Shown here piece after piece: positions 1 through 64,000 of a stretch of DNA of 64,000 nt (its first letter is position 1; the number at the start of each line of letters is the position of its first letter). This DNA is from Macrostomum hystrix. Taxonomy: Eukaryota > Animalia > Platyhelminthes. The DNA lies in NCBI GenBank assembly GCA_950097015.1, contig CATNEN010000038.1:682001-746000 (forward strand), in the 5' to 3' direction. The position numbers and the translations under genes are program-made. The notes beneath the pieces were generated by a model. The model worked only from the letters and a program-made list of their open reading frames with translations, was not told where the DNA came from and did no database searches.

Positions 1-3000
1 CTCATGTCCCACTCTCTCTCCTCATGTCCCACTCTCTCTCCTCATGTCCCACTCTCTCTCCTCATGTCCCACTCTCTCTCCTCATGTCCGACTCTCTCTC
101 CTCATGTCCCACTCTCTCTCCTCATGTCCCACTCTCTCCTCATGTCCCACTCTCTCTCCTCATGTCCCACTCTCTCTCCTCATGTCCCACTCTCTCTCCT
201 CATGTCCCACTCTCTCTCCTCATGTCCCACTCTCTCCTCATGTCCCACTCTTTATCCTCATGTCCTACTCTCTCTCCTCATGTCCTACTCTCTCTCCTCA
301 TGTCCTACTCTCTCTCCTCATGTCCTACTCTCTCTCCTCATGTCCTACTCTCTCTCCTCATGTCCCACTCTCTCTCCTCATGTCCTACTCTCTCTCCTCA
401 TGTTCTACTCTCTCTCCTCATGTCCTACTCTCTCTCCTCATGTCCTACTCTCTCTCTCCTCATGTCCCACTCTCTCTCCTCATGTCCTACTCTCTCTCCT
501 CATGTCCTACTCTCTCTCCTCATGTCCCAATCTCTCTCCTCATGTCCCACTCTCTCCTCATGTCCCACTCTCTCTCCTCATGTCCCACTCTCTCTCCTCA
601 TGTCCCACTCTCTCTCCTCATGTCCCACTCTCTCTCCTCATGTCCGACTCTCTCTCCTCATGTCCCACTCTCTCTCCTCATGTCCCACTCTCTCCTCATG
701 TCCCACTCTCTCTCCTCATGTCCCACTCTCTCTCCTCATGTCCCACTCTCTCTCCTCATGTCCCACTCTCTCTCCTCATGTCCCACTCTCTCCTCATGTC
801 CCACTCTTTATCCTCATGTCCTACTCTCTCTCCTCATGTCCTACTCTCTCTCCTCATGTCCTACTCTCTCTCCTCATGTCCTACTCTCTCTCCTCATGTC
901 CGACTCTCTCTCCTCATGTCCGACTCTCTCCTCATGTCCCACTCTCTCCTCATGTCCTACTCTCTCTCCTCATGACCTACTCTCTCTCCTCATGTCCCAC
1001 TCTCTCCTCATGTCCTACTCTCTCTCCTCATGTCCCACTCTCTCTCCTCATGTCCGACTCTCTCTCTTCATGTCCGACTCTCTCCTCATGTCCCACTCTC
1101 TCCTCATGTCCTACTCTCTCTCCTCATGTCCCAATCTCTCTCCTCATGTCCCACTCTCTCCTCATGTCCCACTCTCTCTCCTCATGTCCCACTCTCTCTC
1201 CTCATGTCCCACTCTCTCTCCTCATGTCCCACTCTCTCTCCTCATGTCCGACTCTCTCTCCTCATGTCCCACTCTCTCTCCTCATGTCCCACTCTCTCCT
1301 CATGTCCCACTCTCTCTCCTCATGTCCCACTCTCTCTCCTCATGTCCCACTCTCTCTCCTCATGTCCCACTCTCTCTCCTCATGTCCCACTCTCTCCTCA
1401 TGTCCCACTCTTTATCCTCATGTCCTACTCTCTCTCCTCATGTCCTACTCTCTCTCCTCATGTCCTACTCTCTCTCCTCATGTCCTACTCTCTCTCCTCA
1501 TGTCCTACTCTCTCTCCTCATGTCCCACTCTCTCTCCTCATGTCCTACTCTCTCTCCTCATGTCCTACTCTCTCTCCTCATGTCCTACTCTCTCTCCTCA
1601 TGTTCTACTCTCTCTCCTCATGTTCTACTCTCTCTCCTCATGTCCTACTCTCTCCTCATGTCCTACCCTCTCCTCATGTCCTATTCTTCTCTCCTCTCTT
1701 CCCACTCTTCTCATTCCTCATGTCCTACTCTCTCTCCTCATGTCCTACTCTCTCTCCTTATGTCCTACTCTCTCTCCTCATGTCCTACTCTCTCTCCTCA
1801 TGTCCCACTCTCTCTCCTCATGTCCGACTCTCTCTCCTCATGTCCGACTCTCTCCTCATGTCCCACTCTCTCCTCATGTCCTACTCTCTCTCCTCATGTC
1901 CCACTCTCTCCTCATGTCCTACTCTCTCTCCTCATGTCCTACTCTCTCTCCTCATGTCCCACTCTCTCTCCTCATGTCCTACTCTCTCTCCTCATGTCCC
2001 ACTCTCTCCTCATGTCCTACTCTCTCTCCTCATGTCCTACTCTCTCTCCTCATGTTCTACTCTCTCTCCTCATGTCCTACTCTCTCTCCTCATGTCCTAC
2101 TCTCTCTCTCCTCATGTCCCACTCTCTCTCCTCATGTCCTACTCTCTCTCCTCATGTCCTACTCTCTCTCCTCATGTTCTACTCTCTCTCCTCATGTCCT
2201 ACTCTCTCCTCATGTCCTACTCTCTCCTCATGTCCTACCCTCTCCTCATGTCCTATTCTTCTCTCCTCTCTTCCCACTCTTCTCATTCCTCATGTCCTAC
2301 TCTCTCTCCTCATGTCCTACTCTCTCTCCTCATGTCCTACTCTCTCTCCTCATGTCCTACTCTCTCTCCTCATGTCCCACTCTCTCTCCTCATGTCCTAC
2401 TCTCTCTCCTCATGTCCCACTCTCTCCTCATGTCCTACTCTCTCTCCTCATGTCCTACTCTCTCTCCTCATGTTCTACTCTCTCTCCTCATGTCCTACTC
2501 TCTCTCCTCATGTCCTACTCTCTCTCTCCTCATGTCCCACTCTCTCTCCTCATGTCCTACTCTCTCTCCTCATGTCCTACTCTCTCTCCTCATGTTCTAC
2601 TCTCTCTCCTCATGTCCTACTCTCTCCTCATGTCCTACTCTCTCCTCATGTCCTACCCTCTCCTCATGTCCTATTCTTCTCTCCTCTCTTCCCACTCTTC
2701 TCATTCCTCATGTCCTACCCTCTCCTCATGTCCTATTCTTCTCTCCTCTCTTCCCACTCTTCTCATTCCTCATGTCCTACTCTCTCTCCTTATGTCCTAC
2801 TCTCTCTCCTCATGTCCTACTCTCTCTCCTCATGTCCCACTCTCTCTCCTCATGTCCTACTCTCTCTCCTCATGTCCTACTCTCTCTCCTCATGTCCTAC
2901 TCTCTCTCCTCATGTCCCACTCTCTCCTCATGTCCTACTCTCTCTCCTCATGTCCCACTCTCTCCTCATGTCCTACTCTCTCTCCTCATGTCCCACTCTC

Positions 3001-3458
3001 TCTCCTCATGTCCTATTCTTCTCTCCTCTCTTCCCACTCTCTCCTCATGTCCTACTCTCTCTCCTCATGTCCTACTCTCTCTCCTCATGTCCCACTCTCT
3101 CCTCATGTCCTACTCTCTCTCCTCATGTCCTACTCTCTCTCCTCATGTCCTACTCTCTCTCCTCATGTCCCACTCTCTCCTCATGTCCTACTCTCTCTCC
3201 TCATGTCCCACTCTCTCCTCATGTCCTACTCTCTCTCCTCATGTCCCACTCTCTCTCCTCATGTCCTATTCTTCTCTCCTCATGTCCCACTCTCTCCTCA
3301 TGTCCTACTCTCTCTCCTCATGTCCCAATCTCTCTCCTCATGTCCCACTCTCTCCTCATGTCCCACTCTCTCTCCTCATGTCCTACTCTCTCCTCATGTC
3401 CTATTCTTCTCTCCTCTCTTCCCACTCTTCTCATTCCTCATGTCCCTCTCTCTCCTCA
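1..3458. repeat. Satellite array, 20-bp unit CTCATGTCC(C/T)ACTCTCTCTC with 18/22-bp and longer variants; runs off the left edge
   Basis: Directly visible tandem units. The three long overlapping + ORFs are artefacts of a nearly stop-free unit. Confidence 0.98.
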
Positions 3459-4363
3459 TTTTTAAACCTCTTCTTATTTTCCACCCTCTCCTAGTGTCCC
3501 ATTGCAAAATATATACCCTTTTCCGTATTTCCTAATATCTCATTCTTGCCTCCTTTCTAACTTTGCGCTTTTTAGAACATTTTTTTATGAGCTACTTTAT
3601 GAGAAGATGCATGTTTTTATTAGTTATTTAGATAAAGTTATGCGTTACAATAAATTATTAGTTTTTTTTTATGTATTATTTGTATGCGTGCGTTTGCGCA
3701 TAACTTATATTTCTCACTTTGTGGAGAAATACTTTCTGACTTTCTCACTTGACATATGTGGCCGATATGTATTGAAAAAATTATATTTAGTTGTTTTTCT
3801 TTATCACAGACAGCAGATGTTGTATTTTATTGTCCTTAATTTAAGAAAATAAAGTCGTTTATTTTATCTAGTTTTTTAAAACATCGTTTTTTACCAAAAT
3901 ACATCTTTCAAATTACTTTTAAAAAAGAATATAAAATAACAAGGTATAATTTTTTAAATCACTCTAAATCTGCTGTCTTTTCACAATCTGTATTAAACCA
4001 CAACGTTAATAAAGATCATATGATTCAATCAATGAAATAAGAACTGAAGCGATATAATATCGTAATATTAAAAAATGAAGGAATATATTACGTCTTTCTT
4101 GATATAACTGAATAAATGAAAGAATCTAATTGCGTACGTTATAAAGGATGTAGTCGACTAAAGCCGGGTGACTTTATTCATACATTTATTCTACTCAAAG
4201 TAGCTTGCCCGCTAAAATAAACAAGGCATGCAAATGTCTTACATATGCATGCTTATGTTTATGTCTTCCATAAAAATATGTCTATGCAAATTAAAGTCCA
4301 AGAATAATTGCAAAGACAAAAGCTACCAAAAGTACAACTATTTTCTTCGATAAAAATATGAAT

Positions 4364-4446
4364 TGCCAGAAGTGGGGTTCGAACCCACGCGGGCGCTTGC
4401 CCAGTGGATCTTAAGTCCACCGCCTTAACCTCTCGGCCATCCTGGC
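4364..4446 (-). tRNA. tRNA-Leu-TAA: tRNA-Leu (anticodon UAA), intronless, long variable arm
   Basis: Reverse complement GCCAGGATGGCCGAGAGGTTAAGGCGGTGGACTTAAGATCCACTGGGCAAGCGCCCGCGTGGGTTCGAACCCCACTTCTGGCA. It has A box, B box (GGTTCGAACCC), anticodon stem GTGGA/TCCAC around CT-TAA-GA, and a T5 Pol III terminator just downstream (4352-4356). Confidence 0.97.
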
Positions 4447-5520
4447 TTCCTAGAAAGGTGGCAGTGTGCCTTTTTAAACATATTTGCAAAAAATCGTTAC
4501 ATTTGTATTAATTAATGCTGTATTGGCACAGCAGCCGGGAGTCCAAGAATTTTTTAATCTGCTCTTCTGTTGCCTGTTGTTCTTTTTAATTTTTGTAAGC
4601 TTTTACTTTGCGTATCAGAAATTTCAGAAATAAGTGTATTCATTTTCTCAAAATGAAAGTATTTCTTTTGGGAAGTTTTGACCTTAGCTTAACAACAAAA
4701 CAAGTATTTACCGAAGTTTCAGTGAATTTTCATTGTTTTATTTTTATGATTATTAGAAACTGTTTTGCAGCACATGTAAAAAATAAAATCGTAATAAGTT
4801 ACTCAAAACATACTCAAAGCTATTCGCTCGATTGCTCACTGGTATCAAAAGTTAGCTAGGGTCTGACTCTTTACAAAAATTATGAAACAAACAAAGTTTG
4901 AAAGTAGTATGATAAGCGCTTATCGTCGTGTTTGAGTGTAAAATGCAGAGACAAGATTGCATTGCCCTAATCTTCTACCTGGAGCCTCACACAGCAATTG
5001 TTTAATTTATATGCAGACAAAGAATTTGAGTCAATACTGTGACAGTAAGCAATAAAATAATCTTGACTCTAACTATGAGCGAGTCTGCAACGACTCAAAC
5101 ACGCCCATTATGTTAATTTCTTGCTATTTAGATTATTGCAACGCATTCAGACAACGACAAAAAAGGCTTTTATGACGAAGACAAAAGAAAATTGGAACAT
5201 CAGATACGTAGAGACTGAGAGAGAGAGAGAGTATACTGGATGGCCCTTAGACCCTGCATATATAGTTGGAGTCTATGCACACACATGTGCATTCACAATA
5301 TATATTTGTGTAAATGGTCATTATCATTATACTATCACGACAAACAATAGACCTCTCGAAACTCACAGCCGACCAAGATGTATAAATTTAAAATAAACTG
5401 CATGCTTTGGCATATATACATTCTTTCTAAAAGGGAATTTGTTTAACACTCAGCTCACCACGCCAACACAAACGAACCAATATATAGCAAACCATCTACT
5501 GCTTATTCGAAAAACCATCC

Positions 5521-7155
5521 ATGGCTCGTGGACCCACATACGGACTTGACCTAGAGCTAGCCAGGAAGGTAAAGTAGATCCGTTCGGGACTTGACCTAGA
5601 GCTAGCCAGGAAGGTAAAGTAGATCCGTTCGGGACTTGACCTAGAGCTAGCCAGGAAGGTAAAGTAGATCCGTTCGGGACTTGACCTAGAGCTAGCCAGG
5701 AAGGTAAAGTAGATCCGTTCGGGACTTGACCTAGAGCTAGCCAGGAAGGTAAAGTAGATCCGTTCGGGACTTGACCTAGAGCTAGCCAGGAAGGTAAAGT
5801 AGATCCGTTCGGGACTTGACCTAGAGCTAGCCAGGAAGGTAAAGTAGATCCGTTCGGGACTTGACCTAGAGCTGAGCTAGCTAGGAAAGTAAAGTAGATC
5901 CCTTCGGGACTTGACCTAGAGCTAGCTAGGAAGGTAAAGTAAATCCCTTCGGGACTTACCTGCCTCTGAGTAACTGAACTCTATTCAAACTGTCACTCAC
6001 TGCTCACATCAGTAGGTGAGAGTGACTCAACCTAACCCATTTTAAATCTGAGCAGTTGAACTCCAAGTATGACACCGCAGCAGAGGCCGAGGCAGTGGCA
6101 TGGATCAACGCTGTTCTGCCGGACGCTGCTGTGCCAACCGGGCGCAAAGAACTTCAAGCGGCGCTGAAGAGCGGCGTCGTGCTGGTGAAGCTGATGAACT
6201 GCCTGCTGGCTGACTCGCCCAACCTCACTGAGGAGGCTCAGAAGATCAAGCAGCCATTAACCTACTCAACTATGAGCACACCCTTCAAGCAGATGGAAAA
6301 CATCGAGGTAAACGTCAATAAAATAGTTTATTTCAGGCCAGGACTTAAAATCGAACAATCTGGCTTTTTTAATTGCAGAAATTTTTGACCGCAGCCGCAG
6401 CTTATGGAGTGCCAAAGGCCAGCCTATTCCAAACTGTTGACCTGTTCGAGGGCCGAAACATGGGGCAGGTGGTCACCTCTCTCCTGCAGCTGGGTACTGA
6501 GGTAAGTCACACACATGAGCATGCATGTAAGCGGTTCAACTTATTTTGATACGTATAGGCAGACAACTCTAAAAAAGGATTTTGGCAATACAAAATATAA
6601 GTATCGTTTCATTTCTTAACCTACCGGCTTACAAATAATTTACTTTATAACTTTCATCGCACACAGGTTAACTACAAGTGTTAAAGTGTACTAATTTCAT
6701 ACTTCATACTTCACACTTCACACCCACAATTTCATGTGTGGGTGTACACTTCAATTTTTCGATACAAATCGGAAAATATACTTATTAGCGAGCTACTGAA
6801 CCTATTGGCAAATCGATGCAATCAATATTTTTATACATATAGGCTTATTGATAAGTTAACTTTTTTTATACATATCGGCTAATTAATGCTCTACACACTT
6901 TCGGTGCGTTTAAACGATTTAAAAAAATCAAGAAGCTCTAGCTTTCTAGCTTTTTTCCAGTGCCAAAGAAGTGGCTCCGCCGGGCCAGTCTGCGGGCCGA
7001 AGCCGGCGCAGAAGAATCAGCGCCACTTTACTGACGAGCAGCTCCGATCATCCGATGGCGTCATCGGCCTCCAAATGGGCCTGAGCCAGAAACAGTCGGC
7101 TAATCAGAGCGGCATGAGTTTCGGCGCAAAGCGGCACATTGCTGATTCACACTGA
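5521..7155 (+). CDS. Transgelin/Mp20/myophilin-like calponin-family protein (CH domain + calponin repeat), about 205 aa, 4 exons
   Basis: Exons 5521-5568, 6056-6307, 6379-6501, 6961-7155, all GT-AG and phase-consistent. Motifs: RGPTYGL..LNSKYD, ALKSGVVLVKLMN, FKQMENIEKFL..YGV...LFQTVDLFEGRNMGQV, C-terminal IGLQMG...ANQSGMSFGAKRHI. Confidence 0.93.
5542..5958 (+). repeat. 45-bp tandem repeat (about 9 copies) spanning the exon 1 3' end and splice donor of the calponin-family gene
   Basis: Unit GGGACTTGACCTAGAGCTAGCCAGGAAG|GTAAAGTAGATCCGTTC. Confidence 0.95.
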
Positions 7156-7279
7156 GCCGGCGCTTCTGTGTGAATGATTCGCGTGATTTTCACTTTTGGT
7201 GCAACTGTCCGTTCAATACGTTCAATATCGATTTCCCGGGATTTGACTCCACGGCAGAGAACGGCAACCTCATATTTAA

Positions 7280-8245
7280 GACAGGGGAGCGATGAGACAG
7301 TGGAGAGATGAGACAGTGGAGAGATGAGACAGTGGAGAGATGAGACAGTGGAGAGATGAGACAGTGGAGATGAGACAGTGGAGAGATGAGACAGTGGAGA
7401 TGAGACAGTGGAGAGATGAGACAGTGGAGAGATGAGATAAGAAAGGGGGCAGATGAGACAGTGGAGAGATGAGACAGTGGATAGATAAGATAAGAAAGGG
7501 GGCAGATGAGACATTGGAGAGATGAGACAGGGGAGAGATGAGACAGGGGAGAGATGAGACAGGGGAGAGATGAGACAGGGGAGAGATGAGACAGTGGAGA
7601 GATGAGACAGTGGAGAGATGAGACAGTGGAGAGATGAGACAGGGGAGAGATGAGACAGGGGAGAGATGAGACAGGGGAGAGATGAGACAGTGGAGAGATG
7701 AGACAGTGGAGAGATGAGACAGTGGAGAGATGAGGCAGTGGAGAGATGAGACAGTGGAGAGATAAGATAAGAAAGAGGGCAGATGAGACAGTGGAGAGAT
7801 GAGACAGTGGAGAGATGAGATAAGAAAGGGGGCAGATGAGACAGTGGAGAGATGAGACAGTGGATAGATAAGATAAGAAAGGGGGCAGATGAGACATTGG
7901 AGAGATGAGACAGGGGAGAGATGAGACAGGGGAGAGATGAGACAGGGGAGAGATGAGACAGGGGAGAGATGAGACAGTGGAGAGATGAGACAGTGGAGAG
8001 ATGAGACAGTGGAGAGATGAGACAGGGGAGAGATGAGACAGGGGAGAGATGAGACAGGGGAGAGATGAGACAGTGGAGAGATGAGACAGTGGAGAGATGA
8101 GACAGTGGAGAGATGAGGCAGTGGAGAGATGAGACAGTGGAGAGATAAGATAAGAAAGAGGGCAGATGAGACAGGGGAGAGATGAGACAGGCGAGAGATG
8201 AGACAGGAGAGAGATGAGATAGGGGAGAGGGAGAGATGAGATATG
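7280..8245. repeat. Minisatellite, 16-bp unit GAGATGAGACAG(T/G)GGA with interspersed variant blocks
   Basis: Directly visible; explains the minus-strand repetitive ORFs at 7190-8467. Confidence 0.96.
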
Positions 8246-9163
8246 GGAAAGTTGAGGCATAGGAGGAAAGAGTCGGTGAATAGTATGTGTTGGAAGGAGC
8301 CAGTAGCTGTATTTGGGTGACTCGAGGGTCCTATCAAACCCGTGGTCCGGAGGATGCCAAGCCTTGCACCACTGCCTACTAATATTATCTTGAAAGTAGT
8401 AATTTAAGCGTTTGTTAGGCGTTTGCTTTCGAAATTTGCGTGAAAAAAATCTAAAAAATGAGTGCACTCTATTATGATTGGAAGAATTCGATAATTAGAG
8501 TTTGAGTTCTGTATTGTTATAAAAACGTAGACGTGGAACAGTGCAACAATGCACGCGAGATCTTCTAATGCAGGTTTGCGAAATCATTTTCATGATTCAG
8601 TTATGGAATTATTGTTCTACGTACAGAGTCCCTTGTTACTTTTTACCTGTTCTAACAAAGTTTCACCTGCTCTAATTAGCGTTCAGCTGCTTATTTGAGT
8701 GCCAACCTGTTCTACAAGCGTAATTAGTGTTCTGAATAGTTTGCACGAGTTCTACTTAGAACCTGTTCGCCTGTTCTGATGAATTTGTATCGGTTCTAAA
8801 AGGTATTCACCTCATTTGTATTGAGTTTTCACCTTTCCTATTGATGACTGGGAATATCTTATTATTGAAGTCAAAGGAGATTAGGCAAAAGCACAAAGAC
8901 CTTTTTGGTCTCAACTGAAGTTGAGGTGCATTTTTTCATTTTATTTTAACCTGTGCAACTAAAGAAATCAAATCAGTAAAAAACTTGCAAATGAGGAATG
9001 ATTTGAAATCGAGGAAAAAACTAGTATGGTTCGAAATAAAAATTAGAAGAACAAAACGCGCATAAGATAGAAGAACAGAGTTCAAAGCTTAGTTATCGAT
9101 TAGTTATCGATTAGTTATCGATTATTCATTTCATTCCGAGTATTAGCTCTGTAGATCATTCCT

Positions 9164-9493
9164 TCAGTGCTTGAGCACAGCCGTCAGCAGGGCCAGGGAC
9201 GCCGTGAGCAGAGCGGCGCTGACGCCGAACTGCTTCGGGGCCGAGTTGCACAGATCGGTGCTGCAGCACCAGGAGTTGCTGCTGGAGACGCACAGTAAGC
9301 TGGCGGAGCGGCTTATAATGCCGGCCACGTCAGTCTTTGTGCAGTAGGTACTAGAGAGAGTTGCCGTGCTGGACGACACAGAGTTGCAGTTGATGCAGGA
9401 GTAGCAGTTGACGGCATTCGCTGGCGCAGCCAGAAGGCAGGCGGTGGCCGTCAGGGCGATGATAAAGAGGCCGGTTTGTTTAGCGAACTGCAT
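9164..9493 (-). CDS. Ly6/uPAR (three-finger) GPI-anchored protein, paralog 1, intronless, about 109 aa
   Basis: MQFAKQ... signal peptide; domain VNCYSCINC..YCTK..RSASLLC..CCSTDLCN; hydrophobic C-terminal tail. TATAAATA on the minus strand near 9583-9590. The longer ORF start at 9790 is unlikely. Confidence 0.88.
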   Translation of the reverse strand: MQFAKQTGLFIIALTATACLLAAPANAVNCYSCINCNSVSSSTATLSSTYCTKTDVAGIISRSASLLCVSSSNSWCCSTDLCNSAPKQFGVSAALLTASLALLTAVLKH

Positions 9494-11354
9494 CTTTGGC
9501 TTCGGCTTGAGTCGGCGATTCGCTTGGAGAATTTCAGGTCTTCGGGTCACGCTGCCTTTCAAAGCGGATGGGCGCTCTATGATATTTATAGGCCATCTAT
9601 AACTTCCCACCCCACTCCGGTAACCAACTTTAGGCCGCTCCATCCACCTATCTCCCACTCCAATCCCGGCAGTTGCAGAGTCGCCCGTGGCAACCGCTCC
9701 TGCCGTTGCTAGCCTGATGCGACCCCGTTGCGTTAAAGAAAAAATGCTTCCGCTTCTGCTGCAGATTAACAAAAGAGAAGTCTGAAACAAAGGAAAATGC
9801 TACTCAATAATGCGCATGGTTTCTACCTTGACTGAGGCTACCTGCCTGTTGGACACAAATTGCGAAGGCAGTTTTAAAGCACTTTTACCTGCAAGGCACC
9901 TGTCAACTACCTGTTAAAAGGCGCCTGTTAACAGTCACCCCAAAACCTGGCACTAAACTCCAAATTCTTTGACTCCCTACTAACCAGTGCCAGGAACAGG
10001 AGTTTACAATGCAGAGAAAAGTTACTCTATTCTGTACAGGGCCCAATTGACAACTGCATTTACAAAAGCAGCCGTCACTCCCAACCAGCCGGCTCATCTC
10101 TGCCATCCCAGTCTTCTATTCTCTCGCTCTCCAAGGAATTTTTACTACAGAAAGCGGTAGGTGAGGCGGTGGGCAGTGCGACTGTGTTCCAGGAATCGCA
10201 TGCGAAGGTGTCTATGCTGATATTGTCTATTGAAGGCGTGGAACAGCAACTTTTCACCGCGTCGTCATAGTAACAGAGTCAAAGCCAAGCCCCATCCACT
10301 CACCTTGGCCTCAGGCTTTTTTAACGACTCATTGTGCTGATCCACTGACTCAGAAGGGGGAAAGAAAAAGCGGATTTCGCACAAGTGCACTTCCTATGGC
10401 TCATTGTAATTTTCACAGCCTGTATCAAGGTACGGCCGTACACCGCCTCTTCTCACAATGAAAATTGTGCTTAGGTTTTATAGGTCATGACTCATTTCCC
10501 TCAATTAAGCAAGTTTGACCGCAATTATTCCTAAACTAATTTTTAGCATAGTTATCCAAAACCATAATTACCGATACGTTGAATGGGTTGTGTGAACTTT
10601 TCACCAAACCTCTGGACTTTTAAACATAGAATCTGAATTGGAGGCTGCATGCCCTGGTGCAGAGTGTTGCGGCTTTATTGGGCCTTCTGTCCAAGCCAAC
10701 TTCCAGACTCGTGATATCTAGTTTCTACAACTCCAATGGCTACTAAAGTACACAAAGATGCATATAAAATGTGTTACCAGTTAAGCTGTACAATCGTCCC
10801 AAGTGTAAATCGGCGAAATAATCGATAGTAGCGAGTGAGGTCAAGTGGGCACGAAAGACTGGACCCAACTGGCTTTTTAGCAACTAGGTTACCTCATGCT
10901 CCCAAAATCAGGTGGCGATCCATCCTGTGTAATCGCCTTTAAAACTTTTTTTTCTGAATGACTCTAATTCTTCTCCAAAGTCTAGCTTTGTCGCTTAGCA
11001 ACCGGCCCTGTGCTTTAATTATTCAAGGAGAGAAATTTCGCCTCAATGGATTTCCTTTACAAGAGTTTTGTTAAGCTTTGTGCCCTTGTGTGTCACTAGC
11101 TTCACAATCTTTAGAAATTCCCTGAGACCCGTTTCAGAAATTTCGTTTGCTATGCTACAGAGTCTACTGCAAATAGTATTTTTATGTTGCCCACTGCTGT
11201 TTTTCTATAACTAGTAATATAACATTTGCTTGACGCTCGTGGAGAATAAAGGTTGGTAAAATTTTGGGTGCCCTTATTAACTAGTTTTCAATGGTACTTG
11301 CGTATTCACGTACTTAAGTACTCGCGTACTTGCATAGTTGAGTACTCGCTTGCT

Positions 11355-11670
11355 TGCATACTTTCGTACTTGCGTACTTGCGTACTTGCGTACTTGCGTA
11401 CTTGCGTACTTGCGTACTTGCGTACTTGCGTACTTGCGTACTTGCGTACTTGCGTACTTGCGTACTTGCGTACTTGCGTACTTGCGTACTTGCGTACTTG
11501 CGTACTTGCGTACTTGCGTATTTTCGTACTTGCGAACTTGCGTACTTGCGTATTTTCGTACTTGCGAACTTGCGTACTTGCGAACTTGCGTACTTTCGTA
11601 CTTTCGTACTTGCTTACTTTCGTACTTGCATACTTGCATACTTGCGAACTTGCGTATTTGCGCACTTGCG
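11355..11670. repeat. 8-bp repeat (GTACTTGC)n with degenerate flanks
   Basis: Directly visible. Confidence 0.97.
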
Positions 11671-12030
11671 TTACGGGTATTCGCGACAAGTTATATCAGA
11701 AAATCTAAGAGCAAGGAATTTTAGCTACATAACATGGCAAACAGTTAAGGGCGTCTCAGGCGTCTGTATGTTGATATTCTATGGACTATTATATGATATT
11801 CTATTGCGTCTATGGACTAACCTGTTCAATGAACTCGCGTATAATCAGCGTAACCTCCGTTCCTCTATGACCTGTCTGTTCTGACATAGTCTCATACATC
11901 GCTCGTTGTGTCACTCAGAAGATTGAAAGTTCTTCGAAGATGGCCAACGACAAAAGTATCAATATATATATTTACATGCATGTGCACATTTGTAGATTTG
12001 AATATTTGTCTTCCACAGTCCTCAATAGAG

Positions 12031-12054
12031 CTACAGAAACAGAAACGCCAGCAA

Positions 12055-12085
<31 letters not shown>

Positions 12086-12369
12086 GATGACGGCATCAGC
12101 CGATCAGTGGTATTGCAGTAGTCCGTCTGGCAGCAGAATGACTCAGACGAGGCGAAACACAAGCTGGTGGCGAACCTGGACACCACGTTGCCAGTGGTGA
12201 CCTTGGCGCACCAGACCCCCCGCTCCGTGGCCATGCCGGAGATGCTGGCGCCGTCACAGTTGCTGCACTTAAAACAAGTCACCGCGGTTGACTTGACCGT
12301 TGCACACAGAAGAATTGTTGACATTAGCAACGCTGTTGCCACGAAGGGGAAAGGTAATGCTCGGCGCAT
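12031..12369 (-). CDS. Ly6/uPAR GPI-anchored protein, paralog 2, intronless, 112 aa
   Basis: Signal peptide; VTCFKCSNC..WCAK..RFATSLC..CCQTDYCN; poly-Leu tail encoded by a CTG/TTG run. Confidence 0.88.
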
Positions 12370-12780
12370 GATCCAGTGCTTTGCTCAGTACTGTTTCAAT
12401 GCCTTCCTGACATCAGGGCATACTTAAATGCTTTTATTTTTTAGCCTCATGCGGGCTTTCAGAAAGGAATTTTCCCAGCTCGCAGGTCTAGGAGGCAGCG
12501 AAAGCGGCATATTGTTACCTGGCTTCAATCAGATGTGATACACAAAACAATACGCATGCAGCACAATGGCCATTGTGCGTCGCTTAAATCATATAGCTCT
12601 CAGCAACTGACGTGGCTCTCTTTCTAACAGCGCTTCAGAGGCTCAAAATCCACGAAGAGACAAAAGAGCTCATTTGAACCACAAATTGGGACCAATAAAT
12701 AATTTTCTGTTTAGTTTCTGTTTAGTTTATTTTCTGTTCTGTTTAGCAGTTATGAGATTTGAAAAAAATATTTACTTTTG

Positions 12781-12995
12781 TGTGGCGACCGCTCTCTCCA
12801 GCGCCCTGCGTGGTGCTGGGGCGGCCACCCCAACCTTAGGTTTTGACTAGCACTTGCGCTGGGCCGGGGCAGTGTGCATTGGGCTTAAGCTCATGTACAC
12901 GCGCCGGCCTATAAATCACTATCTTTTTGAACGCGCTGCACTTAATCTGTTCTCCGCCAAATAAAATTAAACATTACGCGGCTGCAATCGCCACA
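12781..12995 (+). mobile_element. Probable solo LTR (215 bp)
   Basis: Inverted termini TGTGGCGA...TCGCCACA; internal TATAAAT (about 12910) and AATAAA (about 12960); flanks TTTG/TTAG give an imperfect 4-bp TSD. Confidence 0.65.
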
Positions 12996-13059
12996 TTAGC
13001 AGATTTACGAGTATTCTACAGCTATCTCCTCGTCATCATATTCAATGTGCTAGTCTTCC

Positions 13060-13455
13060 GGCCACCTTAATATACCCAACTTCAGCCACCTTAATATACC
13101 CAACTTCAGCCACCTCACTACTTCAGCCACCTCACTACTTCAGCCACCTCACTCCTTCAGCCACCTCACTCCTTCAGCCACCTCACTCCTTCAGCCACCT
13201 CACTCCTTCAGCCACCTCACTCCTTCAGCCACCTCACTCCTTCAGCCACCTCACTCCTTCAGCCACCTCACTCCTTCAGTCACCTCACTCCTTCAGCCAC
13301 CTCACACCTTCAGCCACCTCACACCTTTAGCCACCTCACTCCTTCAGCCACCTCACTCCTTCAGCCACCTCACTCCTTCAGCCACCTCACTCCTTCAGCC
13401 ACCTCACTCCTTCAGCCACCTCACTCATTCAGTCACCTCACTCCATCAACCACCC
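13060..13455. repeat. 17-bp minisatellite CCTTCAGCCACCTCACT
   Basis: Directly visible. Confidence 0.96.
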
Positions 13456-13635
13456 CTACACCATATTTTATACCCGCATTTTTTAGATTCGAAGATGCTA
13501 AGAAAATGTGTCTGTACTACTTTACAAGTTGTTTATGAGTTCACAAAATAAGAGGTTGCTAGGACCCAATACACAATGAAACACCAGATCCATATTAGGA
13601 AAGCTATATAGTCACTTCTTGGCTTGTGGCGCAAC

Positions 13636-13986
13636 TCAAAGATGAACAGTCAGGGCTGTCGAAGCGACAATCGCAGTCGCGGCTAACATCAGCAAGCATT
13701 TCCCGTCCGCAGTTGGAGTTCTGGCCGAGTTGCACAGATCTGTGGAGCAGCATGCCGTGGTGCTAGTCGGAACGCAGGTTGCCACAGCGGCCCTGTTGAC
13801 TACACTTCCATAGGTGGACTTCTGACAGACAGTGTTGGTGGAAGTCAGTGTGCTGGATGACACAGTGGCACAGTCGGCGCAGCTGTAGCAGGTGACGGCC
13901 GAGATTCGATTCGGCAGCTGAGCCATGATCAGCAGAAAACCGATTAAAAGTACATTGGGCATAGTTGAGCATACTAGCAGAGGCAT
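13636..13986 (-). CDS. Ly6/uPAR GPI-anchored protein, paralog 3, intronless, about 116 aa
   Basis: Signal peptide; VTCYSCADC..VCQK..RAAVATC..CCSTDLCN; hydrophobic tail. TATAAAA on the minus strand near 14092-14098. Confidence 0.88.
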   Translation of the reverse strand: MPLLVCSTMPNVLLIGFLLIMAQLPNRISAVTCYSCADCATVSSSTLTSTNTVCQKSTYGSVVNRAAVATCVPTSTTACCSTDLCNSARTPTADGKCLLMLAATAIVASTALTVHL

Positions 13987-14619
13987 TGCTGAAACTGTTA
14001 ATAGCTTCGATTTTCTATTGTGCTAGTTAGCAAGCCTTTCTTTCACACGACTTGTGCAGGCCTTTTGAAAGAAGATCAATGCGCTTGTGAGTTTTATACT
14101 CACAAAGCGCCCAAAAAGTGAAGAGTGAAGTGCGCTCAACGAGCAAAGTTTTCAGTGTATAGACACCGAGTCTAAATTTCCCTGCACTCACTCTGAACCC
14201 ATGCGCGGTGTATTTGCAGATTGCGTTATGAGATATAAGCTTATTTTTTAGGCACAAAAGTGAAAAGGAAATAAAATAAAATAAATGTTTAACTGCTTTG
14301 TGTTTGCTTCTGAAATCGCCATGTAATCACCATTCCGTGACCCCAAAATAATTCCTAAATTAATTTATTTGATTGGTTTAAGCAAATATTTGGAGCTCGA
14401 GGCTTTCCCAAATGGACAATGTGGGCTGACCATGTGTGTGCCTTTCTCTATTGTTTTTCCAAAATTTGTATGAACCTCGGAATAATAGAGAAAGGTGGTC
14501 ACGAAGCCTGCAGTAAGTTGAAATATACAAAGCAAACCAGCATCAAAAAAGTTTTAAATACTTGTTATAATTTTAATATAAATCTTTCTAGCGTATTAAA
14601 TTAGTAGAGTGCTCTATAA

Positions 14620-15018
14620 ATGACTGAATGAGGTCTGAGGCAGTGACTGAATGAGGTCTGAGGCAGTGACTGAATGAGGTCTGAGGCAGTGACTGAATGA
14701 GGGCTGAGGCAGTGACTGAATGAGGTCTGAGGCAGTGACTGAATGAGGGCTGAGGAAGTGACTGAATGAGGTCTGAGGCAGTGACTGAATGAGGGCTGAG
14801 GCAGTGACTGAATGAGGGCTGAGGCAGTGACTGAATGAGGTCTGAGGCAGTGACTGAATGAGGTCTGAGGCAGTGACTGAATGAGGTCTGAGGCAGTGAC
14901 TGAATGAGGTCTGAGGCAGTGACTGAATGAGGGCTGAGGCAGTGACTGAATGAGGTCTGAGGCAGTGACTGAATGAGGGCTGAGGCAGTAACTGAATGAG
15001 GGCTGAGGCAGTGACTGA
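14620..15018. repeat. 23-bp minisatellite CAGTGACTGAATGAGG(T/G)CTGAGG
   Basis: Directly visible. Confidence 0.96.
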
Positions 15019-15722
15019 GTTATGAGGGAGTAATCAAACAAGGGATTTAATATGTAGCTCAAAATAAAATAATTTTTTTTTGTTTGAACTAAGGCGCCTT
15101 CAAAACTTTTGTTCGTGATCGATGCGTTCGTTCTACTTAAAGTAGATTGTAAAAATATACAAATTATTTAAGTAAAAACTTTTTAGACGACCTATAAAAG
15201 TGTGAAAGGTAAAAATTCCTTAAAATTTAACCCATGAGTAGCACGAACGAATCGGCCTTTCTTTACAAGCATAAAATGCACAGTTGAGAGGTACAGTAAT
15301 GGCACTGGGAAAGCTAGCTGCTCATTGTTCTGAATGTAGAAACCAGGATTCTGACACACAGATCAGCCATAATTGAGACAAAAGAAGCTGAATATAATTT
15401 TTGCGAAAGCGCGGCAAACAGAACAATTGTGGCGCCTTAAAGTAAGCGCCTGAGAAAAAACTATACCAGCCACATAAATTAATGGGGTTACTGGGCAGTC
15501 AGTTGACTCGCTGGCATTGTAAAATAGGAGAGCATAAATGCATAAAACAGTTTTTTCTTTTTTTTCTATCAGGACATCCTCGAATTTCTGATTACATTTT
15601 TAGCGCCATTTTCGCCATAAAAGCATTTAAGGCAGCGCTCGTAAACGAGAAGTGCTTAAGTAGCAAAGTTAAAAAGCAGACACTTGGCCCTTGCTTAAAT
15701 TTGAGATTCCTCAAGCTCAACA

Positions 15723-16457
15723 ATGGCTCACGCCCAATTCGCCCAGGTGAACCGGCAAAACCTGCAGATGACCGAGACCAGCAAACGCTGCTCAGTGCCC
15801 AATGATCCCATAGGCAGGCTGATGTACTACCTGTACTGCGTCCAAAGCGTAGACTGTGGAAGCTTCCCATCGTTCATGACCGACTTTGGCAACTATCGGA
15901 GGCTGACGGCCAGCCAGAGGAGCAACATCATCGCCACGGCGCAGCGCAATGCTCCGGACGACGTGTGAGTGGCAGCCATGGTTTGCTGGCTGCATTTTTA
16001 CATACAGGGTACACTCTCATTGTGCCCAGGGGAATCATTATGTGCTGCTGAGCAAAAATGGACCATTGGCTGTAGATCTGGTCCAACTCGGCTAGGTGTA
16101 ATTTCCATTCATGTCTAGAAGTTTAAGTAAACAATTGTTTTGCACAGGCTCTGCTTTGTCGAGGTTGATGAGCTGCCAGACAACGATGCCAACAAATTCC
16201 TGCAACTCTCTGCCCAGCAAGAGAGCCTGACGGCCTACGGCATCCGCGGTGGCGGCCAGGCGATGATGGGGCTACGCCGACAGCTGGGCAACCGGCAGAA
16301 GTTGGTGGACATCATGGTGCACACCAGCAGCTGGGCCCAGAACAATTACCATAGGCCGCTGAGACAGCTTCTGAGCAATGACAGCGATAGTGACGACTCC
16401 GATGCTGCCGCTGCTGCCATCGGCATGCTGATGTTGTTCAGGGCTCTGCAGATGTGA
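15723..16457 (+). CDS. Uncharacterised protein, about 183 aa, 2 exons
   Basis: Exon 1 15723-15964 (GT|gtgagt) joins in phase to exon 2 16148-16457 (tgcacag|G). Codon usage is GC-rich like neighbouring genes. Globular-looking core VPNDPIGRLMYYL...SWAQNNYHRPL, then an acidic linker and a hydrophobic tail. Confidence 0.72.
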
Positions 16458-17241
16458 TCGACCCCGCTCGGACACGACCACCAAGGTGAAGCTTAAAAAC
16501 TGAGTGTCTAAGAATTAAATAACGACTATAACCTCAAGCCCTAAACGTTTATCTCGAAGCCACAAACAGTTTTATTTGTGTACATACTTCGCTTTCATAA
16601 AGAGTCATTTGAAAAGCTTTTAATTTAATTAATCGACGAACGATCAAGGAACTTTTTGTGTTACTATTCACTACTGTTTAATTTCTTTAATCGGATGAAT
16701 TACTTTTTATCTGTAATCGAAACGCTAATGGCATTAATTTTATTCTGTCATGATTTTTGTTGGAAATTTAGTTAAAATTAAAGTTTCACAAGGTGAAAAA
16801 TACAGCTCGGCTATAGTACATCATTTAGGGCTACGCGCTTTCGGTCGCCACTATTTAAGCCACTAATACCCTCAATAGAAGGTGTTTCTATTTACATTTT
16901 CTAGCATTTAAACCATTCTTGATTGTACACCATTTTACCTCCTATTTTGAACAAAAAGTTGTTAAACGCTTAAAGAACTATCAGCGCTCGCGGAAATTCA
17001 GTTAAAAAAGTCCCTTTCTATCAAAGATTATAAATATACCCTATTTATAATCTTTGCTTTCTATTGAAACAGAAGAAATTCAATTCAGACTGTCTATGGC
17101 CAAAATTGTCCCCGAGTGACGCGCACGCGCAAACTTAGAGTTAGAGTTAGAGTAAACTTAAAGTTACCTATTTCGACAGAGATTTTTGCACATAGATATA
17201 ATTTATATTACACAAAAAAATTTTTTTCTGCACCACTGAAT

Positions 17242-17607
17242 TGTCAAGCTGGCCTGCAGGTAGCTTATGGAGAGTAGCGAAGTCAAGTGAAGTGTGAGGG
17301 CGTTGTGCCCTGGACTATATATTTAAACATGGTTAAGTTAAACAGACTGGAGGAGGTTGGCGGTACGATAACAAGAGCGCGCGACTGAGGGTAGGAGAGG
17401 AGGCTAGAATGTGAGCGGCGGACCAATCAGAAAGGAGGAAAGAAAGAAAGGATATAGAATGAGAGATCAGCCGCAGAGATAACGAGAGAGAAAGAACTAG
17501 ATTGAACGGGACGATTTAAACAAGAAAAGTGCAGAGAACGAAAGAGTGAATAGAGGACAGAAGGCAGAGACGAAATTCGCGACAGCTAAAGTCCTAGCCC
17601 ATTGACA
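17242..17607 (+). mobile_element. Probable solo LTR (about 366 bp)
   Basis: Inverted termini TGTCAA...TTGACA; CCAAT, TATA-like and AG-rich internal segments; flanks GAAT/GATT give an imperfect TSD. Confidence 0.5.
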
Positions 17608-18903
17608 GATTTTATTGCGTTGTTAAACACGATTGCTTGACTTTCGTAAATTGTCTTTTCCATAGACTATAGAAATTGTCTCAAGAGGTAGCCTTAAAGA
17701 GCTAAGGCTCTAAGGCAAAAAGTATCGGAACTTTCGGAACGGGACTAAAGAAAAGATCGCTTAATTTAGAAACCATATCAATAACCATAGACCATGACTT
17801 ATTGAAATATTCTAGGGAAAATTATGAGTTAATCAAGACTAGAGCATGCGCAACGTGGTGGGAAAAATAAGCATCAAGCTAAAGGACGCATCTCCATGAT
17901 TTCTTATGGAGTCAGGCCAATTTATTTATTAAAGTTGCAGAGTGGGTGCTGCTGAGAGAGAAAGGAGACGAGGCTCGAGGAGAGACAATTTTACAGCCAA
18001 TCAAAGTGGGCCAGCATGATTTTAGGGCAAGCTGTTGGTGCCTGAGCTGGCAAATAGGTACTGACCAATCAAAACACCGCCCGAAGCACTTTTCCGCCAC
18101 ACCAGCGAACTGTCGGTCTTGACGTGCTGGGAATAGTCTGGCAATATAATAGGCGCGCGTCACGTGGCATATCAGGATCGCATGAAACACGCACATGGTA
18201 TGTGCATAGCGGCGGGGGGTAATAACAAAATAGGGGGACAGCCAATCACGTAGAGTAGGGGCTGAAAGACTGGGCACTCACTTGGTAGACTGGGACTTTC
18301 TCAGTCTAAACTAAAAAAGTTTCTTAGTTTAACAGCTAGCTACTAGAATACACTGTATTCATTCATCCATGAATTAAATGATCATTAAATTCGCATATTT
18401 TTATAAAGAATCTGATAAATTCCGATTGTTGTACTTTCTTCTTTGATCTCATCTATATTGTTAAATAATACTTTGAACTTAGACAAAACTTCATTGCAAG
18501 AAAAATTAATTGCCATAATTTGAGAGCTCGTTAAACGTATATTTGTTTCCATAGCATACTTGTGTCGATATTATAAAGATAAGAAAATAACTTAGCATGC
18601 ATGGTACTTTGTACTTTCAGTTGTCAGTTTAAGTACATTCAAAGGACCTAATATGCATGATGGCATAATTAGGTTTGTCAACGAAGAAAATATAGAGAAA
18701 ATAGAGATACGAGCTATATAGAGAAAGTGGAGTTTTTCTCCCATAAACAGAAGTTTTTTTTCGTTACGAATAACATTGGCCTTGAAACCAATTGTTTTAT
18801 CAGTCTTTGAGAAAGATTATTCACTTGCAGTTGCTTAATTTTGACCAAATGTCCGGCTTTAAGAGAGGCCGAAAAACCGCTGCGCTGTTTTCATGTCGGC
18901 TCC

Positions 18904-21900
18904 TCACTTGCGCGCCGTTGACGAAGCAGATCGCAGATCCCGGGAGCCCCGAGCGCTTCCGCCGCCTCCCGAGGATCGGCCGATGCCGCTGGCGGCAGCA
19001 GCAGCCGCGGCGTCGACTTCCCAGCGCTCGAGCTCGGCGCGCATCAGCTCCTCGGCCCGCTGGCTGCGTTCGGTCTGGCTGAGAGAGCCGCCGGCGGAAT
19101 CCTCGATGCCGGCCAGGGCGTCCAGCACGCGGGTCATGGCCTCGCGACGGCGCAGCTTGGCACGCTCCATCAGCTCAAGCTTGAGCAGGACAGTGTCGAT
19201 CTTCTGCACAATGTCGCCGATGCTCATCTCGACGCGGTCGACGCGCTTCACGAGAACCTGAAGACAAAGGGCCAAAACTATTGAAGGTGTGATCGGTTCT
19301 GGCTCTGATTAAATAATTATACGAGCATTTATTTTTGATGGAGGGGATGTGGGCACTGGTGAATCATTCCAACTCAGGTGTCAATTCTGTCTATTTCACT
19401 GACTCCTGAACACTCTCACACAGTGGTGTACACCCGCTCAGGATTTTTTTTGTGTGGTACTGTACACTCACACTCTGCCTTTGAGTTGGCTTCACTCAGG
19501 TTTTACGGCACGCACCAAGACATTCTCTTCCTGGCTGTGCTTCAAATTAATGTTAGATTCAAGCTTAAGGACCTTGGTGCCAGTGGCAGACGCATTTACC
19601 GCTCATGACTTCCTGAAAGGCATTGTATTTCTTATAATTGACACACCTGAAACTCCGCTGTGCTGACAAGCTTTCGACCACCGCCTCCGCCGCCATGACC
19701 ACCGCGGCCTCCGCCTAAGTTTCCGACCGAGCTGGCTACCGCTGCGCCAGACGGCGGCTCCCCATCCGACTCCAGGCCGCCCTCGTGCTCAGCCGACTCG
19801 TCCTCCTCAGCTGCGGCAGCTTCTCCGCGATTGATCATATGGTCCAGGTTGGCCTGTTGGTTGTTGTTTTGAGTAACTAGGATTTTCCACCTTACTTTGC
19901 AGTGCGCGAGCGTAAGTTATTGCTCAATGAGCAACTAATTCTCACCCGTTGGCCCTCCAGCTCAAGGTGCATCTGGCGCTGCTCCTCTTCGTTCAGGACG
20001 CGATCGCCATCGAGGTCGAACTTAGCAAACAGCGCCTCGATTTCGCCGTCGGCGTAGCCACGTCTTAGTAAAAAAATATTTTGTTTGCAGTAAAAATTTT
20101 CAAACTATGGAATATAACCTGTAAGCCTTAAGCTGTGGACTGCTCAACTTACTGCTTGAGCTCAGAACGCCACTCCTCAAAGTCTAGCTGCTTGTCGTTG
20201 TTCAAATCGGCCGACTGAATCGCCTTCTGAATGTCGACAATCTTGTCCCGGCGCAGGTTCAACTTTGACAGCATCCTGCCGGCCCTCTGGCGGAAGTAGT
20301 CGGTCATCTCGAATTCATTCTGCTGCATGGACAGTTCCGACTTCACCTGGCTGTAGGTGTCGTTGATTATAGCCAGGAACATGTTGATCAGAACGAAAAA
20401 CACGAAGAAGACGTACAGGATGAAGAAAATGGGGCCCAACACACGATTGGCTGTCTGAAGCGAGTTGAAATCGAAGTCGCCCAGAATGATTCGAAACAGG
20501 GTGAACACCGACTGCTGGAACTCGCGGAAATCTTTCACCTGGGTGCCGAAGATCAGATAGCCGAGCTGGGCAAAGGCAAAGAACACGATGAAAAACATGA
20601 CAGCGAATCCCAGCAGATCCTTGGCGCAGGCTCCCAGAGTCGAGCTCAGCTGAGTCATGGTCTTGTTGAAGCTGATATACTTGAAGATCTTCACCCACGC
20701 GAAGAACACGGTCACAGCGATGCCGTGGTTGAACTGCTGCTGCCAGTAGGACAGAAAGTCAAAGTCGGGGTACTTGTTCTCCTCTTGCAACAGGTTAGTG
20801 AGCTTCTGGCCAACTGCGATGGTCCGGTAGACATTGAACACGGCACAGATGATGCTGATTACAATGACGATTACGTCTAGACAGTTCCAGAAGCAGAGGA
20901 AGTAGCGCCACTTGTGCCGTTTGATTTCGATGGCCTCCTCAACAATGTAGTAGAGAATGAATACCATGAAGACGCACTCGCAGGTCATGATGAAATAGTC
21001 CAGCGGCTCAACATAGCGGAGCAGCTTCACGGTGCGCAGATCCCACGTTGGTGTGCAGCCGCCTAGACGGGCGGCATTTAAAGTTAGCTTATTGTTGTGA
21101 TAAAGTCCAATTCATCCGTCTCTTTGCACTCACCAGTTGCCATAAACTCCGTGACCAGCCGTATCACGCAGAACAAGTTGATATTCGCATTGTAGAGTGT
21201 GAAGTCCACAAACACTGCCCGAGTGCCCCGGTTCAGCCACAGGCCGTTAAACAGGCTCTGCAGGATGGCCTGCGTGGTGGCCTTGTCTCGCGACAGTTCA
21301 ACAGCGAAGCCACCTCCATCGTAAGAGGAGATCTCGGCGTTGTGCGACCTACCGTCGAGCTCACTTTCGCTGCGGTATTGCCAGGCGCTCCCGTTGCCGA
21401 CGCCGAAACTGCTCCTGTCCGTCACCCCGAAGCTGTACATGGCGTAGCAATTGGAAATCTTGCCCTGAAAGTAGGACGCGATGTTGCAGGACTGGTTGCC
21501 GACTCGAAGCTGTCTCAGGCGCGGCACGCCCAGCAGCTTGTTCTCGTAATAGATGAAGTTCTTCTCGCGAGGATCGGAGAAGTTGTTGTTGTTGTACCAG
21601 GTCTCCCAGTACAGCCCGTTGATCAGAGGTCCATTCATGAACTGGTTGGGTATGAGGTGAACTCATGCCAGACTTACAATTGCATAATCAGATATTTTTA
21701 TTTCTTTTTTGTTTTAAAAAACTTACACTCCACCAGTCGCCCATGTTGCCCACGCTGCGATACGTGTTAGTCGTATTGTCGATTTTGGTATCCAGAAACA
21801 GGTCGCTCAGCACCTTCGTGTAGTAGTACATTGTGCTGCTGGTCATACCAAAGGTAACTGCAAGTTTATTTCATTATTACATAAAAATCAACTTATAAAG

Positions 21901-22744
21901 CTTGTTAGTGAGTGGTAATAATAACAAGTGCTGTGGGCAAAGCCATATCATTTGAGTGACAGTTAAATGCAGTTACTGCAGTTAAACCCGCAGTCAACGA
22001 GGAGGCAATGCTGCCGATTTCGCTGCCTCCTGAGCACACACGCACTAAGACCGTACGCCGGCACACACTCACACAGGTGTGTACATCTGCCCTGACTTTC
22101 TCATCGTCAGACAGTGTACACTTTCACTGTGCCTTGGAGGTTAGCCCTCAAGGGCATATATTGCATGACAATCCCCCAAGCCTTCTCTCCGTGGCTGCGC
22201 CTTAAACGATGTGGCCTCAGCATGGAATCGAGCTCAGGGACCTTGGTGCGAGAGACGAACGCGTTGACCCCTCTGCCACTCACCCCGTCGAGTTACTTGG
22301 TATTTCAGTCAAGCAAGGTGGCGCAGATGCTTACTGATCATGAGCACAATGATGAAGATGCAGTAGATGATTAGCTCGCGCAGTGTTGTCTTGATGTACA
22401 GCTCTCGGTCTTCCTTGGTGTCCTGCGTGTCGCGAGTTCGCCAGATTGCTGTAAATAAGAAACATTTTGTGTAGTTGTGATTCGAAGAATAATTAAGTCA
22501 TGGCTCCATGTCACTTACATGTCACACCGCGTTTACACGCTTGAAGACAGCCATTGCCGCTTTCGTCCTTGTTTTCCTTGTGCTGATGGCGATCATCAGC
22601 GCTTTGGCCTCGAGTGGCGATCGGCTCAGTGTCCAGCACGTTGGGATTCTCCAGTCCGACTTCCCAAGCTTGGATGGTGCCGGAGCGGCCGGTTGAAGGT
22701 CTCGAGGTGGCCTCAGGCATGGCCTTGGGATCTCCAGCGTCCAT
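18904..22744 (-). CDS. PKD2: Polycystin-2 (TRPP) cation channel, about 855 aa, 8 exons
   Basis: Exons 22744-22519, 22448-22335, 21857-21727, 21641-21134, 21062-20153, 20063-19946, 19853-19647, 19257-18904; all GT-AG and phase-consistent. Motifs: [83 protein letters not shown]-hand [12 protein letters not shown], coiled coil [20 protein letters not shown]. Confidence 0.96.
21925..22205. repeat. Dispersed unclassified repeat family (about 240 bp) in PKD2 intron 2; related copies near 19340-19510, 38112-38345, 40052-40125 (partial), 53653-53885, 55515-55590 (partial)
   Basis: Shared segments GCTG(T/C)GGGCAA..CATCATTTG..CGAGGAGG(C/T)AA..CTCACACAGGTGTGTACATCTG..CACTGTGCC(C/T)TGGAGGTT..CCCCAAGCCTTCT. 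Confidence 0.75.
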
Positions 22745-24694
22745 TTCAGAAAGGTGCACGCAGGTATCAGGCTTTCCGAGACTCGAGATTCAAAACTCAA
22801 TTTCCTCAGGGCTCGGGAGGGTTTGTTCAATTTTCTCCCTGCGAGATCCGTCCCGCTGGCTTTCAGGCCGATTCCCAGCTCTTTATGCTGAACTCCACAG
22901 GTAAACACACGCGCGAGATCCCAACTGCCGTGCAGGGTGGGGTGTAGGAGCCGGCGTTTTTCTCGACGCCATAGAAACCGCGCAAAAATATTAGAGGCCC
23001 ATTGCAGCAGGTTTGAGTTGGCCTTTTGCTGGGATTCCTTTCCCAAGGTTGAAAATTTTGAGAACAAACGCAAGAGCTCGTCCAACCACAGGGGGGAGGA
23101 CGCTTTCCCAAAGGCAGGAAGAGGGTTTTTTCTATCGAAGGAAGTTGGACTGCTTTTGCGCACACACGGCTGCATTCAGTGTGGGAGAGGCCCCCGCTGG
23201 ATGGAGCTCTGAGAACCCTGGACCAATATTTGTCCTGGAAACAGAGCAAACAAAAGCCTCATGGTGGGTTCCAGCTCGCCCGGAGTATTGACCGACGCGG
23301 GCCCAGCTGTCGCATATTCGCTGGTTGCCCAGCTGCAGGTGAAACAATGGGAAAGGCAGAAGATGAGGAATATGCGGAGACTGCAGTTTGGCAAAAACCG
23401 AGCGGTTAGTCGATCGATGGGGTTTCATTAATGGAACTGCATAAAAGCCTGCAGCTGTTTCACTGTGCAATGAAGTAATCGCATTCAAGCGGCGAAAGCA
23501 AATTAATTACACGTGTTAGCTCATTAGCTCTTCTGCCTCTTGTCGATCGTAAGCGTACGAATCAACCATCTTGGGTATGAAAGAAGGCATTAAAAGTACA
23601 AAATAAATAGAAAGTCTGAAATCTGTGAAACTCAACACATAATATGGCTATCCTATTGTTCCTTACTATATTAAATAGCCAGCTTTCGCAGCGGAGTTCA
23701 GGTGTGCACACATGCACAGGTATCGTGTGTTCCACAGACGGCTGCGTGGTGTCTCGACCGCCCTCAAAATACATTTTAGTTCGTGCAACGGCGCATATTA
23801 TTCGACTGAGTTTTATCCAACGATTGAGCATACTCACGACGTGCGACGAGCGAAATAAGTTAAACACTAGACGAACTGTTCCAGCGTTTATTTATTTCAG
23901 TGGGTAAATTAATAAAAATATCAGGTATATAATATATTAAAAGGAAACATATGTATATATAATATTATTTATCTTCCTTCCCACAACATTCTTCAATCCA
24001 GCTGTTGAATTTTACGGACAAGTAGGAAAAGAGCAGTTACACAAAAACACATAAAAAAGTACTTCGGGAAAAAAATCTATGTATTGCAGGTCCAGCTCAT
24101 AATAGCGGCTGCGAATATTTAAAGAATAAAGGCAAGTTGTACAAGTATTTAGAAGGTAAAACTGATTAGTACAGAAGATAGAAAATATTGCAAATAGTAT
24201 AGAAGAAGTAAAAGTGCATATAAGCAAAAAATAAATAGGTCGAAGATCACGTCTGCATAGTAGCAAAATGGGCTCGGATTGCGAAGGAAACAGCTCATAG
24301 CTTTGGTTTCACGAGCTAAAAGACGATGCAAAGAACGCCAGAGAGTTGCAAGCCTCCACAACAAAGAACATCAGAGAGTTGCTAGCTAGCTTTGACATGG
24401 AAAAACGGAGAATTTCGAAAATTATAGCTTTTAAGTTTAGTCGTACCTATGTGTACAACAGTCAAATGTGTACTCAGGTAACTAATAATTGTGTACAGTA
24501 CATGTCAATGAAATTAATGAACGAAACTACACTCTGAATAGTCCAGAGAACAGTTACGTAGATATTATAGAGCCAAGCTGTCTACAATGATTCCAACCAT
24601 ATGCAAGCTCCCGTTTAAATAATCATCAAGATTCCGTTGTACCAACGCTCTAGGTACCAAGGCTCAACTGCGAACCTGCGCGACTTTGCGAGTG

Positions 24695-27600
24695 TCAATT
24701 CTCGCCAATGAGGGCCAGAAGGATCTTGCAGTAATCCCCGCTGGTATCGTCCTTGATCCACTGGGCCAGGCTTTGACCAAATTCCTTCTGGAAGGCGTCC
24801 TTGATCTGCACCATGTCAACTTCGCAACGGGAGATCACAATGCGCAGCAGGACTTGGTCGTTTGTGCCTGTGAAATAAGTTAAAAAAGTACTTTTACCAT
24901 TTTGGTGCCGCAAAATTTTCTTGCTTCGATTATCAAGAAAGCGGCATTCAGCTTTGACTTGATAACCAAACTTTTAGTTCTAGCACTTAATGCGCTCGCT
25001 AAAGATGCACAAAAAATGAGGCCACAAATGTGTATTCTGTGTCCTCCAGTTGTAAAGCCACAGTTTAACTCAAGCGACTGAACTCACCAAGGCCCTTCAT
25101 GGACTTTTGCAGAGCTTTGGCGAAGTAGGCCGGCTTGTTCTGCACGCAGCGTACCAGCGTCAGCATGGCATTGAGCAAATCGCCAGACATCTCAGACTTC
25201 AGCGAGTCCTCCAGCGTCTTGCCAGTGAGGCCCTCGTACTCTGCGAACACCGCTCGAAGATGCGCATTGTTGTTGCCGCAGAGGATTTCGTTGAACTTGC
25301 TCTCGTCGGTGCCCCACTTGCCGATGCCGGCTTCCTGCAGCGCCTGCGCGTCCTTCTTGGCCTGCACCGGGTCGAAGGAGCTTCCCTCCGGCCTGGCGCC
25401 GGTCAGTAGGGACACCAGGATGCGCTTGAAGTGGCCGGATGTCTCGGACATGACGTCAGCCTCCAGGTCAAGGTTGAACACTGGAGTTCAGGTTCAATAT
25501 TTTAGAGTCGATTGTGCTTACTCGTATACAAGGATACAAAAGCTAATCAAAGCGCTGTACTCACTGTTCTTGTAAGTCTTCGTAATTTCCTGCACCTGGG
25601 CCTGGGTCCGGGTGCAGATGATCTCAATCAGACAGTCCTCGTTGGTTCCTAGGCCCTTCATTGCGGCCCGCAGTTCCATGGCGTCGTACTCTGCGGCACC
25701 GAGGCACAGGTTCTGACAGATTTTGTTGAAATTTCCGCTCAATTCGCTATTCAATTCGGCTTTCAGATCTTTGCCGAATTTCATCTTGAAGGCGCGCACA
25801 ATCTCCATGCGCTGGGTCATTGTGCGGTGGCCCAACACGTTGATGATGCTCTCCTCGTTGGTGCCAAGACCTTTCATGGCATTCCGCAGTTGTTCAGCGT
25901 CCGCCGTGGCATTGAATCCAGGATAAGGCTTCAGAGTGCCGTCCTGGACGTACTCCTCCTGCTGGAAGTACGCCGCACCCACCGGCTCCGGTGGCTTCTC
26001 TTCTGGCGCCTTCAGCTTGATCGCGTCGGCCTTCTCGTGGCTGGTCTGCTTGACCTCCGACTCCACCTGATGATTCGGCGGCGGCGGCGGCGGAGGCGGC
26101 TGGCTGCGCTTGGCTGGCAAGTCCTTCTTGGTCGGCGTTGGCGGCAGCTTCGGCTTCGGCGGCGATGGCTGTGACTTGGGAGCATGCAGCGGCTTCTTGT
26201 AGCCCGGCTTGCCGATATGCACAGTCAGCAGGTAGGAGTCATCGGACTCGTCGAGCTCAGCTGACAGAACCTGCGAAAAAGCGGCACTCTTGCTATAGAC
26301 AGCGTATTCTGCGTTTTTCCTGATACGAGCATCAGGCTTAAAATTCTGGAGTTCTACATACCAGATTTTCTCCAACAACAAGCAAGTAGTTGGAGAATAC
26401 TGAAAATACCTAAGCCTAATCTTTAGGCGCTACGAACCTTTCCGAACTTTGGGTCCCCGACGGCGGCTTGAAAGTTGGCATCGGTGCGGGCGTACTGCAG
26501 CAGGTGAGCGTAAACGTGCTGCAGCTGCTTCTTGAAGTCGCCGTCACCCTTGCTGACTGGCAGACAGGCAGGATCAGCGGCTATGGGCTGCTGCTGCTGC
26601 TGCAGCGGCTGCTGCTGCTTCTTTGTGTCCTCAACTAGCCTGCGAATGTCCTGCAAGGTGCTCTGCCTAGTTTCGTCCATTCGTTGACTCAGCTGAGCAG
26701 CTATGAGGTTGAGCTGTTGAGGTGTCACGCCCTGTTAATAGATACAGGCGATCAAATTTTATCACGAAAGGAACACCACTATTATTACTGAGTCAGAGAA
26801 ATGGGCACAATGGGAAGGGCTGTAGTGGAATGATGCGTCATTTGATGCACAGTAACTATGCACCTGGAAAAATAGTATGATTGCTTTTCTACAAGAGGCT
26901 TTTTTCTTTAAACAGTCCTATCTTCGAGCTCTATGGTTATTTGGCCCGGCATAAATGTAACGATCAACCTGAGCCAATCACAGCTCATGCTGTAATCGGA
27001 TGGCATTGCAAATTCCACTAGCTTATCCAAATTAAAGTCTTCGACTGAGCTAACCTGTTCCGGGGCTGGCAGAGCCTGCTGTTGCATAGCCGGCGGAACC
27101 AAGCCGCCGCGAAAGTTGACATTGTTCGGCGTGCGCACCTCCCAGCCCATGACGCCGCCGGCTGGGCCGCCGAAGCCGCCTCCGTTGCCACCGTTTGGCG
27201 GTCCGCCGCCGTACAAGTTGATCTGCGTTCCAGAATGATTGACAGCCGCGAAGCCCTGATCCGGCGGAATGCCCAGCTCATCCAGCGGCGACGGTGATGG
27301 CTCAGCCATTTTTGCGTCCCACGCGCGACGTCTATTAGTGGAGTTGGCCGGCCCTTTGCGGGTGCGCAGCCCGTCTTCAAGGTCGCTGTCCCAACTGCAA
27401 TGGAGTGCATCCACGTTTGATTGAACCTCTCGATTCAGGGACTCAAAAGAAAAAATTAAATTTATGTAGCTGAAGTTGTCTCTATAAAGATTATCACTCA
27501 CGCCGTGGACTCCGTGGTCACACTGCTATCGTCGTAGCAGTCTTCAGTTTCATTCCAACCGTGAATATCTTCGCAGTGATAAGTCCTAGTGGTCACAACG

Positions 27601-28402
27601 CTCATCTGTCGGGTGACTCGGTGCATAGCAACCGCCTTGACAACACGCTTACCAGGTTTGAGGCAGAACGGAGCGCGGTATTTGAAGGTTACCTCTCGAC
27701 CGTTCACCTTTCGCTGCTCCGGATTTGGGCGCGTTCCGTCGGTGGTGAAATAAATGTGGCAGTTGGTGGAGTCTGCAAGTTATAAAGTGGTTTCTTGAGC
27801 TGGAGTAGTGAAACAAGCAAGCAACTTACGAACTAACAAGTCGACTTGCTAAAAAACTAGATAATCGAAAATCTGTTACGAAATCATTCCGCAAAAAAAA
27901 ACTATTTGAAATCGGTAGACAACTGTAGTACGGCCAGTGGCCCCAGCCAATGAGCGGTGCTCCCAAGGCTGTGTACATCTGTTCAGTCCGTGGACTGGGG
28001 TAACCGCCAAACGCATCGGAACTTCCACTAGAAGCTTTAGCGAATTAGGCGTGTGGCTCAAAGACTCAAATTGTCTCTCTCGAGCTGATATTTTAACTCT
28101 CAGCAATCGGTCAAAAGTCCGATGCTGGTAAACGCTACAGGCTACAAGCTTCCGTATTACCAAACTGAACTATTAAAACAAAGTATATTATTAAACAAAG
28201 TAACTAACTCAATGGCAATATAATCTCGCTACCTAACTATAGTGTGTGTTAGCTAACATGGTGGGTAAAAACGAAGCCACAATATCTCACCACAGGACAT
28301 TTCAATGTAGGTGGCCGAGTCGATGCAGTGAGCCGGCTTTCCAGGTACAGGCCCACGCAAGGCAGTCAGCACTGGAGCCGCAATGCCGCCAGCTGGAGGC
28401 AT
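24695..28402 (-). CDS. Annexin with a long N-terminal extension carrying two DZANK1-like domains (Fn3-associated/CHB_HEX_C-like domain and the DZANK1 central conserved block), about 762 aa, 7 exons
   Basis: Exons 28402-28291, 27772-27502, 27394-27055, 26731-26438, 26270-25565, 25480-25088, 24867-24695; all GT-AG, total 2289 nt in frame. Four annexin repeats (AMKGLGTNE x2, GIGKWGTDES, SMKGLGGTND..ISRCEVD..DDTSGDY). N-terminus has IYFTTDGTRP..TFKY..VKAVA. Confidence 0.85.
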
Positions 28403-29156
28403 CTGCAACATAGGCCAGGCCCAATCAGCTTTCTTCATATTATTTAATGGCTTAGTCTGCATACTGATATCAAAATATTGAACACAAATATGTGTGATTA
28501 GCTTTAAAAAGTTAAAGTAAAAGGTTAGGTTTCAAGTTTAAAAAGAAAAGGTTGAAAAGTAAACTTTTTATTGAGAAAAAACTGCTATGCTATCCTTAGC
28601 ATATACACTAGATTATTATATTAATAGGCTCGGATTAAAAACGTAATAAAATAACAAATTTAATTGAAAGTCATTTATTGCATGTTTAGTATAACAATCT
28701 TTAAAATTATTTAAATTTCACAAAAATTTAAAATTTCAAAACCATGTTCAAATTAAACAATGTGATATAGAATAGTCAGTTAAAATAAAATTCTATCGTA
28801 TATTTCATTGTCAAATTAAAATAGTATACTTATTCTTGAAAGAGCAATGGAATGAAGAAAAACGGTACAAATATTTTTTTGGTAGTCCAGTTTAGCTAGA
28901 CACAATAAGTTGGGTCCATCAGAAAAAGCATACTCGTAAATCTATAGGTGAATCAGTTTTACTTTCTTTGGATTTCATATTTCAAACATCATATGTCTTG
29001 CCTACATTAAACGAAACTTTCTGTTAAGATTAATTATGAAGTCATGAAAAAAATTTCCCTTGGTATTATGGTAATATTGTTATTAGTATCGGAATATGCA
29101 ACTTATAATATAGCACCTTAAAATATAAAAACTTGTTTTAATTTAATAATGAACTC

Positions 29157-29352
29157 ATAGGCGTAGAAACTAATATAAAATTAGGGGGCATGTACCCACT
29201 GTCACCTCGTTCCTACGTCGATGATACCAGACATTCATGCCAAGCAGCAAAAACAAAAATAGGAGTAAAAAACAAGTGTACATTTGCATTTAAAACTTAG
29301 AGAATCCAGATACCATTACTGGCCCCACTGTCCCACCCGTTCCTACGCCTAT
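29157..29352. mobile_element. MITE-like element (about 196 bp)
   Basis: Terminal inverted repeats ATAGGCGTAG(A)AAC / GTTCCTACGCCTAT with internal GGGGGCA / GCCCC; a second degenerate end lies near 29210-29222. Confidence 0.6.
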
Positions 29353-30034
29353 AATTGAACTTCGTGTTCGTTACGCGTGCTTACAAACAGTTAAGCTTTA
29401 AAGACGAGATAAAAATCACGTCTAAATTTTATGTTAAAAATTACCATGATACTTAAAAATCACAACACATCAAATGTAAAAATTAAATTTATTTACTTTA
29501 TCAAGTTACTAGAAATATATTAATACATATGTACCATTAAAAAAAGAATCTTAGCGAATATGTAACTACCATTTGTTTTAATTTTAAAAAGTTTTCTTAT
29601 TTCGTTAACTCCACCTATTTATTCACCTGAGTTGTAGTGTTTAACTGTCTGTCGTGTCTGTTAAAAAATGAAAAAATTATATACTTAAGATTAAGCTATC
29701 CTCAAATTTGCGGTTCATTGCGACCATTGTACTGCGGCATTTGTTTATCCCTCAACGAAGAATATTTAGCAATCCTATTGAAAATAATTTATATGTTTGG
29801 TATGCTGTCTGCTATATAGGTACAAAATTGTTACAAAATTGTAAATTGTTAAAGTACAAACCCGTTTTATTTCTAAAGCACCTGTTTCATTTAACGCTTT
29901 ATTGTTTTCAAACTTGAAAGAGTGATTGCGACTGTATAAAACACTTCACTGACATTTTAGAAGAGAAAAAGTATAAATTGTTTGCCTTACTTGCACATAA
30001 TATTCCAAAACACGATCGACTACTTTTTTAGTAG

Positions 30035-31105
30035 AAGTATTTTTGCTAATAATCACGCAATGTGGCTACGTCTATAGGTTCAGAGCAATTTTCAGCATGA
30101 TAAAATTTGCGATCTGAAAGTGTTATAATTTTGATTGACAAGTCTCTTTCAGATGCGGTAATTCGTTCTGCAGCTTCTTCTGACAGTAGTATGAAAAGGA
30201 GGGATTCTTGGACAAAAATTACAAAGCCGGGACATATCCCGGCAAAGAATTCATGGGGGGCAGTTAAAAGATAAATGGAAAAGAACAACACGCTACGGAA
30301 GAACTGAGCTCCAATATAGAGACCAGGCTTTTGTTGGAAGATTCAATCAAACTTTAGCAAAGAGACTTTTCACAAAGCAGACAGCTGAACAGCTGAAACT
30401 AAACAGTGGCCAATACTATACCAAGTGGGCAGACCGGCTCCCAGCTGTAATAAATCAACTCAATAATGACATTTCTCGAATGACTGGACTAAAGCCTTCT
30501 ACAGCAATTAAGCAAGACCGCTTACTTGATACTAATAATAATAATAATAATAATAATTGACTACACCTGTCCCAACTGGGTCAGATGTGCAGCCGACAGC
30601 ACAGCCGCAGCTATTGCGCGGCGCATCTGAAGGCTACGTACGGCTGTTCAGTCCACGGACTGGGGGGACGCCACACCCACCCTCAATTATCCCAGCTGAT
30701 GCTGGTACCCATTTAACAGCTGGGTGAACTGAAGCAATGCAGAGTTAAGTGTCTTGCTAAAGGACACAAATTGTTCCAGTGGAGTCGGCTATTGATACTA
30801 ATAACACAACTAAAAGTAGTCAGACACCATTTCCTAAATTACCAGGAATATATTCTCCAGAAATTCTTACTAACTCTGAATTCGTTCGCTTCTTTTTCTT
30901 ACCTGGAGAGCTAGAAAAAGACACAAAGAGAAGAGCCACTGATCCATATTTTAGTCTTGATGTACACAAGATAGACAGGCATTTCACATCGGCATCCGGT
31001 GATTACTATTTTCCCCAAGCCTTTAATTCAAAAGACCCCACACGATCATTCGCCAGAGCTGATCTTCTAGTGATTCCGCATGATGCAGAAATAATAAAAA
31101 AATAA
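30035..31105 (+). pseudogene. Decayed Maverick/Polinton (adintovirus-type) retroviral-like integrase, split by a SINE
   Basis: Segments read PGKEFMG.., RDQAFVGRFNQTLAKRLFTKQ..WADRLPAVINQLNN..RMTGLKPSTAIK and, after the SINE, VRFFFLPGELEKDTKRRATDPYFSL..RSFARADLLVIP. The 5' part has stops and frameshifts. Confidence 0.8.
30539..30791 (-). mobile_element. CORE-SINE, 5'-truncated, with (TTA)n tail and 13-bp TSD
   Basis: Minus strand has the CORE-like GTGTCCTTTAGCAAGACACTTAAC..CACCCAGCTGTTAAATGGGTACC. TSD TTGATACTAATAA at 30526-30538 and 30792-30804. Related 3' fragments lie near 27940-28010, 37818-37900 and 53350-53430. Confidence 0.82.
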
Positions 31106-31131
31106 AAAAGAAAAAGATTGGAACCACAACA

Positions 31132-31440
31132 GTGAGTAAAATCAACAGAATTATCGACTCTAAGAAACCGGTGTTGTGGAAAATTAAAGGTACGACAGTG
31201 AAGGTAGATCCAATCCAATATCAAATCCATTGTAACAATCAAACACACAACATCACTGATGAGAAGACAGGCGGGATTCTTCCTTTGCTAACACTCATCC
31301 CCATCATCGCAGGTGCTCTTGGTGCTGCAGGAGGTGTAGCCGGTGGAGTTGCATCAGCTGTGAAGGCTGGCAATGACAGAGGACATCAACGAGAGACGGA
31401 GAAAATCGCTAGAGAAAAAGGAGAAGGGGAAGGAATGAGT
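31132..31440 (+). pseudogene. Adenovirus protein X (pX/mu precursor)-like gene of the Maverick/adintovirus remnant
   Basis: KTGGILPLLTLIPIIAGALGAAGGVAGGVASAV resembles the adenoviral pX hallmark GG|ILPLLIPLIAAAIGA as recalled; it sits immediately downstream of the integrase. Confidence 0.7.
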
Positions 31441-31451
31441 AGATGTGAATT

Positions 31452-31594
31452 TGTTGATGAATCTGTTGATGAATCTGTTGATGAATCTGTTGATGAATCT
31501 GTTGATGAATCTGTTGATGAATCTGTGATAAATCTGTTGATGCAGAATCAGTTGATGAATCCGACGATGAATCAGTTGATGAATCAGTTGATGA
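31452..31594. repeat. 12-bp repeat GTTGATGAATC(T/A), interrupted by the BEL element and continuing at 35910-35966
   Basis: The same unit lies on both sides of the LTR element. Confidence 0.9.
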
Positions 31595-34500
31595 TGTTGC
31601 GAAAATCCGACCCTCAGACTTGTTTCTTACTCTGGTACCCCATGCCTGCGCGTGTGGGGTGGGTGACTTATTGGTTTTTTGCTCTGCCTACACCCCCTGC
31701 CCCCCCAATATATATGCATTGTTCATCACCCTCTCAGTTCAATATTATTTAAATATAAGGTCTGCGAACTGCAGCATGACTCGACAGTTTTATTCTAAGC
31801 AAACAGCTATTTCCACAACATGGCGCCCAATGTAAAATAAAGAGAACTTTTCCTACAGTCATCGTGCGCATTTAACATTGATTGACTCAGCAAGTGGCTC
31901 TCCGGTCTTCGGCTGTTCTGTTCGTTCGGGCGAAGGTGGTCGAGGCGAGAGTCTGGATTCAGGTGCATCAGCGCGCGGTGGATTCGCTCCTATTTGGCCA
32001 TTCTGAGGCGACGGTTAGCTAACATTACGGTAGATGCGCTCACTGTAAGGACACTCTAAATTTTAATCATTTTTCGTGTTCGATGTCCATTCGAGTTATT
32101 TTCCTTCGATTTTTCGCGCTCCTTGTTTATTTCTCGCTCTTGCTTTACCCCCTACCTTCGTTGGTCGCTGAGTCGCTCTCTAGTTGGGATTGCTTGCTGC
32201 CAGTTTCCTCAGGACTCTCAGTTCCTCTTTTTTCGCCGTCATGGTTCTCTCAAAAGATGAGCTGGCAGCTTCGATCCGCAAACGGGCAGGTATTCGGTGC
32301 AGCATCACTAAGATGGTTGGTAAGGCGGAGCTGGTGTTGGACAAAGGTGTGCAACATGAAGTCGAGCGTGCGGAGACGGCTGCGTACCTTGACACACTCA
32401 AGTCAAGTCTGAGTGCGATGCAAGAGCTGGATGACGCCATAGAAGACTCAATTTCAGATGACCAGTTAGAGTCGGAACGTGACGATAGGGAGCGTTACGA
32501 GATTCGGTGTCTCACGTGCATAAAGATGTTGGAGGCTGCTCTTTCTCAATCTTCTAAGCCGTTAGTTGGTTCGCCTCCCACTCAATCTTCGCCGCAACCT
32601 CAAGTAAAGTTGCCTAAGCTTCGAGTTCCGACCTTTGAGGGGGAAATTTCGACTTGGCAGTCCTTCTGGGACCAGTTCGACTCGTCAATACATTCAAATT
32701 CTTCTCTGTCTGATATAGATAAGTTCAATTATCTTATGGCCTCCCTCTCGGAGTCGGCGAAGTCCTGCATCAGGGGTCTCGCGGTCACGGCGGGCAACTA
32801 TGCTACTGCGGTTGATATCCTAAAGGAACGTTTTGGCAAGCCGGAAGTGATTATCCAAGAGTTAATGCATAAATTCTCAGAGATCCACCTATCAGAACCG
32901 TCTTTGCGCGGTCTTCAACAATTTCACGATGATCTCAGCAAGTCTAGCAAAGTCTTGGGGATTCCGTGGGATGCCGCAAAGGACACTCTGCATTTTGACT
33001 TTCGGGCAGTTCTAAGCTCTATTCCAGAGCGGCCACACACGAAGCGATCGATGCTAGCAGTACTTGCTAAACTGTTTGATCCACTTGGCCTCCTCTCCCC
33101 AGCAGTGACGCTAGTCAAAGTGCTATTTCAACAGTTGTGCGCACAAAAGCTGGGGTGGGATGAGCTGCTACCGATGGATATTGCGTCGCAGTGGTCCCGC
33201 TGGCTTGACTCGCTCCGGAAGACTCACTTCGAGGTTCCGCGCTGCGTCATGCCAGAGGCTGTCAAGGCCAACAGCATGGAGATTCAGCTCCATGGCTTCT
33301 CTGATGCCAGTGAGTGTGCCTACGCCGCTGCTGTTTATCTTCGGGTGGTGGACCATGATCACGGCTGCGCCTCATCTGTGCTCATCATGGCCAAATCACG
33401 TGTCGCTCCTCTAGCAGACATCAGCATTGCGCGTCTGGAGCTCTTCGGTGCGCTTATTTTGGCTCGGCTGATGGACTTTGTTTCCACTCAATTTCCTGGA
33501 GTTAAAAGACACTTGTGGACAGACAGCATGAATGCTTTGCAGTGGATAACTCAGGAAACTCGGATTCGTCCAGTCTTTGTTCAGAATCGTGTCGCAGAGA
33601 TTCGCAAGCTCTCTTTGGTGTCCGAGTGGCAACATGTCCCGGGGGAGAGTAACCCCGCTGACATTCCCTCAAGAGGCTGCCTACCCGAAAGGCTTGTGAA
33701 CAATTCAATGTGGCAGCAAGGACCAGCGTTCTTGCAGTCAATCGATCACCGTAGCGGCATTGACAACTGTTTTGCTCGAAGCGTTGACAATGCGTCGCTC
33801 GGGTTTCAACCTGCTCAACCTTGTCCTGAGCTAAGCTCTTGTCTGGTGACCACAGAGCAACCAGAAAGCGTTGATAGCTCGACTGAAAAGAGTATTCTGA
33901 ACATTTTAGACATTCACAACTATTCTTCGTGGGCAAAACTGACTCGGGTGGTGGCATGGATGCGCCGCTTCCTTAGCAACATTCGAGCGAGCAAGTCTGG
34001 TTCGCCAGTGAACCTGCGAAAGTCGTTGATTACCGCAGAGATTCACGCCGCAGAGGTGAACATTCTTCGTGATACGCAGTCCAAATTTCTTGTGCCAGAA
34101 GTTAAACATCTTGAGGGTGTTGGTCCTCGCACTACACTCGTCCAAAATCTGCAGTTGTTTCTGGGCGACGATGGACTCATCCGCTCGAGAGGTCGACTCA
34201 ACGACACGGTTCCGTTTGAGACGAACCATCCTGTACTGATACCTGGTAAGAGTCAGCTAGAGACACTCATTATCCGACATTGCCAACACACAATTTTTCA
34301 CGGGGGAGTTTCTGCAACAATTTGTAAAATTCGTGAACGCTTCTGGGTTCTGAAGGCCCGACAGCGGGTGAAACAGATTGTCTCAGAGTGTGTGACATGC
34401 CGGAAGCTCCAGGGACGGCCTTTCACAGTGAACATGTGCCGCAGCTCCCTCCGTTTCGTTTGTCTGATGTCAGAGCATTCCAGACAGTGGGCTTGGACTA

Positions 34501-35909
34501 TGCTGGTCCGATCCTCTATCGGACGGGGGAGGGTGGTAGCGCTTCTGCAAAGTGTTATATTTTGCTCTTCACATGCTCTGCGACTCGCGCTGTTCACATC
34601 GAGCTCGTAACCAGCATGGAGAGCGATCAGTTTCTACATGCTCTTCGCCGCTTTGTAGCTCGCAGAGGCATCCCATCTGTAATAAGTGACAACGCCAGAA
34701 CCTTCCGTGCGGCTGCCAAAGTTATCGGCGCGTCCGTCTCTGAAGATCTTCAGGACTTCTGTTCGTCGAAAAGAATCGCCTGGCATTTCATTCCAGAGCG
34801 GGCTCCGTGGTGGGGAGGCTTTTGGGAGAGGCTGGTCGGTATCATCAAGGTGACCCTTAAAAAGGCCGCTGGTCGACTGCTACTCACGTACGATCAGTTG
34901 CTAACACTCGTGCTGGAAGTCGAGGCCGTGGTGAATTGCCGTCCGCTTCTGTATGTCTCATCAGGTGAGACTATGGAGATAATCACTCCATCGCATTTCA
35001 TCACGGCTGCTCGTCTCACACGAGAGCCAACAGAAACTCTCATCGAATCGCCTGAGTCCGAAACAGTGCTTCCCTTGCCACGACGATTCAAGATGCTGCG
35101 AGCAGCGTTAGATTGGTTTTGGAATCAGTGGAGGACCTCCTACCTAGAGGCTCTGCGTGAAAAGGCGGTGAAGCACCATCCTCAAGGTCGAGCGCCGAAA
35201 GTGGGAGAGGTAGTACTGATCTCCAGCGAGGCCCACCAACCCAGGCTGAAGTGGAAGCTGGGAGTGATTGAAGAGGTAAAGCCTGGTCGGGACGGTGTCG
35301 TGCGGTCTGCGATCCTGAGGGTTGCTGGAGCGAGGGATTCCCGGCGATGGGAGCGTCTCAGGCGACCAATCCAAGCTCTCGTTCCGCTTGAAATAACCTA
35401 AGAATTTTCGTGTTTGGTCTGCCGAAAGTTTCAAAGTTTTCCGTTTTTTCTATCGCTTGCTAACTTCTCAATCCTTCGGTTATTTAACTTTGTTTTTTCT
35501 TATACGCTAATCGCTAGCTACAAGCATACTCATTTTCTTTGATATTTATACATGCAAAATGCAACTCACTATTTTGGTTAAGGTTTCAATATTCATGCTG
35601 CTTATTTTTCCTTTCCTTTCATTTTTTTTCACTTTGTCTATGGTATTTTTACCTTGCTCAAAAGACAACGTCTTTTGGGGGGAGTGTTGCGAAAATCCGA
35701 CCCTCAGACTTGTTTCTTACTCTGGTACCCCATGCCTGCGCGTGTGGGGTGGGTGACATATTGGTTTTTTGCTCTGCCTACACCCCCTGCCCCCCAGTAT
35801 ATGTACATTGTTCATCACCCTCTCAGTTCAATATTATTTAAATATAAGGTCTGCGAACTGCAGCATGACTCGACAGTTTTATTCTAAGCAAACAGCTATT
35901 TCCACAACA
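31595..35909 (+). mobile_element. BEL/Pao LTR retrotransposon, internally deleted (no protease or RT core), 4315 bp
   Basis: LTRs 31595-31820 and 35685-35909 (TGTTG..CAACA, about 5 differences); 5-bp TSD GATGA; PBS TGGCGCCCAA at 31821; PPT GGGGGGAG at 35677-35684. Confidence 0.96.
32241..35401 (+). pseudogene. BEL/Pao gag-pol remnant: Gag (DUF1759-like), RNase H (Pao A17-type), integrase; frameshift near 34430
   Basis: KLPKLRVPTFEG..WQSFWDQF..DKFNYL; KVLGIPWD..FDPLG; LHGFSDASECAY..AKSRVAP..RLEL; NPADIPSRG; zinc finger H..HGG..CVTC; GLDYAGP..SDNA..PWWGGFWERLV in a second frame. Confidence 0.9.
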
Positions 35910-36645
35910 GATGAATCAGTTGACGAATCTATTGACGAATCTGTTGATGAATCAGTTGATGAATCTTGAAAGTTTTAATGTGAATATTTTATATTTGCAC
36001 AAAAAAAAGTCTTTGTTGTACTATCTTTTTCAAAGATTTAAACATATGGACGAGATTTTGTTCACTACAACCGAAGGAACATTTTTATTCTACGTCCTTT
36101 GTCCTACAAAATATTTCAATTGCGACGAAAAAAAAATTTTAAACAGAGAAAGAAAATACTTTGAAACGTTTTATATGGCCGATTGGAAATGTTTGTATTT
36201 CTACCGAACAGAAAGTAGCATAAAAATCCTACAACTTAAATTTACTTGAGTGGGTCTCGTGGTGTTTAAATTAATAGAGAAATAATTTAGTCGTTTGTCA
36301 TGCCTTTAAGTCATTCGAGAGGCATTTTCGTACTTCGAGAGGCATTTGAGTCATTGCATTGTTTGCAAAATTTAAAGGCTGAATTTTCAAACTAAGGCTG
36401 TGACCTAGCAGACGGTGACTGCGGCGAAATTTTTATACTTCTACCGAACAGAAAGTAGCATAAAAATCCTACAACTAAAATTTACTTGAGTGGGTCTCGT
36501 GGTGTTTAAATTAGTAGAGAAATAATTTAGCCATTTGTCATGCGTTTCAGTCATTCGAGAGGTATTTTACTACTTCGAGAGGCATTTGAGTCATTGCATT
36601 GTGTGCAAAATTTAAAGGCTGAATTTTTTAAACTAAGGCTGTGAC

Positions 36646-39600
36646 CTAGCAGACGGTGACTGCGGCGGCTGCCAAGCTGGCCAGGCTTATCAGGATGGCG
36701 GCGGAAACTCCGCCGGTTCTCAGGCCGTCACTAAACGGTCCGGGCGGACCGCTGTCAAAGCTGCCACCGTTGCCGGCGAACTTGCAGTCGGGCGGGGCGA
36801 ATCCTGCCGGACAGTGGCAGTATCCGCGCGAGTTCACGATGCCACCGTTTTGGCAGGTGACATTGCCAGCCACAGCGGTTCGGGCACGAATATCCGAGGT
36901 GGATTGGCAAAGTCCGGCTAGGCACATTTGCTCGTCGTTACGGTTTCCGCAACGCGCACCGTCTGGCACTCGATCGGGTGCGTGCACCGCCGGACGGTAG
37001 CTGCAAAAGGCATAGCCGCACGTTTCTGGACCTCTCCCGGTTACAGTCGAACCGCAGTTCGCCAAATACGGAATCGGGAAACCATTTTCGGCAGGCGCAA
37101 AGTTGGCGCACATTGCCATATCACAGTCCGTGAGTCTTAACGGGCACCAGGATCTCTGCAAGCGGTGAAGAAGTAGCTCGTGTGATGGTTAATTAATTGG
37201 TGAACTAGACAGCGAATCAGAATCGCTCAGGAGGAAGAGACGCAATAAATAGTGAGGTGAGCCTGACGGCTGACTTAAAAGGCAGTCAATATCGTTTTGC
37301 AGGAAAATAAGCAATTCAATCAAAGTGAATACAAGCGTTAGTAGCTTTAAGAGCTTCCGAGAGTGATGGAATTCCTCAGACTCACGGCATCCTGTGCCGA
37401 CGGTCCCCAGAGTAACTGACACTGAGTCTGGGCGGAGCCGCACAGACCGTTGGCGCAGAAGTTGCTGCCGCACGGTGTCCCGTCTCGGGCAGTGAAATCG
37501 TCCGGGCAGGTTGAGTTGACGCCGTTACAGAATTCCGGCAGGTCGCATTCTCCTTTGGCGGCGCGGCAGACGGTGCCAGTCGGGCGCGGCTGACAGACAG
37601 TCAGGTCGCAGCAGCGCCCCGCGGCGCAGGTAGCGGATTCGGCCAGCTGGCAGGAGGTGGCGTTGCAGCAGGCGTTGCCTCTGTGAAATGATTGGTGAGC
37701 TGATAGCTAACAACTTCTTTGCTACCTGTGACACAAAGCTCGAGACTTTGGATCTTGTTAGTTTCAAAATAGATGAAAAAGATGTAGAAAAAATATCTAT
37801 ATTGCACCGAAATCCACTTGGCACAGCCGCAGCTATTGCGCAGCGCTTCCAAATACTATGTGTACAGCTGTTCAGACTGTGTACTGAGTGCTGCCACTCC
37901 TACCGAAATTTCCACGCCAGCAGATGTTGCTAGTCAATTTATATTTCCTTATTCCTTTCGGGCTGCGATTCGGACTCCCGAACTACTCAGACGGAGTTGT
38001 CTTTCAATGTGCGGCAGTCACTTTTTGTAGGTATTCGTTTTTTATAGCACACACGACACGCAAAAATAGCTCGTAGGAAGAATTAGTAGAGCATAAAATG
38101 AACAATTGCAAGAGGGCTGCGGGCAATGGCTCATCATTTGGCGACACTAGACCCCCAGCCAGCGAGGAGGTAATTCGGCCCATTTCCCTGACTCCCGAGC
38201 ACACCTACTCACACAGGTGTGTACATCTGCAATCAATTTCTCATCATCAGGCAGTGTAGACTGTCACTGTGCCCTGGAGGTTGGCCCCCAAAGACGCAAA
38301 TTGCACTACAAGCCCCAAGCCTTCTATCCGCGGCTGCGGGCCAAATTAATAAGTGAAAGTAATTCTAACCTGAGTTGTTCGGCAGCCAAGTGAAAAGTGA
38401 AAAATCCCAAGATTGGTTCAGATTGAAGAAGTCAAATCCCAGTTGACTGAGTACCCAGACCTACTCATCGCCTGCACCGCCACGACAACCGGCCTCGCCG
38501 CCGCAGTCGCAGGCCTCGCCGGGTTCCAGCAGGCCGTTGCCGCAGACCGCTTTTGGCCAATCTGCGGCTACTGGCAGGCGAAGCCCGCCCGGTTTGTCGG
38601 TCTCCGGTCTCGGCAACAGCAGGCAGTGACGGACGCCGGAATCCAGGAAGCCCAGCAGGGCGCGTACTGAGCAGGACGACCAGCCGATGCCGCGCCAGTC
38701 GCTGTCAGTCTGCATTGTGGCGCCCATCATGCAGGCTGAGTAGGGACAGTTGCAGTCCCGTCCTGGATATTCGTGATCGTGCTGGACGCCCAGGTTGTGG
38801 GCCAGTTCGTGTGCCATGGTCAGCCCGATGCCGTGAGCCCACTGGCGAGTCTGGGGGAGTGCAGTCGGTGATATCAGAGATATTCGATATTCGGGATACC
38901 AGATTAGGGAGACAGGGAAACAGAGATTAGGGGGATGAGGACCCGAGATTAGGGAGACAGGGAAACAGAGATTAGGGAGGCCTGTTAGACCTGTTAGACG
39001 TGTCTATCCCCCCAATAGAGATTAGAGACACTAGGGGATAAAGAATAGGGAGACTGGAGATCGAGAGAGGAATTGAAAAAGAGGGTACTGGTCTCCCAAT
39101 TCATTCTAATATAGGGATTAGTGTTTTCTACTGGAAGCCAGTTTGTTAGTTACTTACAACGCTGAGGCCAGCGCAATTCAATGAAGATAAAATTGACATT
39201 GTTTTGCATATGTTTCCTGTGGAGGCAATGCCAGATGTGGAGCCGTAGCTTTCTCTTCCACTGAAATTTGAGTTGATGAAGGTTTAAATATAGGTTTTGG
39301 CTATGCACTCGTAATTTGGTACCCGACCGAATTGTCCATTAGAAGTGTCTAGTAGATGGGAGTCTGGTAGGTTAAAGTATTGTCGATAAGAGAGTCTTGT
39401 AGCCATGTATCCATGGGACCCTTTTGTATAATAGAGTCTGGTAGACTGAAGTATTTTGGATGAGAGAGTCTGGTAGACTGGACTCTTTTGGATGAGAGAG
39501 TCTGGTAGACTGGAGTGTCTTGGATGAGAGAGTCTGGTAGACTGGACTCTTTTGGATGAGAGAGTCTGGTAGACTGGACTCTTTTGGATGAGAGAGTCTG

Positions 39601-42600
39601 GTAGACTGGAGTCTTTTGGAAAAGAGATTCTGGTATAGATTAAAGCATTGCCAATAAGATCGGAGTCTTTTGTAGAAGGCAATGTGCTATCGGCTGTAGT
39701 CTTGCACATAGACAGTGAGCACTCAAGGCTATCCAATCAGCTCACTTAAGCAGGTGCACACAGTCGTAGTCCACTTCTTTCGGAATCGTCAGTGAATATG
39801 TCTTTATTAACTCCAGCGTGTCGCCCGGATTCCGAGTTGTCGGATTGGCGAAATCGAAGCCAGAAATTGTACTGCTATGAATTTCCAGCGTGCTGACTAC
39901 TACATAAATGTCGAAGCGGCGAAATAACTGCAGAAATAGCGAAAAGATGCCTCTTATACTGCTTTAAGTACGGTGCGAAAAACTAACTGCAGCTTTATAT
40001 ATCCATAATTTCTATGTGCAGTTTTTTAGAGTGTAAAAATAAAAATTGCAGGAGGGCTGCGGGCAATGGCACATCATTTGGTGACAGGTGACACTAGACT
40101 CGCAGCCAGCGAGGAGGCAACTCTGACCTGGGTATCACCTGGTAGACATGGGTATCTCCTGTTAGAAATGTGTATCACACGATAGACATGGGTATCACCT
40201 GTTAGACATTGGTATCACCTGTTAGACATTGGTATCACCTGTTAGACACTATACTCACATTGTTGACGATTCCAATAATGCTCTGTACCGCATCAATCAC
40301 AGCCGATGACTTCGAGGAGTGCATTTTGTACTGCAATTAAAAGTGAGCAGCTGGACTATTACTCTAATTAAGTACTCTAGTTAAGTTATTCTTGGGACCT
40401 AAATTAAGCCAACGTTTTTTCACATTGGAAACGCTAACGCTAAACGCTAAACGCCCTCTAGTATCCATGGTTACCCCAATGGAAAACAATATATCTCTAA
40501 ACTTTACGCATTCAACAACTATTAATTTAATTATTTTTAATTATTATAATATATATCAATAGTTATAAATAAAACCATAAACTTACTCATGAATTAGAAT
40601 GTGCATGTAATGAATAATTCATCACCATGTCACGGACAAAAAGAGCCGGGGTGAGTCGATTGCCTCGCCTAATGTCCATCGTATACCCTCATGACCTGGC
40701 CTAATGTCTATTGTACACCCTCATGACCTGGCCTAATGTCTATTGTACACCCTCATGACCTGGCCTAATATCTATTGTGCACCCTCTTGACCTGGCCTAA
40801 TGTCTATTGTACACCCTCTTGACCTGGCCTAATGTCGATGGTTATCCCTCAAGTCTTTCCAAAGCTTGTTGTTATTGTAATTATGTGTTTTAATATCATA
40901 AAATTATCAATGTTACACTCACAAACCCATTGTCAGCGATGAGGTAGAGCTGCATAATGAATGGGCCGCCACGACTGAGCACCTTCCTGCTATGGTCCAG
41001 CTTTATGGACCGGGTCTCGGACCTTGCGGAGCGCCGGTGCCTCTGTATTTGAGTTTTGAACAAGCAAAGGCCAGTAGAATTAACGGAATTGATTCAGTCA
41101 GTCTGTCTGTGTTAGCTTGATCAGTCCATGGACTGGGTGCCGTCACACTCACTCAAATTTCTATCCGAGCTAATGCTGCTAATGCTGCTAATGCGGTTAG
41201 GAGTCCGAAGCTCTGCGCCAAAACCTCCTGAGCATACGCTTTCAATGTTGGGTCACCAAGAAGCATTGAATTTGCAAAGCTAAGCCTTATCTATATAACT
41301 CTTGATTTTTAACTGGCTAACATGATCAAGCTGAACAGCAACTTGACACTTGAATGGCACCAGTCATAAATACTTTTTGCTATTCTGCCCCATTCTATCT
41401 GTTGGTCAGCTTTATCAACAATGGGAATAGCCATCCATCTGACATTATCCTTGATCCTTGGCATATACTTATAGAATAATGAGTCACTTTCAAAATTGGG
41501 CTCTTGAACTTTATTATTCCAAATAATGGCTTACCTGTAATAAAACGCTGCCACCAAGCATTTTGGTCAGTTGCTGTGGACTTACTGGAAGTTATGGTGA
41601 AACCCATCTACTTAATCATTGAGCATCTCAATCTATTTCTAAAATGATGTAAATGAAAACAAAAATCATACTCACGTGCAGCAATCCGCTTATTCAGCAC
41701 GTCATAGGCCGATTCCAATGCTTTATGCTGCTTCCAACCGACACTTGATGGATACAAGTTGAGCTGGTACACCTGCCAGCTTGAGTCACGCAGCCGCATG
41801 CGATGCCCGGTGGCTTGAATATAGCCCAGGTGAGTGATGTTGATTGACAGCGTGCCACTGTCAATGAGGGTTGGATTCAGCTGTCCGTGTAAATGATCTG
41901 CATGGCTGTCTGTTCTGGTGGGTCTGTTCTGGGCTGTCTGATCTGGGCTGTCTGCTCAGGGTTGTCTGCTCTGGGGTGTGTGCAGTATCTGGGGTGTCTG
42001 TTCTGGGGTGTCTGTTCTGGGGTGTCTGATCTGGGCTGTCTGTTCTGGTGTGTCTGTTCTGGGGTGTCTGATCTGGGCTGTCTGATCTGGGCTGTCTGTT
42101 CTGGGGTGTCTGATCTGGGCTGTCTGCTCTGAACTCTCTGTTCTGGGCTGTCTTCTGGGGTGTCTGTTCTGGGCTGGGGTGTCTGTTCTGGGCTGCCTGA
42201 TCTGGGGTGTCTGTTCTGGAGTGTCTGTTCTGGAGTGTCTGTTCTGTAGTGTCTGTTCTGGAGTGTCTGTTTTGGAGTGTCTATTCTGGATTGTCTGTTC
42301 TAAAGTGTGTGCTCGGGAGTCTGTGTTTTGAGTGTCTGTTCTGGAGTGTCTCTTTTGGAGTGTCTGTTCTGGAGTGTCTGTTCTGGAGTGTCTGTTCTCT
42401 GCTGTTTGATCTGGGGTGTCTGTTTTGGGGTGTTTGTACCTGGCTGTCTGATCTGGCGTTTCTGTTGTGGGGTGTCTTTCTGAGCTGTCTGTTCTCTGCT
42501 GTCTGATATGGGGTGTCTGTTCTGGGGTGTCTGATCTGCATATCTGTATGTTCTTGAGTGTATGTTCTGGGTCTCCGTTCTCACCGCAGCAGGTCAGAGC

Positions 42601-44098
42601 AGAGTGACACAAGGCCTGGCTGAGTCTCATTGCCCAACTGGGCAGTCCCAGACTCAATCGGCCACGCTGAGTAGTGGCACTGAGAGCGATGTCGCGATTT
42701 TCTGGCCTGTGATCGATTCCCCACGATTAGAACTGGGAACTCTTCAGGTCTGGAAAAGTATTTAACAGAATGCTGTTACAAAGAGGCTTGCAGCAATAGG
42801 TCGTATTCAGGCTTCATCAAAAAGTATAAAAGTGTATTAGTGCGTACCTTCTCACCGCCAGGTAGAATGAGAACCGGCGCAGCGATGGCATAGCAACAAT
42901 CTCAAGGACCAAATTTCTGCCGATTTTCTGAAGCGGTGAAATCGATTTCACATTTCGAACCGATTTTAAACCTCTGGTGTGTACCAGCTGGCACAGCCTT
43001 CTGCCGACAGGGGCACCATTCACCGACAGGGCAACCTTCCACTGACAGGGCAACCTTCCTCTGACAGGGCTACCTTTCACTGACCGGGCTACCTTCCACT
43101 GACAGGGCAACCTTGCACTGAGAGGGCTACCTTCCAACTACTCAACTGAACAAAGATTCATATGTAGGCTTCACCTTCTAGCCTTTTGTTGGTGCAAAAT
43201 TTCAACGCAATGAGGTTAGTAACAGTATGAGTGATGGCATTTGATGACACAGAACATATGCATCTGTTCCAATTTGCTCATCGTTAACGATTGTGCACAA
43301 TCGCTTAAATTTAAATTTCTTTGCTTCCGTAGCTGAACAACTGATATTTAGCCATTGCTCGGCAAGGAAAATGCTGGTATTAAAACAGCCTGCCGAGTGC
43401 AGCTCACAGCATGTGCATTGTGCGAACAAGTGTTCCGTATGGCCAGCTACGGCCCTATATCCAAATCTAACTGCATGTTCTACTTAGCATCTGATACTCT
43501 GATCACTCATTCGACAGACTGTGCTGCATGTTCTACTTAGCATCGGATGAGTCATTTGACAGACTGTGCTGCATGTTCTACTTAGCATCTGATGAGTCAT
43601 TTGACAGACTGTGCTGCATGTTCTACTTAGCATCTGATGAGTCATTTGACAGACTGTGCTGCATGTTCTACTTAGCATCTGATGAGTCATTCGACAGACT
43701 GTGCTGCATGTTCTACTTAGCATCGGATGAGTCATTTGACAGACTGTGCTGCATGTTCTACTTAGCATCTGATGAGTCATTTGACAGACTGTGCTGCATG
43801 TTCTACTTAGCATCTGATGAGTCATTTGACAGACTGTGCTGCATGTTCTACTTAGCATCTGATGAGTCATTTGACAGACTGTGCTGCATGTTCTACTTAG
43901 CATCTGATGAGTCATTTGACAGACTGTGCTGCATGTTCTACTTAGCATCTGATGAGTCATTCGACAGACTATGCTGCATCTTCTGCTTAGCATCTGATGA
44001 GTCATTTGAAAGACTGCGTTCGACTGCGTGCAGTTTTAGCAAAAAGAATCGGTTTGTTTTTCGTGTTCATTCCCGCTACAATCAGTAGCAGCAGCAGC

Positions 44099-44144
<46 letters not shown>

Positions 44145-44259
44145 GAAGCAGCAGAAGCAGCAGCAACAGCAGCAGCAGCAGTAAGCACACAGAAGCCCAT
44201 CTAGCTACTGGAGTTGGCCCGTAAATGTGCCTTAGATGGTTTCCGGGAATTTCAAGCAT
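36646..44259 (-). CDS. ADAM (reprolysin) metalloprotease-disintegrin, copy A; 5' exons not fully resolved
   Basis: Exons: 42927-42848, 42749-42585 (pro-domain CHY..SLC), one starting at 41857, 41042-40923 (RHRR furin site), 40330-40259, 39927-39746, 39260-39158, 38850-38465 (HELAHNLGVQHD, Met-turn CMM, CGNGLLEPGEACDCG), 37680-37386 (disintegrin ECDLPEFC), 37155-36646 (Cys-rich, EGF, hydrophobic end). The start at 44259 (poly-Leu exon) is tentative. Confidence 0.85.
39430..39620. repeat. Intronic 32-bp minisatellite GATGAGAGAGTCTGGTAGACTGGACTCTTTTG (also about 54928-55085)
   Basis: Directly visible. Confidence 0.9.
40668..40850. repeat. Intronic 32-bp minisatellite CCTAATGTCTATTGTACACCCTCATGACCTGG (also about 56134-56348)
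   Basis: Directly visible. Confidence 0.9.
41905..42570. repeat. Intronic degenerate 14-bp minisatellite GTGTCTGTTCTGG(G/A) (also about 57417-58088)
   Basis: Directly visible. Confidence 0.9.
43471..44015. repeat. 45-bp minisatellite GCATGTTCTACTTAGCATCTGATGAGTCATTTGACAGACTGTGCT, about 12 units (about 8 units in copy B, 58987-59351)
   Basis: Directly visible; the two copies differ by 180 bp. Confidence 0.95.
44083..44182. repeat. Imperfect (CAG)n trinucleotide tract (also 59419-59518)
   Basis: Directly visible. Confidence 0.95.
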
Positions 44260-46811
44260 TTACCAAGCCAAACCCCTCCAGCTCACGAACAGATGAAGAA
44301 ACATTTATGTCATTGTTGTAACATTTAGTTCAATCATTTTAGATTTTGCTTACCCGGCTTGGCTGAACTTCTTGACCATCGTTGACCTGAAATGTTCTCA
44401 CCTTGGCCAGCAAGGTTAACGGCCTGGTTGAGTCCGCTGAAATTGCAGTTTAGAAAGTTAGAAATTCAGTAGCAATGATTGCTTTTGTAGCTTTCTAGCA
44501 TGTAATTTTGTAAAAAATGCTCGCTAATTACTTTTGAATTGTTATGTCATTTCAATACTCATTTCAATTCATTTCAATCATTTCAATTAATACATTTAAA
44601 ACTGAGCACATTCAAAATATTTATAATGATTGTGAGCACTGAGTACTTACCAATTGTGCAGTTGGAACACAGCAGGATGATAAATTTAGCAATTAATGTG
44701 ATACAAAGAAGGCTATGGAATTCTCTGGTGTGACTTATTGTCATGTTTACACAAAAAGTTGCAGCGATTCAACCAGATGAATAGTCAAATAGTCAAATAA
44801 TCAAAAGTCAAATCGTCAATCCTTAAAATTCATACAATTTGAAACCCGATATACTTGTAGCTTTAGGTTTGCCAAGGCTCATAGACTAAAACAGCGGGCA
44901 CGGAAAGCCGATTTGTGCCCGCTGCCGGGGGGGATTTCGTCTATGTCCAAAGCTACGGAAGGCTGTTCGTATTGCTGCATTAAAGAGAGACGTGGATGCA
45001 TCGGACTAGGCTAGTAATGAAGTCGGTGACGGTGACTTATCACATCACGGGATGAGTGAGCCGTGATGCATATCAAAGTACTAATTAAGACTTATTAAAG
45101 ACTCTGACTGACCCTGCCCTTCCGTTCTCTCTCCCAGACCCGCCATAAATCTCTTGGCGTTCAGTGATTTCTCAAACTTTCAATAAAGAGAGGGGGCAGT
45201 GTCTTTAATAATTCGTCCAACTTTCTTAATTATCAATCCCCGCTATATCAAAGTCTAATTTTCTATCGTCTGCTTAAGTACGGTCCATTTCAATAAGCCA
45301 TATATTTTAACAACGCAAAGGAAAGGGACCCTCTCTGCACTTCATGTGGAGAGAACTTAGATAAGACAATCTGAGCTGGGCCATGTACATTAAACAAAAG
45401 GGAGGGGCTGGCCCGCTATAGCCCTCCTTCAAGCCACAGACACTCAGGCTGAGAGAACCCCCCACTCGATTTTTATCGATCGGGCGGCACAGCCATCCAA
45501 TCCATCACCGCAAGCGAAAGCGAAAGCCTTGGCCCCAGCTTATGTACATTCAAACCTCAATAGACAGAAATCTCGTCCCCACAAACAAACACTGACAAAT
45601 GCATGGAGGACTGTAGCCTGTGTACTCTAAGTCAAGCTTCAACTAATGAAATTTCGGTTTCTTTCAATTCATGTGATGCAAAAAGTTGATCGCAAAAAAC
45701 AGGATGATCTTTAATTAATTACTGCTTACTTCATATTCATACTTCATCAGATAATTAAACTTTCCAAGACTACAATTGTCAAGTTGACAATTTGACATGT
45801 CATTCTCTTTCAAACATCCATATGCTTCTATTGACACCATTTTAAGTTCAATGCGAAAAAGTGCACTATCGTAGGGGCAGAAATGGCAAACTTTTTCTCT
45901 CATACGTACACCTGTACAGGTACATATTTTAGTACAGATGGCCAACTACTGAATGTGTGTACAAAGAAAATGTAGAAAATTCAATATATAAATTTTTTGC
46001 GCACATCTGTTGCGCTTCTAAAAACTGAAGCCGCATTCAAATCGCACACCAAATACGTTCTGGCCATGCAGTTTTGTACCTAGAAAAATGACTAAAAATT
46101 AGCGAAATCACGTTTTTGAGATTTGAGAATTACCCACATCTTCAGTAAACAACATCCAATCAGTCTGAAATCAACATTGTCGTATAGGTGACACCCAAGA
46201 AATTTGGTTGACATGTTTTTAAATGCAATTGAAGTCACATGTCTGTGTCATAGAGGCGTCTAAAAGTGCACCACTAAGAGTACTTTAAAAGTGCCGATTT
46301 TTTCAATCACAGAAGTACAAAAAAATTCTTCCCCATCAAGTAGTGTGTTGGGGTTACGACCCAGCAAGTCAAAGTTAAAAACATGCACATTTTTTCAACC
46401 TTAAAAACCCGTTTTTTGACCCTTTGACCCAGAACCCTTTGACCCTCTTCTTGGGTCAGCAAGAAAAAATCCATATCAAATCATTGTAGGCTTCTATAGC
46501 CCCTATCGACTGGATAGTCACTTGGCGACACCATAAACTGCCGAGAATAGCGCCGAGAGACAAATTTTTGTCATGTCCAAAAATATCATGTTTTTGCCAT
46601 GCCATGCCATGGCAATGCTTTTAGCTTCAGTACATAGAGCTAAGTATTTTACATGTTTTGCAAAAAACCGCAACCAAATCGGTTCAACTGGGCAAAAGCG
46701 GCAATCGTTAGAAGTTGAAAAACGTGCTTTCCTATCCCGACACGGTGGTTACATCTTATCAAGATGAGATATCGCATCCGATCCGTATCACTCATCCCAA
46801 CTAGAGCTGAG

Positions 46812-46918
46812 CACAGATCCTATATACACAGATCCTATATACACAGATCCTATATACACAGATCCTATATACACAGATCCTATATACACAGATCCTATAT
46901 ACACAGATCCTATATACT
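46812..46918. repeat. 15-bp minisatellite CACAGATCCTATATA
   Basis: About 7 copies. Confidence 0.93.
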
Positions 46919-48139
46919 TGTATAGAGTGTATATAGGATCTGTGAAGCTGAGAGAGATGCAGTGTGATCTTATTCTGACTAAAACGTGCTCGATTTCAAT
47001 AAGATAGCAACAGGTGATATTAGTGGCTAGTAGTTGTGAGTATGTCTGTTCTGGGACACCATGTTTTCCGCCTTTGCACATTACACTAATAACTATAAAC
47101 AGTAACCCAGCCAAGGTGGTAAAAAAATCTGAACCGAATGAAAAGCAAAGCCAAGAAATCATTAGAGAGTTGCTATCTATTGATGCAAGGGATGGAGAAT
47201 CCCAGGAAATTTGTTCTTACGCTTGACCAACCTTGAGTATTGAGTATGTCCTTAAAGTCCTGGCCAGGAAAAAATACGCAGAAAAACTGATAATGCACTT
47301 TTAATGTTCAGATCAATGAGGCAGAGGCGAGTAAAGTGGCGGTACGAACTTGGCAACGCAGGCACTAAAAGCGATTAAGCATTGCCATTTACTGTGTACT
47401 CGTATTTTTGGATGAAGAAACAAAGCGACCGGAGGTAAAAGCAAAAAGAATGGGTGGGTAAAGCAGCTCGCGGCTTTACCCGTTTTTAATGTCAGAGCGC
47501 GCGGCCCTCCTCTCTCTCTGCCCTCTCTCCGCCGCCTACCGCCCACCCCCTTTTGCGTGTTCATCTGTGCTCGTACATTTCCGAGACTGCACATTTTAAG
47601 TCCCGGGGCTGCGCCCCAATATATGTCGCCCCGTGTTGAGAAGCGAGGATCGCTGTCGCTGTCTCAAAAATAAAATTTTTCTTTCAGTTTTATCTGCTGC
47701 TTTAATTAAAATAAACTCGCGCTAACAGCCACATCGCTCATGGGCTGCTTCTCGCCTGTGGGCGCACTTTCGCCAACTGCCTTCTTCCTGCGTTCTTCCT
47801 GCTTTTGCCGCCGCTTCAGACATTAAGAAGAAAAAAAATTGACAATTGAGCAGCAGCGACACCCTCTCACGCTGGGAGAAGTGCCATATAAAACAACGTG
47901 GTAGGCACGTTCCCGGGATTTAGGGGTATTGGTGAAAGTGCATACGCTCAGTACGTAAAACACGCAAGGTAACGCAAACTAAGCTGTACAGCTAGGTGAG
48001 CAGAGTGACGGGTAATGAAAAGACAGCGAGGCGGATTTCTCAAACATTAAAGGCGGTTAAAGCCGCATGCTTTGCCTGCCTAGTATCAGAATATAATACA
48101 ACAACTCCAGAAACTTAAGCAAACGGACCTAAATGACTG

Positions 48140-48520
48140 CATTCATAAAATGGCGGCTTCTGGAACCTCAAAGGGATTCTGGTCCGGCCTTAGAAGAGCA
48201 GAAGAGTTACTGTTCACAAGCAAGCGACTTAACAGATCTAAAGCCCCAATCGCTGACATCGTGGACAACCTAAACAAAGTTTTGAACGCACATTCTTTTT
48301 CGGGTGCCCAGCCGCATCGCAAAGGTGAGGCAGGCAGTCCCGGAATATTTAATTGGCTGTACGGAACTAGATAGAGAATTAAAAAGCTAAAGATAGGAAA
48401 AGCTGCAGGAATTTTAGATGGTATAGCAAATGAGCACATTATCCACGGACAGGAGTAGTATCTGCGGCTACTATCTGGGACAAACATTTACGCAGTCGCC
48501 GTTTTCCACAATCTGTTAAC
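48140..48520 (+). mobile_element. Degenerate non-LTR retrotransposon (LINE) ORF2 fragment
   Basis: KGFW.. and IKKLKIGKAAGILDGIANEHIIHG match the pre-RT KxxGxDG motif of LINE ORF2; stops are present. Confidence 0.6.
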
Positions 48521-48659
48521 TATATTATTCCCAAAGAGATCAGGGAAAAGGGTGCTCGCCCCTTCGAAAATCTGCCTCTATATTTCTTAATTCAAAATTA
48601 CACAAGTAACATACGTTTGATACAACTCAGCTTAATGCTACTGAGGTACATGTGGATAC

Positions 48660-49510
48660 TATCCCCTCAGCAGTAAAAAACAATGTCCCCCATGCCAGCA
48701 GAGAACTAATGTCCCCTCAGTAGCAAATAACCAATGTCCCCCCGGCAGTAAATAACCAATGTCCAAGCAGCAGAGAACTAATTCCCCCCAGCAGCAGAGA
48801 ACTAATTCCGCCCCAGCAGCAGAGAACTAATTCCCCCCAGCAGCAGAGAACTAATTCCGCCCCAGCAGCAGAGAACTAATTCCGCCCCAGCAGCAGAGAA
48901 CCGATGTTCCGTCAGCAGCAAATAACCAATGTCCCCCCAGCAGCAGAGAACCAATGTCCCCCAGCAGGAGAGAACTAATTTCCCCCCAGCAGCAGAGAAC
49001 CGATGTTCCGTCAGCAGCAAATAACCAATGTCCCCCCAGCAGCAAAGAACCAATTTCCCCGAAACAGAAGAGAACCTCCATAATACAAGAATGGAGGCTA
49101 CTTGCAGGCATCCAAACCCCCAGCACGAAATATTTCCCCTCTTTCTTTTAAACAGGTTTATTGCAGAGAAAGATTTCACTCAGCCCAGCAGGCAACAAAT
49201 ATTCCTGTTACATCTCCTGTTACATGTGGCACTGTAGATACATTTAGAAAACTGTTAGACACTTTCAGAAAACTGTTACACACATTTAGAATCCTGTTAA
49301 ACACATTTAGAAAACTATTAATACATTTAGAAAACTGTTGGACACATTTAGAAAACGGTTAAACACAATAAAAAGCTGTTGGACACATTTAAAAGACTTT
49401 TGGACACATTAAGAAAACTGTTAAACGCATTTAGAAACCTGCTAAACACTTTTAGAGACCTGTTAATCACATCTAGAAACCTGTTAAACACATTTAGAAG
49501 ACTGTTAAAC
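48660..49510. repeat. Two adjacent degenerate minisatellites: CCCCAGCAGCAGAGAACTAATT-like (48660-49075) and ACACATTTAGAAAACTGTT-like (49235-49510)
   Basis: Directly visible. Confidence 0.85.
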
Positions 49511-50012
49511 GCTTTTTGTGTTTTATGTTGTGTTTTGTTTTGTGTTTTGTGTTTGTGATCAACGCATCGCAGAGCTGCATGGCCGGCTGGTCAGTCAGGA
49601 TCAGCTTTATAATCGGAGAACGGGGGTGACTTCGTTCTTTCTCGGCCAAGTCTACCATCGCCTTATGCGTGAGCATCAGCTCACAGTAGCTAGCGTTGCG
49701 GAGCTGTTCGAAGCTACTTACTATCATGTTCAGTCCCGGCATAACATTTTTGCTTTGTTGACTGACCTACCACGACTGCGCTATTGTGCTGTTTCGGCCA
49801 CATTTCTGCATGAGAACTCTATGAAGATTCATGAAGAATGGCCTTGGCGACGCGATGCGGAAGATTGGAATAAGCCTGAACCTCCGATAAAACCAAGGAC
49901 TGCGTCTGCACTAGGTGCTATGTTGAACGAGAACGTCTTAGGTCAGGTTAATCATGTCCAGCATGGGAAAGTCGGACTAATCCCAATGCCGTCATTGTCT
50001 TCAACGGCTGAT

Positions 50013-50786
50013 GCTGCTGCCTACTCTGGTGCTACAACTGCTGCTGCCTACTCTGGTGCTACAACTGCTGCTGCCTACTCTGGTGCTACAACTGCTGCTG
50101 CCTACTCTGGTGCTACAACTGCTGCTGCCTACTCTGGTGCTACAACTGCTGCTGCCTACTCTGGTGCTATACCACTGCTGCTGCTTACTCTGGTGCTACA
50201 ACTGCTGCTGTCTACTCTGGTGCTACAACTGCTGCTGTCTACTCTGGTGCTACAACTGCTGCTGCCTACTCTGGTGCTACAACTGCTGCTGTCTACTCTG
50301 GTGCTACAACTGCTGCTGCTTACTCTGGTGCTACAACTGCTGCTGCCTACTCTGGTGCTACAACTGCTGCTGTCTACTCTGGTGCTACAACTGCTGCTGC
50401 TTACTCTGGTGCTAACTGCTGCTGCCTACTCTGGTGCTACAACTGCTGCTGCTTACTCTGGTGCTACAACTGCTGCTGCCTACTCTGGTGCTACAACTGC
50501 TGCTGTCTACTCTGGTGCTACAACTGCTGCTGTCTACTCTGGTGCTAACTGCTGCTGCCTACTCTGGTGCTACAACTGCTGCTGCCTACTCTGGTGCTAC
50601 AACTGCTGCTGCCTACTCTGGTGCTACAACTGCTGCTGCCTACTCTGGTGCTACAACTGCTGCTGTCTACTCTGGTGCTACAACTGCTGCTGCTTACTCT
50701 GGTGCTAACTGCTGCTGCCTACTCTGGTGCTACAACTGCTGCTGCCTACTCTGGTGCTACAACTGCTGCTGCCTACTCTGGTGCTG
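50013..50786 (+). repeat. 27-bp minisatellite GCTGCTGCCTACTCTGGTGCTACAACT (reads AAAYSGATT)
   Basis: About 28 units, including one 29-bp and three 25-bp variants. Confidence 0.95.
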
Positions 50787-51547
50787 ATGTTACTGCGGCT
50801 ACAGCTGACCCGAGTGATTCTGCCGTTTCTATTGCTGGTGACGGATCTGCAATGTCTGCTGATTAATTTGAGAATAAATGTTCGGGGTCATTTTTTACCC
50901 ACCCCCAAGACAGAATCATAGTCACGCAGAGTTTTAGTCTGGCTGTTTTAGAGCGCACATAGCGGGTAACTTGTGCTGCTGCAGCTCCTTCCTGGATCAA
51001 AGCTCTCTCTTCTTGAACTCCCCCTGATCTCAAACCCAACAAGCAAACACAGGAAGCAACAGCTGCAAAAGAAAGGGTCCACAAAGCCATGTGTAATTTT
51101 AAAGAAGCGTCGAGTAGGTAAGTGAAATAGCGGGGTAGGAAGGGAGAAAATGGAGTGGGTAGGGTAGTGGTGGCAGTGCAGACATGTCCAGAGAGAATTG
51201 TGCGGTGGTAGAATATCGGCGCCTTCTTAATCTAACGCATGCTTGAAGCAGACCTTAGCTTTTCAGACCCCCTACTGCTCTCACCACCCAGTCCCCTTAC
51301 AGAGTCACAATGAGCCCGGAACTCCTCCTTAAAATCAATAATTATCGGTTCTCCCAATAATACACACATGAACTTTACAGACGGTTTTTCCATGCGTTTA
51401 ATGCTTGCCCAATTCAGAGAACGCAGCCGGAGCAGCAGTAGTTGCCATTACGATACTTATTTTTCTGTCTGCATTATTTTATGCTATGCTTGCATCCCAT
51501 ATGCTTACCATTTTTCATCTACACACTCAACTAAATGGAAAAAGCTA

Positions 51548-51700
51548 AATGGAAAATAACAACACGACAATTCGCTACGGAAGAACTGAGCTCCATAGAG
51601 ACCAGGCTTTTGTTGAAAGATTCAATCTAACTTTAGCAAAGTGACTTTTCACAAAGCAGACAGCTGAACAGCTGAAACTAAACAGTGGCCAATACTATTG
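51548..51700 (+). pseudogene. Second, shorter copy of the Maverick/adintovirus integrase fragment
   Basis: NTTIRYGRTELHRDQAFVERFNLTLAK*LFTKQTAEQLKLNSGQY, nearly identical to 30290-30420. Confidence 0.8.
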
Positions 51701-51745
51701 AAACATTGAAAGTTTCATTTAAACTAAAAAATACCATCAAATGCC

Positions 51746-54700
51746 AGTTTTAATGTGAATATTTTATATTTGTACAAAAGAAAAACTTTGTTGTACTATC
51801 TCTTTCAAAGATTTAAACATATTGACGAGATTTTGTTCACTACAACCGAAGGAACATTTTTATTCTACGTCCTTTGTCCTACAAAATATTTCAATTGCGA
51901 CGAAAATATAATTTTAAACAGAGAAAGAAAATACTTTGAAATGTTTTATATGGCGGATTGGACATGTTTATATTTCTACCGAACAGAAAGTAGCATAAAA
52001 ATCCTACAACTAAAATTTACTTGAGTGGGTCTCGTGGTGTTTAAATTAAGAGAGAAATAATTTAGTCGTTTGTCATGCCTTTAAGTCATTCGAGAGGCAT
52101 TTTCGTACTTCGAGAGGCATTTGAGTCATTGCATTGTGTGCAAAATTTAAAGGCTGAATTTTTAAACTTAGACTGTGACCTAGCAGACGGTGACTGCGGC
52201 GGCTGCCAAGCTGGCCAGGCTTACCAGGATGGCGGCGGAAACTCCGCCAGTTCTCAGGCCGTCACTAAACGGTCCGGGCGGACCGCTGTTTAAGCTGCCA
52301 CCGTTGCCGGCGAACTTGCAGTCGGGCGGGGCGAATCCTGCCGGACAGTGGCAGTATCCGCGCGAGTTCACGATGCCACCGTTTTGGCAGGTGACATTGC
52401 CAGCCACAGCGGTTCGGGCACGAATATCCGAGGTGGATTGGCAAAGTCCGGCTAGGCACATTTGCTCGTCGTTACGGTTTCCGCAACGCGCACCGTCTGG
52501 CACTCGATCGGGTGCGTGCACCGCCAGACGGTAGCTGCAAATGGCATAGCCGCACGTTTCTGGACCTCTCCCGGTTACAGTCGAACCGCAGTTCGCCAAA
52601 TACGGAATCGGGAAACCATTTTCGGCAGGCGCAAAGTTGGCGCACATTGCCATATCACAGTCCGTGAGTCTTAACGGGCACCAGGATCTCTGCAAGCGGT
52701 GAAGAAGTAGCTCGTGTGATGGTTAATTAATTGGTGAACTAGACAGCGAATCGGAATCGCTCAGGAGGAAGAGACGCAATAAATAGTGAGGTGAGCTTGA
52801 CGGCTGACTTAAAAGGCAGTCAATATCGTTTTGCAGGAAAAGAAGCAATTCAATCAAAGTGAATACAAGCGTTAGTAGCTTTAAGAGCTTCCGAGAGTGA
52901 TGGAATTCCTCAGACTCACGGCATCCTGTGCCGTCGGTCCCCAGAGTAACTGACACTGAGTCTGGGCGGAGCCGCACAGACCGTTGGCGCAGAAGTTGCT
53001 GCCGCACGGTGTCCCGTCTCTGGCAGTGAAATCGTCCGGGCAGGTTGAGTTGACGCCGTTACAGAATTCCGGCAGGTCGCATTCTCCTTTGGCGGCGCGG
53101 CAGACGGTGCCAGTCGGGCGCGGCTGACAGACAGTCAGGTCGCAGCAGCGCCCCGCGGCGCATGTAGCGGATTCGGCCAGCTGGCAGGAGGTGGCGTTGC
53201 AGCAGGCGTTGCCTCTGTGAAATGATTGGTGAGCTGATAACTAACAACTTCTTTGCTACCTGTGACACAAAGCTCGAGACTTTGGATCTTGTTAGTTTCA
53301 AAATAGATGAAAAAGATGTAGAAAAAAAATCTATATTGCACCGAAATCCACTTGGCACAGCCGCAGCTATTGCGCAGCGCTTCCAAATACTATGTGTACA
53401 GCTGTTCAGACTGTGTACTGAGTGCTGCCACTCCTACCGAAATTTCCACGCCAGCAGATGTTGCTAGTCAATTTATATTTCCTTATTTCCTTCGGGCTGC
53501 GATTCGAACTCCCGAACTACTCAGACGGAGTTGTCTTTCAATGTGCAGCAGTCACTTTTTGTAGGTATTCGTTTTTTATAGCACACACGACACGCAAAAC
53601 TCCTAACATAGCTCGTAGGAAGAATTAGTAGAGCATAAAATGAACAATTGCAAGAGGGCTGCGGGCAATGGCTCATCATTTGGCGACACTAGACCCCAGC
53701 CAGCGAGGAGGCAATTCTGCCCATTTCCCTGACTCCCGAGCACACCTACTCACACAGGTGTGTACATCTGCAATCAATTTCTCATCATCAGGCAGTGTAG
53801 ACTGTCTCTGTGCCCTGGAGGTTGGCCCCCAACGACGCAAATTGCACTACAAGCCCCAAGCCTTCTATCCGCGGCTGCGGGCCAAATTAATAAGTGAAAG
53901 TAATTCTAACCTGAGTTGTTGGGCAGCCAAGTGAAAAGTGAAAAATCCCAAGATTGGGTTAGATTGAAGAAGTCAAATCCCAGTTGACTGAGTACCCAGA
54001 CCTACTCATCCCCTGCACCGCCACGACAACCGGCCTCGCCGCCGCAGTCGCAGGCTTCGCCGGGTTCCAGCAGGCCGTTGCCGCAGACCGCTTTTGGCCA
54101 ATCCGCGGCTACTGGCAGGCGAAGCCCGCCCGGTTTGTCGGTCTCCGGTCTCGGCAACAGCAGGCAGTGACGGACGCCGGAATCCAGGAAGCCCAGCAGG
54201 GCGCGTGCTGAGCAGGACGACCAGCCGATGCCGCGCCAGTCGCTGTCAGTCTGCATTGTGGCGCCCATCATGCAGGCTGAGTAGGGACAGTTGCAGTCCC
54301 GTCCTGGATATTCGTGATCGTGCTGGACGCCCAGGTTGTGGGCCAGTTCGTGTGCCATGGTCAGCCCGATGCCGTGAGCCCACTGGCGAGTCTGGGGGAG
54401 TGCAGTCGGTGATATCAGAGATATTCGATATTCGGGATACCAGATTAGGGAGACTGGGAAACAGAGATTAGGGAGGCCTGTTAGACCTGTTAGACGTGTC
54501 TATCCCCCCAATAGAGATTAGAGACACTAGGGGATAAAGAATAGGGAGACTGGAGATCGAGAGAGGAATTTAAAAAGAGGGTACTGGTCTCCCAATTCAT
54601 TCTAATATAGGGATTAGTGTCTTCTACTGGAAGCCAGTTTGTTAGTTACTTACAACGCTGAGGCCAGCGCAATTCAATGAAGATAAAATTGACATTGTTT

Positions 54701-57700
54701 TGCATATGTTTCCTGTGGAGGCAATGCCAAATGTGGAGCCGTAGCTTTCTCTTCCACTGAAATTTGAGTTGATGAAGGTTTAAATATAGGTTTTGGCTAT
54801 GCACTCGTAATTTGGTACCCGACCGAATTGTCCATTAGAAGTGTCTAGTAGATGGGAGTCTGGTAGGTTAAAGTATTGTCGATAAGAGAGTCTTGTAGCC
54901 ATGTATCCATGGGACCCTTTTGTATAATAGAGTCTGGTAGACTGAAGTATTTTGGATGAGAGAGTCTGGTAGACTGGACTCTTTTGGATGAGAGAGTCTG
55001 GTAGACTGGAGTGTCTTGGATGAGAGAGTCTGGTAGACTGGACTCTTTTGGATGAGAGAGTCTGGTAGACTGGAGTCTTTTGGAAAAGAGATTCTGGTAT
55101 AGATTAAAGCATTGCCAATAAGATCGGAGTCTTTTGTAGAAGGCAATGTGCTATCGGCTGTAGTCTTGCACATAGACAGTGAGCACTCAAGGCTATCCAA
55201 TCAGCTCACTTAAGCAGGTGCACACAGTCGTAGTCCACTTCTTTCGGAATCGTCAGTGAATATGTCTTTATTAACTCCAGCGTGTCGCCCGGATTCCGAG
55301 TTGTCGGATTGGCGAAATCGAAGCCAGAAATTGTACTGCTATGAATTTCCAGCGTGCTGACTACTACATAAATGTCGAAGCGGCGAAATAACTGCAGAAA
55401 TAGCGAAAAGATGCCTCTTATACTGCTTTAAGTACGGTGCGAAAAACTAACTGCAGCTTTATATATCCATAATTTCTATGTGCAGTTTTTTAGAGTGTAA
55501 AAATAAAAATTGCAGGAGGGCTGCGGGCAATGGCACATCATTTGGTGACAGGTGACACTAGACTCGCAGCCAGCGAGGAGGCAACTCTGACCTGGGTATC
55601 ACCTGGTAGACATGGGTATCTCCTGTTAGAAATGTGTATCACACGATAGACATGGGTATCACCTGTTAGACATTGGTATCACCTGTTAGACATTGGTATC
55701 ACCTGTTAGACACTATGCTCACATTGTTGACGATTCCAATAATGCTCTGTACCGCATCAATCACAGCCGATGACTTCGAGGAGTGCATTTTGTACTGCAA
55801 TTAAAAGTGAGCAGCTGGACTATTACTCTAATTAAGTACTCTAGTTAAGTTATTCTTGGGACCTAAATTAAGCCAACGTTTTTTCACATTGGAAACGCTA
55901 ACGCTAAACGCTAAACGCCCTCTAGTATCCATGGTTACCCCAATGGAAAACAATATATCTCTAAACTTAACGCATTGAACAGCTATTAATTTAATTATTT
56001 TTAGTTATTATAATATATATATCAATGGTTATAAATAAACCCATAAACTTACTCATGAATTAGAATGTGCATGTAATGAATAATTCATCACCATGTCACG
56101 GACAAAAAGAGCCGGGGTGAGTCGACTGCCTCGCCTAATGTCCATCGTATACCCTCATGACCTGGCCTAATGTCTATTGTACACCCTCGTGACCTGGCCT
56201 AATGTCTATTGTACACCCTCATGACCTGGCCTAATGTCTATTGTACACCCTCATGACCTGGCCTAATGTCTATTGTACACCCTCATGACCTGGCCTAATA
56301 TCTATTGTACACCCTCTTGACCTGGCCTAATGTCGATGGTTATCCCTCAAGTCTTTCCAAAGCTTGTTGTTATTGTAATTATGTGTTTTAATATCATAAA
56401 ATTATCAATGTTACACTCACAAACCCATTGTCAGCGATGAGGTAGAGCTGCATAATGAATGGGCCGCCACGACTGAGCACCTTCCTGCTATGGTCCAGCT
56501 TTATGGACCGGGTCTCGGACCTTGCGGAGCGCCGGTGCCTCTGTATTTGAGTTTTGAACAAGCAAAGGCCAGTAGAATTAACGGAATTGATTCAGTCAGT
56601 CTGTCTGTGTTAGCTTGATCAGTCCATGGACTGGGTGCCGGCACACTCTATTTTGTGCCGGCACACAAATTTCTATCCGAGCTAATGCTGCTAATGCTGC
56701 TAATGCGGTTAGGAGTCCGAAGCTCTGCGCCAAAACCTCATGAGCATACGCTTTCAATGTTGGGTCACCAAGAAGCATAGAATTTGCAAAGCTAAGCCTC
56801 ATCTATATAAATCTTGATTTTTAACTGGCTAACATGATCAAGCTGAACAGCAACTTGACACTTGAATGGCACCAGTCATAAATACTTTTTGCTATTCTGC
56901 CCCATTCTATCTGTTGGTCAGCTTTATCAACAATGGGAATAGCCATCCATCTGACATTATCCTTGATCCTTGGCATATACTTATAGAATAATGAGTCACT
57001 TTCAAAATTGGGCTCTTGAACTTTATTATTCCAAATAATGGCTTACCTGTAATAAAACGCTGCCACCAAGCATTTTGGTCAGTTGCTGTGGACTTACTGG
57101 AAGTTATGGTGAAACCCATCTACTTAATCATTGAGCATCTCAATCTATTTCTAAAATGATGTAAATGAAAACAAAAATCATACTCACGTGCAGCAATCCG
57201 CTTATTCAGCACGTCATAGGCCGATTCCAATGCTTTATGCTGCTTCCAACCGACACTTGATGGATACAAGTTGAGCTGGTACACCTGCCAGCTTGAGTCA
57301 CGCAGCCGCATGCGATGCCCGGTGGCTTGAATATAGCCCAGGTGAGTGATGTTGATTGACAGCGTGCCACTGTCAATGAGGGTTGGATTCAGCTGTCCGT
57401 GTAAATGATCTGCATGGCTGTCTGTTCTGGTGGGTCTGTTCTGGGCTGTCTGATCTGGGCTGTCTGCTCAGGGTTGTCTGCTCTGGGGTGTGTGCAGTAT
57501 CTGGGGTGTCTGTTCTGGGCCGTCTGCTCTGGGGTGTGTGCAGTATCTGGGGTGTCTGTTCTGGGGTGTCTGTTCTGGGGTGTCTGATCTGGGCTGTCTG
57601 ATCTGGGCTGTCTGTTCTGGGGTGTCTGATCTGGGCTGTCTGCTCTGAACTCTCTGTTCTGGGCTGTCTTCTGGGGTGTCTGTTCTGGGCTGGGGTGTCT

Positions 57701-59434
57701 GTTCTGGGCTGCCTGATCTGGGGTGTCTGTTCTGGAGTGTCTGTTCTGGAGTGTCTGTTCTGTAGTGTCTGTTCTGGAGTGTCTGTTTTGGAGTGTCTAT
57801 TCTGGATTGTCTGTTCTAAAGTGTGTGCTCGGGAGTCTGTGTTTTGAGTGTCTGTTCTGGAGTGTCTCTTTTGGAGTGTCTGTTCTGGAGTGTCTGTTCT
57901 GGAGTGTCTGTTCTCTGCTGTTTGATCTGGGGTGTCTGTTTTGGGGTGTTTGTACCTGGCTGTCTGATCTGGCGTTTCTGTTGTGGGGTGTCTTTCTGAG
58001 CTGTCTGTTCTCTGCTGTCTGATATGGGGTGTCTGTTCTGGGGTGTCTGATCTGCATATCTGTATGTTCTTGAGTGTATGTTCTGGGTCTCCGTTCTCAC
58101 CGCAGCAGGTCAGAGCAGAGTGACACAAGGCCTGGCTGAGTCTCATTGCCCAACTGGGCAGTCCCAGACTCAATCGGCCACGCTGAGTAGTGGCACTGAG
58201 AGCGATGTCGCGATTTTCTGGCCTGTGATCGATTCCCCACGATTAGAACTGGGAACTCTTCAGGTCTGGAAAAGTATTTAACAGAATGCTGTTACAAAGA
58301 GGCTTGCAGCAATAGGTCGTATTCAGGCTTCATCAAAAAGTATAAAAGTGTATTAGTGCGTACCTTCTCACCGCCAGGTAGAATGAGAACCGGCGCAGCG
58401 ATGGCATAGCAACAATCTCAAGGACCAAATTTCTGCCGATTTTCTGAAGCGGTGAAATCGATTTCACATTTCGAACCGATTTTAAACCTCTGGTGTGTAC
58501 CAGCTGGCACAGCCTTCTGCCGACAGGGGCACCATTCACCGACAGGGCAACCTTCCACTGACAGGGCAACCTTCCTCTGACAGGGCTACCTTTCACTGAC
58601 CGGGCTACCTTCCACTGACAGGGCAACCTTGCACTGAGAGGGCTACCTTCCAACTACTCAACTGAACAAAGATTCATATGTAGGCTTCACCTTCTAGCCT
58701 TTTGTTGGTGCAAAATTTCAACGCAATGAGGTTAGTAACAGTATGAGTGATGGCATTTGATGACACAGAACATATGCATCTGTTCCAATTTGCTCATCGT
58801 TAACGATTGTGCACAATCGCTTAAATTTAAATTTCTTAGCTTCCCTAGCTTAACAACTGATATTTAGTAATTGCTCGGCAAGGAAAAAGCTGGTATTAAA
58901 ACAGCCTGCCGAGTGCAGCTCACAGCATGTGCATTGTGCGAACAAGTGTTCCGTATGGCCAGCTACGGCCCTATATCCAAATCTAACTGCATGTTCTACT
59001 TAGCATCTGATACTCTGATCACTCATTCGACAGACTGTGCTGCATGTTCTACTTAGCATCGGATGAGTCATATGACCGACTGTGCTGCATGTTCTACTTA
59101 GCATCTGATGAGTCATTTGACAGACTGTGCTGCATGTTCTACTTAGCATCTGATGAGTCATTTGACAGACTGTGCTGCATGTTCTACTTAGCATCTGATG
59201 AGTCATTTGACAGACTGTGCTGCATGTTCTACTTAGCATCTGATGAGTCATTTGACAGACTGTGCTGCATGTTCTACTTAGCATCTGATGAGTCATTTGA
59301 CAGACTATGCTGCATCTTCTGCTTAGCATCTGATGAGTCATTTGAAAGACTGCGTTCGACTGCGTGCAGTTTTAGCAAAAAGAATCGGTTTGTTTTTCGT
59401 GTTCATTCCCGCTACAATCAGTAGCAGCAGCAGC

Positions 59435-59480
<46 letters not shown>

Positions 59481-60630
59481 GAAGCAGCAGAAGCAGCAGC
59501 AACAGCAGCAGCAGCAGTAAGCACACAGAAGCCCATCTAGCTACTGGAGTTGGCCCGTAAATGTGCCTTAGATGGTTTCCGGGAATTTCAAGCATTTACC
59601 AAGCCAAACCCCTCCAGCTCACGAACAGATGAAGAAACATTTATGTCATTGTTGTAACATTTAGTTCAATCATTTTAGATTTTGCTTACCCGGCTTGGCT
59701 GAACTTCTTGACCATCGTTGACCTGAAATGTTCTCACCTTGGCCAGCAAGGTTAACGGCCTGGTTGAGTCCGCTGAAATTGCAGTTTAGAAAGTTAGAAA
59801 TTCAGTAGCAATGATTGCTTTTGTAGCTTTCTAGCATGTAATTTTGTAAAAAATGCTCGCTAATTACTTTTGAATTGTTATGTCATTTCAATACTCATTT
59901 CAATTCATTTCAATCATTTCAATTAATACATTTAAAACTGAGCACATTCAAAATATTTATAATGATTGTGAGCACTGAGTACTTACCAATTGTGCAGTTG
60001 GAACACAGCAGGATGATAAATTTAGCAATTAATGTGATACAAAGAAGGCTATGGAATTCTCTGGTATGACTTATTGTCATGTTTACACAAAAAGTTGCAG
60101 CGATTCAACCAGATGAATAGTCAAATAGTCAAATAATCAAAAGTCAAATCGTCAATCCTTAAAATTCATACAATTTGAAACCCGATATACTTGTAGCTTT
60201 AGGTTTGCCAAGGCTCATAGACTAAAACAGCGGGCACGGAAAGCCGATTTGTGCCCGCTGCCGGGGGGGATTTCGTCTATGTCCAAAGCTACGGAAGGCT
60301 GTTCGTATTGCTGCATTAAAGAGAGACGTGGATGCATCGGACTAGGCTAGTAATGAAGTCGGTGACGGTGACTTATCACATCACGGGATGAGTGAGCCGT
60401 GATGCATATCAAAGTACTAATTAAGACTTATTAAAGACTCTGACTGACCCTGCCCTTCCGTTCTCTCTCCCAGACCCGCCATAAATCTCTTGGCGTTCAG
60501 TGATTTCTCAAACTTTCAATAAAGAGAGGGGGCAGTGTCTTTAATAATTCGTCCAACTTTCTTAATTATCAATCCCCGCTATATCAAAGTCTAATTTTCT
60601 ATCGTCTGCTTAAGTACGGTCCATTTCAAT
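51746..60630. repeat. Segmental duplication, copy B, ending at the Gypsy insertion
   Basis: Aligns to 35972-45294. Confidence 0.96.
52180..59595 (-). CDS. ADAM metalloprotease-disintegrin, copy B; 5' exons not fully resolved
   Basis: Same exon structure as copy A; intact HELAHNLGVQHD near 54317-54352; splice sites retained; several amino-acid differences. Confidence 0.85.
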
Positions 60631-63600
60631 TGTTGTATTCTTGAAGTAACGAATACAGAGATTCCAATTGTAGTGTCGGTAAATGTAAGTATAGCGCCGA
60701 AAGGAGCACTCGGCAGTCGACTGGATAAGCGTATATTTGTAACAGCAGTATTATTAAATACTGGAAAGGGGGGCTTGAGTGTGCGCACCGCGCGGGGGTT
60801 TCTATTTATAGCCTGGGGAGCGAGTGGGAGAACTTTCTAGAAAGTTCTCATAGATAGCCCGCGGGGGAGGCGCAGAGAAGATTCTGGAAACAACAGAGTG
60901 TTATAACAAGTGGTAGAAAGTTCTAGAAAACTATTTACGGAATTATCGTAACGAAACCCACAACACCTCCCCACCAAAACTGTGAGTACAGTTGATAGAA
61001 AGTCTATAATTCCATTTGTAGCCGTGGCTTTCGCTGCCTAGCCGACCGTCGTGGATTATCTGGTCCGTAGGGCGGCGGGTGTTGGACTTGGTCCGGCGCT
61101 CGCCATCCTGGAGGCCTGGGTCGAGATCCTGGATGTGCCACCGCTGGTGTGGCCGGCAGCATCAGGTGGCCGGCCGTTTCGTTTTGTTGAGTCGGCAGTG
61201 ATCCTGGCTCGCTGTCTTCCGCGGACACGTGTCGCGGTTGAAGCTGGTCGAAGTGCCGTCGCCACACCGGGCCGCTTGGGACAACCTTGACGTTGACGCT
61301 GCGGCTGCCGTGCCGCTTGGTGACCACTGCCGGAACCCAGCGGCCTTCCTTCTCGCGGCGTGGTCCGTAGTAGCGAGCGTAGACCGGATCTCCGACGTTG
61401 TAGCCTTCTCGGACGCGAGACACCTTTTTCCGAGCTCTGGACTCTTCGGCCTGCTTGACTTGGCGATCCTGGGCGAGATGGGCTGGAGATGGCAGCAGAG
61501 TATCAATCTGCGTCCTGATCTGCCGGCCATTTAGGAGTTCGCTCGGAGAGTAGCCGTTGACCGCAGGAGTCCGTCGGTACTGCATCAGGAACTGCTGTAG
61601 CGCCCTGGCAGGTGGCAGGCTGGATTTCTTCAGGGCCTTCTTGAAGGTCTGAACCAGTCGTTCGGCCGCTCCGTTTGTTGCAGGATGATACGGAGCTCCT
61701 GTGAGGTGCGCGATGCCGTGTTCGCGACACCAAGCTTGAAACTCCTCAGCCATGAATGCCGCTGCATTGTCTGTGACGATGGCGTGAGGGTAGCCGAAGT
61801 GGGCGAAGTCTACTTCCAGAAGCTCGATCGTTGCCCGCGTTGACACGGATTGCGTCGGGTGTATGCACGGGTACTTCGAGTAGGCGTCCGTGAGCACTAG
61901 CCAGTTGGTGCCGAGGAAGTTGACTGCGTGATCCAGATGTAGGCGACTCCAAGGCTTCTCAGGCATCATCCACGGATGGACGGCGGCCTTTGGCGGATGA
62001 TTTTGGTGCTCAGCACAGCTGTGGCAGCCGTGGCATAGGTGCCCGATGTCGTCGTCGATGTTCGGCCAGTAGACTGCCGATCGGGCCAGCTGCTTCATCC
62101 TCTGCATTCCGAAGTGTCCGAGGTGGAGAATCTTCAGCACCTCATTCCGGAGGTTCCGAGGAATCACAAGACGACAGCCATGCAGAAGACACCCGTTGCC
62201 GCAGGAGAGCGAATCTTTGACCTTCCGTAAGCGGGCCACCTCGGCGTCTTCGTCTCGCCTGTCTGGTGGCCATCCTTCTCGACAGTAGCGCATGACGGTG
62301 GAGATCACCGGGTCCCTCGATGATTCTTTGGCCACGGCTGAGGCGTCAGCCGGCTGGATTTGCAAGCTTAGGACCTTGATCGCGCAGACCGTGTCGAAGT
62401 CGGCTGCGCTCTCCTCCCCGTCGAAATCTGGGTCGTCTCCCATTGGCAGGCGACTCAGGGCATCCGCGTTTCCGTGACTCTTGGTCTGGCGGTACTCGAC
62501 TTCGTAGGTGAAGTTGTGGAGCAGGTTAGCCCACCGTGCCAGCCGGTTTGCCGCCATCACTGGTGTCTCCTTCTCGGGCCCGAATAGAGAAACCAACGGC
62601 TTATGGTCCGTGACCAGGATGAACTTGCGGTTGAACAAGTATTGGAAAAACTTCTTTAGGCCGAAGATGATTGAAAGGGCTTCCTTCTGAATCTGAGGAT
62701 AGCGGCGCTGAGCATCCGTCAGAGACTTTGAAGCGTTGGCGATCGGCCGCTCGCTACCATCCGGGTAGCGGTGGAACAGGACGGCGCCGATCCCGACGTT
62801 GGATGCGTCGCAGGAGAGCCCGAGAGGGAGGTCGGCATTGTAGTGGACCAGCACGTTGTCCGACGAGAGCTCCTCCTTGATCTGTTCGAAGGCCCGCTGC
62901 TCCGCGTCGCCCCATGTCCATGGTGCGTCCTTCCTGGTGAGTCGGTACAGCGGCTCAGAGATCGTGGCCATGCTTGGCGGCAGAAACTTTGCGTAGAACT
63001 GGACCGAGCCGAGGAATGAGCGGAGGCTGGACACGTCCTTTGGTGGAGGCATTTCGCGGACAGCGTCCACCTTGGTTCCCTTGGCGATGCCTTCTTTCGA
63101 CAGTACATAGCCAAGGTACTCGATGCTGGGCATGGCGAATTTGCACTTCTCCCGTCGGCAGCGAAGTCCCTTGTCAGAAAGGCGTTGGAAAAGCCGGCGT
63201 AGGTTTGCGAGATGCTCATCAGCGGTCGCGCCGCCGACCAGGTAGTCGTCCAAGTAGAAAACGACTCCGGGCAGATCACCGGCTACCATTTCCATGATAA
63301 ACTGGAACTCACCCACTGCAGACTTCGGGCCGAAAGCGAGCCGCTTCTGAAGAAGCACACCCCGGTGGGTGCTCAGTGCCAGGCGCCTCTGACTCATCGG
63401 TCCCAACTCGATCTGGTTGTAGGCGTCGGCCAGATCTACCTTTGAGAAGCAGTAGCTGCCTCCCAGCTTCTGTAGCAGTTCCTCTGGGAGGGGCAGCGGG
63501 TGACGGTTGTCTTCCAGCTGCGGGTTGATAGTGCACGAGTAGTCTCCGCAGACTCGCAGTTTCGGCTGCTCTGAGCCGGTCGAGGGCTTTCGCACGGGGA

Positions 63601-64000
63601 CCACGGGCGTCCCGTAGTCATTGAAGTCAGTAGGCTCCCAGATGCCTCTCCTGATGCCCTCGTCGTAGGCGCGCTCGAGCTCCTCGCGGATGGCGAAGGG
63701 GACAGGCCTAGCCTTCCGGAACACCGGCTTTGCATCCGGGTTAAACTGCAACTCGAGCTTGAAGTCCTTGAGGCAACCCAGCTCGTCCTTCCACAGGTCC
63801 GGGAATTCGTCGCAAAGATTTCGGCAGGCCTTTTGAAGAGCCTCGTCCGGCGGCAGGTGGTCAAACACTGCGTTGACTTCTTGAATGGCGCTGGCAGCGC
63901 CGAGCAGTTTGTCGACGGAGATTCCCAACAGCTTCGTGGCGGTCCGGCCGAGTAGATTCAAGCCGGGCACCTGTGTGACGATGTACTGGATGTCGTGCTC
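60631..64000 (-). mobile_element. Ty3/Gypsy LTR retrotransposon, 3' part (runs off the right edge)
   Basis: 3' LTR 60631-60965 (TGTTG..CAACA); polypurine tract GGTGGGGAGG on the minus strand at 60966-60975; uninterrupted pol ORF. Confidence 0.95.
61004..64000 (-). CDS. pol: Gypsy pol polyprotein (RT, RNase H, integrase), 5'-incomplete
   Basis: LRVCGDY, FSKVDLADAY, FYLDD, CDASNVGIGAVL, TDHKPL, NADALSRL, zinc finger H..H..CHSC, VTDNA..PYHPATNGAAERLVQTFK; order RT-RH-IN. Confidence 0.95.
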   Translation of the reverse strand, partial: EHDIQYIVTQVPGLNLLGRTATKLLGISVDKLLGAASAIQEVNAVFDHLPPDEALQKACRNLCDEFPDLWKDELGCLKDFKLELQFNPDAKPVFRKARPVPFAIREELERAYDEGIRRGIWEPTDFNDYGTPVVPVRKPSTGSEQPKLRVCGDYSCTINPQLEDNRHPLPLPEELLQKLGGSYCFSKVDLADAYNQIELGPMSQRRLALSTHRGVLLQKRLAFGPKSAVGEFQFIMEMVAGDLPGVVFYLDDYLVGGATADEHLANLRRLFQRLSDKGLRCRREKCKFAMPSIEYLGYVLSKEGIAKGTKVDAVREMPPPKDVSSLRSFLGSVQFYAKFLPPSMATISEPLYRLTRKDAPWTWGDAEQRAFEQIKEELSSDNVLVHYNADLPLGLSCDASNVGIGAVLFHRYPDGSERPIANASKSLTDAQRRYPQIQKEALSIIFGLKKFFQYLFNRKFILVTDHKPLVSLFGPEKETPVMAANRLARWANLLHNFTYEVEYRQTKSHGNADALSRLPMGDDPDFDGEESAADFDTVCAIKVLSLQIQPADASAVAKESSRDPVISTVMRYCREGWPPDRRDEDAEVARLRKVKDSLSCGNGCLLHGCRLVIPRNLRNEVLKILHLGHFGMQRMKQLARSAVYWPNIDDDIGHLCHGCHSCAEHQNHPPKAAVHPWMMPEKPWSRLHLDHAVNFLGTNWLVLTDAYSKYPCIHPTQSVSTRATIELLEVDFAHFGYPHAIVTDNAAAFMAEEFQAWCREHGIAHLTGAPYHPATNGAAERLVQTFKKALKKSSLPPARALQQFLMQYRRTPAVNGYSPSELLNGRQIRTQIDTLLPSPAHLAQDRQVKQAEESRARKKVSRVREGYNVGDPVYARYYGPRREKEGRWVPAVVTKRHGSRSVNVKVVPSGPVWRRHFDQLQPRHVSAEDSEPGSLPTQQNETAGHLMLPATPAVAHPGSRPRPPGWRAPDQVQHPPPYGPDNPRRSARQRKPRLQMEL

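Follow-up and report, generated by a model that had tools for sequence, protein, structure and literature searches.

A spliced-leader trans-spliced annexin with a DZANK1-like N-terminal half in the flatworm Macrostomum hystrix

The N-terminal region of an annexin decides its role. A 64,000-nt stretch of the Macrostomum hystrix genome (contig CATNEN010000038.1, positions 682,001 to 746,000, hereafter the window) raises the question of whether one gene can couple an annexin core to an N-terminal half otherwise known from DZANK1, and, if so, whether such a protein is a peculiarity of this flatworm and what its unusual N-terminus might bind. Exons were searched singly, and the Macrostomum lignano orthologue P0001 served as a full-length stand-in for searches and folding.

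Gene structure and expression

The gene lies on the minus strand (28402-24695), where seven exons amount to 2289 nt, i.e., 762 codons plus the stop (Table 1). All six introns are bounded by GT..AG and their phases are consistent by phase arithmetic; intron 1 gave no Rfam match. Logan contigs of the public runs X4-X6 matched with 0 mismatches and skipped exactly the six introns, which bears out the original prediction of seven phase-consistent exons and an open reading frame of ca. 762 aa. These runs are not recorded as RNA, and we infer their RNA nature from the spliced leader that they carry and from the precision with which the introns are excised. Contigs of X5, X6, and X1 continue past 28403 into a loose end that (in reverse complement), together with the G at 28403, is identical to the 35-nt Macrostomum spliced leader over its final 24 nt (PMC8629364). 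The leader is joined directly before the ATG of the gene, and its own terminal ATG is in frame with it. At the opposite end, the contigs that contain exons 7-4 cover 24500-24866 without a break and carry 288-579 further letters beyond. The locus is a single Macrostomum gene that is expressed and whose mRNA receives a spliced leader in trans.

Hand-built gene models carry a general risk, in this case that two neighbouring genes in head-to-tail order, one DZANK1-like and one for an annexin, were merged, and no one contig covers all seven exons: one joins exons 3-4-5-6-7 and another the spliced leader with exons 1-2-3, with an overlap of only 25 nt inside exon 3. We therefore base the continuity of the mRNA on one uninterrupted exon and on full-length annotated orthologous proteins. 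The uninterrupted exon is exon 5, a single open frame in which the last part of the DZANK1-like block (VLSAELDESDDSYLLTVHIGKPG) is followed by the Pro/Lys linker and annexin repeats 1-2, so the physical junction between the non-annexin segment and repeat 1 that had been predicted is confirmed. Such DZANK1-like and annexin sequence within one frame, the exon joins seen in the two contigs, the same architecture in more than 40 annotated proteins of six phyla, and its repetition at two paralogous loci in the same genome all argue against a merger, and we consider this artefact extremely improbable.

Table 1 Features of the fusion gene in the window (positions are those of the whole stretch)
Feature	Position	Strand	Remarks
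AG acceptor for spliced-leader trans-splicing	28403..28404	-	directly 5' of start codon
Exon 1	28291..28402	-	ATG at 28402; 37 codons + 1 nt; junction with exon 2 confirmed by contigs
Exon 1 content	28291..28402	-	conserved N-terminal lead-in (MPPAGGIAAP..) and predicted first strands of Fn3_assoc beta-sandwich
Exon 2	27502..27772	-	main part of Fn3_assoc / DZANK1 N-terminal domain
Exon 3	27055..27394	-	predicted disordered, Gly/Pro-rich stretch; carries NHSGTQINLYG motif
NHSGTQINLYG motif	27208..27240	-	candidate LC8/DYNLL-type TQ motif; within exon 3
Exon 4, whole	26438..26731	-	
Exon 4, first part	26627..26731	-	helical segment (VTPQQL..DETRQ..DIRRL), conserved across phyla
Exon 4, last part	26438..26572	-	first half of DZANK1-like central block (PVSKGDGDFKKQLQHVYAHLLQYARTDANFQAAVGDPKFGK); hhalign, BLASTP
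Exon 5, whole	25565..26270	-	
Exon 5, start	26199..26270	-	second half of central block (VLSAELDESDDSYLLTVHIGKPGY), predicted beta-hairpin; hhalign, P0001 model
Exon 5, middle	25947..26198	-	Pro/Lys-rich linker, predicted disordered; P0001 model
Annexin core	24698..25946	-	four repeats over exons 5 (to 25565), 6, and 7 (24867-24698); two introns
Exon 6	25088..25480	-	annexin
Exon 7	24695..24867	-	annexin; stop at 24697-24695
3' UTR	24500..24694, extending beyond 24500	-	contigs

The annexin core

The annexin profile PF00191 matched exon 5 (E 5.8e-37, two stretches), exon 6 (E 3.5e-28, two stretches), and exon 7 (E 2.7e-16, one stretch, the rest of repeat 4), and in the orthologue P0001 it recovered four annexin repeats with an E-value of 4e-96. 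Motifs of the type II Ca2+ site are intact in all four repeats (GLGT in repeats 1, 2, and 4, KWGT in repeat 3), and an acidic residue follows 38 positions after GxGT/KWGT in each of them (E, E, E, and D in repeats 1-4), the spacing over the two split repeats having been counted exon by exon. The closest solved structures are those of annexins A6, A4, A5, and A7. Judged by profile and motif, the protein ends in a standard annexin core of four repeats (the C-terminal 315 aa), whose motifs predict Ca2+ and lipid binding.

The protein resembles annexins with long N-terminal regions (vertebrate ANXA7 and ANXA11, and the eight-repeat ANXA6) in having an annexin core with canonical Ca2+ sites (with four repeats in the fusion protein) and an N-terminal extension that is long and partly disordered. 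Unlike in these three, however, the extension goes beyond low-complexity sequence and comprises two folded domains of DZANK1 origin along with an invariant linear motif.

The DZANK1-like N-terminal half

Exon 2 matched the Pfam family Fn3_assoc (PF13287) with an E-value of 3.3e-8 and 34 bits (cut-off 23), and its BLASTP comparison with a canonical DZANK1 of the same genome reached 1e-16. For profile comparisons we used DZANK1 proteins named as such at source, from sponge, hagfish, Ciona, hemichordate, and oyster, which carry Fn3_assoc, DZR, and Ank together. The N-terminal domain aligned to the DZANK1 alignment over 104 columns (hhalign E 3.3e-44). The central block is more elusive by pairwise search, i.e., exon 4 matched the upstream open reading frame of the own-genome DZANK1 over just 24 aa (BLASTP E 2e-4) and exon 5 had no BLASTP match to the next exon of that DZANK1 (E 1.4). 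Because the two genes split this block at different intron positions, a profile comparison was needed, and after trimming of the N-terminal domain and the C-terminal parts, the block matched the DZANK1 central block with 98.9% probability (hhalign E 2.3e-17, 74 columns). No exon matched a zinc ribbon (DZR, PF12773; Pfam, E<=1), nor did P0001, and a genome-wide DZR search likewise gave no match in the fusion gene; Pfam ankyrin repeats were equally without a match on any exon and in P0001. The original prediction, made from the letters of the window, had likened exons 1-2 to the Fn3-associated N-terminal domain of DZANK1 and exons 4-5 to its central block, with an annexin core in place of the absent zinc ribbons and ankyrins; the two profile matches, the lack of Pfam DZR and Ank matches, and the PF00191 matches on exons 5-7 agree with it on all these counts.

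Several traits are common to the fusion protein and DZANK1, namely the N-terminal Fn3_assoc beta-sandwich including its MxAGxIxxP lead-in, a TQ-type motif in the disordered region after it, and a central SPGxGxW..Q.DH...HL..Y....F......G block with a beta-hairpin, whereas the fusion protein is without the double zinc ribbon (the NINL-binding part) and the ankyrin repeats and ends in an annexin core. On the profile evidence, both non-annexin blocks are homologous to DZANK1 specifically, and the N-terminal half descends from a DZANK1 duplicate that kept the Fn3_assoc sandwich and the central alpha/beta block and lost the zinc ribbons and ankyrins. Two canonical DZANK1 genes persist elsewhere in the genome, so the fusion gene is a derived paralogue of DZANK1 rather than its orthologue.

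An AF2 model of P0001, built from 37 sequences, predicts disorder (pLDDT <50) for residues 108-248 and for the linker (residues 371-439). The helices of the exon 4 helical segment (251-284) were modelled with pLDDT 56-69 and the two strands of the central-block hairpin (345-352 and 357-363) with pLDDT 81-89. The segment with the TQ motif reached a pLDDT of only ~31-36 and has no stable strand, with DSSP assigning isolated bridges to residues 181 and 187.

Family breadth and origin

The DZANK1-annexin chimera of the original prediction is not a singular case but one of a multi-phylum family, with many spiralian members, that is already in public protein sets. Its architecture recurs in Platyhelminthes, Mollusca, Annelida, Nemertea, Brachiopoda (one brachiopod), and Priapulida (one priapulid), with members, e.g., in schistosomes, tapeworms, molluscs, and Macrostomum lignano, and the order of parts (Fn3_assoc, NxSGTQxNxxG, helical segment, central block, linker, annexin core) is common to all six phyla. 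Mollusc and priapulid members have 8-12 annexin repeats and are labelled "annexin A6-like"; other database labels within the family are "Annexin", "annexin A7/11", and "annexin A11". The best match was the M. lignano protein PAA61558.1 / A0A267EJ83 (764 aa, "Annexin"), with 91% identity over exon 2, an orthologue of the same architecture from a different species; for the M. hystrix gene, every splice junction and the spliced leader are in addition proven at the transcript level. M. lignano is a regeneration model (PMC10468722).

The M. hystrix genome holds three fusion-type genes (this one, C7, and C37) next to the two canonical DZANK1 genes (C34 and C39). In a tree built from the N-terminal 125 aa, fusion and DZANK1 N-termini fall on either side of a branch supported at 98/94, with one long-branch exception, and this tree points to a single origin of the fusion family. 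Starting from the Priapulus member, a search recovered no further member among ecdysozoans, deuterostomes, or cnidarians, and a single weak, annexin-only coral match (E 2.5e-5); its sensitivity is limited and absence from these groups is not shown by it. Altogether, the gene belongs to an old, conserved, multi-phylum family that coexists with canonical DZANK1.

In the literature on DZANK1, "Fn3 associated", or "double zinc ribbon" together with annexin, we found incidental co-mentions only and no description of the family, and surveys of helminth annexins made no mention of such an N-terminus. The sequences themselves are already public under generic annexin labels; what counts is the recognition and naming of their relationship to DZANK1, and no new gene is discovered.

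The TQ motif and its possible partners

A motif of the NHSGTQINLYG type is nearly invariant in the family (present in 52 of 56 proteins), with N182, G185, T186, Q187, N189, and G192 unchanged throughout an alignment of 37 sequences. Its position mirrors that of TQT.GL[FY][FY]P in DZANK1 orthologues, in the same relative place. In DZANK1, aa 244-317, the zinc-ribbon region, have been mapped as the contact with NINL, and DZANK1 pulls down only DYNLL1/2 (LC8) (PMC4617706). With the mapped NINL site absent from the fusion protein, binding of NINL is not expected, and the earlier proposal of an adaptor coupling membranes to NINL/dynein is weakened accordingly. Among the dynein-related links of DZANK1, only that to DYNLL1/2 (LC8) could be retained, via the candidate TQ motif. 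The optimal LC8 motif is VSRGTQTE, and positions beside the Q accept hydrophobic residues (PMC6607443); the fusion motif has G-T-Q at the same positions, with TQI/TQV where the canonical LC8 anchor is TQT. Intronless LC8 genes are present in the M. hystrix genome. A complex prediction that paired residues 34-75 of exon 3 with two copies of the M. hystrix LC8 (L022:1498-1764:-) scored 0.05 (mark 0.34), gave no answer, and counts neither for nor against binding.

Against LC8 binding stand the TQI/TQV anchor and the strongly conserved aromatic flanks of the family's TQ motif, the latter of which may point to another partner or to a strand that folds back within the molecule. NxSGTQxNxxG might, for instance, bind no partner but form a strand that packs against the central block or the Fn3_assoc sandwich and thereby organize the DZANK1 cassette as a unit, for which the isolated bridge residues and the degree of flank conservation (an aromatic residue and two glycines), exceeding what is usual for LC8 motifs, could be taken as signs. 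We regard this as rather unlikely, however, given the low pLDDT and missing strand of that segment in the AF2 model, and given that DZANK1, which binds DYNLL1/2, carries a canonical TQT in the corresponding position. A different view would make the N-terminal half mainly a region of self-association or condensate formation as in annexins A7 and A11, with exon 3 disorder and the helices driving oligomerization or phase separation, and the DZANK1 domains serving as oligomerization modules and not as LC8/dynein adaptors. It draws on the GGGPPNGGNGGGFGGPAGG stretch in exon 3, on the two regions of predicted disorder in the orthologue, on helices 251-284, which could form a coiled coil, and on the "annexin A7/11" or "annexin A11" labels of some members. 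Yet the Gly-rich stretch is Macrostomum-specific and absent from most aligned family members, and conservation across phyla resides in the folded domains and the TQ motif and not in low-complexity composition, for which reasons we assign a low probability to self-association as the main function.

Conclusions

Our preferred explanation, in which we have considerable confidence, is that the locus encodes an expressed, spliced-leader trans-spliced annexin of 762 aa with a composite, DZANK1-derived N-terminal half. For its action we propose the following mechanism. When Ca2+ rises, the annexin core would dock on acidic phospholipid membranes, and the DZANK1-derived cassette, on its flexible Pro/Lys linker, would present protein-binding surfaces there. 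The most conserved of these surfaces would be the disordered N-[HY]-S-G-T-Q-[IV]-N-x-[WYF]-G motif, where DZANK1 has TQT, and its binding to the LC8/DYNLL dimer may either pair two annexin molecules (i.e., membrane bridging) or tie the protein to LC8-containing assemblies. A bolder extension, which we put forward tentatively and think doubtful, is that Fn3_assoc, TQ motif, and central block form an autonomous cassette for recruiting LC8/dynein light chains, which was joined to an annexin core in early protostomes and became a Ca2+-triggered membrane link to LC8-containing, possibly ciliary or centrosomal assemblies.

In this annexin family the N-terminus comprises two folded domains plus an invariant linear motif, all inherited from the ciliopathy-linked DZANK1. 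The family may also be seen as a natural dissection of DZANK1, since what it has retained must function independently of zinc ribbons and ankyrins, and, if these retained parts do act as such an LC8-recruiting cassette, the role of the uncharacterized half of DZANK1 would be revealed.

Gene structure and transcripts

The minus-strand annexin gene had been described as seven phase-consistent exons forming an ORF of about 762 aa, and this model holds: all six introns have GT..AG boundaries, the exon phases run 0/1/2/0/0/1/1, and the exons sum to 2289 nt, i.e., 762 codons and a stop. Exon 5 is a single open frame that starts VLSAELDESDDSYLLTVHIGKPG and continues through a Pro/Lys-rich linker into annexin repeats 1 and 2. 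Given that this exon alone holds both parts in one frame, the non-annexin segment is, as claimed, physically joined to annexin repeat 1, independently of any splice.

The sequencing-run search returned four runs, all from one study, containing 54% of sampled words, approximately the exonic fraction of the stretch. Logan contigs assembled from three public runs (X4, X5 and X6) match 24500-28700 with zero mismatches and lack precisely the six introns of the model (CT..AC on the plus strand). In each run, one contig carries the 3' UTR, exons 7, 6, 5 and 4 and the end of exon 3, and a second carries the remainder of exon 3 followed by exons 2 and 1, with an overlap of 25 nt (27118-27142) within the Gly-rich part of exon 3. 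As no contig spans the whole mRNA, we infer continuity across exon 3 from this exon being uninterrupted. The contigs extend past 28403 into a 23-nt loose end, whose reverse complement plus the G at 28403 equals the final 24 of the 35 nt of the Macrostomum spliced leader (sequence printed in PMC8629364). This identity implies that the mRNA is trans-spliced at the AG immediately 5' of the ATG, and exon 1 is the first exon of the gene. Intron removal and the leader also indicate that these runs, which have no RNA label on record, are RNA. Since the leader joins at 28403-28404 directly ahead of the start codon, it makes up the entire 5' UTR. The terminal ATG of the leader is in frame with the adjacent gene ATG, the junction would read ATG ATG CCT, and translation could start one codon earlier.

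Intron 1 contains a short dispersed repeat of ~75 nt (about 27940-28016) with at least 191 candidate copies genome-wide (76-95% identity) and no Rfam match; it is common to many unrelated transcript contigs, with loose ends on both sides. Just downstream of the gene, on the same strand, 20149-21638 (-) comprises two ORFs (20149-21030 and 21084-21638) that by eye resemble a polycystin-2 / TRP-type cation channel, and two long ORFs (808 and 337 aa) at 32184-35401 (+) resemble, also by eye, retrotransposon pol including an integrase part.

Exons and conserved motif of the annexin gene, and segments of the AlphaFold2 model of its M. lignano orthologue P0001
Feature	Position	Strand	pLDDT	Basis
E1	28402-28291	-		ORF list and raw sequence
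E2	27772-27502	-		ORF list and raw sequence
E3	27394-27055	-		ORF list and raw sequence
E4	26731-26438	-		ORF list and raw sequence
E5	26270-25565	-		ORF list and raw sequence
E6	25480-25088	-		ORF list and raw sequence
E7	24867-24695	-		ORF list and raw sequence
NHSGTQINLYG motif	27208-27240			window gene, sequence
Beta-sandwich, confident	residues 1-107		>90	P0001 AlphaFold2 model
Disordered	residues 108-248		<50	P0001 AlphaFold2 model
Two helices, moderate confidence	residues 251-284		56-69	P0001 AlphaFold2 model
Central block, small alpha/beta unit	residues 312-363		81-89	P0001 AlphaFold2 model
Disordered linker	residues 371-439		<50	P0001 AlphaFold2 model
Annexin core	from about 450		mostly >=90	P0001 AlphaFold2 model

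A DZANK1-like front half on an intact annexin core

Searches were done exon by exon, with the M. lignano orthologue P0001 (PAA61558.1 / A0A267EJ83, 764 aa) as a stand-in for the full-length protein. Pfam places Fn3_assoc (PF13287) on exon 2 (E 3.3e-8, over its cut-off) and annexin on exons 5, 6 and 7; no other Pfam match, including the zinc ribbons and ankyrin repeats originally reported as absent, appears on any exon at E<=1. By every sequence test applied, the protein is an annexin. Its annexin part is ordinary, with annexins A6, A4, A5 and A7 as the closest solved structures and the Ca2+-site pattern kept in all four repeats (GxGT, KWGT in repeat 3, with E, E, E and D 38 residues on).

A HMMER search with exon 2 matched two classes of long proteins, the nearest combining Fn3_assoc with annexin and the remoter one combining Fn3_assoc with a double zinc ribbon and ankyrin; the latter bears the DZANK1 name in sponge, hagfish, Ciona, hemichordate and oyster. 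In profile-profile comparisons of alignments, the N-terminal domain of the fusion set matched that of the DZANK1 set at E 3.3e-44 over 104 columns, and exon 2 matched the canonical DZANK1 of its own genome (contig C34) at 1e-16, bearing out the resemblance proposed for exons 1-2. After removal of the N-terminal domain and C-terminal parts, the central blocks still matched (98.9% probability, E 2.3e-17, 74 columns), as anticipated for exons 4-5. Its pattern in the fusion family is PVSxGxG...QLxHxYAHLLxYA...F......GK.ISA..DE.DDSYLLT; in DZANK1 it ends.EF......MG. The protein thus has two domains, and probably a motif, in common with DZANK1; it is not a DZANK1 orthologue, since two of the features that define DZANK1, zinc ribbons and ankyrins, were sought and are lacking. 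The original description of the gene is correct in all checkable details. A DZANK1-derived cassette and an intact annexin core are joined by a flexible linker.

Distribution and paralogues

The closest protein match is from M. lignano. Proteins of this architecture are also present in other flatworms (M. lignano, several Schistosoma species, Trichobilharzia, Echinostoma, Anoplocephala), in many molluscs (typically with eight annexin repeats, under the label 'annexin A6-like'), in annelids (Owenia, Paralvinella) and nemerteans (Lineus, Tubulanus), and in the brachiopod Lingula and Priapulus. Non-exhaustive searches found no member in arthropods, nematodes, deuterostomes or cnidarians, and this taxonomic range is a lower bound. 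Public databases already contain the family under generic names, with Pfam domains assigned automatically; the literature that could be searched yielded no account of the family or of how it relates to DZANK1.

One oyster has both a fusion-family member and DZANK1, and the M. hystrix genome has three fusion-type genes (window, C7, C37) and two canonical DZANK1 genes (C34, C39). The second full-length fusion gene (C7:2103700-2107610 (+), L018) has M. lignano P0145 as its orthologue (66-97% identity per exon) and shares 76% identity with the window gene in the exon-4 block. The third, divergent one (C37:3084670-3088980 (-), L021), matched by P0001 residues 44-87, 309-336 and 479-763, may correspond to M. 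lignano P0085. The DZANK1 on C34:4935900-4943920 (-) (L020) has an N-terminal ORF, zinc ribbons (two DZR matches) and a further motif, and matches M. lignano P0069 across most of the ankyrin region, as far as residue 759 of 812; that on C39:6067500-6073260 (-) (L019/L001) is a paralogue that has diverged further. When a tree is built from the N-terminal 125 residues, fusion proteins and DZANK1 proteins are split by a branch with 98/94 support, with P0123 as the exception. This split fits a single old fusion following a DZANK1 duplication, in an early protostome at the latest, a single origin that we infer from an unrooted tree of a short segment (125 residues). P0123 itself (884 aa; Fn3_assoc and ankyrin, no zinc-ribbon match) falls by its N-terminus within the clade of flatworm fusions, on a long branch, and may represent either an intermediate architecture or an artefact.

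A conserved TQ motif and possible LC8 recruitment

In the P0001 model, built from 37 family sequences, the first disordered region holds the family's best-conserved short element, N-[HY]-S-G-T-Q-[IV]-N-x-[WYF]-G, found in 52 of 56 family proteins and with six positions invariant in 37 sequences. In DZANK1 orthologues, TQT.GL[FY][FY]P ([VI]Q[VA]G in one group) is conserved just ahead of the central block, i.e., at the same relative position as the annexin-family GTQ[IV]N. Functional data bearing on the cassette come only from DZANK1, whose complex 'exclusively contained' DYNLL1 and DYNLL2 (PMC4617706). LC8 partners present TQT-anchored strands within disordered regions, and the optimal motif, VSRGTQTE, tolerates hydrophobic residues or threonine at the two positions flanking Q (PMC6607443).

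Based on the shared motif position, the light chains in the DZANK1 complex and this motif preference, we propose that the motif could recruit LC8, a tentative and rather unlikely reading when taken alone. Of the coupling to NINL/dynein suggested originally, the NINL link is not expected: DZANK1 contacts NINL through its zinc-ribbon region, to which the interaction was mapped (aa 244-317; PMC4617706), and this region is absent here. Alternatively, the motif segment may fold back and dock onto the DZANK1-derived cassette, or the front half may act mainly through self-association, as in annexins A7/A11. By established annexin behaviour, the annexin core would dock in a Ca2+-dependent manner on acidic membranes. 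Under LC8 recruitment, the motif would bind an LC8 dimer that pairs two annexin molecules or tethers them to LC8-containing assemblies.
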